Source of the DNA: a virus
Lineage: Duplodnaviria > Heunggongvirae > Uroviricota > Caudoviricetes
IMG/VR virus record: IMGVR_UViG_2700989365_000006
Direction: 5' to 3' (one strand)
DNA length: 39,001 nucleotides
Shown: one piece after another, positions 1-39,001 of the stretch
Numbering within the stretch: position 1 is the stretch's first letter
Layout of the letters: each line of letters begins with the position of its first letter
The notes under the pieces: generated by a model
Seen by the model: the letters and a program-made list of their open reading frames with translations, nothing else
What the model was told of the DNA's origin: nothing
The model's database searches: none
Made by a program: the position numbers and the translations under genes

Positions 1-102
1 AAGTGGGAGCGAGTCTGCGCCGCGCTGCGGGAGCTGAACAAGCACCGGGATATTGTCCGACAGATTGTCGATTCCTCCAGTCGTATTGTGTCGGAAAAGT
101 GA
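1..102 (+). CDS. 3-prime end of an upstream phage gene (partial, product unknown)
   Basis: Frame 1 is open from the window edge to TGA at 100-102 (…KWERVCAALRELNKHRDIVRQIVDSSSRIVSEK*), ending just before the RBS of the next gene. Confidence 0.3.
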   Translation, partial: KWERVCAALRELNKHRDIVRQIVDSSSRIVSEK

Positions 103-117
103 TTGCCGGAGGCGCTT

Positions 118-534
118 ATGGCAAAAGTTTTTACACAGGAAGAGCGTGAAAAAATTAAGGAGCAGGTTGTTGAGTTGGTACGCCAGAGTGGGCGCGAGAC
201 GTTAAGGCAACTGGAGGCCAAGACAGGTGCGACAAGATATCTGATGAGCATTCTTGCCAGAGAGTTGGTTGCCAGTGGCGATGTATACAACTCTGGTTAC
301 GGGTTATTCCCGTCTGAACAGGCGCGTAAGGATTGGAAAAACGCCCGCAAAAAACTATCCAGGGCAAAGGTGAAAAAAACGGTTGTGGTTGATCCTGACC
401 TTATCTGGTCATTACCAGACGGAGAAATACGCCGCTATGACAGGCGTCAGAACATAATCTGTCGCGAGTGCCGGAAGAGTGAAGTTATGAAACGTGTACT
501 GGCATTTTATCAAGGAAATCTTCGGTATTTATAG
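118..534 (+). CDS. hypothetical nin-region phage protein, possible HTH/winged-helix
   Basis: ORF 103-534; preferred start is ATG 118 preceded by GGAGG at 108-112. Basic protein with a helix-turn-helix-like stretch (TLRQLEAKTGATRYLMSILAREL). No family recognised. Confidence 0.5.
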   Translation: MAKVFTQEEREKIKEQVVELVRQSGRETLRQLEAKTGATRYLMSILARELVASGDVYNSGYGLFPSEQARKDWKNARKKLSRAKVKKTVVVDPDLIWSLPDGEIRRYDRRQNIICRECRKSEVMKRVLAFYQGNLRYL

Positions 535-672
535 ACGTTACTAGATCAAAGAGCATTAGTTCATATGTAAATTGACATTTTTCTGGCACAGGGGAGAGCT
601 AGCGTGGTTGTCCGCTTTGTGCCAATAGCGGACATTGCTGGCTCATGGTATGTTAGTTTAAGGAGGCAGGTT

Positions 673-1695
673 ATGCCCTGTATTTCGCTGTGGTATAATA
701 GTTGCGCAATTGATACAAGGGAGCGTTACATCGTGAAAATTGTTTTCGAGGTTAATGGAAAGAAAGTTCCACTAAAATCTTTAAAATACATAAGCAAAAA
801 AGATCAACTCGAAGTAATGAAAAACTGGTTCTTTGAAAACTTTGAAGATCCGGCAAATGCTTGTCCGTATGAAAGTAGAGAAGGTGGCTATGCTTACATA
901 TATGGCGGGCCGTATGATGCGAGCGAAGAACTACAATCCATCTTCGGTCAATATGTTAAATCTGAGTATATTGAGGAATTAGTAGATGAATTACAAACAC
1001 AATGTTTTGACTGGTCTGGAAACTCAAATAATATAGATGATTGGTACGATGATGATATCTACGACGCTGTAACGTCTTCCGGTAATCCGTATTTAAAATT
1101 CATTGATAATATCGATAAAATAAAAAAACTTGCAAAAGATAAAACTGAACAACAGCAAAAAAACCACTTGCTTAGTTTGCTCTACACGAATGTTATTACA
1201 GCTTTGGAAACGCTTTATGTTGAGCTATTCATTAATTCTATAGAGAAAGATGATGTCTACATAGCCAATTGTATAGAAAAAGGTAAGACTGAATTTAAAG
1301 TAAGCAAAGATATTGCTGCGTTGCCTTTCAAGGGTGAACCCATCGAGAAAATTAGGGGAGAGCTAATCAGGTCAATCAAGGAACACTTGATCAGTGCAAG
1401 CTGGCATAGCACTAAAAAGGTAATCGACCGCTATGAAGCTACATTCGATATAAAAGTACAAAAAGACTGTCCGATAGAAGCTATTGAATTGGCAACCCTC
1501 AATCGAAATCACTTAGTGCATCGTGGTGGAAAGGATAAAGAAGGGAACCTCGTAGTGATTACAGACCAGGATCTTGAAACGCTGATTGAAAATGCATCGA
1601 ACCTGGCAATTATGCTCTACAACAGTTTAAATGTAGCAACGAATAAAACCACCATTTTGCAACCAGATGACAAACCGTTCATTCATGAATTTTAA
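673..1695 (+). CDS. cargo protein A: unknown N-terminal domain plus C-terminal HEPN-like motif (candidate RNase toxin/effector)
   Basis: ORF 604-1695; ATG 673 follows a strong SD AGGAGG (661-666) with a 6-nt spacer (alternative GTG 733 after AAGGGAG). Visibly AT-rich versus flanks. C-terminal LNRNHLVHRG fits the HEPN R-x4-H signature. Acidic D/W/Y-rich N-terminal region. Confidence 0.55.
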   Translation: MPCISLWYNSCAIDTRERYIVKIVFEVNGKKVPLKSLKYISKKDQLEVMKNWFFENFEDPANACPYESREGGYAYIYGGPYDASEELQSIFGQYVKSEYIEELVDELQTQCFDWSGNSNNIDDWYDDDIYDAVTSSGNPYLKFIDNIDKIKKLAKDKTEQQQKNHLLSLLYTNVITALETLYVELFINSIEKDDVYIANCIEKGKTEFKVSKDIAALPFKGEPIEKIRGELIRSIKEHLISASWHSTKKVIDRYEATFDIKVQKDCPIEAIELATLNRNHLVHRGGKDKEGNLVVITDQDLETLIENASNLAIMLYNSLNVATNKTTILQPDDKPFIHEF

Positions 1696-1710
1696 TAGCG
1701 CAGGTCATAC

Positions 1711-2712
1711 ATGGATATTCGCACACGAAAGACAAAATTTTTAGAGTCGTTAGATTCAACTGAAGTGATACGCAAAGCAGTAAGTCTCGCTATAGATTGC
1801 ATTATTGATAATCATAATAGTAATGAAGATACCCCCTTAGTTATTACCAGCTATGATGATCTCTGTAGAATCCAGGTGCTAAATTATGTACAGGAGTTTT
1901 GCGAAGCTGCATTCCCTGATATGGATGAATATTACTTTAGTCCTAACATACTTCGCATCAACGGCAAGACTAGTGAAGAAGCTTGTATTAACTTAATTAA
2001 ACTCTTAAGAAGTACAAAAGGCATGCTATTCTGGTCCGATGCCCCATCGTGGTTCGCTAGCCTCCCCGACGGATTATTCCATGTTGTTAACATTGATCAA
2101 AAAATCGTTACTCGCGGCCTTAATAAGAAAAACTCTAAGCCGACAATAATCAATAAAGATTACAGTGTAGATACACTACTATCAGAGCTATTTTTGAATG
2201 GCGCACACATGGAGCAACCCAACGTACACAACGTTTCTGAGGGAAACATGAAGTTCTATGATGAATGCCATGCTGGATTAATCAGACCAATACCCGCTCC
2301 AATAGGCGCGTCATACGATGAAGAGATCACAATTAATTCTCCAGATTGGCAAAAGCTCGCGTGTGTAGCTTTACGCCGCTATCAGTCGAAGGAATGTCAT
2401 GACGGAATGCAATGGGATACAACCGATCATGGTTGGACTGATGTAATCGCGTATCCATTCGTCGAAGAAATACAATCAATGGATAATAGTGGTTATCGAC
2501 AATGTTTAGTTGGGCTGGTCACAATAAACAATTCAAATGCAAATTCTCCGTACCTATCTACCGTTTGGATACATCCATTTTATCGCAGGAGAGGGTTATT
2601 AAGTAAGTTATGGCCAAAATTACAAGAGTTATATGGAAGTAACTTCGAAATTGAGCGACCTAATGAAAATATGAAAGCATTTCTGAAAAGTGCGAAACAC
2701 GCAGATTACTAA
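1711..2712 (+). CDS. cargo protein B: unknown N-terminal region plus C-terminal GNAT-like (acyl-CoA N-acyltransferase motif A-like) segment
   Basis: ATG 1711 lies 15 nt after the stop of protein A, same strand, same AT-rich composition, so an operon. C-terminal CLVGLVTINN…STVWIHPFYRRRGLLSKLW resembles the GNAT beta4-alpha3 motif (V-x-P-x-Y-R-x-x-G), although the loop is degenerate. NGKTS is not a complete Walker A. Confidence 0.5.
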   Translation: MDIRTRKTKFLESLDSTEVIRKAVSLAIDCIIDNHNSNEDTPLVITSYDDLCRIQVLNYVQEFCEAAFPDMDEYYFSPNILRINGKTSEEACINLIKLLRSTKGMLFWSDAPSWFASLPDGLFHVVNIDQKIVTRGLNKKNSKPTIINKDYSVDTLLSELFLNGAHMEQPNVHNVSEGNMKFYDECHAGLIRPIPAPIGASYDEEITINSPDWQKLACVALRRYQSKECHDGMQWDTTDHGWTDVIAYPFVEEIQSMDNSGYRQCLVGLVTINNSNANSPYLSTVWIHPFYRRRGLLSKLWPKLQELYGSNFEIERPNENMKAFLKSAKHADY

Positions 2713-3262
2713 TTTATGAATCAGTCTGTGGAGTTAGGGTTGGTGTGAACAAGTAGGGTAAGAGCCTCAACGTGATGCTATGCCGACCTGCTCCCTGAGA
2801 ATTCACACAGAAGGCTGCTAGCAATGTCTGCAGATCGCTCAAAGCGGACTAAAATGTTGGCTTGTTTCTGACTTAGAGCATTTAAGGAAGTGCTGGTGGT
2901 GACTGGTTGTTGTGTTCCATTTCTACAGAATAAAATCACAGAAACTATACCCAATAGTTGTATTGAATCACTGACGAGACAGCCTCATATTTATCAGGAC
3001 TGGTGTGCGTCTAATACAGGGGGTTGTCGTGCTGGTTCTCAAATGTGCGCTGGCTATTGCGGCTGTAATGGCAATTTATTGTCTTGCTGTTGTTCTTATG
3101 GAGCGGCTTTCTGATTGATTACATACTGGCTAGAAAAAAGGTGTTACCTTGGTTTATCTTTGTCCGGCAAGGTGCGCTCATTAATCTTAAGTAAATTTAT
3201 TGCTCAAGTATTCAGATTACTTCTTATGGTTGAAGTCTCCTGTCAATGTAGAACCAATATAT

Positions 3263-3303
3263 TTACAAAAATGAGACCCGTCGGGGATAGCCCTGCCGGG
3301 TCT
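3263..3303 (-). terminator. rho-independent terminator downstream of the YeaR-like gene (possibly bidirectional)
   Basis: Inverted repeat AGACCCG (3274-3280) / CGGGTCT (3297-3303); on the minus strand the hairpin is followed by CATTTTTG. Lies between the convergent genes. Confidence 0.45.
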
Positions 3304-3332
3304 GACTGTTAAAGCATTTTTAATATGATCAT

Positions 3333-3671
3333 CTATTTTTTGGTGCTATAGACTTTTTCGCCCGAAAAGTCTGGAGCGACCCAAAAGTTAATATTAAACT
3401 GAGCATCATCGCTTAGTTCAACACGGTGCCAGTATTGTGGTGGGCTTGTTGCAAAAGCGCCAGCATTAATGACTACTTTTATCTCCGGTTCAGTAGCATT
3501 CTCATCAGTAAAACCATAATATGTTACAGTGCCTTCCATTACGCACAACTGCCCAAAAACACCTGCTGCTGTATTATGATGTGTTAATAACGCTGAAGGT
3601 ACGTTCTCTTTTGTGAAGAACGGAGTTGAGCGTTTGATTACCCAATCTTTAGGAATTCTCTTGTGTGTCAT
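3333..3671 (-). CDS. YeaR-like DUF1971 protein (tellurite-resistance-related family), prophage cargo
   Basis: Minus-strand ORF 3333-3695; preferred start is the internal ATG at 3671 preceded by GGAGGAGGTGG. Protein (MTHKRIPKDW…RSTPFF…YWHRVE…FNINFWVAP) resembles E. coli YeaR as recalled. Confidence 0.7.
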   Translation of the reverse strand: MTHKRIPKDWVIKRSTPFFTKENVPSALLTHHNTAAGVFGQLCVMEGTVTYYGFTDENATEPEIKVVINAGAFATSPPQYWHRVELSDDAQFNINFWVAPDFSGEKVYSTKK

Positions 3672-3686
3672 AACCACCTCCTCCAA

Positions 3687-3709
3687 AACATGCATTAAAA
3701 ATGCATCTT
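3687..3709. promoter_or_regulatory. NsrR-like operator (11-1-11 inverted repeat) upstream of the YeaR-like gene
   Basis: AACATGCATTA-A-AAATGCATCTT at 3687-3709. The right half-site reverse-complements to AAGATGCATTT, the NsrR half-site as recalled; the left half has 2 mismatches. It lies 16 bp upstream of the start codon, and a TTGACA -35-like hexamer is on the minus strand at 3726-3721. Confidence 0.4.
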
Positions 3710-4484
3710 TTGGAGGGTTATGTCAAGCTGTTATGAAACACATAATTGATATGTTGATTAGAGGAGAAGATAGAATAAATATGGTTGTTTTTCGTATAAC
3801 TATTTGTTTTACTTTTAGTTTATGCATTCTGTGTGTTAGGAATAAGTTATTAAAGTTTAATCAAAAAATCTCGATGTAGTCCACATAGATTACTGTTACT
3901 GAACCTTATTGTGTGTATTAGTTGTGTTCTGAAATTTCAGCTTAATTATTTATGATGTATTTTTTAACGATAAATATTTTCCCAGGATACCTTTACTGTG
4001 TATATAAATAAATTATATACGCATAAATAATGTAAAGGCGTCCTTTTAGATATATCTTATCAAATGTTAATGACTTGAGTGGGAAATATGATTCCAGCAA
4101 CTTATCATGTGGCTACTTTATAAAAATAATGCCCATATAAAACAACAAGCGAAAAGGATTACGGATAAAAAAGGAGCGAGATGTGCGAACTTGTTATTTT
4201 CCATGTTTAACCACCTTAAATAATTGATGATGACGGGATGATTGCATCTGTAATGCTTTTATTGAAATGTTATGATAAAAAAGAACTTTTGCATAACATT
4301 AAAATGTAATTTATCTAATCGTTTTTAATAATAAGTGTCGTATTTCTATCCTTGTACCAGCTATTTGATATGTAGTGTTTGTTCATGCTATGTGGGGCTT
4401 TACACCATAGCCAGTTTATTTATACTTTATTCGTCAGCCTGAACAACTGGCATCTGCTGCGCTGCGCCATCGAGAGATTGAGAA

Positions 4485-5084
4485 ATGGCGCATATACAAC
4501 TGGTCAAACAAACCTCTTCTGGTTTACTTCTCCCGGCGACGCCGGAGAGTTGCGATTTTCTGCATCAAATCAAAATAGGTGAGTGGATACACGCAGACTT
4601 TAAGCGTGTGTGTAACTACGCATTCCACAAGCGTTTTTTCAAACTCCTGCAACTGGGTTTCGATTACTGGACTCCGGTCGGTGGGGCGATCACGCCTCGC
4701 GAACGAGAACTGCTGTCTGGTTTCGTTGATTACCTGTGCGAATCAGTTGGTCGGGAACACACGCCAGCCCTGAGTGATGCCGCAGAGCAATACCTTAACA
4801 CCGTTGCGACTCGTAGAACCCGGGATACGGCGTTGCTAAAGTCGTTTGAGGCTTTCCGCGAGTGGGTAACCATTCAGGCCGGATTTTACACCGAGCATAT
4901 TTATCCGGACGGTAGCCGTGGGCGTCGGGCAAAATCCATCGCTTTTGCGAATATGGACGAAGTCGAGTTTCAGCAGGTTTATAAATCTGTACTGAATGTG
5001 CTGTGGAACTGGATTCTGTTCCGTAAATTCTCCTCTCAGGAGGAAGTTGAAAATGTGGCCGCACAACTACTGGAGTTTGCGTAA
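4485..5084 (+). CDS. DUF1367-family nin-region phage protein
   Basis: 199-aa ORF; sequence recognised as the DUF1367 family found upstream of Q in lambdoid prophages (for example Qin YdfU). Stop overlaps the next start (TAATG). Confidence 0.7.
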   Translation: MAHIQLVKQTSSGLLLPATPESCDFLHQIKIGEWIHADFKRVCNYAFHKRFFKLLQLGFDYWTPVGGAITPRERELLSGFVDYLCESVGREHTPALSDAAEQYLNTVATRRTRDTALLKSFEAFREWVTIQAGFYTEHIYPDGSRGRRAKSIAFANMDEVEFQQVYKSVLNVLWNWILFRKFSSQEEVENVAAQLLEFA

Positions 5085-5374
5085 TGGTGAATTTACGTAA
5101 AGCGGCTAAAGGCCAGATGTGCCAGATCAGAATCCCTGGCTACTGCAATCACAATCCCGAAACCTCTGTGCTGGCGCATTACAGGCTGGCGGGGACGTGC
5201 GGAACAGCGACAAAACCACATGATATGCAGGCGGCGATAGCCTGTAGCTCATGCCACGATCTAATCGACGGGCGGGTAAAAACCAGCGATTACACCAAAG
5301 AAGAATTGCGCCTGATGCATGCTGAAGGGGTTTTTCGCACACAAGAAATCTGGAGAAAGAAAGGTCATTTATGA
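5084..5374 (+). CDS. ybcO: YbcO-like DUF1364 protein (putative nuclease, Cys/His-rich)
   Basis: 96 aa; CQIRIPGYCNHNPETSVLAHYRLAG…AIACSSCHDLIDGR matches DLP12 YbcO as recalled. Translationally coupled on both sides. Confidence 0.65.
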   Translation: MVNLRKAAKGQMCQIRIPGYCNHNPETSVLAHYRLAGTCGTATKPHDMQAAIACSSCHDLIDGRVKTSDYTKEELRLMHAEGVFRTQEIWRKKGHL

Positions 5375-5913
5375 TTTACCCAACGAATACAGGAAAAAGC
5401 GGAGAACACCTTCGCCTCACCACGCTGGAAAGTGTCTGGATTCAGGGAAAACTACGTATGTGGGGGCGCTGGTCGTATATTGGCGGTGGCAGGTCAGGGA
5501 ATATGTTCAATCAGTTGTTGGCATCCAAAAAACTGACGAAAACAGCCATTAATGAAGCCCTGCGCAGAATGAAAAAAGCGGGAATAGAGAAAGCTGAGCT
5601 GGAAGCGTTTTTGCGAGAGATGATCAACGGCAAGCAAAAGAGCTGGCTGGCGCATTGTACTGATGCAGAGGCGTTATGTATTGATCGAGTCATAAGTGAG
5701 GTGCTGGCAGAGCATCCAGGATTGATTTGCATTCTCCGGCAACGCTATGAAGGGCGGGGGATGACTAAGCGCAAAATGGCTGAATTGCTAAATGATGCAC
5801 ACCCAGAGTGGTGTTTTAGCACATGCGAAAAACGGATTGCTAATTGGTTAGCTGTTGCTGAGTATGCCCTATATATTCCCATGCGTGAATCATTTGCTGA
5901 GAAAATGGCTTGA
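5371..5913 (+). CDS. late-gene antiterminator Q-like protein
   Basis: 180-aa ORF coupled to ybcO (ATGA overlap), immediately upstream of a strong intrinsic terminator and the lysis cassette, which is the canonical Q position. Unrelated to lambda Q in sequence, so the family call rests mainly on context. Confidence 0.55.
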   Translation: MIYPTNTGKSGEHLRLTTLESVWIQGKLRMWGRWSYIGGGRSGNMFNQLLASKKLTKTAINEALRRMKKAGIEKAELEAFLREMINGKQKSWLAHCTDAEALCIDRVISEVLAEHPGLICILRQRYEGRGMTKRKMAELLNDAHPEWCFSTCEKRIANWLAVAEYALYIPMRESFAEKMA

Positions 5914-5993
5914 TTTCTTACGTATAAACTGCTTCAATTTTGCTATGCTTCGCAAAGCTGTATCGCGAGGCGGATTGCAGACATGGACATCGT

Positions 5994-6020
5994 AAAAAAA
6001 CCGCTTAATGCGGTTTTTTT
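5994..6020 (+). terminator. tR'-like rho-independent terminator (A-run/T-run flanked, potentially bidirectional)
   Basis: AAAAAAACCGC-TTAAT-GCGGTTTTTTT: 7-bp GC-rich stem, 5-nt loop, 7-T tail, about 80 nt after the Q stop. Confidence 0.6.
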
Positions 6021-6340
6021 ACGTCAGGAAAGCAGGGGAGAATGCTGCTAGTTGGGCAACTGGTCTTTCTGCTCCAAATTATAACAGAGACCAGTTATAG
6101 TTTCGGTGCTGTGTTTTTTTTACAATATTGTGATAACACATTGCTGGCGGGAGTTTTGATATTTCTTGGCAGGGGCTGATGATGCGTTATCCTGATGTCG
6201 TCAACTCATATAAAATGAGATGAGAGATCATTGCAGGGTGGTTTGTAATTCGCTGTTTAGCGGGACAATATGTTGTCTGATACAAGACACCCGACGCCTC
6301 AGATTACTATAATAAAGACGAAGCATCCTTTGTATTGACC

Positions 6341-6366
6341 AACCGCCTGTTTAGGCGGTTCTTTTT
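6341..6366 (+). terminator. intrinsic terminator in the non-coding spacer (possible 3-prime end of a short RNA)
   Basis: AACCGCC-TGTTT-GGCGGTT followed by CTTTTT; a perfect TATAAT lies at 6308-6313, about 30 nt upstream. Confidence 0.4.
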
Positions 6367-6898
6367 GGGCTGGTTTATTGTATGCCAAATGATTATTAAA
6401 AAGGTTGTGTTAATAACAAGATCCGAAATAATATGCCTGCATATTTTTATCTTGCTTATATTCTGCATATTGTGCATAGCAGGCTCATCCCTGCAATCAA
6501 AACTGTATGATGAGTATTTTTTGTTTTCCTTTTTTCCAGTCATCTGATGATGACCTGCTTCTTTTTAATCCGGATCGACATCAGTTTTTTAAGATAATTC
6601 CTGCGAGTTATATGCATAAATGCCACAAACTCCGCATTTTATGTGGTTGGGAGTTGCCGGGCGCGCAGTGAGTTTGCTAAGAAAACTCCTGCATGGTGAA
6701 TCCCCCTGTGCGGTGGGGTGATACCATTAACCTTTTCTGTCGCCGACAGGTATCACGAACATTTTGTTCACCGGGAGGCACCCGGCACCATGCACTTCAA
6801 TAGATTCTCTCCACATTATGGATATTCTTTCAGAATATCCCACGCAGACTTTGTGTAAATGTTAACAAATGTGCGTTTTATTTGATCTGATTCGCTGT

Positions 6899-6928
6899 TT
6901 GAGCGTCCAAAACAACGGTATATATAAT
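6899..6928 (+). promoter_or_regulatory. putative sigma70 promoter for the lipoprotein moron
   Basis: -35 TTGAGC (6899-6904), 18-bp spacer, -10 TATAAT (6923-6928) inside TATATATAAT, about 30 nt upstream of ATG 6958. Confidence 0.35.
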
Positions 6929-6957
6929 CCTTTACTATATGACATATGTGAGGAAAA

Positions 6958-7386
6958 ATGGGTTTTCGTAGCGCATCAATTCTTACGTTGATTATTAGTG
7001 GGATTATTATCGGGTGCACTGATGCTGTATCGACAAATTATCATGACCGTACATCATATTACTCCGATAAAGCAATAGAGACACAGTATGTGAGTTCATC
7101 TGAACGTACTTCTGATGTTAGTGAGGATATCCGTCTGTATGCCCATCAAATCAAGAGCGCCATCGAAAAACAGTTCGGGGATGCGAGTAAGTATTCAGGA
7201 AAAGAGTGTACACTGAGAATGCATATGGCCCCGAATGGCCTTCTACTGGAGGTTAAAAGAGAAAGTGGAGACCTCGATTTATGTCGTGAAGCGATGAATG
7301 CGATAAAGAATGCTGATATACCTGCCCCCCCTTCGCCGGAAGTATATAAAGTATTTCAAAATGGGGTGCTGGATTTTAAACCCTGA
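6958..7386 (+). CDS. lipoprotein with C-terminal TolA domain III-like domain (moron; candidate TolA mimic/decoy)
   Basis: RBS GAGGA before ATG 6958. N-terminal signal peptide with a lipobox (…IIIGC, Cys20, Thr at +2). The C-terminus (YAHQIKSAIEKQFGDASKYSGKECTLRMHMAPNGLLLEVKRESGDLDLC…IPAPPSPEVYKVFQNGVLDFKP) aligns with the recalled C-terminus of E. coli TolA (…YAGQIKSAIESKFYDASSYAGKTCTLRIKLAPDGMLLDIKPEGGDPALC…IPKPPSQAVYEVFKNAPLDFKP), including both cysteines. Confidence 0.7.
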   Translation: MGFRSASILTLIISGIIIGCTDAVSTNYHDRTSYYSDKAIETQYVSSSERTSDVSEDIRLYAHQIKSAIEKQFGDASKYSGKECTLRMHMAPNGLLLEVKRESGDLDLCREAMNAIKNADIPAPPSPEVYKVFQNGVLDFKP

Positions 7387-7536
7387 TATTTATTGTTTTG
7401 TAATAAACGGTTTCGGCTTAGGTTTGTTCTGACACAGCTACGGCACTGAGCTAAATTTAGCGGATAGTCAGCTCTGAGCCAGTGGCGGACGTAACAACTA
7501 CTATTGCTGAGATTTTAATGGATTGAGGAGCAAGAA

Positions 7537-7932
7537 GTGGGATTAAAGAAAATCGTTATGTTGACTTTTTGGGTCGGTTTTGTTGCGGGATGCACACCTT
7601 TACACCCTTCAGATTGCCACAAAACTACTGCTACAGGTAGTTGCAGTTCAGGACGCTGGGATGATCAGGATGAATGGGGGGCGCAAGCGCGGGGAATCAG
7701 AGCTGCAATTAATGCCAAACTTGATGAGCCGCATAACTGGAAAGGGAAAAAATGCAGGTTGCATATGGAATTCTCTCAGGATGGCACGGCGTTAAAAATA
7801 TCTACCAGTAACGGTGATAAAGCCTATTGCGAAGCGATAAAGTCCGCAGCTCATAAAGCCAAATTTCCGGCCTTCAACAATCCGGAAGTCTACAGAGATT
7901 TTCAGAAATCTGGCTTTGACATGCGAGGTTAG
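7537..7932 (+). CDS. paralogous lipoprotein with a divergent TolA-III-like C-terminal domain
   Basis: GTG 7537 preceded by GAGGAG (7525-7530). Signal peptide plus lipobox (FVAGC, Cys19). The C-terminus (KKCRLHMEFSQDGTALKIS…YCEAIKSAAHKAKFPAFNNPEVYRDFQKSGFDMRG) keeps the TolA-III-like pattern and both cysteines. Confidence 0.65.
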   Translation: MGLKKIVMLTFWVGFVAGCTPLHPSDCHKTTATGSCSSGRWDDQDEWGAQARGIRAAINAKLDEPHNWKGKKCRLHMEFSQDGTALKISTSNGDKAYCEAIKSAAHKAKFPAFNNPEVYRDFQKSGFDMRG

Positions 7933-8057
7933 CTCTTCAATTACTATATCTCATTCATAGCAAACTGACAGATTTGATGATGTTCTATATACGAAACCTG
8001 TGATGTCAAGTCTGAGCTAATACAAATAAACATAATATCAGAGAAATACATTTTATT

Positions 8058-8081
8058 AGCTCGCTACGGCGAGCTTTTTAT
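8058..8081 (+). terminator. rho-independent terminator after the lipoprotein moron
   Basis: AGCTCGC-TACG-GCGAGCT perfect 7-bp stem followed by TTTTTAT. Confidence 0.5.
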
Positions 8082-8183
8082 ATTGCATCGTCTCCAGCAT
8101 ATATATCAATTAAGGCTCTGATTGATGTGTCTGAAAGCCTACACATAATAACTATGCCATCCGTTCCGTGCGGAGGTGAGGCT

Positions 8184-8399
8184 ATGAAATCCATGGACAA
8201 AATTTCAACAGGCATTGCCTACGGCACCTCCGCAGGCAGTGCTGGCTACTGGTTTTTACAGTTGCTCGATAGAGTAACTCCGTCACAGTGGGCTGCAATC
8301 GGTGTGCTGGGTAGTCTGGTATTTGGCCTGCTGACGTACCTGACAAACCTTTATTTCAAGATTAAAGAAGATAAGCGCAAGGCTGCGAGAGGTGAATAA
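8184..8399 (+). CDS. S: phage-21-type pinholin S (dual-start: antiholin from MKSM, holin from the downstream Met)
   Basis: [71 protein letters not shown] is near-identical to S21 as recalled. Dual-start motif at ATG 8184 and ATG 8193; RBS GGAGGTGAGG upstream. Confidence 0.85.
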
Positions 8400-8896
8400 T
8401 GCCTCCATCATTACGAAAAGTCGTTGCTGCTGCTATTGGTGGCGGAGCAATTGCTATAGCATCAGTGTTAATCACTGGCCCAAGTGGTAACGATGGTCTG
8501 GAAGGTGTCAGCTACATACCATACAAAGATATTGTTGGTGTATGGACTGTATGTCACGGGCATACAGGAAAAGACATCATGCTCGGTAAAACGTATACCA
8601 AAGCAGAATGCAAAACACTCTTGAATAAAGACCTTGCCACTGTCGCCAGACAAATTAACCCGTACATCAAAGTCGATATACCGGAAACAACGCGCTGCGC
8701 TCTTTACTCGTTCGTTTACAACGTGGGCGCTGGCAATTTCAGAACATCGACGCTTCTTCGCAAAATAAACCAGGGCGATATCAAAGGCGCATGTGACCAG
8801 CTACGTCGCTGGACATATGCTGGCGGTAAGCAATGGAAAGGTCTCATGACTCGTCGTGAGATTGAGCGTGAAATCTGTTTGTGGGGTCAGCAATGA
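8399..8896 (+). CDS. R: SAR (signal-anchor-release) endolysin, lysozyme family, phage-21 R-like
   Basis: N-terminal G/A-rich weakly hydrophobic SAR domain ([20 protein letters not shown]) followed by a lysozyme domain; matches R21 as recalled. Start overlaps the holin stop. Confidence 0.85.
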
Positions 8897-9357
8897 ACAG
8901 AGTAACCGCGATTATCTCCGCTCTGGTTATCTGCATCATCGTCTGCCTGTCATGGGCTGTTAATCATTACCGTGATAACGCCATTACCTACAAAGCCCAG
9001 CGCGACAAAAATGCCAGAGAACTGAAGCTGGCGAACGCGGCAATTACTGACATGCAGATGCGTCAGCGTGATGTTGCTGCGCTCGATGCAAAATACACGA
9101 AGGAGTTAGCTGATGCGAAAGCTGAAAATGATGCTCTGCGTGATGATGTTGCCGCTGGTCGTCGTCGGTTGCACATCAAAGCAGTCTGTCAGTCAGTGCG
9201 TGAAGCCACCACCGCCTCCGGCGTGGATAATGCAACCAGCCCCCGACTGGCAGACACCGCTGAACGGGATTATTTCACCCTCCGGGAACGACTGGTAATG
9301 ATGCAGGCCCAACTTGAAGGTGCTCAGCAATACATAACCGAGCAGTGTTTAAAGTAA
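8893..9357 (+). CDS. Rz: Rz i-spanin
   Basis: ATG 8893 overlaps the endolysin stop. N-terminal TM helix and a coiled-coil periplasmic domain; contains Rz1 in the +1 frame. Confidence 0.8.
9113..9298 (+). CDS. Rz1: Rz1 o-spanin (outer-membrane lipoprotein, embedded in Rz)
   Basis: [23 protein letters not shown]… with lipobox VVGC and a proline-rich mature part (PPPPPAW), entirely inside Rz in another frame. Confidence 0.8.
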
Positions 9358-9494
9358 AATCTTAACTACAATATGATTCATTTTGATGATTGTTTCATAA
9401 GGAACAGTGAAGTAAGATCTAAGAGGAGTTAAATTTTATACAGTATAATCATAATATTGCAGCAAGGTGGTTATAATTGAAAGAATATTTAGAT

Positions 9495-10952
9495 ATGAAT
9501 ACATCTCATGTAAGAGTTGTTACTCATATGTGTGGGTTCCTGGTTTGGCTCTATAGTCTTTCAATGTTGCCACCAATGGTTGTAGCATTGTTTTATAAAG
9601 AAAAAAGCCTGTTCGTTTTCTTTATAACTTTCGTTATATTTTTTTGCATTGGTGGCGGAGCGTGGTATACAACTAAGAAATCTGGCATTCAATTACGTAC
9701 CCGTGATGGGTTTATTATAATTGTAATGTTTTGGATTTTGTTTTCTGTTATTAGTGCATTCCCTTTATGGATTGACTCAGAACTTAATTTAACGTTCATT
9801 GATGCTCTGTTTGAAGGGGTTTCTGGAATAACAACAACAGGAGCAACTGTAATTGATGATGTTAGTTCATTACCTCGGGCATATTTGTACTATCGGTCAC
9901 AGTTAAATTTTATAGGTGGTTTAGGAGTTATTGTTCTGGCGGTTGCAGTATTGCCATTATTGGGTATTGGTGGTGCAAAGCTTTATCAGTCAGAAATGCC
10001 GGGGCCATTTAAGGATGACAAACTCACTCCCCGCCTGGCCGATACGTCACGGACACTGTGGATAACTTATTCTTTATTAGGTATTGCTTGTATTGTCTGT
10101 TATAGACTTGCAGGAATGCCTTTGTTTGATGCTATTTGTCACGGGATTTCCACAGTTTCGCTTGGTGGTTTCTCAACTCATAGCGAGAGTATCGGATATT
10201 TTAATAACTATTTGGTTGAGCTGGTGGCTGGTTCTTTTTCCCTGCTATCGGCTTTCAACTTCACTCTTTGGTATATTGTTATTAGCAGAAAAACGATAAA
10301 ACCTTTAATCAGAGATATTGAACTTCGTTTCTTTCTGTTAATAGCCTTAGGGGTGATCATTGTTACCTCTTTCCAGGTCTGGCATATAGGTATGTATGAC
10401 TTGCATGGAAGTTTTATTCATTCGTTTTTTCTTGCCAGCTCCATGCTCACTGATAATGGTTTAGCTACGCAGGATTATGCAAACTGGCCCACGCACACGA
10501 TAGTGTTTTTGCTGTTGTCAAGTTTCTTTGGGGGATGTATAGGTTCAACCTGTGGTGGAATTAAGTCACTTCGATTTCTTATACTTTTCAAACAAAGCAA
10601 ACACGAGATAAATCAGCTTTCTCATCCCAGAGCGTTGTTGAGTGTAAATGTAGGAGGGAAGATAGTTACAGATCGTGTAATGAGGTCTGTATGGAGTTTC
10701 TTTTTTCTTTATACTCTCTTCACGGTGTTTTTTATACTGGTGTTAAATGGTATGGGATATGATTTTCTTACATCATTTGCAACAGTGGCTGCATGTATTA
10801 ATAATATGGGATTAGGTTTTGGGGCTACTGCATCGTCATTCGGAGTGCTTAATGACATTGCAAAATATTTAATGTGCATAGCTATGATTCTTGGTCGCCT
10901 TGAAATTTATCCTGTTATTATATTGTTTTCAGGTTTTTTTTGGCGCTCCTAA
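9495..10952 (+). CDS. trkG: TrkG/TrkH-family potassium uptake membrane protein (prophage moron)
   Basis: Polytopic membrane protein with repeated Gly-rich pore-loop motifs (GVSGITTTGATV, GIGGAKL, VSLGGFS, GGIKS). N-terminus MNTSHVRVVTHMCGFLVW matches Rac-prophage TrkG as recalled. AT-rich. An alternative TTG start at 9477 has the better SD (AAGGTGG). Confidence 0.75.
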   Translation: MNTSHVRVVTHMCGFLVWLYSLSMLPPMVVALFYKEKSLFVFFITFVIFFCIGGGAWYTTKKSGIQLRTRDGFIIIVMFWILFSVISAFPLWIDSELNLTFIDALFEGVSGITTTGATVIDDVSSLPRAYLYYRSQLNFIGGLGVIVLAVAVLPLLGIGGAKLYQSEMPGPFKDDKLTPRLADTSRTLWITYSLLGIACIVCYRLAGMPLFDAICHGISTVSLGGFSTHSESIGYFNNYLVELVAGSFSLLSAFNFTLWYIVISRKTIKPLIRDIELRFFLLIALGVIIVTSFQVWHIGMYDLHGSFIHSFFLASSMLTDNGLATQDYANWPTHTIVFLLLSSFFGGCIGSTCGGIKSLRFLILFKQSKHEINQLSHPRALLSVNVGGKIVTDRVMRSVWSFFFLYTLFTVFFILVLNGMGYDFLTSFATVAACINNMGLGFGATASSFGVLNDIAKYLMCIAMILGRLEIYPVIILFSGFFWRS

Positions 10953-11089
10953 TATATGGCTGATTTATAATTGTGAGTTTAATATTATGTTGACTCACTC
11001 ATTGATCCAATACCTAACTTTACCAGCAACACCTCCGCCCCCAGTAGCACTGGCTGCTGGGGTGCGTTTTATTCATAAAGCAAGGCTGT

Positions 11090-11878
11090 ATGAGCGAGAA
11101 ATTAAAGATAGTCTATCGCCCATTACAAGAATTGTCACCGTATGCGCACAACGCCAGGACGCACAGTACTGAGCAGGTGGCACAACTGGTAGAAAGTATT
11201 AAGCAATTCGGCTGGACTAATCCGGTGCTGATTGACGAAAAGGGCGAAATTATTGCGGGTCACGGTCGTGTTATGGCGGCTGAAATGCTCAAAATGGATT
11301 CTGTTCCGGTCATTGTTCTGTCTGGCCTGACGGATGAGCAGAAAAAGGCGTACCGCCTGGCAGATAATCGCCTGCCGATGAATGCTGGCTGGGATGAAGA
11401 TCTGTTGCGGATGGAGCTGTCGGACCTAATCAATGCTGATTTTGATGTCTCCCTGACAGGCTTCATCCCGGCAGAAATTGATGAACTGTTGACGGATGTT
11501 TTGCCCGGTACAGGAAATGAGGAGGAGCCGTATACGACGAAAATTGATACGCCTGTTTATGAGCCGTCAGGCGGTAAACCGGATATCAGTGAACTGTACG
11601 ACGATACGAAAACTCAGGAGCTGATCAGCCGGATACGTTCGGCGTCCCTTGATCCTGATATTGAGAAATTCCTCCTGTGTGCAGCAGAACGTCACACGGT
11701 GTTTAATTTCAGCAGAATTGCGGACTATTACGCTCATGCCCCCGCTGAAATTCAGTGCCTTTTCGAGGAGTCGGCGCTGGTGATCATTGATTATCAGCAG
11801 GCTATTGAAAATGGATTTGTCCGAATGACGCAGCGCATGGTGGAGATCATGCATGGCGGGGAGGAGGAATATGCGTGA
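11090..11878 (+). CDS. ParB-like nuclease domain protein
   Basis: N-terminal ParB/Srx-like domain (…LSPYAHNARTHS…GEIIAGHGRVMAA…YRLADNRL) in the typical position upstream of the terminase genes. Confidence 0.7.
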   Translation: MSEKLKIVYRPLQELSPYAHNARTHSTEQVAQLVESIKQFGWTNPVLIDEKGEIIAGHGRVMAAEMLKMDSVPVIVLSGLTDEQKKAYRLADNRLPMNAGWDEDLLRMELSDLINADFDVSLTGFIPAEIDELLTDVLPGTGNEEEPYTTKIDTPVYEPSGGKPDISELYDDTKTQELISRIRSASLDPDIEKFLLCAAERHTVFNFSRIADYYAHAPAEIQCLFEESALVIIDYQQAIENGFVRMTQRMVEIMHGGEEEYA

Positions 11879-12803
11879 TGATTTTTGCGCCTTTATTCTG
11901 ACTCACGGGCGACCGGACAAAGTTCTGACTTACCGGACGTTGCGTCGTGCTGGCTATACCGGGAAAATTTTTATCGTTGTTGATGATGAAGATAAGACAC
12001 GGCATCAGTACATGGCTGAATTTGGTGAACAGGTGCTGGTATTTTCCAAAGCCGATATTGCTAGTCGTTTTGACGAAGCCGATAATTTTAGTGACCGCCG
12101 CTCAATTTTTTACGCCCGTAATGCCTGTTTCGACCAGGCAAAACTGGTCGGGTGTAAATACTTCATTCAGCTCGATGATGATTATCACGAGTTCCAGTTT
12201 CGGGTGGATCGCAACTATGACCAGGCCTATTTCCCGATAAGGAAACTGGATGAGATCCTTTCTGAAATGCTTGCGTACTACGAATCAATACCTGCTCTTT
12301 CCATCGCTATGTCGCAGGGCGGGGATTTTCTTGGTGACAATGGCGGCCATGCTTCGTGGGTGAAACGCAAGGCAATGAACAGCTTTATCTGTTCGGTTGA
12401 TCGACCGTTCTCATTCATGGGGCGCATTAACGAGGATGTGAATACGTACACGAATCTCGGTCGCTGTGGTGAATTGTTTATGACGATCGGTGCTGTCCAG
12501 TTAGGGCAGAAACAGACGCAGAAAAACAGCGGCGGAATGACCGAGCTGTATCTGGATTCCGGAACCTACGTTAAAAGTTTTTACTCCGTCATGTATGCGC
12601 CGTCGTGCGTAAAAATCTCACTTATGGGTGCCAGTCATAAACGCATTCACCATCAGGTCACCTGGAACAACGCTGCAGTAAAAATCCTTCACGAAAAATA
12701 CAGGAAGAAGACACCCTGCATATCAATGGGGGTGACAAATGATTCCGTATTCGAAAGTCGAGTCTCTGGCAGCGTGCCGGATGACTGCACAACAAATCGC
12801 TGA
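11871..12803 (+). CDS. GT-A fold family-2-like glycosyltransferase (soluble; substrate unknown)
   Basis: ATG 11871 preceded by GGGAGGAGG and overlapping the ParB-like stop. GT2-type motifs FILTHGRP, IVVDDEDK and QLDDDY (DxD). No predicted TM helices. Confidence 0.55.
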   Translation: MRDDFCAFILTHGRPDKVLTYRTLRRAGYTGKIFIVVDDEDKTRHQYMAEFGEQVLVFSKADIASRFDEADNFSDRRSIFYARNACFDQAKLVGCKYFIQLDDDYHEFQFRVDRNYDQAYFPIRKLDEILSEMLAYYESIPALSIAMSQGGDFLGDNGGHASWVKRKAMNSFICSVDRPFSFMGRINEDVNTYTNLGRCGELFMTIGAVQLGQKQTQKNSGGMTELYLDSGTYVKSFYSVMYAPSCVKISLMGASHKRIHHQVTWNNAAVKILHEKYRKKTPCISMGVTNDSVFESRVSGSVPDDCTTNR

Positions 12804-12990
12804 CGTTCTGGATGTTGATCTGAACCGACTGAAAGAAAATCGGGAAGCAATGACAGATTTTTATGCGGCCATCCGTAAGGGCAGAGCGAAAGGTGAAGCC
12901 GAGTTACGAGCGGCATTGTTTAAGCTTGCCAGAAAAGGGGATGCCTTTGCTCTGCGCGAACTACTCAGGGTGGATAAAAATCAGGACTAA
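12739..12990 (+). CDS. small hypothetical protein, possibly HTH DNA-binding, upstream of terminase
   Basis: 83-aa ORF with RBS GGGGGTG before ATG 12739; overlaps the 3-prime end of the GT2-like gene by 65 nt in another frame. No family recognised. Confidence 0.3.
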   Translation: MIPYSKVESLAACRMTAQQIADVLDVDLNRLKENREAMTDFYAAIRKGRAKGEAELRAALFKLARKGDAFALRELLRVDKNQD

Positions 12991-12993
12991 CTG

Positions 12994-14088
12994 ATGAGCA
13001 GACCGGACTGGGGGGCGTTGCAGCAGGAGTATATTGCTGAATACACCCGCTCCGGTATATCTCCGGTGGCATGGTGTGAAGCAAGGGGACTGAATTACGC
13101 AACAGCCCGTCGTTACATCAAAAAAACTCCGAAAAATGCGCAGACAGAAATGTGCAAAACTGCGCAAAAAAGTGCGCAGAAAAAATCTGCGCAGACTGCA
13201 CAAAAGCGGAACGAAAAATCTCAGGAAAAAAAGCCAGTATTCGATGCGGGCCTGAATGAGGGCGACGCGGAGGAATTTTCGTTCTGTCCCGATGAATTCG
13301 GCATTTCTGACCAGCAGGCTAAGTTTGCGATGCTTGTTGCTCAGGGTAAAAAGCCGACAGAGGCGTACCGACTAGCCGGTTATGAGGGGCAAGGTGCGAC
13401 AGCTAACAGCAACGCCAGTCGTATGCTTAGAAATGCCAGGGTTTTTCGCGCTATCAGCTACTTCCGCAATCAGTACCAGAAACGCTATACCGCAGACCTG
13501 GATTTACTAGTGAGTCAGTTGATGGCTATTGTCCTGGCCGACCCCAATCAGCTTGCACAATTTCGCCGTGTTAACTGCCGTTATTGCTGGGGCGAGAATC
13601 ATCTCTACCAGTGGCGCGATATAGCAGAATTCGACAAGGCAGCGGCGCAGGCTTCCAGAGATGGCAAACCCGAACCGGAATATGGAGGCCTCGGCTTTGT
13701 TGATAACGCCATACCCAATCCGGACTGCCCGAAGTGCTGCGGTGAGGGAACGGGACAGCTTTATATGGCTGATACCACTCTGCTTGATGGGGATGCGCGG
13801 CAATTATATGCAGGGGCAAAATTCGGAAAATTCGGCGTTGAGATCCTGCTGGAGGATAAGGCTGCCGCCCGGCGTGAATTGTTGCGTTTGTTTTCTGCTG
13901 GCGGGGCTTTATGTGCAGATAAGCGGCTACGGGAACTGGAAATTGAACGGCGCAGAATGGAAAACCAGAAGCTGCGCAAAGAGATCGAAACGGTGGAAGA
14001 TAATGAACATCCCCAGCCTGTGGCGATCAATATTAATGTGGTTGATGCCAGAGTAAGGAGTGATGAAGATGATCTCTCCGACGCTTAA
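12994..14088 (+). CDS. terminase small subunit
   Basis: 364 aa immediately upstream of the large terminase. Central region (AKFAMLVAQGKKPTEAYRLAGY…ANSNASRMLRNARV) resembles the Terminase_2 small-subunit family; has an HTH-like N-terminus and a Cys cluster. Confidence 0.7.
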   Translation: MSRPDWGALQQEYIAEYTRSGISPVAWCEARGLNYATARRYIKKTPKNAQTEMCKTAQKSAQKKSAQTAQKRNEKSQEKKPVFDAGLNEGDAEEFSFCPDEFGISDQQAKFAMLVAQGKKPTEAYRLAGYEGQGATANSNASRMLRNARVFRAISYFRNQYQKRYTADLDLLVSQLMAIVLADPNQLAQFRRVNCRYCWGENHLYQWRDIAEFDKAAAQASRDGKPEPEYGGLGFVDNAIPNPDCPKCCGEGTGQLYMADTTLLDGDARQLYAGAKFGKFGVEILLEDKAAARRELLRLFSAGGALCADKRLRELEIERRRMENQKLRKEIETVEDNEHPQPVAININVVDARVRSDEDDLSDA

Positions 14089-15370
14089 TGTGCCTCAGGC
14101 GCGATTTCTTTCAATGCCCCATAAATTTAAAGCCTATATTGCTGGTTTTGGCTCGGGCAAAACATGGGTTGGGTGTGGCGGCATATGCAAGGGGATTTGG
14201 GAGCATCCAGGTATAAATCAGGGATATTTTGCGCCAACGTATCCCCAAATTCGCGATATTTTTTACCCTACAGTGGAAGAAGTTGCTGCTGACTGGGGAT
14301 TGAACGTAAAAATTAATGAGGGAAATAAAGAGGTTCACTTTTATTACGGACGCCAGTATCGGGGAACCACTATCTGCAGATCGATGGAGAAGCCACAAAC
14401 GATCGTCGGTTTCAAAATTGGTAATGCGTTGGTGGATGAACTGGACATTTTGCCGAAGGAAAAAGCCAGAACGGCGTGGCGCAAGATAATTGCACGTATG
14501 CGTTATAAGATTGATGGACTTCGCAACGGTATTGACGTTACAACCACGCCGGAAGGATTCAAATTTGTCTACGAGCAGTTTGTTAAAGCCGTGCGTGAAA
14601 AAACAGAGCTGGCCTCACTGTATGGTCTGGTGCAGGCATCTACTTTCGATAATGAAAAGAACCTGCCAGCAGATTACATTCCTTCGCTTCTTGAATCATA
14701 CCCTCCAGAGCTGATTAAAGCCTATCTTCGAGGACAGTTTACTAACCTGACAAGTGGTACTGTTTACCATCAGTTTGACCGGAAACTGAATAATTGCGAA
14801 GAAGTGGAGCAGCCAGGGGAGCCGATTTATATTGGGATGGATTTTAACGTTGGAAAGATGGCGGGAATCGTCCATGTGCTGCGTTTGGGGCTTCCATGTG
14901 CGGTAACTGAAATCATCAATGCCTACGATACGCCGGATATGATCCGCATCATTAAAGAACGCTTCTGGCTGTATGATGGGAATGATTACCGGAAAGTGAG
15001 GGAAATTTATATTTATCCAGATGCTTCCGGGGATTCCAGAAAATCAAGTAACGCAAGTACGACGGATATAGCCCAGCTTAAGCAGGCTGGTTTTAACGTT
15101 GTGGTGAACAGCTCGAACCCGCCAGTAAAAGATCGCGTTAACTCAATGAATGCAATGTTCTGCAATGCCAATGGTGAGCGTCGCTATAAAGTTAATGTGA
15201 AGCGTTGCCCGTTATATGCCGAATCTCTGGAGCAACAGGTCTGGGATGAGAAGGGGGAGCCTGATAAAAAATCTGGCAATGATCACCCGAATGATGCCGG
15301 AGGTTATTTCATCGTTAAGCAATTCCCTATTGTCAAACCGACCGGAAGAGTCACATCACTTCGGATTTAA
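14060..15370 (+). CDS. terminase large subunit
   Basis: 436 aa with a Walker A-like P-loop near the N-terminus (AGFGSGKT) and a C-terminal nuclease-like region; sits directly before the portal gene. Confidence 0.8.
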   Translation: MMKMISPTLNVPQARFLSMPHKFKAYIAGFGSGKTWVGCGGICKGIWEHPGINQGYFAPTYPQIRDIFYPTVEEVAADWGLNVKINEGNKEVHFYYGRQYRGTTICRSMEKPQTIVGFKIGNALVDELDILPKEKARTAWRKIIARMRYKIDGLRNGIDVTTTPEGFKFVYEQFVKAVREKTELASLYGLVQASTFDNEKNLPADYIPSLLESYPPELIKAYLRGQFTNLTSGTVYHQFDRKLNNCEEVEQPGEPIYIGMDFNVGKMAGIVHVLRLGLPCAVTEIINAYDTPDMIRIIKERFWLYDGNDYRKVREIYIYPDASGDSRKSSNASTTDIAQLKQAGFNVVVNSSNPPVKDRVNSMNAMFCNANGERRYKVNVKRCPLYAESLEQQVWDEKGEPDKKSGNDHPNDAGGYFIVKQFPIVKPTGRVTSLRI

Positions 15371-15372
15371 TT

Positions 15373-16779
15373 ATGGCTGATATATCAACACCCAACCTCG
15401 ACTATAACGATATGCTGGAGGCGTGGGATATTAACGACGCACTGATGGGCGGTACGCTTGAAATGCGCAGGCAGGGGGAAAATTATCTCCCAAAATGGCC
15501 TAACGAAGATGAAGACGCTTATAAAAAACGCCTGTCTGTGGCTACGCTACTTCCTGTGTATGAAGAAAGCATCAAGCAAAATATTGGGCGCATATTTGCA
15601 GAGCCGACAGTATTGAGTGAGGAAACGCCGGCAAAAATCAGGGAATATGCAGAAAATATCGACATGGAGGGGAGCCGACTGGATGTGTGGGCGCAGCAAT
15701 TTTTCAGCCTCGCATTTCAGTATGGTGTGGCACATGCGCTGGTGGACTATCCACGAACGGATATGAAAGAGATTCGGACAAAAGCCGATGAAAACGCGAC
15801 CGGTGGTCGTCCGTACGTTACGATGCTGAATCCACGCCAGGTTATTGGATGGAAATCGAAAGTTGAAAAAGGGAAAGTTGTTCTCACTGATTTGCGTATA
15901 AAAGAGGTCATCATTATTGATGGTGATGATTTCGGGCAGAAGAAGGTGGAGCAGATCCGCCATATTATGCCCCGTCGAGTTGAAATTTATCGACGTAGCG
16001 AAGGCACTAATGGCGAATCTGTCTGGACGCTTCATGAGTCATGGAATACCAGCCGTGATGATATTCCTCTGGTAACACTGTACACGAAGAAAACAGGATT
16101 TATGCGTGGTACACCGCCATTGCTTAATCTTGGCTTGCTGAATATCAAGCACTGGCAAAGCCAGAGCGAGCAGGACAATATTCTTCATGTTGCCCGCGTT
16201 CCATTGCTGGTGGCCTACGGGCTGGACAGGAATGAAGAACTGACGGTTGGTGCATCCACCGCTACGATTTTTGAGGACAGAACAAAAAATGGCCTCGAAT
16301 ATGTTGAACATAGTGGCGCAGCGATAGAATCTGGCGAAACATCACTTGAGAAGCTGGAAAATCAGATGCGTCATGCCGGCGCTAAACTTCTGCGTGCTGA
16401 AAATACATCCACCAAATCTGTTGATCAGACTAATGAAGAGCGAATGCAGGAAAACTCGCCGCTTTATACAATGGCGAACTCCCTCGAAGATGCCCTCGAT
16501 AATATTCTCCAGATAATGGCGGAATGGATCGGAGAGAGTTGCGGTGGCAATGTGGATGTGCGCACTGAACTGGATGTATCTGCCCAGGTGTTTGACTCAT
16601 CCTCCGCGCTGGCTGTTCAGTCATTGCGTCAGGGCGGTGATATACGTCAGATTGATGCGGTTCGGGTGTTGCAGGCGTTGAAATTTATCGATCAGGATTC
16701 CCGTCCAGAGGAAGTGATCGATGAATTAAAAAATCAGAGTGTAATGCTGATGGAAATCAATGATGCAAACCGTGAATGA
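15373..16779 (+). CDS. portal protein
   Basis: 468-aa acidic protein between the large terminase and the head morphogenesis gene; size and position fit a portal. Confidence 0.65.
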   Translation: MADISTPNLDYNDMLEAWDINDALMGGTLEMRRQGENYLPKWPNEDEDAYKKRLSVATLLPVYEESIKQNIGRIFAEPTVLSEETPAKIREYAENIDMEGSRLDVWAQQFFSLAFQYGVAHALVDYPRTDMKEIRTKADENATGGRPYVTMLNPRQVIGWKSKVEKGKVVLTDLRIKEVIIIDGDDFGQKKVEQIRHIMPRRVEIYRRSEGTNGESVWTLHESWNTSRDDIPLVTLYTKKTGFMRGTPPLLNLGLLNIKHWQSQSEQDNILHVARVPLLVAYGLDRNEELTVGASTATIFEDRTKNGLEYVEHSGAAIESGETSLEKLENQMRHAGAKLLRAENTSTKSVDQTNEERMQENSPLYTMANSLEDALDNILQIMAEWIGESCGGNVDVRTELDVSAQVFDSSSALAVQSLRQGGDIRQIDAVRVLQALKFIDQDSRPEEVIDELKNQSVMLMEINDANRE

Positions 16780-17875
16780 ACGGCTGCGTGATGAATCAAT
16801 TGCTCATGCAGTCTGGATATCCCGCTATAGCACTGGCGTGGCTGCCAGAATGGTGAAAATACTGAATGACAGCGATGCGGAACTTACTGCTCGCCTGCTG
16901 ATAGCACTGGACAGCCTCGATCCAGGTAGTTTTACCGTTAAGCGCCTGGAGTCACTTCTGGCGAGCGTCAGAGAGGTTAACCGCACTGCTATTAACAGCA
17001 TGTTTACCAGTCTCTCCGGAGAGCTGAACGAGCTGGCAATTTATGAGGCTGGTTATCAGTTAAGTCTGTTTGATTCTATGCTACCTGATTTTGTTGCTGA
17101 TGTTCACCCTCTGGTTGGTATCTCTCCTGATGCACTTTATGCCGCTGCAATGGCGCGACCATTCCAGGGACGACTGCTCAGTGAGTGGGCCTCAGATCTT
17201 GAGGCGGATCGGCTCAGACGCATAACAAATACAGTGCGTCAGGGTTTTTTGCTGGGGGATACCAATGAGCAGATCGCAAGAAAAATTCGGGGACATGTCA
17301 GTAAGGGATTTCAGGATGGTGCATTGCAGATGAGCCGGGCTAATGCGGCCAGCATTGCAAAAACAGCGGTTGGACATCTTGCTGCTACTGCCCGTGAGAG
17401 TTTTGCCAGCGCGAATAATGATTTGATTAAGGGTAAGCAATGGTTATCAACGCTTGATAATCGTACTACGCCACAATGTCGAATCAGGGATCGCCTCAAA
17501 TATACGCTGAATAATAAACCTGTAGGTCACAGCGTGCCTTATTTGCAGGGGCCGGGAAAAATTCATTTCTGCTGCCGCTCAACGGAAACGTTCATTCTGA
17601 AATCAGCGAAGGAACTGGGTATTGATGTTCGCGATATTTCCCCGGCTGAGCGGGCCAGCATGGATGGCGTGGTGGCCGGAGATACAACCTACAGGGAATG
17701 GTTTTTGCGTCAGCCTTACACCAGACAAAAACAGATTGTGGGGGAAAGCCGAGCAAAGCTGATTCGGGATGGTGGTATGTCGCCAGATGAATTTTACACC
17801 GATAAAGGCGAATGGCTGACGCTGAAGCAGCTCCGTGAGCGTGATGCACAGGTATTCAGAAAAGCAGGGATTTAA
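16760..17875 (+). CDS. head morphogenesis protein (Mu F / SPP1 gp7-like minor capsid protein)
   Basis: Position after the portal; conserved F-like core motif …WLSTLDNRTTPQCR…. Confidence 0.65.
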   Translation: MMQTVNERLRDESIAHAVWISRYSTGVAARMVKILNDSDAELTARLLIALDSLDPGSFTVKRLESLLASVREVNRTAINSMFTSLSGELNELAIYEAGYQLSLFDSMLPDFVADVHPLVGISPDALYAAAMARPFQGRLLSEWASDLEADRLRRITNTVRQGFLLGDTNEQIARKIRGHVSKGFQDGALQMSRANAASIAKTAVGHLAATARESFASANNDLIKGKQWLSTLDNRTTPQCRIRDRLKYTLNNKPVGHSVPYLQGPGKIHFCCRSTETFILKSAKELGIDVRDISPAERASMDGVVAGDTTYREWFLRQPYTRQKQIVGESRAKLIRDGGMSPDEFYTDKGEWLTLKQLRERDAQVFRKAGI

Positions 17876-17894
17876 ATAAATCATTTATTACAAC

Positions 17895-17921
17895 AGGCTA
17901 CCTTCGGGTGGCCTTTTTTAT
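17895..17921 (+). terminator. terminator-like hairpin after the head morphogenesis gene
   Basis: AGGCTACC-TTCG-GGTGGCCT (one G.U wobble, UUCG loop) followed by TTTTTTATT. Confidence 0.4.
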
Positions 17922-17979
17922 TGCTGCGATCCGGATGGTGAGCAGCGTAACTGTCGGAAGACTTAAACCAGGTACTAAT

Positions 17980-18744
17980 ATGAAACTGAAAACGGTCGAG
18001 ATTAACGGAAAACAATACGCAGAAATTGATACTGCTGGCCTGCCAGTTTATGTGCACGACGATGGTAAAGAAATTGGCTTCGATGCACCGCTGGCGACAA
18101 AAAAAATTACAGAGCTTAATGGCGAGGCAAAAAATCATCGCCTGGCTAAAGAAGCTGCAGAGGAAAAACTGGCTAAGTTTGCCGCTATCGAAGACCCGAA
18201 GAAGGCGATCGAGGCACTGGAAATGCTGTCAAAAATCGACCAGAAAAAGCTGCTCGATGCGGGACAGGTTGACCAGGTTAAGGCAGAAATTACGAAAAAT
18301 TTTCAGCAGCAATTAGATGAAGAAAAGCAACGCTCTCAGATGCTGGAGAAGCAGCTTTACGATTCTATGATTGGCGGTAGTTTTGCGGGTTCAAAATATA
18401 TTGCCGATAAAATTGCGATCCCGGCAGATTTATTACAAGCCCGCTTCGGGCAGGCATTCAAAGTGGAAGAAGGGAGGATCGTTGCTTATGACGCTTCCGG
18501 CAACAAAATTTATTCCCGCGCGAAGCCTGGCGAACTGGCGCAGTTTGATGAGGCGCTGGAGTTCCTTGTCGAAAATTACCCTCAGAAAGACTACATCCTG
18601 AAAGCCAGTGGCAACAATGGCGGCGGCTCCCGTCCGACACAGCATGATATTGGTCAGAAAACGATGAAACGCTCTGCTTTTGATGCACTGGATGTTGCAG
18701 GTAAGCAAAACGCATTGAAAGACGGTATCACAATCGTTGATTAA
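17980..18744 (+). CDS. scaffolding protein
   Basis: Preferred start ATG 17980 (MKLKTVEING…); the track's upstream extension overlaps the hairpin. Alpha-helical, charged, coiled-coil-like, directly upstream of the capsid gene. Confidence 0.5.
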   Translation: MKLKTVEINGKQYAEIDTAGLPVYVHDDGKEIGFDAPLATKKITELNGEAKNHRLAKEAAEEKLAKFAAIEDPKKAIEALEMLSKIDQKKLLDAGQVDQVKAEITKNFQQQLDEEKQRSQMLEKQLYDSMIGGSFAGSKYIADKIAIPADLLQARFGQAFKVEEGRIVAYDASGNKIYSRAKPGELAQFDEALEFLVENYPQKDYILKASGNNGGGSRPTQHDIGQKTMKRSAFDALDVAGKQNALKDGITIVD

Positions 18745-18842
18745 CACATTTGTCAGCTTCCGGATGGGAGCTGGTGTCAGGGCTGGATAGCTCATTACTC
18801 CATCTATTCACAATTACGCAAATTTTTAAGGAATATTTAATT

Positions 18843-19982
18843 ATGGCTGGAAATACCCTGACCGGGTTGATCCCGACTATTTATACCGCCCTGGATGTTG
18901 TATCCCGTGAGCAGGTAGGTTTTATCCCTGCGGTAGCAAAAAACGCAAAAGCTGACGCCGCAGCAAAAGATCAGACGGTAACCGCGCCAGTTGCGCCTGA
19001 GGCGAAAACCGAAGATATCGTACCGGGGCCGTCAGCTCCGAATACCGGTGATCAAAATATTGGCACTGTTGATGTAAAAATTACTAAATCCAAAATGGCA
19101 CCGGTTAAATGGAATGGTGAAGAACAACTGGCTCTTGGCCCTTCAGGGACTTACAACACCATTCTGGCTGATCAGTTCAAGCAGGCTTTTCGCGCCCTTG
19201 CAAACGAGGTTGAGGCTGATCTTGGTGCGTTGTATTTCGGTGCTTCCCGCGCCGTGGGAACCGCAGGGACAACGCCGTTTGGTGTTAAAGATGATCTTTC
19301 TGATGCTGCTCTGGCTCGTCAGGTTCTGGAGGATAACGGCGCACCGACAACCGATCTGCAGATGGTGCTTGGCTCCACTGCCATTGCTAATTTGCGCGGA
19401 AAACAGTCTGTATTGTTTAAAGTGAATGAATCCGGCACTGAACAGCTACTGCGTGAGGGCGTGTTGGGGCGTCTGGAGGGATTCAATATTCACAGTTCGG
19501 CAGGTGTGAAACGAGCGCCAAAGGTTGCTGCAACTGGTTATCTCGTGAATGGAGAGAAAAAAGAAGGCGATGTTCTTATTTCCATTGATACTGGTTCGGG
19601 GAGTATTTCTGCAGGTCAGATTGTTACGTTCGCTGGTGATCCGAATCAGTATGTTGTGGCAGCAGCGACCAGCAATCTGATTACTCTTGCAGCGCCCGGA
19701 CTGCGTCAGGATCTGGCCGATGATACTGCCATCACAGTTGTTGGGGCCTTTACTGCAAATATGGCGTTTGATCGCAACGCGTTTCTGCTGGCATCCCGTA
19801 CTCCGGCAATGCCGGAAGGTGGCGATAATGCTGATGATGTAATGAATGTTACGGACCCGATTTCAGGGATTACGTTCCAGATTGCACTGTATCGTCAGTA
19901 TCGCCAGGTGCGCTATGAAGTTGGACTGGCATGGGGTGTTTCATCAGTGAAGCCGGCACATGGTTGTCTGATTCTTGGTTAA
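18843..19982 (+). CDS. major capsid protein
   Basis: About 380 aa from ATG 18843 (MAGNTLTGL…), after the scaffold gene and followed by a strong terminator, which is typical of a highly expressed coat gene. Confidence 0.6.
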   Translation: MAGNTLTGLIPTIYTALDVVSREQVGFIPAVAKNAKADAAAKDQTVTAPVAPEAKTEDIVPGPSAPNTGDQNIGTVDVKITKSKMAPVKWNGEEQLALGPSGTYNTILADQFKQAFRALANEVEADLGALYFGASRAVGTAGTTPFGVKDDLSDAALARQVLEDNGAPTTDLQMVLGSTAIANLRGKQSVLFKVNESGTEQLLREGVLGRLEGFNIHSSAGVKRAPKVAATGYLVNGEKKEGDVLISIDTGSGSISAGQIVTFAGDPNQYVVAAATSNLITLAAPGLRQDLADDTAITVVGAFTANMAFDRNAFLLASRTPAMPEGGDNADDVMNVTDPISGITFQIALYRQYRQVRYEVGLAWGVSSVKPAHGCLILG

Positions 19983-19991
19983 ACATTCAAA

Positions 19992-20013
19992 CGGGGCTTC
20001 GGCCCCATTTTTA
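19992..20013 (+). terminator. rho-independent terminator after the capsid gene
   Basis: ACGGGGC-TTCG-GCCCC hairpin (UUCG loop) followed by ATTTTTA. Confidence 0.6.
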
Positions 20014-20025
20014 ATGGGGGGCATA

Positions 20026-20201
20026 TGGCCGGATTAACTAAAGAGCAAAGAGCACAGCGTGAAGCCGCACAAAAAACGCAAATTGAGTTAGTGGTTATGG
20101 TGACCGATTATCAGATGTTTCCCGGCGCACCAACTATCGCTAATGTTCATCCTGATGAAGTTGACAACTGGAAGGCTATGGGCTGGAAAACTCAGGAGTA
20201 A
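20026..20201 (+). CDS. small protein (58 aa, below the ORF-track cutoff), function unknown
   Basis: ATG 20026 after a G-rich RBS; MAGLTKEQRAQREAAQKTQIELVVMVTDYQMFPGAPTIANVHPDEVDNWKAMGWKTQE; stop at 20199-20201, 3 nt before the next gene. Confidence 0.3.
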
Positions 20202-20204
20202 CAC

Positions 20205-20600
20205 ATGATCACTTACGTGACCTGTGATGACGTTGATAATGCGTTTGGGAACGCCTGGACGAGTGAGAACGCTAAAAATAAAGCTGTTTTAATGGCTAAT
20301 GCCTGGCTTAATGGCTTCAACCTGAAAATTAACCCATCCCGTATTCCGGAAGAGGTAAAACTTGCGGGAGCATATGCAGCCAGAATTGCCTCATTCGGTA
20401 AGTTGTTTCAGCAGAAAAATGATTCTGGCGTTGTTATCAGTAAAGCCGTGTCGGCTGACGGGGTCAGTGTATCGAAATCATTTTCTGAGTTGCCAGCAAA
20501 CAGCACTGCATTGCTTGAACCCGATTTACAGCTTGCGATAGCACTGCTGAAACCGTACGGACTTAGTCGCTCACAAGTCAGGGTTGTGAGGGGGGGATAA
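20205..20600 (+). CDS. head-tail connector / adaptor protein (putative)
   Basis: 131-aa ORF in the tightly packed head-tail joining block; stop overlaps the next start. Assignment by position only. Confidence 0.4.
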   Translation: MITYVTCDDVDNAFGNAWTSENAKNKAVLMANAWLNGFNLKINPSRIPEEVKLAGAYAARIASFGKLFQQKNDSGVVISKAVSADGVSVSKSFSELPANSTALLEPDLQLAIALLKPYGLSRSQVRVVRGG

Positions 20601-20983
20601 TGGGGCTTCGTGAAGAGATTCAGTCAGAGGTTGCCGCTGCTTTTGATGAGGATTTAGCGGACGCCGTGAGTGATTTTTCTGGTTCTTACGTTACGCACCG
20701 GCACTGGGATCCTGTGACGGAAACTGGCGGCGAATCCACCGCAATCTATACCGGGCGAGGCGTGTTGACACGTTATAAGCTGGGCAGAATTGATGGGATT
20801 AATATTTTGCATGGTGACCTTAAATTAACCGCTCTGGTATGCGAGGTTACGGATAAACCAGCTGTCGACCATATTATTGAGATTTATGATCCTGTATCAA
20901 GGCAGTTACAACGATACGAGGTAATTACAGCAAGTGTAGATCCTTCCGCATCAGTTTACTCTATCCAGTTAAGGAGAGCGTAA
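20600..20983 (+). CDS. head closure / head-tail joining protein (putative)
   Basis: 127-aa ORF, coupled to its neighbours; assignment by position. Confidence 0.4.
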   Translation: MGLREEIQSEVAAAFDEDLADAVSDFSGSYVTHRHWDPVTETGGESTAIYTGRGVLTRYKLGRIDGINILHGDLKLTALVCEVTDKPAVDHIIEIYDPVSRQLQRYEVITASVDPSASVYSIQLRRA

Positions 20984-21364
20984 ATGGCAAAGGCATGGGA
21001 TATAGAACCGTCAATATTTGCCGGGATGATTGAGGAAGATGTAGGGCTGAAGATTCGCTACATCGCTATGCAGATTCTTACTGCTATTGATATTGCTGCT
21101 CCGGTTGATACCGGACGTTTCAGAAATAACAACCTGGTGTCGTTACAGCATCCCGATTTTGGTATATCTGATAACGTGGATCCGAACGGTACGATTGCTG
21201 TTCAGCGTGGGATCGGGGTTATTTCGAAAGCTGCAAATTACGGGGTTATTTATATCCAGAATAACCTTCCTTATGCAGAGGCTCTTGAAAACGGTCATTC
21301 ACAACAAGCGCCAACTGGCGTGTATGCCAACGCTTTTCATGGTGTTTTACAGGCTTACAAATGA
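20984..21364 (+). CDS. tail-proximal neck protein (putative)
   Basis: 126-aa ORF in the joining block; assignment by position. Confidence 0.4.
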   Translation: MAKAWDIEPSIFAGMIEEDVGLKIRYIAMQILTAIDIAAPVDTGRFRNNNLVSLQHPDFGISDNVDPNGTIAVQRGIGVISKAANYGVIYIQNNLPYAEALENGHSQQAPTGVYANAFHGVLQAYK

Positions 21365-21753
21365 AGTTTACTGAAATCAGAAATACGGTTATTTCCAGAA
21401 TGACGGCACAGACGATTATTGATGGAAAAGACGTATTGTATCCGAACGGGCCAACGTTCGATCCTTCCGGTAAGTTAATCTGGGCGCGGTTAAGTAATAT
21501 TCCCGGGCAGGCTGGAGTTAATGAAATTGGCGCGGGGCCGGTTGTTTATCGCACGGGGATAATCATTATTCAGTTATTTGTCCCCGCAGGTTCTGGTTCA
21601 AAACTCATTACTGAGACAGCCGATAAATTGCGGGAACTGTTTGAGTTTCAGGATGACGATCGTCTCAGTTACCAGGCTGTTTCCTCAATAGCCGTTGGCG
21701 AAAAGAATGGCTGGTTCCAGCTTAATCTTCAAATTCCATATCGCGCGCTCTAG
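21361..21753 (+). CDS. tail completion / tail terminator protein (putative)
   Basis: 130-aa ORF immediately upstream of the tail tube gene; ATGA overlap with the previous gene. Confidence 0.4.
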   Translation: MKFTEIRNTVISRMTAQTIIDGKDVLYPNGPTFDPSGKLIWARLSNIPGQAGVNEIGAGPVVYRTGIIIIQLFVPAGSGSKLITETADKLRELFEFQDDDRLSYQAVSSIAVGEKNGWFQLNLQIPYRAL

Positions 21754-21779
21754 CGCAATTAATGACATAGGAGGCTCCT

Positions 21780-22742
21780 GTGAGTTCAGGTGCAAAGGTT
21801 ATCTCGGCATTTATCCGGGAGACGGTTGCAGGCACTACGCCAGCAAGTGGTGACTGGAGTTTATTAAAACGCACAAGCTGGGGAGTAAAACCCACCCAGA
21901 ATAAAGGCGAAAATAATGAGATTGGTGGCTCCCGGATGGCTCAGGGGGCGACGCCTGGCACTGTGGATGTCGGCGGTGATGTTGGTACCAAATTTCGCTG
22001 GGGTCAACATGATGATTTTCTTGCATCCTGTTTCGGCGCGGAATGGTCAGGCGATTCTCTGACAATGGGGAATGAGCGAATAACATTTTCTCTGGCGACC
22101 TATGCGTCCGATGTCGGAATTGCCTCTGTCGTCAGAGGAGCGCAGGTTGGCTCATGGAAAATGCAGATCCCTAACGACGGCGATATTACAGCGACCGTAA
22201 CCTTTGCCGGACTGGACTGGGAATCAAAGGCCGATGATACGAATTTTATCAAAGGCGAACCTGTGGATAGTGCAGGAAAGCTACGTTATTCGTTTAAGGA
22301 GGTTTCAGCAGTAAGCCTGAATGGTGTTGCCGGAGGTAACGGTTTTTGTATCGACAGTTTTGATATTCAGTTCGATAACAAACTCCAGACACAGCGTTGT
22401 ATCGGGACTGGCTCGCCTTATGCAGGAGCAAATATTCCGACTACTTTTACACCGTCCGGTACGGTGACGCTTTCATGGTCTAAAGCCGCGTGGGAAATCT
22501 GGAGTAAAACACTGACTGGAGAAACAGTTCCGTTCAGCTTCACGCTTTCGAATGGAGAGGGGGCATACACTTTCAGTTTCCCGAAGGTTCAGGTGTCAGG
22601 TGAATGGCCTGATGGGGGTAATAGCGACATTATCCAGGTTCAATTGAGCATTACCGCAGCAGATGAAGCACCTACGATAACCAGAAAAAAAAATTCCCCG
22701 GCTGCCGTGATCGCAAAAGCCAGTGCTGAGGCGATTAGTTGA
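21780..22742 (+). CDS. major tail (tube) protein
   Basis: GTG 21780 after AGGAGG; 320 aa; sits directly before the G/GT chaperone pair. Confidence 0.5.
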   Translation: MSSGAKVISAFIRETVAGTTPASGDWSLLKRTSWGVKPTQNKGENNEIGGSRMAQGATPGTVDVGGDVGTKFRWGQHDDFLASCFGAEWSGDSLTMGNERITFSLATYASDVGIASVVRGAQVGSWKMQIPNDGDITATVTFAGLDWESKADDTNFIKGEPVDSAGKLRYSFKEVSAVSLNGVAGGNGFCIDSFDIQFDNKLQTQRCIGTGSPYAGANIPTTFTPSGTVTLSWSKAAWEIWSKTLTGETVPFSFTLSNGEGAYTFSFPKVQVSGEWPDGGNSDIIQVQLSITAADEAPTITRKKNSPAAVIAKASAEAIS

Positions 22743-22790
22743 TTTTCCGTTATTCCTCCTGTGGTACTGCCCTACAGGGGGACGCATTGA

Positions 22791-23252
22791 ATGAGGTTAT
22801 GGATGTTTATTCTTAATCAGAAAATTATCATTGGTGGAGAACGCTGGTTTACGCCAATGAAGGACTTAAAACCTGTAGACGGGTTAAAACTGTTGGTGGC
22901 AAGCAGCGATAACGATCAGTATCGCTCCCGTAATGCATTAATCCGTCGCCACATTGAGAAAATGGATGCCAGTTTGCACGTCGGAACGAAGGAGTTTGAT
23001 ATTTCAAAGGTTTCCGAGGTGGATTCTGTTGATGATTTACTCATTGATAATGCCGCTCGTTATCTGCTGAAAGACTGGAAAGGGGTTGGTGAACTGGTTA
23101 ATGGTGTTGAGGTTGCACTGGAATATACGGCAGAACGAGGGATCGCGCTGCTTAAGCAGAATCCAGAGTTGTACTGGCAGATCCTTGCAGAAGCAGCCAG
23201 CATCGCCCAGGGTAAAGAGCAGCAGAAGCAGGATACGATAAAAAAGCCATAG
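22791..23252 (+). CDS. tail assembly chaperone G
   Basis: ATG after GGGGGA; acidic protein of about 150 aa between the tail tube and tape measure genes; ends just after an A_AAA_AAG slippery heptamer. Confidence 0.6.
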   Translation: MRLWMFILNQKIIIGGERWFTPMKDLKPVDGLKLLVASSDNDQYRSRNALIRRHIEKMDASLHVGTKEFDISKVSEVDSVDDLLIDNAARYLLKDWKGVGELVNGVEVALEYTAERGIALLKQNPELYWQILAEAASIAQGKEQQKQDTIKKP

Positions 23253-23560
23253 CTGCCCAGCGGTGGTTATCGGAGTTCGGGGGAGAAAGGGGGGAAAAGG
23301 CAAGATGGAAGCGAGAAAAACTCAGGTTGCCACCGATACCGGAACCAGAAATAGACCCGGTGCTTAAGGAGTTGTTGTACGCCTATTCGGTAATATCCCG
23401 TGCCCGACGTTATGCTGGAATGGCTGGGGTGCCTTTGCCTTTATCTCTGACAGAGATAAATGAATATTTAGCCACTCATCCGGTATTGATTGAGCGCGAT
23501 GAATTTGAAGCAGTGATCTTTGCACTGGATGACCAGTATTTTCAGGAGCAGTGTGTGTAG
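23240..23560 (+). CDS. -1 frameshift extension of the tail assembly chaperone (GT product, T-like domain)
   Basis: Slippery heptamer A AAA AAG at 23240-23246, two codons before the G stop. The -1 frame is open from there to 23560 and encodes …PPIPEPEIDPVLKELLYAYSV…. Confidence 0.5.
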   Translation, partial: KKAIAAQRWLSEFGGERGEKARWKREKLRLPPIPEPEIDPVLKELLYAYSVISRARRYAGMAGVPLPLSLTEINEYLATHPVLIERDEFEAVIFALDDQYFQEQCV

Positions 23561-23680
23561 TTGTTAATTACGTACACTCTGTTACAGAGATGTGATGGTG
23601 TCTTTAATTAAATCGATGATGCTCCTGGAGAAAAGCATTGCGTGGCCTCGTAATCGCTATATCTACTATTATGTCGCCTG

Positions 23681-23707
23681 AAACCCACTTCGCGGTGGGT
23701 TTTTTGT
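23681..23707 (+). terminator. terminator-like hairpin within the late operon, upstream of the tape measure gene
   Basis: AAACCCAC-TTCGCG-GTGGGTTT followed by TTTTG, 19 nt before the tape measure start. Confidence 0.35.
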
Positions 23708-23725
23708 TGTCAGGAGTTTTAATAA

Positions 23726-26700
23726 ATGGCAGAGCAAACCTCGCGTCTCGCAATAATTATTGATAGCACTGGAGCGAAAAATAATGCTGACAATCTGACC
23801 TCCTCATTAGTCAAAATGACGCAGGCTGGGGAAACTGCTGCAAATAGCGCAGGGAAAGTGACTAAGGCAACAGAAGATGAGAAGAACGCGCTCGCAAAAT
23901 TAAAAGCAGCTATTGATCCAGTTGGTGCCGCAATTGATACTGTCGGTCGACGCTATTCTGAATTAAAGAAATTTTTCGATAAAGGGCTTATTGATAAAGA
24001 AGAATATGAATTTCTTGTCCGTAAACTTAATGAAACCACAGAGGAATTGAGCGGGGTTGCGCAAGCGCAGAGAGAAGCCGAGAAGGCCGGAAAACTTGCT
24101 GCCGCCCAGCAGGAAGCGCAGGCTCAGGCCTTTCAAAGAATGCTGGACAAGATCGACCCTCTGGCTGCGGCGCTAAGAAATCTTGAACAACAGCATGATG
24201 AACTTAATGCTGCGTTTGCATCCGGGAAAATAAATGGTTCTCAGTTTGAGAATTATAGCCGAAAAATACAGGAAACACGGCGAGAGCTTACCGGAGAGGC
24301 TCAGGCAGAGCGAGAAGCAGCAAAAGCGCATGATGAACAGGTTGTTGCTTTGCAACGTCTGATTGCTCAACTTGATCCTGTCGGAACTGCTTTTAATCGT
24401 CTGGTAGAACAACAGAAACAGCTCAATGAAGCAAAAGCTAAGGGGATGCTTTCTCCTGAAATGTATGAGGAGCTTTCTGGAAAACTTCGTGCTATGCGGA
24501 GTGAGCTTGAGGTTACTCAATCACAATTAAGCAAAACCGGAATGTCGGCAAAACAAACGGCTTTTGCTATGCGCATGTTGCCTGTACAAATGACGGATAT
24601 TGTTGTTGGGTTGTCCACTGGTCAGTCGCCATTTATGGTGTTAATGCAGCAGGGCGGCCAGCTAAAAGATATGTTCGGTGGGATTGGCCCGGCGATCAAA
24701 GGTGTAGGTTCTTATGTGCTGGGATTAATTAATCCTTTTACCCTGGCCGCAGCAGCCGTTGGGGTCTTAGGACTGGCTTACTATAAAGGCTCTCAGGAGC
24801 AGGACGAATTTAATAAATCTCTTATTCTTACCGGAAATCAGTTGGGGACAACCAGCGGGCAATTGGGCGATATAGCTCAACGTGCCGGGAATGCGGCTGA
24901 TTCGACAACTGGTGCTGCGGCGGCAGTATTAAATCAGCTTGTGCGTTCGGGAAAGGTAGCGAGCAGTTCGCTGGAGCAAGTGACGACAGCGATAGTAAAA
25001 ACGAGCGAAGTAACAGGAATATCAACCGAACAACTGGTTAATGACTTCAATGAAATTGCAAAGGATCCTGTCAGTGCCATATCAAAACTTAATGATCAGT
25101 ACCATTTTCTGACACTTGCGACTTATAACCAGATTAAGGCGCTACAGGATGAAGGGAACCAGCAGGAGGCCGCCCGCATTGCGACAGAAGAATACTCATC
25201 CTCAATGATCCAGCGCACCAACCAGATTAAAGAAAATCTTGGTTATCTTGAGACTGCATGGAAAGCTGTCGCAGACTCCGCAAAATGGGCATGGGATTCC
25301 ATGCTGGATATTGGCCGTGAGGCCTCCCTTGATCAAAAAATCTCAGATGTTCTCCGTCAAATTGATGAAATAGAAAAAAATACCCGACCCGGAGTTTTCG
25401 GGTTAGGTGGCATTGGAGATGGCGGAGCTCAAAATAAAAGGCTGGCACGATTAAAGCAGCAATTGGGCGTACTTCAAGCAGAAAAAATTGCTCAGGACGT
25501 ACTAAATTCATCAATAAACGATTACAACAAGCGACAACAGGAAGGAATTGAACTCAGACAGAGAGCAGATGCCTTTTCAAAACAATATCAGACCCGGGAG
25601 CAGCAGAGAGCTAGTGAACTTGCAAAACTGGAAAAGCTAAAGAATCAGTATTCAAAGGAAGAATATAATAATCTTATCGCTCAAATAAATGAGCGTTATA
25701 AAGATCCAAAGCAACCAAAGGCGAAAGGTTATTCTGATGATGCAGCCCAACGAATGATTGATCATCTGAATCAACAGAATGCGTTACTAAGTTCACAAGC
25801 TGAGTTGACCGTTAAATTAAGTTCCTCTGAACAGGAACTGGTTAAGTGGCGTCAGCGGATTGCCGACCTAGAGTCACGACCATCATCGAAATTAACCCAG
25901 GATCAGAAATCGCTTCTCTTACACCGGGAAGAAATAACCACGTTGATGGAGAAAAATGTTGCGATTGAAAAAAATAACAGGCTAATCAAGGAATCCGCCG
26001 AAATAACAGCATGGCGTGATTCATTGCAGGCTTCGATTGATAATCGTCAGCAGGGGTATGATATTCAGATTGCTGGTTATGGGGTTGGCGATAAAAATCA
26101 GCAACGCCAGCAGGAATTACTGCGGATTGAACATGGATATAACAATCAGCGTCTGCAACTTGAACGTGACTATGCAGATAAATCCCGTGGAATGTCAGAT
26201 CATGTTTTTCAAGAGAAAATGCAGGCTCTGAATGATGCTCTGGAACGGGAAAAAGAAATTGTCAGACAGAAAAACGAGCAGCTCGATATTCAGGCAGGAG
26301 ACTGGGTTAGTGGTGCCTCCCAGGGATTCAATAACTGGCTGGATGACACTAAGGATATCAGTGAGCAGATAAAATCAACCACGACTCAGATGTTTGATGG
26401 GATGACCGATGCGCTGGGTGATTTTGTCACGACAGGCAAGGCAAATTTTCGTTCTTTCGCTACTTCCGTGATTTCGGATCTTAGTCGAATAGCATTAAAG
26501 GCTTCAATTACTGGGATTTTCGACAGCATTAGTAACAGTTCTTCTGGGGGGATTTTAGGAACTATCGGGAGTGCTATTAGTAAATTTATTCCGAATGCAA
26601 AGGGCGGTGTTTATGAGTCTCCGTCATTGAGCACGTATTCGAACGGTATTTATGATTCCCCGCAATTTTTTGCTTTTGCAAAAGGGGCTGGTGTTTTTGG

Positions 26701-26959
26701 TGAGGCTGGACCGGAAGCCATTATGCCATTAACACGAACTTCCGATGGTTCTCTTGGTGTCAGAGCTATTAATAGTAAAAGTGGTAATGGAGGCGGAGAT
26801 ATTACCTATGCCCCTGTATACCAAATCACTATTCAAAATGACGGCCAGAATGGAGAGATTGGCCCTCAGGCAATAAAAGCACTTATGGGGATGGTTGATC
26901 AGCGGGTGCAGGGCAATCTGTTAAATATGCGACGTGATGGGGGAATGTTAAGTGGCTAA
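23726..26959 (+). CDS. tail tape measure protein
   Basis: 1077 aa; long alpha-helical, coiled-coil-rich N-terminal half, central hydrophobic segment, Gly-rich C-terminus; between GT and M. Confidence 0.8.
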
Positions 26960-27290
26960 TACGGAAGAATTTCACTGGTTACCAGAGGATGGAATGAAAA
27001 CAGAAAATAAACCATCGATAAAAACTGTAAGATTTGGTGATGGTTATGAGCAACGAAGTCCAAATGGACTTAATCATTCTCTGCGCGTTTTCACCTGTGA
27101 TTTCAAAGTTGAGGCGAATGAACGTGATTCATTTGAAAAATTTTTAGCCCGGCATGAAGGCTATAAATCTTTTTTTTGGCGCCCGCCGGGTATTAACAGA
27201 AAAATCAGAGTGGTGTGTCGAACGTGGTCAGCGACAGAACATATCACCTATACCGATTTTTCGTGTCAGTTTGACGAAGTGGTGATCTGA
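26952..27290 (+). CDS. M: minor tail protein M
   Basis: 112 aa; conserved RFGDGYEQR…WRPP… pattern matches lambda gpM as recalled. Confidence 0.8.
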
Positions 27291-27988
27291 TGCAGGACAT
27301 ACAACAGGAAACGCTGAATGAATGCATTCGTGCGGAGCAGTCGGCCAGCGTGGTGCTCTGGGAAATCGATCTGACAGAGGTCGGTGGAGAACGTTATTTT
27401 TTCTGTAATGAGCAGAACGAAAAAGGTGAGCCGGTCACCTGGCAGGGGCGACAGTATCAGCCGTATCCCATTCAGGGGAGTGGTTTTGAACTGAATGGCA
27501 AAGGCACCAGTACGCGCCCCACGCTGATGGTTTCTAACCTGTACGGTATGGTCACCGGGATGGCGGAAGATCTACAGAGTCTGGTCGGCGGAACGGTGGT
27601 CCGGCGTAAGGTTTACGCCCGTTTTCTGGATGCGGTGAACTTCGTCAACGGAAACAGTGACGCCGATCCGGAGCAGGAGGTGATCAGCCGCTGGCGCATT
27701 GAGCAGTGCAGCGAACTGAGCGCGGTGAGTGCCTCTTTTGTACTGTCCACGCCGACGGAAACAGATGGCGCTGTTTTTCCGGGACGTATCATGCTGGCCA
27801 ACACCTGCACCTGGACCTATCGCGGCGATGAGTGCGGTTATCACGGTCCGGCGGTCGCGGATGAATATGACCAGCCAACGTCCGACATCACGAAGGATAA
27901 ATGCAGCAAATGCCTGAGCGGTTGTAAGTTCCGCAATAACGTCGGCAACTTTGGCGGCTTCCTTTCCATTAACAAACTTTCGCAGTAA
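27290..27988 (+). CDS. L: minor tail protein L
   Basis: 232 aa, near-identical to lambda gpL as recalled (MQDI.QETLNEC.RAEQSASVVLWEIDLTEVGGERYFFCNEQNEKGEPVTWQGRQY…), with C-terminal Cys cluster. Confidence 0.9.
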   Translation: MQDIQQETLNECIRAEQSASVVLWEIDLTEVGGERYFFCNEQNEKGEPVTWQGRQYQPYPIQGSGFELNGKGTSTRPTLMVSNLYGMVTGMAEDLQSLVGGTVVRRKVYARFLDAVNFVNGNSDADPEQEVISRWRIEQCSELSAVSASFVLSTPTETDGAVFPGRIMLANTCTWTYRGDECGYHGPAVADEYDQPTSDITKDKCSKCLSGCKFRNNVGNFGGFLSINKLSQ

Positions 27989-27993
27989 ATCCC

Positions 27994-28391
27994 ATGACAG
28001 AGACAGAATCAGCGATTCTGGCGCACGCCCGGCGATGTGCGCCAGCGGAGTCGTGCGGCTTCGTGGTGAGAACACCGGAGGGGGAAAGATATTTTCCCTG
28101 CGTGAATATTTCCGGTGAGCCGGAGGAGTATTTCCGGATGGCTCCGGAGGACTGGCTGCAGGCAGAGATGCAGGGTGAGATTGTGGCGCTGGTCCACAGC
28201 CACCCCGGTGGTCTGCCCTGGCTGAGTGAGGCCGACCGGCGGCTGCAGGTGCAGAGTGATTTGTCGTGGTGGCTGGTCTGCCGCGGGGCGATTCACAAGT
28301 TCCGCTGTGTGCCGCATCTCACCGGGCGGCGCTTTGAGCACGGGGTGACGGACTGTTACACGCTGTTCCGGGATGCTTACCATCTGGCGGG
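27994..28391 (+). CDS. K: tail protein K, N-terminal part (copy 1, interrupted at the N junction 28392)
   Basis: Matches lambda gpK N-terminus (MTETESAILAHARRCAPAESCGFVV…VALVHSHPGG…); the sequence jumps back into L after the N at 28392. Confidence 0.7.
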
Positions 28392-28392
28392 N

Positions 28393-29236
28393 ATGGTCAC
28401 CGGGATGGCGGAAGATCTACAGAGTCTGGTCGGCGGAACGGTGGTCCGGCGTAAGGTTTACGCCCGTTTTCTGGATGCGGTGAACTTCGTCAACGGAAAC
28501 AGTGACGCCGATCCGGAGCAGGAGGTGATCAGCCGCTGGCGCATTGAGCAGTGCAGCGAACTGAGCGCGGTGAGTGCCTCTTTTGTACTGTCCACGCCGA
28601 CGGAAACAGATGGCGCTGTTTTTCCGGGACGTATCATGCTGGCCAACACCTGCACCTGGACCTATCGCGGCGATGAGTGCGGTTATCACGGTCCGGCGGT
28701 CGCGGATGAATATGACCAGCCAACGTCCGACATCACGAAGGATAAATGCAGCAAATGCCTGAGTGGCTGTAAGTTTCGCAATAACGTCGGCAACTTTGGC
28801 GGCTTCCTTTCCATTAACAAACTTTCGCAGTAAATCCCATGACAGAGACAGAATCAGCGATTCTGGCGCACGCCCGGCGATGTGCTCCAGCGGAGTCGTG
28901 CGGCTTCGTGGTAAGAACGCCGGAGGGGGAAAGATATTTCCCCTGCGTGAATATCTCCGGTGAGCCGGAGGCGTATTTCCGTATGTCGCCGGAAGACTGG
29001 CTGCAGGCAGAGATGCAGGGTGAGATTGTGGCACTGGTCCACAGCCACCCCGGTGGTCTGCCCTGGCTGAGTGAGGCCGACCGGCGGCTGCAGGTGCAGA
29101 GTGATTTGTCGTGGTGGCTGGTCTGCCGCGGGGCGATTCACAAGTTCCGCTGTGTGCCGCATCTCACCGGGCGGCGCTTTGAGCACGGGGTGACGGACTG
29201 TTACACGCTGTTCCGGGACGCTTACCATCTGGCGGG
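28393..29236 (+). repeat. divergent duplicate of 27548-28391 (3-prime L plus 5-prime K), joined at N 28392
   Basis: Restarts at ATGGTCACCGGGATGGCGGAAGATC (same as 27548). The copies differ at scattered positions (for example EEYFRMAPEDW versus EAYFRMSPEDW in K), so they are different alleles. Confidence 0.85.
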
Positions 29237-29550
29237 AATTGAGATGCCAGATTTTCATCGTGAGGACGACTGGTGGCGTAATGGTCAGAATCTCTATCTG
29301 GATAATCTGGAGGCTACAGGGCTGTATCAGGTGCCGTTGTCAACGGCGCAGCCGGGCGATGTGCTGCTGTGCTGTTTTGGTTCATCGGTGCCGAATCATG
29401 CCGCCATTTACTGTGGTGACGGCGAGCTGCTGCACCATATTCCTGAACAACTGAGTAAACGAGAGAGGTACACCGACAAATGGCAGCGACGCACACACTC
29501 CCTCTGGCGTCACCGGGCATGGCACGCATCTGCCTTTACGGGGATTTGCA
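28839..29550 (+). CDS. K: tail protein K (copy 2, second allele; interrupted by the N at 29551)
   Basis: Matches lambda gpK through …RAWHASAFTGIC; the next base is N, then the sequence re-enters K at EIVALVHSHPGG. Confidence 0.7.
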
Positions 29551-29551
29551 N

Positions 29552-30080
29552 GAGATTGTGGCACTGGTCCACAGCCACCCCGGTGGTCTGCCCTGGCTGA
29601 GTGAGGCCGACCGGCGGCTGCAGGTGCAGAGTGATTTGCCGTGGTGGCTGGTCTGCCGGGGGGCGATTCACAAGTTCCGCTGTGTGCCACATCTTACCGG
29701 GCGGCGCTTTGAGCACGGGGTGACGGACTGTTACACGCTGTTCCGGGATGCTTACCATCTGGCGGGGATTGAGATGCCGGATTTTCATCGTGAGGATGAC
29801 TGGTGGCGTCACGGTCAGAATCTCTATCTGGATAATCTGGAGGCCACAGGGCTGTATCAGGTGCCGTTGTCAGCGGCGCAGCCGGGCGATGTGCTGCTGT
29901 GCTGTTTTGGTTCATCGGTGCCGAATCATGCCGCCATTTACTGTGGTGACGGCGAGCTGCTGCACCATATTCCTGAACAACTGAGCAAACGAGAGAGGTA
30001 TACCGACAAATGGCAGCGACGCACACACTCCCTCTGGCGTCACCGGGCATGGCACGCATCTGCCTTTACGGGGATTTGCA
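29552..30080 (+). repeat. duplicate of K internal segment 29022-29550, joined at N 29551
   Basis: GAGATTGTGGCACTGGTCCACAGCCACCCCGG recurs. Only this third copy continues through the K stop (30112, …GICNDLAAASTFV*) into I. Confidence 0.85.
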
Positions 30081-30657
30081 ACGATTTGGCCGCCGCATCG
30101 ACCTTCGTGTGAAAACGGGGGCCGAAGCCATCCGGGCACTGGCCACACAGCTCCCGGCATTTCGTCAGAAACTGAGCGACGGCTGGTATCAGGTGCGCAT
30201 TGCCGGGCGTGATGCAGGCGAAAATGAATTATCTGCCCGTCTTAATGAACCGCTGGCAAATGGTGCCGTGATCCACATCGTTCCGCGTCTGGCGGGTGCC
30301 AAAAGTGGCGGTGTGTTTCAGGCGGTGCTGGGTGCGGCGCTGATTGCGGTGGCATGGTGGAACCCTGTGGGCTGGCTGGGGGCCGCGGCTGTATCGGGTA
30401 TGTATGCAGCAGGGGCCAGTATGATCCTGGGTGGTGTGGCGCAGATGCTGGCACCGAAAGCCAGGACGCCCACGGCAGCCAGTACAGATAACGGCAAACA
30501 GAACACGTATTTCTCGTCACTGGATAACATGGTTGCCCAGGGTAATGTTCTGCCTGTTCTGTACGGGGAAATGCGCGTGGGGTCACGTGTGGTTTCTCAG
30601 GAGATCAGCACGGCAGACGAAGGGGACGGTGGTCAGGTTGTGGTGATTGGTCGCTGA
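30010..30657 (+). CDS. I: tail assembly protein I
   Basis: 215 aa; N- and C-termini match lambda gpI as recalled (MAATHTLPLASPGMARICLYGDLQRFGRRIDLRVKTGAEAIRALATQLP… …NTYFSSLDNMVAQGNVLPVLYGEMRVGSRVVSQEISTADEGDGGQVVVIGR). Overlaps the K 3-prime end as in lambda. Confidence 0.85.
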   Translation: MAATHTLPLASPGMARICLYGDLQRFGRRIDLRVKTGAEAIRALATQLPAFRQKLSDGWYQVRIAGRDAGENELSARLNEPLANGAVIHIVPRLAGAKSGGVFQAVLGAALIAVAWWNPVGWLGAAAVSGMYAAGASMILGGVAQMLAPKARTPTAASTDNGKQNTYFSSLDNMVAQGNVLPVLYGEMRVGSRVVSQEISTADEGDGGQVVVIGR

Positions 30658-30717
30658 TGCAAAATGTTTTATGAGAAACCGCCTGCGGGCGGTTTTGTCG
30701 TTTATGGAGCGTGAGGA

Positions 30718-33165
<2,448 letters not shown>

Positions 33166-33166
33166 N

Positions 33167-33969
33167 TGGGAGACGGCGACAGAGCTTGTGGAGGATACGC
33201 AGGCCATTGTCCGTTACGGTCGTAACGTCACGAAGATGGATGCCTTTGGCTGTACCAGCCGGGGGCAGGCACACCGCGCCGGGCTGTGGCTGATTAAAAC
33301 GGAACTGCTGGAGACGCAGACCGTGGATTTCAGCGTGGGTGCTGAAGGGCTTCGTCATGTACCGGGCGATGTCATTGAAATCTGCGATGATGACTATGCC
33401 GGTATCCGCACCGGCGGGCGCGTGCTGGCGGTGAACAGCCAGACCCGGACGCTGACGCTCGACCGTGAAATCACGCTGCCATCCTCCGGTACCATGCTGA
33501 TAAGCCTGGTTGACGGAAGTGGCAATCCGGTCAGCGTGGAGGTTCAGTCCGTCACCGACGGCGTGAAGGTGAAAGTGAGCCGTGTTCCTGACGGCGTTGC
33601 TGAATACAGCGTGTGGGGGCTGAAGCTGCCGACGTTGCGCCAGCGCCTGTTCCGCTGTGTGAGTATCCGTGAGAACGATGACGGCACGTATGCCATCACT
33701 GCCGTGCAGCATGTACCGGAAAAAGAAGCCATCGTGGATAACGGGGCGCACTTTGACGGCGACCAGAGCGGCACGGTGAATGGTGTCACGCCGCCAGCGG
33801 TGCAGCACCTGACTGCCGAAGTCACCGCAGACAGCGGGGAATATCAGGTGCTGGCGCGCTGGGACACGCCGAAGGTGGTGAAGGGGGTGAGCTTTATGCT
33901 TCGCCTGACCGTGGCAGCGGATGACGGCAGTGAGCGGCTGGTCAGCACGGCCCGGACGACGGAAACCAC
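33167..33969 (+). CDS. J: J internal fragment (re-copy of J from 31933), bounded by N 33166 and the N-run 33970-33980
   Basis: Restarts at TGGGAGACGGCGACAGAGCTTGTGGAG, equivalent to 31933 onward. Confidence 0.6.
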
Positions 33970-33980
33970 NNNNNNNNNNN

Positions 33981-34677
33981 GGTGAACAGCCAGACCCGGA
34001 CGCTGACGCTCGACCGTGAAATCACGCTGCCATCCTCCGGCACCACGCTGATAAGCCTGGTTGACGGGCAGGGGAATCCGGTCAGCGTGGAGGTCCAGTC
34101 CGTCACCGACGGCGTGAAGGTAAAAGTGAGCCGTGTTCCTGACGGTGTTGCTGAATACAGCGTGTGGGGGCTGAAGCTGCCGACGCTGCACCAGCGATTG
34201 TTCCGCTGCGTGAGTATCCGTGAGAACGACGACGGCACGTATGCCATCACCGCCGTGCAGCATGTGCCGGAAAAAGAAGCCATCGTGGATAACGGGGCGC
34301 ACTTTGACGGCGACCAGAGCGGCACGGTGAATGGTGTCACGCCGCCAGCGGTGCAGCACCTGACTGCCGAAGTCACCGCAGACAGCGGGGAATATCAGGT
34401 GCTGGCGCGCTGGGACACGCCGAAGGTGGTGAAGGGCGTGAGCTTCCTGCTCCGTCTGACCGTAACAGCGGATGACGGCAGTGAGCGGCTGGTCAGCACG
34501 GCCCGGACGACGGAAACCACTTACCGCTTCACACAACTGGCGCTGGGGAACTACAGGCTGACAGTCCGGGCAGTAAATGCGTGGGGGCAGCAGGGCGATC
34601 CGGCGTCGGTATCGTTCCGGATTGCCGCACCGGCAGCGCTGTCGCGGATTGAGCTGACGCCGGGCTATTTTCAGATA
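33981..34677 (+). CDS. J: J internal fragment, allele A (…[13 protein letters not shown]…[10 protein letters not shown]…)
   Basis: Overlaps the same J interval as 32196-32893 but with the lambda-like substitutions; bounded by Ns. Confidence 0.6.
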
Positions 34678-34678
34678 N

Positions 34679-35882
<1,204 letters not shown>

Positions 35883-35883
35883 N

Positions 35884-37799
35884 CTCGACCGTGAAATCAC
35901 GCTGCCATCCTCCGGCACCACGCTGATAAGCCTGGTTGACGGGCAGGGGAATCCGGTCAGCGTGGAGGTCCAGTCCGTCACCGACGGCGTGAAGGTAAAA
36001 GTGAGCCGTGTTCCTGACGGTGTTGCTGAATACAGCGTGTGGGGGCTGAAGCTGCCGACGCTGCACCAGCGATTGTTCCGCTGCGTGAGTATCCGTGAGA
36101 ACGACGACGGCACGTATGCCATCACCGCCGTGCAGCATGTGCCGGAAAAAGAAGCCATCGTGGATAACGGGGCGCACTTTGACGGCGACCAGAGCGGCAC
36201 GGTGAATGGTGTCACGCCGCCAGCGGTGCAGCACCTGACTGCCGAAGTCACCGCAGACAGCGGGGAATATCAGGTGCTGGCGCGCTGGGACACGCCGAAG
36301 GTGGTGAAGGGCGTGAGCTTCCTGCTCCGTCTGACCGTAACAGCGGATGACGGCAGTGAGCGGCTGGTCAGCACGGCCCGGACGACGGAAACCACTTACC
36401 GCTTCACACAACTGGCGCTGGGGAACTACAGGCTGACAGTCCGGGCAGTAAATGCGTGGGGGCAGCAGGGCGATCCGGCGTCGGTATCGTTCCGGATTGC
36501 CGCACCGGCAGCGCTGTCGCGGATTGAGCTGACGCCGGGCTATTTTCAGATAACTGCCACGCCGCATCTTGCGGTTTATGATCCGACGGTACAGTTTGAG
36601 TTCTGGTTCTCGGAAACGCGGATTACCGATATCAGGCAGGTTGAAACCACAGCCCGCTACCTTGGCGCGGGGCTGTACTGGATAGCCGCCAGTATCAATA
36701 TCAAACCGGGCCATGATTATTACTTTTATATCCGCAGTGTGAACACCGTTGGCAAATCGGCATTCGTGGAGGCTGTTGGTCAGCCGAGTGATGATGCATC
36801 CGGTTATCTGGATTTTTTCAAAGGCGAGATAGGGAAAACCCATCTGGCTCAGGAGCTGTGGACGCAGATTGATAACGGTCAGCTTGCGCCTGACCTGGCT
36901 GAAATCAGGACGTCCATTACGGATGTCAGCAATGAAATCACGCAGACCGTCAATAAGAAACTGGAAGACCAGAGTGCGGCAATTCAGCAGATACAGAAGG
37001 TTCAGGTTGATACAAATAATAACCTGAACAGCATGTGGGCTGTGAAGCTGCAGCAGATGCAGGACGGACGCCTTTATATCGCGGGTATTGGTGCCGGTAT
37101 TGAGAACACCCCTGACGGCATGCAGAGTCAGGTGCTGCTGGCGGCGGACAGGATTGCGATGGTTAATCCTGCGAATGGCAACACAAAACCGATGTTTGTT
37201 GGTCAGGGCGATCAGATATTCATGAACGACGTGTTCCTGAAACGCCTGACGGCCCCCACCATTACCAGCGGTGGAAATCCATCGGCATTTTCCCTGACTC
37301 CGGACGGAAAGCTGACCGCTAAAAATGCGGATATCAGTGGCAGTGTGAATGCGAACGCCGGGACGCTCAACAATGTCACGGTAAATGAAAACTGTACGAT
37401 TAAGGGCATGCTGGAGGCGACTCAGGTCAGAGGTGACTTCGTTAAAGCTGTATCCAAATCATTTCCGAAACAGGCTGGTACGTGGGGTAACACGGAAACA
37501 CCAAACGGGACGGTTACAGTCACCATAAGCGATGATCATAACTTTGACCGCCAGATTATTATTCCGCCCATTATTTTTAACGGTATAGCGTATGACGATC
37601 CGGGGAGCGGAAATAACCCAGGAGGCACGCGATACACGGGTTATGGTTTTGAAGTTCGCAAAAACGGCGTATTAATCGCATCCAGAGAAACTAAAGGTGC
37701 CATTCCCGGTAGTTACAGTGCAGTTATTGATATGCCTAGTGGTGGTGGTAGCGTCACTCTGGAGTTTAAGATTTTCCAGAAAGGCAATCAGGGGGCAGG
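35884..37799 (+). CDS. J: J fragment, allele A with a C-terminal receptor-binding region variant (…[24 protein letters not shown]… …[20 protein letters not shown]…)
   Basis: Bounded by N 35883 and N 37800; no stop codon reached. Confidence 0.6.
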
Positions 37800-37800
37800 N

Positions 37801-39001
37801 AAGGGCGTGAGCTTCCTGCTCCGTCTGACCGTAACAGCGGATGACGGCAGTGAGCGGCTGGTCAGCACGGCCCGGACGACGGAAACCACTTACCGCTTCA
37901 CACAACTGGCGCTGGGGAACTACAGGCTGACAGTCCGGGCAGTAAATGCGTGGGGGCAGCAGGGCGATCCGGCGTCGGTATCGTTCCGGATTGCCGCACC
38001 GGCAGCGCTGTCGCGGATTGAGCTGACGCCGGGCTATTTTCAGATAACCGCCACGCCGCATCTTGCGGTTTATGATCCGACGGTACAGTTTGAGTTCTGG
38101 TTCTCGGAAAAGCGGATTGCGGATATCAGGCAGGTTGAAACCACAGCACGCTATCTTGGCACGGCGCTGTACTGGATAGCCGCCAGTATCAATATCAAAC
38201 CGGGCCATGATTATTACTTTTATATCCGCAGTGTGAACACCGTTGGCAAATCGGCATTCGTGGAGGCCGTCGGTCGGGCGAGCGATGATGCGGAAGGTTA
38301 CCTGGATTTTTTCAAAGGCAAGATAACCGAATCCCATCTCGGTAAAGAGCTGCTGGAAAAAGTTGATCTGACGGAGGATAACGCCAGCAGACTGGATGAG
38401 TTTTCGAAAGAGTGGAAGGACGCTAACGATAAATGGAATGCGATGTGGGGCGTCAAAATTGAGCAGACCAAAGACGGCAAACATTATGTCGCGGGTATTG
38501 GCCTCAGCATGGAGGACACGGAGGAAGGCAAGCTGAGCCAGTTTCTGGTTGCCGCCAATCGTATCGCGTTTATTGACCCGGCAAACGGGAATGAAACGCC
38601 GATGTTTGTGGCGCAGGGCAACCAGATATTCATGAACGACGTGTTCCTGAAGCGCCTGACAGCCCCCGCCATTACCAGCGGTGGCAGTCCTCCGGTATTT
38701 TCCCTGACATCAGACGGAAAGCTGACCGCTAAAAATGCGGATATCAGTGGTAGTGTGAATGCGAACTCAGGAACGCTCAACAATGTCACGATTAACCAGA
38801 ACTGTACGATTAAGGGCATGCTGGAGGCGACCCAGGTCAGAGGGGATTTCGTTAAAGCTGTATCAAAAGCCTTCCCGAAAAAAGTCGGTACGTGGGGTAA
38901 CACGGAAACACCAGACGGTACGGTTACAGTCACCATCAGCGATGATCATAACTTTGACCGCCAGATTATTATTCCGCCCATTATTTTTAACGGTATAGCG
39001 T
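37801..39001 (+). CDS. J: J fragment, third C-terminal variant (…[14 protein letters not shown]… …[45 protein letters not shown]…), partial at the window end
   Basis: Starts after N 37800 inside the J repeat and runs to the window edge without a stop. Confidence 0.6.

Follow-up and report, generated by a model that had tools for sequence, protein, structure and literature searches.

A hairpin-bounded cassette in a lambdoid prophage carries a predicted HEPN RNase effector and a separable GNAT-fold protein

Two AT-rich genes lying side by side in a lambdoid prophage raise the question of whether they work together, as a toxin-antitoxin or two-component abortive-infection module, or represent independent cargo that shares a transcript. 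The genes, here called A and B, are found in the window, the whole 39,001-nt stretch of Caudoviricetes DNA that was analysed, and an earlier note made from the sequence alone had proposed them to encode a HEPN protein and a GNAT-like partner acting as a single module. The basic description in that note stands: both genes are read from the plus strand, as are the features within and between them, with A ending at 1695 and B occupying 1711–2712, and the GC content falls to 33–42% over 750–2700 against about 50% at 1–450 and 4500–5700. The AT-rich tract runs on past gene B to about 4450. The location given there is likewise borne out, the slot being part of the nin region of a Rac-like lambdoid prophage of E. 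coli, where cargo is variable; a DUF977/Ren-like gene precedes the pair and DUF1367, YbcO and DUF1133 (Q-like) genes follow it. The DUF977 gene was discarded as a third component because in Serratia, in Aeromonas and in certain E. coli contexts the pair has no such neighbour. An Rfam scan of 500–4600 returned no matches, and the leader folded no better than shuffled sequences (z 0.63).

The start first proposed for gene A has to be corrected. The ATG at 673 and the AGGAGG at 661–666 described previously are indeed present, but neither is conserved (Aeromonas has ATT, and Rahnella and Enterobacter have AGAGTG or AAGGTG), whereas a GTG at 733, with a GGAG 9 nt upstream, is kept in E. coli, Serratia and Aeromonas. 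Homologues of A in other genera are 310–320 aa long and start with MK(I/V)VF, and the RefSeq call is also 733. We therefore dropped the ATG in favour of GTG 733, which places gene A at 733–1695 (320 aa). Similarly, the TTGACA hexamer at 572–577 exists, but it was set aside as a promoter since it has no usable −10; it lies outside the conserved cassette, in backbone common to phages without A and B. A better promoter candidate is the extended −10 TGgTATAAT at 691–699, which is conserved as TGgTA(T/C)AAT (TGGTACAAT in Serratia, Rahnella and Enterobacter; TGATACAAT in Aeromonas) and retained at loci where A has been deleted; it is missing from the output of the −35/−10 scan because its −35 is weak. 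The two genes are separated by TAGCGCAGGTCATAC (1696–1710), a spacer with a weak AGG Shine-Dalgarno whose length of 15 nt is constant in E. coli, Serratia, Aeromonas and a metagenomic contig (L158).

Protein A combines two domains. Its N-terminal region (733–1077, approximately residues 1–115), with the invariant residues W32, F33, P40, P45, E50, G51, G52, G58, G59 and P60, matches PF18870 (HEPN_RES_NTD1) at 22.2 bits (E 1.9e-4), below the gathering threshold of 27.4; the same profile is matched by all 34 homologues of A at E ≤ 0.01 (best 1e-6), and several of them carry a precomputed PF18870 annotation. PF18735 (HEPN_RiboL-PSP, MAE_18760-type) is matched by 15 of the 34 homologues, with a best value of 9.9e-10, and the window protein gives no match to it at E ≤ 0.01. 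The Pfam membership of A thus comes from its homologues, the window protein itself lying under the cut-offs. Fold matching assigns the C-terminal domain to the all-alpha HEPN helical bundle, with 8xdj and 7ae2, two structures of AMPylated HEPN toxins, among the matches. In this regard, the HEPN call previously made from the string LNRNHLVHRG proved right: the R-x4-H signature, R258-N-H-L-V-H263 in the 320-aa numbering, is encoded at 1504–1521, 57 residues from the C-terminus, and R258, H263 and the following R264 are invariant in the 34 homologues at identities down to 26%. Gene A is conserved across genera under purifying selection (dN/dS 0.09–0.14). Judging from these residues, the C-terminal domain would be a metal-independent RNase with R258-x4-H263 as its active site.

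Protein B (333 aa) is also built of two domains, a family-specific N-terminal domain (about residues 1–190), found only within its own small family, and a C-terminal GNAT alpha/beta fold (about residues 195–333). The earlier assignment of B to the GNAT proteins is confirmed by this fold, and the motif VWIHPFYRRRGLLSKLW on which it was based is present in the protein; the match to PF00583 (19.9 bits) falls below the 20.7 cut-off. The beta4-alpha3 region WIHPFYRRRGLL (2566–2601) holds a degenerate Q/RxxGxG/A loop for the CoA pyrophosphate, in which R292 (2584–2586) is invariant, the Gly position is occupied by G, R, K or Q, and the final G/A is replaced by L or M; a motif-B-like N318..A..F324 is conserved. 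The degenerate loop might indicate that B is a pseudo-enzyme. The best Foldseek matches are protein acetyltransferases, the closest of them protein-lysine acetyltransferases, and B is probably a two-domain acyl-CoA-dependent acyltransferase directed at proteins, for which acetyl transfer would be the predicted reaction. It is conserved across genera under purifying selection as well (dN/dS 0.24–0.36). Searches of PADLOC-DB v2.0 returned noise only for A (E ≥ 0.01) and no match for B; PADLOC and NCBIfam searches gave nothing useful for either protein, and sequence-profile searches of the PDB produced chance matches only.

Whether A and B belong together was addressed through their distribution. 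Only in a single young clade, where A is at least 77% identical, do they adjoin each other at a distance of 15 nt; this clade comprises loci in E. coli, Serratia, Aeromonas and one metagenomic contig, so that the adjacency on which the earlier note had built holds within this clade and is lost outside it: all 34 distant A loci (A ≤ 74% identity) lack B, and all 11 distant B loci (B ≤ 62% identity) lack A. Altogether, A is solo in 35 loci, one of which (L156, next to sucD) carries a pair-clade A, and B is solo in at least 18. The latter include derivatives in which A was deleted, on at least two occasions, with B and the promoter retained and a short in-frame ORF still terminating at the stop codon of A. 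We prefer deletion to a scenario in which A entered an ancestral locus that had only B, because the two junctions differ and both keep codons of the C-terminal tail of A. In these loci B remains under purifying selection (dN/dS 0.27). IS1 interrupts either gene: E. coli AHB12 has a truncated A beside an intact B, and E. coli SF-173 has a split B beside an intact A.

A toxin and its antitoxin are expected to be neighbours throughout their family, and here pairing is confined to the clade just described. Since each gene occurs alone elsewhere, in a large number of mobile elements and defence islands, A and B are probably not a toxin-antitoxin pair. Both GNAT toxins and HEPN toxins exist, and the two genes are AT-rich mobile cargo, so an addiction module could be imagined in which B is a TacT/AtaT-like GNAT toxin acting on aminoacyl-tRNA with A as its antitoxin, or in which A itself is a toxin under obligate neutralisation. 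B stands alone even after deletion of A, however, and therefore cannot depend on A to be neutralised; an RHH or DUF1778 antitoxin gene was not seen next to B in the loci inspected, no conserved small partner accompanies solo A, and B, with two domains and 333 aa, differs from GNAT toxins of about 170 aa. The addiction-module reading is largely refuted by the distribution, and we regard it as very improbable. The case warns that toxin-antitoxin modules should not be inferred from adjacency in a single genome.

In a genuine two-component system, B would acetylate A and hold the HEPN RNase off until infection, in the way that MNT acts on HEPN in type VII systems, or would act as a sensor for A. 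The tight operon with its conserved spacer, the joint divergence of both genes under purifying selection and the resemblance of the B GNAT domain to protein-lysine acetyltransferases are consistent with such an arrangement, and retention of the pair across four genera with an identical spacer could reflect functional coupling rather than hitch-hiking. There is also precedent for modifier-controlled HEPN toxins, as the AMPylated structures matched by A illustrate, and dyads of HEPN proteins with an enzyme have been postulated, although the dyad described there joins HEPN to a ParA/Soj ATPase and no GNAT partner is mentioned (PMC3710099). Against this stand the complete separation of the genes at all distant loci, the pair-clade A that is solo in L156, the survival of B under selection once A is lost, and the N-terminal domain of B, which was never found fused to or paired with other HEPN proteins. 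Moreover, SF-173 tolerates an intact A despite its interrupted B; this is one natural isolate, which still encodes residues 1–187 of B, and that N-terminal half may neutralise A. On balance, a two-component system appears unlikely, and the single HEPN-GNAT module suggested at the outset finds no support in the confinement to one young clade, the solo genes, the deletions of A or the state of SF-173. Literature searches turned up neither the RefSeq accessions nor a named HEPN-GNAT defence system.

The genomic surroundings bear on what each gene does by itself. Solo homologues of A occupy defence or moron hotspots: one lies next to a PD-T7-5 homologue (L057), another next to PDC-M68B (L048) and a third, carried by a P2-like element (L046), next to an ApeA-NTD1 protein, while others adjoin the integrases of satellite-like islands or, in Dickeya, HigBA. 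B-only loci adjoin SIR2/ThsA-like and HerA defence genes; among the paired copies, that of Aeromonas lies beside TIR and SIR2-STALD genes and that of Serratia (L003) beside a restriction-type AAA/REase gene. An alternative is that the genes are lysogenic-conversion cargo without a defence role, with A as an RNase that regulates RNA of the prophage or the host and B as an acetyltransferase of small molecules such as antibiotics, polyamines or metabolites. Many GNAT fold matches of B are indeed aminoglycoside or polyamine acetyltransferases, and the same slot holds an ordinary 142-aa GNAT with an HTH-cupin regulator in phage Evi and SRAP and ASCH genes in another variant. We nevertheless consider this rather unlikely, as A has its NTD1 domain in common with aRES, a proven defence protein, both genes recur beside TIR, SIR2-STALD, HerA, PD-T7-5 and ApeA-like genes, and the best structural matches of B are protein acetyltransferases.

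Here the two genes are carried by a unit with sharp ends. Homology among at least seven different genomic contexts begins exactly at 609/610, and it ends at 2849, beyond which at least five different right flanks are found, defining a 2.24-kb cassette (610–2849) in which the candidate promoter and both genes lie between 33-bp inverted hairpin repeats. The left repeat (610–642) includes the hairpin GTCCGC-N12-GCGGAC (610–633), and it agrees with the reverse complement of the right repeat GCTAGCAATGTCTGCAGATCGCTCAAAGCGGAC (2817–2849) in 26 of its 33 bases, whereas 22 was the highest count among 2000 resampled sequences. No target-site duplications were seen flanking the repeats, and no cognate transposase or recombinase was identified for the cassette. 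Elsewhere the same hairpin is followed by at least nine alternative cargo types, including a DUF4209 (HEPN-family) protein and a PDC-S15 candidate, in agreement with the earlier view of this region as a hotspot for cargo and defence genes; GTCCGC-N12-GCGGAC offers a simple sequence handle with which to harvest more prophage cargo, much of it HEPN-type.

Taken together, our findings lead us to favour, with somewhat better than even confidence, a model in which A is a standalone abortive-infection-type RNase and B is separable, co-transcribed cargo, both carried by the self-contained cassette at 610–2849. The N-terminal HEPN/RES-NTD1 domain of A would be its regulatory or sensing part: upon phage infection it would release or assemble the HEPN active site, and the resulting RNA cleavage would lead to growth arrest. 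B would be co-transcribed with A and probably translationally coupled to it, yet functionally separable, conferring a benefit that does not depend on A and acting as neither antitoxin nor toxin to it. B defines a small family of putative two-domain acetyltransferases; its recurrence in defence islands and its retention upon loss of A make it a candidate single-gene system of its own. A more speculative extension, which we consider quite improbable, is that within the pair clade B was recruited as an acetyl-CoA-dependent switch of A, a HEPN-GNAT analogue of type VII HEPN-MNT, in which acetylation of lysines would keep the RNase inactive or adjust its trigger. The whole unit would then pass between phages and defence islands as a cassette bounded by hairpin inverted repeats and lacking a transposase, one of a family of interchangeable defence cassettes.

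Comparison with known systems places each element of the locus. Mobile insertion cassettes and boundary-sequence module exchange in lambdoid phages involve transposase-less cargo with short inverted repeats in many unrelated contexts; the present cassette shares these traits, but its repeats are themselves hairpins that also mark a fixed backbone slot. B resembles TacT, AtaT, ItaT and KacT in being a GNAT-fold protein on mobile elements; those toxins, however, measure about 170 aa, consist of one domain and have an RHH/DUF1778 antitoxin beside them, whereas B, at 333 aa, carries an N-terminal domain unique to it, lacks a neighbour of that kind and is solo in many genomes. HEPN-MNT (HepT/MntA) of type VII is an obligate pair in which MNT AMPylates the toxin; in A-B the partner is a GNAT protein, the HEPN gene comes first and co-occurrence fails beyond one clade. 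HepS, a single-protein HEPN abortive-infection system of prophage Gifsy-1, is triggered by the siphovirus tail-tip protein J and cleaves tRNA anticodon loops (Nature 2026, PMC13043305), but it has no NTD1 domain. MAE_18760-family HEPN proteins with a fused HEPN/RES-NTD1 domain (PF18870 + PF18735) have the same architecture as A; a computational study catalogued them in 2013 and predicted them to be "Abi-like" (Anantharaman et al., 2013, PMC3710099), so that the domain arrangement of A has a published precedent. A differs from them in its GNAT neighbour in the pair clade and in the window protein lying below the Pfam cut-offs. The most instructive relative is aRES (PF18870 + RES), a standalone protein with experimentally established anti-phage activity that causes infection-dependent growth arrest and whose RES NADase makes ADPR-1''-phosphate (Osterman et al., bioRxiv 10.64898/2026.01.28.702374). 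Like aRES, A is a single protein of defence islands in which an N-terminal PF18870 domain precedes a predicted toxic effector; unlike it, A ends in a predicted HEPN RNase domain and is not an aRES member, so that A would be its HEPN-effector counterpart. If A protects, HEPN/RES-NTD1 would be an effector-agnostic control module, joined to a RES NADase in aRES and to a HEPN RNase here, and the two proteins would form a matched pair for working out what NTD1 senses.

Genes A (733-1695) and B (1711-2712) are two co-oriented open reading frames on the plus strand, separated by a 15-nt gap. The region 750-2700 has a GC content of 33-42%, compared with about 50% for the phage genes on either side, and the low-GC tract reaches about 4450, past both genes. 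A DUF977 gene (PHROG 'Ren-like exclusion protein') lies upstream, and a DUF1971/TehB-like gene (3333-3695, minus strand) lies downstream, followed by DUF1367, YbcO and DUF1133/Q-like genes. The earlier note's placement of the pair in the nin region of a lambdoid prophage agrees with these neighbours and is right, because an identical stretch in E. coli has been annotated as part of a Rac-like prophage (recET, kilR, sieB, ydaSTUV through to lysis genes). Both products are labelled 'hypothetical protein' in RefSeq, and their PHROG matches (phrog_17908 and phrog_16994) are function-unknown families.

Several other features of the window were recorded. About 780 bp ahead of DUF1367 (~3700-4480; 26-35% GC) carry no long ORF, and 6661-6847 (plus strand), downstream of the Q-like gene, matches the gammaproteobacterial sRNA STnc100 in Rfam (86.6 bits; gathering score 47). 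Direct repeats of 93-100% identity, derived from segments of the tail-tip/host-specificity region, occupy 27545-38742: one family has 5-6 irregularly spaced copies (e.g., 32219, 33453, 34004, 34702 and 35879) and a second has three (28177, 29022 and 29552). The J-like ORF is in fragments. These repeats may reflect real duplication or an assembly artefact.

The genes themselves and the motifs cited in the earlier note are present in the sequence, whereas the start of A and its promoter had been misassigned. The ATG at 673 with its AGGAGG is not conserved, Aeromonas having ATT at that position and Rahnella and Enterobacter a degenerate Shine-Dalgarno-like sequence. E. coli, Serratia and Aeromonas all retain the GTG at 733 (ATC-GTG-AAA-ATT), preceded at 9 nt by GGAG, and RefSeq uses it as the start; in other genera the homologues span 310-320 aa and begin with MK(I/V)VF. 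Similarly, the TTGACA at 572-577 lacks an acceptable -10 and sits in phage backbone common to phages without A and B. A conserved extended -10, TGgTA(T/C)AAT (691-699), falls within the first 20 codons of the frame originally proposed and is the better candidate for the promoter, a role that we infer.

Between unrelated contexts, homology runs from 609/610 to 2849, with at least seven different left and at least five different right flanks. An imperfect 33-bp inverted repeat (610-642 and 2817-2849) coincides with these breaks; 26 of its 33 positions match, and none of 2000 resampled sequences was as good (maximum 22). Each arm is a GTCCGC-N12-GCGGAC hairpin, and the repeats bracket the A-B operon exactly, with no transposase between them and no evident target-site duplication in the flanks of the compared contexts. 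The Aeromonas copy of the pair lacks the repeats. Directly 3' of the cassette, the sequence is similar to the backbone that precedes hokD in other prophages. Right-type and left-type ends stand back to back, 18 nt apart, in islands of Enterobacter and Rahnella (L102, 8774-8830 and 10606-10624; L004, 7327-7400), an arrangement suggestive of adjacent cassettes whose ends are related, with a GIY-YIG gene in one.

The left hairpin also follows the DUF977/LygF gene in two phages without A and B, Tritos (L106) and Evi (L107), and thereby marks a variable slot of lambdoid prophages that corresponds to window 610-2849. In 48 IMG/VR contigs (L108-L155) it precedes at least nine different sequences: the A-B cassette in 19, a 595-aa DUF7380 and DUF4209 protein in 16 (DUF4209 being a HEPN family; PMC3710099), a PDC-S15/FRG candidate in five, a 310-aa protein with the R-x4-H motif YRSKAVHG in two, an HTH-cupin regulator with a small GNAT in two, and further alternatives including SRAP and ASCH genes. 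Every cargo closes with an R-type hairpin ahead of the hokD backbone, so that, judging by these comparisons, A-B sits in a hotspot delimited by hairpins where various cargos can replace one another, several of the others being likewise HEPN-type.

The domain readings proposed for both proteins were right. In an alignment of A with 34 homologues (26-87% identity), R258, H263 and R264 are invariant, as is an N-terminal cluster (W32, F33, P40, P45, E50, G51, G52, G58, G59 and P60). All 34 aligned members match PF18870 (HEPN_RES_NTD1) and 15 match PF18735 (HEPN_RiboL-PSP); the window's own A scores 22.2 bits for PF18870, below the 27.4 cut-off. Within the beta4-alpha3 loop of B, R292 is invariant and the canonical glycines are not, and a motif-B-like N318...A..F324 is conserved. 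Homologues of B (~330 aa) occur only in Gammaproteobacteria (Enterobacterales, Aeromonas, Shewanella, Marinomonas, Idiomarina and others), and a few carry a GNAT name from NCBI. For its N-terminal half, Pfam gave nothing consistent, and a profile search of 1.84 billion proteins returned only 24 representatives, nearly all B-like proteins or short fragments, with two weak outliers. B is an uncharacterised family.

The evidence speaks mostly against a HEPN-GNAT module, and an obligate one is not supported. Both genes occur in 209 of 5426 complete E. coli genomes, and the pair recurs on an island of Serratia grimesii (98% identity for A, 95% for B), in Aeromonas (87% and 78%) and in a metagenomic contig (78% and 74%), always with a 15-nt spacer. 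Beyond this clade, all 34 loci with A homologues at or below 74% identity (four Dickeya, four E. coli satellite-like islands and 26 IMG/VR contigs) lack B, and all 11 with B homologues at or below 62% identity lack A. Within the pair clade, derivatives with one gene go both ways. A solo A at 76% identity, with the pair-type C-terminal tail, adjoins sucD. Where B is ~86% identical (Rahnella, Enterobacter and two IMG/VR loci), the leader and promoter are fused to the last 40-60 nt of A, followed by B; there are two different junctions (window ~715 to 1634 and ~677 to 1657), so at least two separate deletions of A have taken place. Purifying selection still acts on B there (dN/dS 0.27). In E. coli SF-173 (L098), an IS1A insertion interrupts B near codon 187, with residues 1-187 still encoded and A intact; in AHB12 (L099), IS1A has taken away the N-terminal end of A, leaving B intact; and in MB56 (L097), A lies between two copies of ISSen4. 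Solo loci, single-gene derivatives in both directions and natural insertions argue together that A and B can each do without the other; their association is young and restricted to one clade.

These loci bear directly on toxin-antitoxin readings of the operon. B as toxin with A as antitoxin is all but excluded by the B-only loci, the A-deleted loci that keep B and the truncated A of AHB12. The converse, A as toxin and B as antitoxin, is unlikely, though possible within the pair clade. That B regulates A is a rather doubtful reading; the constant spacer would suit it, and the single-gene loci speak for independence. In the A-deleted loci (L004, 5817-6000; L090; L102-L105; L091, 4878-5000), a 34-aa or 13-aa in-frame ORF stops at the A stop codon, 15 nt before B. 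Because both deletion variants keep such an ORF, B is probably translationally coupled, although the chance probability is about 1 in 9 and the fit to selection for coupling is weak evidence.

Solo A homologues turn up in hotspots typical of defence genes or morons. Their neighbours include a PD-T7-5 homologue, a PDC-M68B candidate, integrases of satellite-like elements and, within a P2-like element, an ApeA-NTD1 protein; a lambdoid nin region is a further site. B-only loci adjoin SIR2/ThsA-like and HerA genes, the Aeromonas pair adjoins TIR and SIR2-STALD genes, and the Serratia pair (L003) a restriction-type AAA/REase gene. In a Psychrosphaera MAG (L012, 969-2483), a distant homologue of B (43% identity) has, 15 nt downstream, a 504-aa SIR2/ThsA-like protein, a different effector occupying the position adjacent to B. 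Cargo for lysogenic conversion unrelated to defence is another rather doubtful reading, slightly more so than regulation of A by B.

We lean towards A as a standalone abortive-infection RNase under NTD1 control, accompanied by B as a separable acetyltransferase. NTD1 would control the HEPN active site around R258 and H263, infection would relieve this control, and RNA cleavage by A would then arrest the cell. B, presumably acyl-CoA-dependent and probably protein-directed, would share the promoter of A, with probable translational coupling. The architecture of A is already catalogued: MAE_18760-family HEPN fused to HEPN/RES-NTD1 was described as Abi-like (Anantharaman et al., 2013; PMC3710099), and our literature search found no experimental studies of this NTD1-HEPN version. 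A is a new, predicted member of that architecture; defence has been proven for the sibling with RES. HepS (PMC13043305) offers a functional parallel to the proposed action of A. A further parallel is aRES, experimentally a standalone defence protein in which infection leads to NAD+ depletion and growth arrest (bioRxiv 10.64898/2026.01.28.702374); both proteins carry NTD1, but the effector is RES in aRES and HEPN in A.

Follow-up and report, generated by a model that had tools for sequence, protein, structure and literature searches.

Competition among enterobacteria is shaped to a large extent by colicins and filamentous phages, and those that are Tol dependent all need domain III of TolA (TolA-III), either directly or via TolB. 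The translocation domains (T-domains) of group A colicins and the N1 domain of the phage protein g3p (g3p-N1) bind TolA-III by beta-strand addition. Two kinds of protection are known: plasmid immunity proteins, each of which acts against a single toxin, and the loss of a receptor, which comes at a cost. Placing g3p-N1, colicin T-domains or TolA-III in the periplasm leads to colicin tolerance and resistance to filamentous phages; Levengood-Freyermuth et al. reportedly found in 1993 that a periplasmic TolA C-terminal domain makes E. coli colicin tolerant and leaky. Furthermore, several mobile elements encode small outer membrane lipoproteins that are expressed in the carrier cell and have a presumed role in blocking the entry of outside agents, among them Llp of phage T5, Cor of phi80, N15 and the mEp phages, and TraT of F. 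Functional studies of any TolA-III lipoprotein were not found in the full-text literature. The preliminary description of this DNA had named no characterized prophage mimic of TolA-III, and we likewise found none in the full-text literature, PADLOC or PHROGs.

Here, we analyzed a 39,001-nt window of a Caudoviricetes genome that carries two genes for short TolA-III lipoproteins, P1 and P2, between a late antiterminator gene and the lysis genes; all features given below lie on the plus strand. P1 (6958-7386) starts with ATG behind the Shine-Dalgarno sequence GAGGA at 6950-6954 and encodes 142 aa: a signal peptide with lipobox (aa 1-20, the Cys20 codon being at 7015-7017), a linker (aa 21-54) and the TolA-III domain (aa 55-142; 7120-7383). 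P2 (7537-7932) starts with GTG behind GAGGAG at 7525-7530 and encodes 131 aa: a signal peptide with lipobox (aa 1-19, Cys19 codon at 7591-7593), a conserved cysteine-rich linker (aa 20-39) and a TolA-III domain at about aa 40-131. To assess the lipoboxes, we applied a PROSITE PS51257-type rule, which asks for basic residues in the n-region, then a hydrophobic core and the pattern [LVI][ASTVI][GAS]C. Both proteins passed, P1 with IIGC20 followed by T (signal MGFRSASILTLIISGIIIGC, then T) and P2 with VAGC19 followed by T (signal MGLKKIVMLTFWVGFVAGC, then T). The two ORFs, each with its own ribosome-binding site, signal peptide and lipobox cysteine, are thus as the preliminary description had reported them. 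Because residue +2 is a threonine and not an aspartate, both proteins are predicted to be sorted to the inner face of the outer membrane. None of 44 representatives of the short TolA-III family has an aspartate at +2.

P1 matched the Pfam family of the TolA C terminus (PF06519) with 82.6 bits (E = 2.4e-23) and P2 with 54.6 bits (E = 1.3e-14), the gathering score being 25. Residues 55-142 of P1 aligned without gaps to residues 334-421 of E. coli TolA, with 52 of 88 positions identical (59%; E = 5e-28), and the cysteines C84 and C109 of P1 correspond to the Cys363-Cys388 disulfide pair of TolA. The alignment given in the preliminary description, with both cysteines, was essentially correct. Over the same TolA residues, P2 shares 27 of 88 positions (31%) and keeps the disulfide cysteines as C73 and C98. 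P1 and P2 are only 27% identical to each other and are thus distant paralogues. The AlphaFold models of both proteins have the TolA-III fold, an alpha/beta domain with a three-stranded sheet, at a pLDDT of 80 to 95, with a low-confidence linker. The P1 model superposed on 2x9a_B with an rmsd of 0.7 Å (88 columns, TM 0.95) and the P2 model on 3qdp with an rmsd of 1.1 Å (86 columns, TM 0.92), so that the structural comparison proposed along with the alignment also came out in favor of TolA-III.

Neither protein has the full-length architecture of canonical TolA, as both are short and their N termini are lipoprotein signal peptides. In agreement with this, their scores against the NCBIfam TolA equivalog NF007065 were 107.8 (P1) and 53.7 (P2) for a cutoff of 213, and the matches to NF007065 and TIGR02794 reached only the C-terminal ends of the models (293-386 of 387 and 265-362 of 362), about the last 95 positions. 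In Pfam, P1 and P2 matched solely TolA, TonB_2 and, below threshold, But2 (E = 0.15; 12.9 bits for a cutoff of 24.2). Both fall in the PHROGs family phrog_5772, annotated as "unknown function," and neither had a match in PADLOC-DB at E values of up to 1.

The two domains differ in the surfaces that known ligands use. The TolA residues in contact with colicin A have been published (Li 2012, PMC3365938) and are mostly kept in P1: L375, L376, K379 and K396 are identical, D377E, I378V and L392M are conservative, and only K368H and P380R are changed. P1 also shares 11 of 16 residues with the g3p-binding helix of TolA and retains the beta-3 C terminus, LDFKP, entirely. In P2, none of the three colicin A lysines is left (K368E, K379S and K396H), and the match to TolA is down to 4 of 16 residues in the helix and 2 of 10 in the beta-3 segment (412-421). 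As far as the aligned residues tell, P2 is unlike host TolA at the colicin A and g3p-helix surfaces. The view that both proteins mimic TolA-III therefore stands for the domain, which is present in both, but not for the surfaces of P2.

Both genes show the marks of purifying selection. Over the whole gene, the dN/dS of P1 against P0028, an allele with 66% identity, was 0.36, compared to 0.24 for the domain alone. Divergent P1-type alleles (66 to 91% identity) retain the signal peptide and the lipobox, with LTTGC-TK in place of IIGC-TD, even where the sequence of the signal peptide has changed; in the P2 family, 115 of 120 members share xxC-xPL at the lipobox. For P2, dN/dS was 0.06 to 0.13 against plasmid, Enterobacter, Serratia and Citrobacter homologues and 0.06 to 0.17 over all pairs of its family, with dS between 0.2 and 1.1. 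Furthermore, the P2 linker contains a highly conserved motif, C-x-PLHPS-x-CHKTTATGSCSSGRWDDQDEWG, which carries two extra cysteines. This conservation hints at a function that a decoy model leaves unexplained. Although the PGAP/RefSeq annotation of CP033250 labels P1 a tolA pseudogene ("incomplete; missing N-terminus"), the same protein is annotated by PGAP as an intact CDS elsewhere (WP_022645723.1), and given the purifying selection on P1 we consider the pseudogene call wrong. We also considered a recent capture of P1 from a host tolA. Among the best 150 full-length TolA representatives, none was closer to P1 than about 56%, with E. coli TolA at 59%, so that no donor was found; P1 is thus not a recent fragment, and we rejected this origin.

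P1 and P2 reside in a mobile cassette, or moron, of about 1.4 kb (~6767-8157). In Qin-like prophages, which have a different antiterminator, 99% identity to the window begins at about 6767, and in cassette-less prophages homology resumes at 8157-8169, at the start of the holin gene. Both a Rac-like and a Qin-like backbone carry the cassette, which most essD-type prophages lack. In line with lambdoid morons, it is a discrete insertion in the late operon, has promoter-like and terminator-like sites, and is present in some relatives and absent from others. A comparison of uropathogenic E. coli (UPEC) genomes lists a 1,355-bp phage-region segment annotated as "TolA protein, hypothetical protein" (PMC6854850). 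Upstream of P1 lies a sigma-70 promoter-like site (6899-6928; TTGAGC-18 nt-TATAAT, matching the consensus at 10 of 12 positions), which is identical in the Qin-like copy. Downstream of P2, an intrinsic terminator-like hairpin (8058-8081) with a seven-pair stem, five pairs of which are G-C, is followed by the T-run TTTTTATATT; it has a predicted energy of -13 kcal/mol (z = -3.5), and 0 of 200 shuffled sequences folded as well. These sites and flanks agree with the description of a self-contained moron between Q and the lysis genes. The region between P1 and P2 has no significant RNA structure (z = -0.8) and no terminator, and the two genes are therefore probably cotranscribed.

The upstream boundary of the late region is a Q-like late antiterminator gene (5371-5913), whose product matched Pfam DUF1133 with 356 bits and Phage_antitermQ only marginally (26.1 bits for a gathering score of 26). 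Between this gene and the cassette, we found a candidate late promoter and first terminator (6284-6360), consisting of a promoter-like site (AAGACA-18-TATAAT, 6284-6313) and a hairpin (6341-6360) that resembles a terminator and folds weakly better than its shuffles (z = -1.7). By analogy with the layout of lambdoid phages, the two may form a PR'/tR'-like pair. Downstream, the lysis cassette (8127-9357) encodes a P21-type holin, a lysozyme, Rz and an embedded Rz1 (9113-9298), in agreement with Pfam matches to Phage_holin_2_1, Phage_lysozyme, Phage_lysis and Rz1. The only Rfam match near the cassette was STnc100, and no tRNAs were detected in the whole window.

The cassette is common in E. coli. 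It was found at full length and at least 99% identity in about 780 genomes, and about 14% of complete E. coli genomes carry it. The copy in CP033250 is exact over positions 6800-8100 of the window and lies in a prophage remnant without immunity or replication genes to its left. [quoted passage not shown] P2-type genes are found on IncI-complex conjugative plasmids directly after the relaxase gene, with relatives on hundreds of such plasmids, and on pO157; one natural carrier of a plasmid copy is ECOR 24. Additionally, they occur as solitary chromosomal genes in many Enterobacterales, including 30 GTDB species representatives. Where they form single-gene islets, the chromosomal site differs by genus, one islet adjoining GmrSD/HEPN defense genes, and many chromosomal copies sit in settings without hallmarks of mobile elements. 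Nucleotide homology between P2 and the plasmid copies is restricted to 7507-7935, that is, to the ribosome-binding site and the ORF, and P2-type proteins are 79 to 89% identical among Serratia, Enterobacter, Citrobacter, Klebsiella and E. coli elements. The P2-type neighborhoods of different genera have no partner gene in common, synteny being seen only within Leclercia. LysR-type regulators alone recur and were considered as partners, but their distance and orientation vary and the association is probably due to chance.

More widely, short TolA-III lipoproteins with a lipobox form at least 59 clusters at 50% identity and were found in Klebsiella, Enterobacter, Serratia and Rahnella. In a tblastn search of 50,697 phage records, such genes were found in only one, mEp460_ev081, and a search of BFVD returned no TolA-III fold at E values of 0.001 or below. 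The P2 family is thus not phage specific; it is strongly conserved and also present on plasmids and chromosomes. Accordingly, the earlier picture of tandem prophage genes holds for the pair in this window, but the pair is one combination, since P1-type alleles stand alone in STEC prophages and P2-type genes occur off phages.

What could these proteins do? Most plausibly, P1 and P2 would be outer membrane-tethered decoys for Tol-dependent colicins and filamentous phages, a reading that we put forward tentatively and rate somewhat short of an even chance. The genes would be transcribed in the lysogen from the cassette's own promoter, and the proteins, once exported and lipidated (at Cys20 and Cys19), would be delivered to the periplasmic side of the outer membrane, where each would hold a folded TolA-III copy on a flexible tether of about 20 to 35 residues. 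There, the copies could intercept ligands on their way to the real, energized TolA: g3p-N1 and the T-domains, which are disordered, of group A colicins and related bacteriocins. Bound to a dead-end copy without the TolQR motor, the ligand would stall during import, and the host would be tolerant. P1 would serve as a decoy resembling host TolA, in which the helix and the edges for colicin A and for g3p/colicin N/TolB are largely intact, and P2 would provide a diverged, separately conserved second specificity.

Several observations fit this proposal, among them the true TolA-III domains with their disulfide pair, the lipobox kept across diverged signal peptides, the purifying selection and the ligand-contact residues that P1 retains. 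In TolA, g3p-N1 and colicin N both pair with the beta-3 backbone, at D418 and K420 (Ridley and Lakey 2015, PMC4339652). Of 58 short proteins, 40 have D418, compared to 16 of 50 long TolAs, and beta-3 as a whole (NAxLDFKP) is no less conserved in the short family than in genuine TolA. Conversely, the TolB-linked tyrosine Y353 (published as Tyr-352) is found in 36 of 50 TolAs but in only 13 of 58 short lipoproteins, the position being occupied by glycine in P1 and aspartate in P2; this loss would fit a decoy that spares host TolB. The carriers, that is, the moron, the stx slot, IncI-complex plasmids, pO157 and islets, are as expected for a tolerance gene. The I pili of I-complex plasmids are the primary receptor of phage If1, and the g3p of If1 binds TolA-III (structure 2x9a).

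Other observations count against it. P2 has lost the colicin A lysines and most of the shared helix and beta-3 residues, and neither protein has a PADLOC match. With their 79 to 89% identity across genera, P2-type proteins do not track the TolA of each host, as a simple mimic might be expected to do, and many of their chromosomal settings are compatible with a housekeeping role. Since the known TolA-III interactions are micromolar, a decoy would have to be abundant, and binding to TolB as well would come at a cost to the envelope. The promoter is a consensus match only and is not common to other P1-type alleles, the upstream regions of which gave no alignment to it. As a separate matter, we considered EDL933_2012, a prophage gene described as "TolA-type" and induced 32-fold by ciprofloxacin; because the study's own supplementary table calls its product a tail fiber protein, we dropped it as evidence of expression.

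The main alternative is that the proteins modulate Tol-Pal. A tethered TolA-III would bind the N terminus of TolB, or a partner such as CpoB, compete with TolA and partly uncouple Pal mobilization, thereby loosening the outer membrane in a controlled manner; the outcome would be more vesicles from the lysogen or, upon Q-dependent read-through, easier rupture of the envelope before lysis. The beta-3 edge, to which the TolB N terminus binds, is the best-conserved feature of P1 and the family, the genes lie in the late transcription unit directly upstream of holin, endolysin and spanin, and the conservation of P2 from genus to genus would be in keeping with a ligand that is itself endogenous and conserved, for example TolB. 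Hypervesiculation and leakiness are known consequences of tol defects (review PMC7391070). However, the TolB-linked tyrosine is mostly lost, and the plasmid and chromosomal P2-type genes have no lysis context. That the cassette persists at near identity in so many genomes, including a prophage remnant, and has a promoter-like site and a terminator of its own speaks for a gain to the living host and against a lysis accessory. A chronic Tol-Pal defect would also be costly, and altogether we regard modulation as rather unlikely.

Slightly less probable again, and hence also unlikely in our view, is that P1 and P2 belong to an ordinary Enterobacterales family of envelope lipoproteins whose ligand is unrelated to colicins, phages or TolB. 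TolA-III would then be a generic module for beta-strand addition, perhaps working with the cysteine-rich linker, and phages and plasmids would have acquired copies as passengers or for survival of stress or serum. The many lipobox-bearing clusters across genera and the chromosomal P2-type genes, often at loci of no mobile appearance, are in agreement with such a family, and the strictly conserved linker motif with its two extra cysteines suggests a specific function of its own. Nevertheless, a chromosomal position that varies by genus while the protein stays about 80 to 89% identical, and a plasmid-shared part that comprises only the ribosome-binding site and the ORF, are typical of an accessory gene that is exchanged horizontally and not of a core component. 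Moreover, all experimentally known partners of TolA-III are either Tol-Pal partners or invaders. Finally, that the pair is nonfunctional debris, with P1 a decaying captured tolA fragment, is highly improbable: the pseudogene label in CP033250 and the scarcity in phage records and BFVD would fit, but this reading is already contradicted, at the level of sequence, by the intact P1 ORF and CDS, an acquired signal peptide and lipobox that divergent alleles keep, the low dN/dS of the domain and the distance from every representative full-length TolA.

Returning to the decoy reading, it is possible, though we hold this more cautiously, that bare TolA-III lipoproteins constitute a widespread unrecognized tolerance class, tethered mimics of the import hub that are traded among Enterobacterales on prophages, I-complex plasmids, pO157 and chromosomal islets. 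If so, this would be the first "hub decoy" in nature, directed at protein toxins as well as phages, and it would confer a broad, cheap and so far uncatalogued tolerance, with the tandem cassette combining two specificities. This would also explain a gene beside the relaxase on conjugative plasmids whose pili attract filamentous phages, the plasmid copies offsetting the liability that comes from the plasmid's own pili, and it would be of relevance to therapeutics that use colicins or phages. If the proteins were modulators of Tol-Pal instead, they would be its first regulators from mobile elements. For Tol-Pal researchers, the proteins would offer natural TolA-III variants that may separate the binding of invaders from that of TolB.

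In comparison with known systems, the cassette follows the same genomic logic as other morons located between Q and S (stx and nanS-p) and as bor downstream of Rz; its products differ from these, with no indication of a role in virulence. P1 and P2 have in common with E. coli TolA-III (1TOL, 1S62, 2X9A and 3QDP/3QDR) the fold and the disulfide pair. Unlike TolA, they lack the inner membrane anchor (domain I), the long helical domain II and the link to the TolQR motor; in place of these, a short tether follows a lipoprotein signal peptide. Llp, Cor and TraT are likewise encoded by moron or accessory genes of mobile elements, but in Pfam and PADLOC they show no sequence relationship to P1 and P2. 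They inactivate a receptor in the outer membrane, such as FhuA or OmpA, whereas P1 and P2 are proposed to mimic a periplasmic import hub. The closest functional parallel to the decoy reading is the laboratory expression of Tol ligands or TolA-III, which works by the same competitor principle. Those cases were engineered or, for g3p, arose as a by-product of infection, whereas P1 and P2 would be natural, lipid-anchored and horizontally spread.

The two genes that the preliminary description had placed here are present on the plus strand of the window. P1 (6958-7386) encodes a protein of 142 amino acids from an ATG that lies four bases after a GAGG, and P2 (7537-7932) one of 131 amino acids from a GTG six bases after a GAGGAG; each thus has its own ribosome binding site, as had been claimed. 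The ATG of the plasmid homolog aligns with the GTG of P2. RefSeq starts P2 at a later, internal ATG (7558), whereby the basic n-region is lost and the lipoprotein rule is then failed. From the starts used here, the N termini of P1 (MGFRSASILTLIISGIIIGC, followed by TD) and P2 (MGLKKIVMLTFWVGFVAGC, followed by TP) both match a PROSITE-style pattern for lipoprotein signal peptides, in line with the signal peptide and lipobox cysteine first noticed in both genes. According to the classical +2 rule, residue +2 governs lipoprotein membrane sorting, and since it is a threonine in both proteins, they are predicted to be sorted to the outer membrane.

Both proteins were far over the threshold of Pfam PF06519 (TolA C-terminal) in a profile search. 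When PDB sequences were searched, P1 55-142 aligned end to end and ungapped with residues 334-421 of E. coli TolA (domain III, TolA-III; E ~5e-28), with 52/88 identities including both disulfide cysteines, so that the alignment initially proposed essentially held on real comparison. P2 shares 27 of the 88 residues with TolA, and the identity between P1 and P2 is 27%. AlphaFold modeled the TolA-III domains confidently (pLDDT 80-95) and the N-terminal regions with low confidence. The similarity to TolA-III extended to structure, as Foldseek superimposed P1 on the solved domain 2x9a_B at 0.7 Å and P2 on 3qdp at 1.1 Å. P1 and P2 therefore carry a domain of the TolA C-terminal family, yet they are not TolA, since they have neither a membrane anchor nor domain II and score far under the cut-off of the canonical TolA profile NF007065.

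The genes form a cassette of ~1.4 kb (~6767-8157), downstream of a gene whose DUF1133 product marginally matches Phage_antitermQ and upstream of those for a P21-type holin, lysozyme and Rz/Rz1. Directly after Rz/Rz1 lies trkG (9477-10952, plus strand), encoding a TrkH-family potassium transporter, a second cargo gene in this late region and an arrangement shared with the Rac prophage. The TATAAT promoter reported earlier corresponds to a consensus-like, promoter-like site before P1 (TTGAGC-18-TATAAT, 6899-6928, plus strand), and the intrinsic terminator to a good terminator-like hairpin after P2 (8058-8081, plus strand; -13 kcal/mol, z -3.5); folding of the 150-nt P1-P2 spacer revealed no terminator-like structure. 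The limits of the cassette were set by comparison among 5,426 complete E. coli genomes. On the left, Qin-like prophages whose antiterminator differs become 99% identical to the window at ~6767; on the right, the many cassette-less prophages become homologous again at 8157-8169, where the holin gene starts. Together with the promoter-like site and the terminator, these boundaries bear out a self-contained unit between Q and the lysis genes. Independently, a comparison of UPEC genomes includes a 1,355-bp segment of a phage region described as "TolA protein, hypothetical protein" (PMC6854850). Further upstream, a promoter-like AAGACA-18-TATAAT with a terminator-like hairpin 28 nt on (6284-6360, plus strand) looks like the PR'/tR' pair acted on by a Q antiterminator; in that case, late transcription after induction would run through the cassette as well. 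An Rfam STnc100 sRNA match (6661-6847, plus strand; 86.6 bits, gathering score 47, E 2.9e-18) straddles the left boundary and ends ~50 nt before the cassette promoter-like site.

The full-length cassette was found at ≥99% identity in 773 of these E. coli genomes and in ~125 IMG/VR contigs. Among 50,697 deposited phage genomes, it was carried by mEp460_ev081 only, in a region that appears Qin-like. The copy in CP033250 matches window 6800-8100 exactly and, as chromosomal genes and then hokD lie to the left of its late region, belongs to a prophage remnant without the left immunity/replication module. The two genes have separate histories. Solitary P1-type alleles (~80% nucleotide identity) occur in ~136 genomes, the listed examples being mostly from cattle or strains labeled with STEC serotypes. 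They are preceded by Q, tRNA-Ile and tRNA-Arg and followed by nanS-p, a position that in Stx phages is taken by the Shiga toxin genes.

P2-type genes are far more widely distributed than P1-type genes. In approximately 600 plasmids, a copy is found with 87% nucleotide identity, and its homology is confined to the ribosome binding site and open reading frame (window 7507-7935). In conjugative plasmids of the IncI1/B/O types, the gene follows one for a nikB-type relaxase at a distance of 68 nt; in the EHEC virulence plasmid pO157 (L180, NZ_CP018248.1, locus 5995-6426), it adjoins an IS3 element ~1.8 kb upstream of toxB, and this open reading frame, sequenced long ago, has apparently not been studied. 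The protein family comprises 368 clusters at 90% identity, found in Citrobacter, Enterobacter, Serratia, Klebsiella and Raoultella, and a scan of GTDB species representatives detected the gene in 30 species of ~15 genera. Two 8-kb contigs binned as Lachnospiraceae and Treponemataceae MAGs (L182, L183), with a P2-type gene at 89% identity, are almost certainly misbinned enterobacterial plasmid fragments. Chromosomal copies are solitary, at sites that differ genus by genus: between gpx and ridA in Enterobacter, between nrdDG and GmrSD/HEPN genes in Serratia, and beside the ars operon in Citrobacter. No partner gene conserved across genera was found among the neighbors. In Serratia marcescens (L168/L169, 5001-7736), the gene is directly upstream of those for GmrSD_N and HEPN-domain proteins, a neighborhood resembling a defense island. 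When 1.84 billion representatives were searched with a profile, 596 relatives were returned; among the best 148, 76 were 100-170 amino acids long, and 59 of these had a lipobox. The only names attached to any of the relatives are "TolA C-terminal domain-containing protein" and "colicin import membrane protein."

RefSeq treats the pair inconsistently between genomes (loci L002 and L211): CP033250 has P1 as a tolA pseudogene "missing N-terminus," and CP145646 has the same protein as an intact CDS, WP_022645723.1. Divergent P1 alleles (91%, 74% and 66% identity) keep the reading frame and lipobox, even with an altered signal peptide sequence. Against the 66% allele, dN/dS (Nei-Gojobori) was 0.36 overall; the domain alone gave 0.24, and the signal peptide with the linker 0.50. 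For P2 against its plasmid, Enterobacter, Serratia and Citrobacter homologs, it was 0.06-0.13, and for all P2-family pairs 0.06-0.17 at dS 0.2-1.1. These ratios, with the intact frame and lipobox of the P1 alleles, rule against the pseudogene label. One P1-family protein from metagenome assemblies (P0023) is identical to P1 from about residue 76 to the C terminus and matches the divergent allele group in its signal peptide, linker and first domain helix, a mosaic that indicates recombination inside the gene. EDL933_2012, a "TolA-type membrane protein" in the main text of PMC11125564, was discarded, as the S1 table of that paper disagrees and lists a tail fiber protein. RAST-style labels in this region are unreliable too, the holin of mEp460_ev081 being labeled "Phage tail fiber protein."

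We then compared the ligand-binding surfaces. In published structures, ligands are bound in two modes. In one, beta-3 of TolA-III (412-420) gains a strand from the TolB N terminus, g3p-N1 or colicin N, with backbone bonds to D418 and K420, and g3p-N1 also touches the first helix, 334-349 (g3p-N1 and colicin N, PMC4339652); in the other, colicin A adds to beta-2 (L375-P380) and makes cation-pi contacts with K368, K379 and K396 (PMC3365938). The beta-3 segment reads FKNAPLDFKP in TolA, FQNGVLDFKP in P1 and FQKSGFDMRG in P2, and the first helix shares 11/16 residues with TolA in P1 and 4/16 in P2. Of the colicin A contacts, P1 has L375, L376, K379 and K396 identical, three conservative changes (D377E, I378V, L392M) and two alterations (K368H, P380R). 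P2 retains only L376 and I378 and lacks all three lysines (K368E, K379S, K396H). A set of 58 short lipoproteins conserves the hydrophobic core and beta-3 just as well as 50 long TolAs do. The tyrosine linked to TolB binding (Y353 in this numbering, "Tyr-352" in the literature) is kept in 36/50 TolAs versus 13/58 short proteins, with glycine in P1 and aspartate in P2, a contrast that is only suggestive, given the relatedness of the sequences. The P2 linker (residues 20-39, window 7594-7653; low confidence in the AlphaFold model) reads C-x-PLHPS-x-CHKTTATGSCSSGRWDDQDEWG and contains two extra cysteines. Its motif PLHPS-x-CHKTTATGSCSSGRWDDQDEWG is strictly conserved in all P2-family proteins and has no counterpart in TolA or P1.

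We tentatively favor the reading that P1 and P2 are tethered decoys. Beneath the outer membrane, each lipoprotein would present a TolA-III domain that is a dead end. Filamentous-phage g3p and the translocation domains of Tol-dependent colicins and bacteriocins would be caught there, making the carrier tolerant; each step beyond a folded TolA-III lipoprotein is one that we infer. Decoys are consistent with the fold, with strand-addition edges that have been kept and a TolB-linked tyrosine that has been lost, and with carriage as accessory genes, including on plasmids whose own pili are the receptors of filamentous phage If1. They also fit the classical finding that TolA-III in the periplasm reportedly renders cells colicin tolerant. 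Modulation of Tol-Pal via TolB, to which the late-operon position and the conservation of P2 across genera would point, seems rather unlikely. An unrelated ligand or a housekeeping role in the envelope, in keeping with the copies on chromosomes and with the conservation of the P2 linker, is slightly less probable again, and we give a smaller chance to mechanisms of any other kind. Pseudogene debris is contradicted by the selection data and is highly improbable.

The family is already catalogued (PHROG 5772, NCBI names); PADLOC has no entry for it, and we found no functional study of short TolA-III lipoproteins in the literature. Its interest lies in a specific hypothesis attached to very common genes. 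P1 and P2 would resemble Llp, Cor and TraT, which are lipoproteins that act in exclusion, in function and have no sequence relationship to them. However, whereas Llp, Cor and TraT block a receptor, P1 and P2 would mimic a periplasmic hub.
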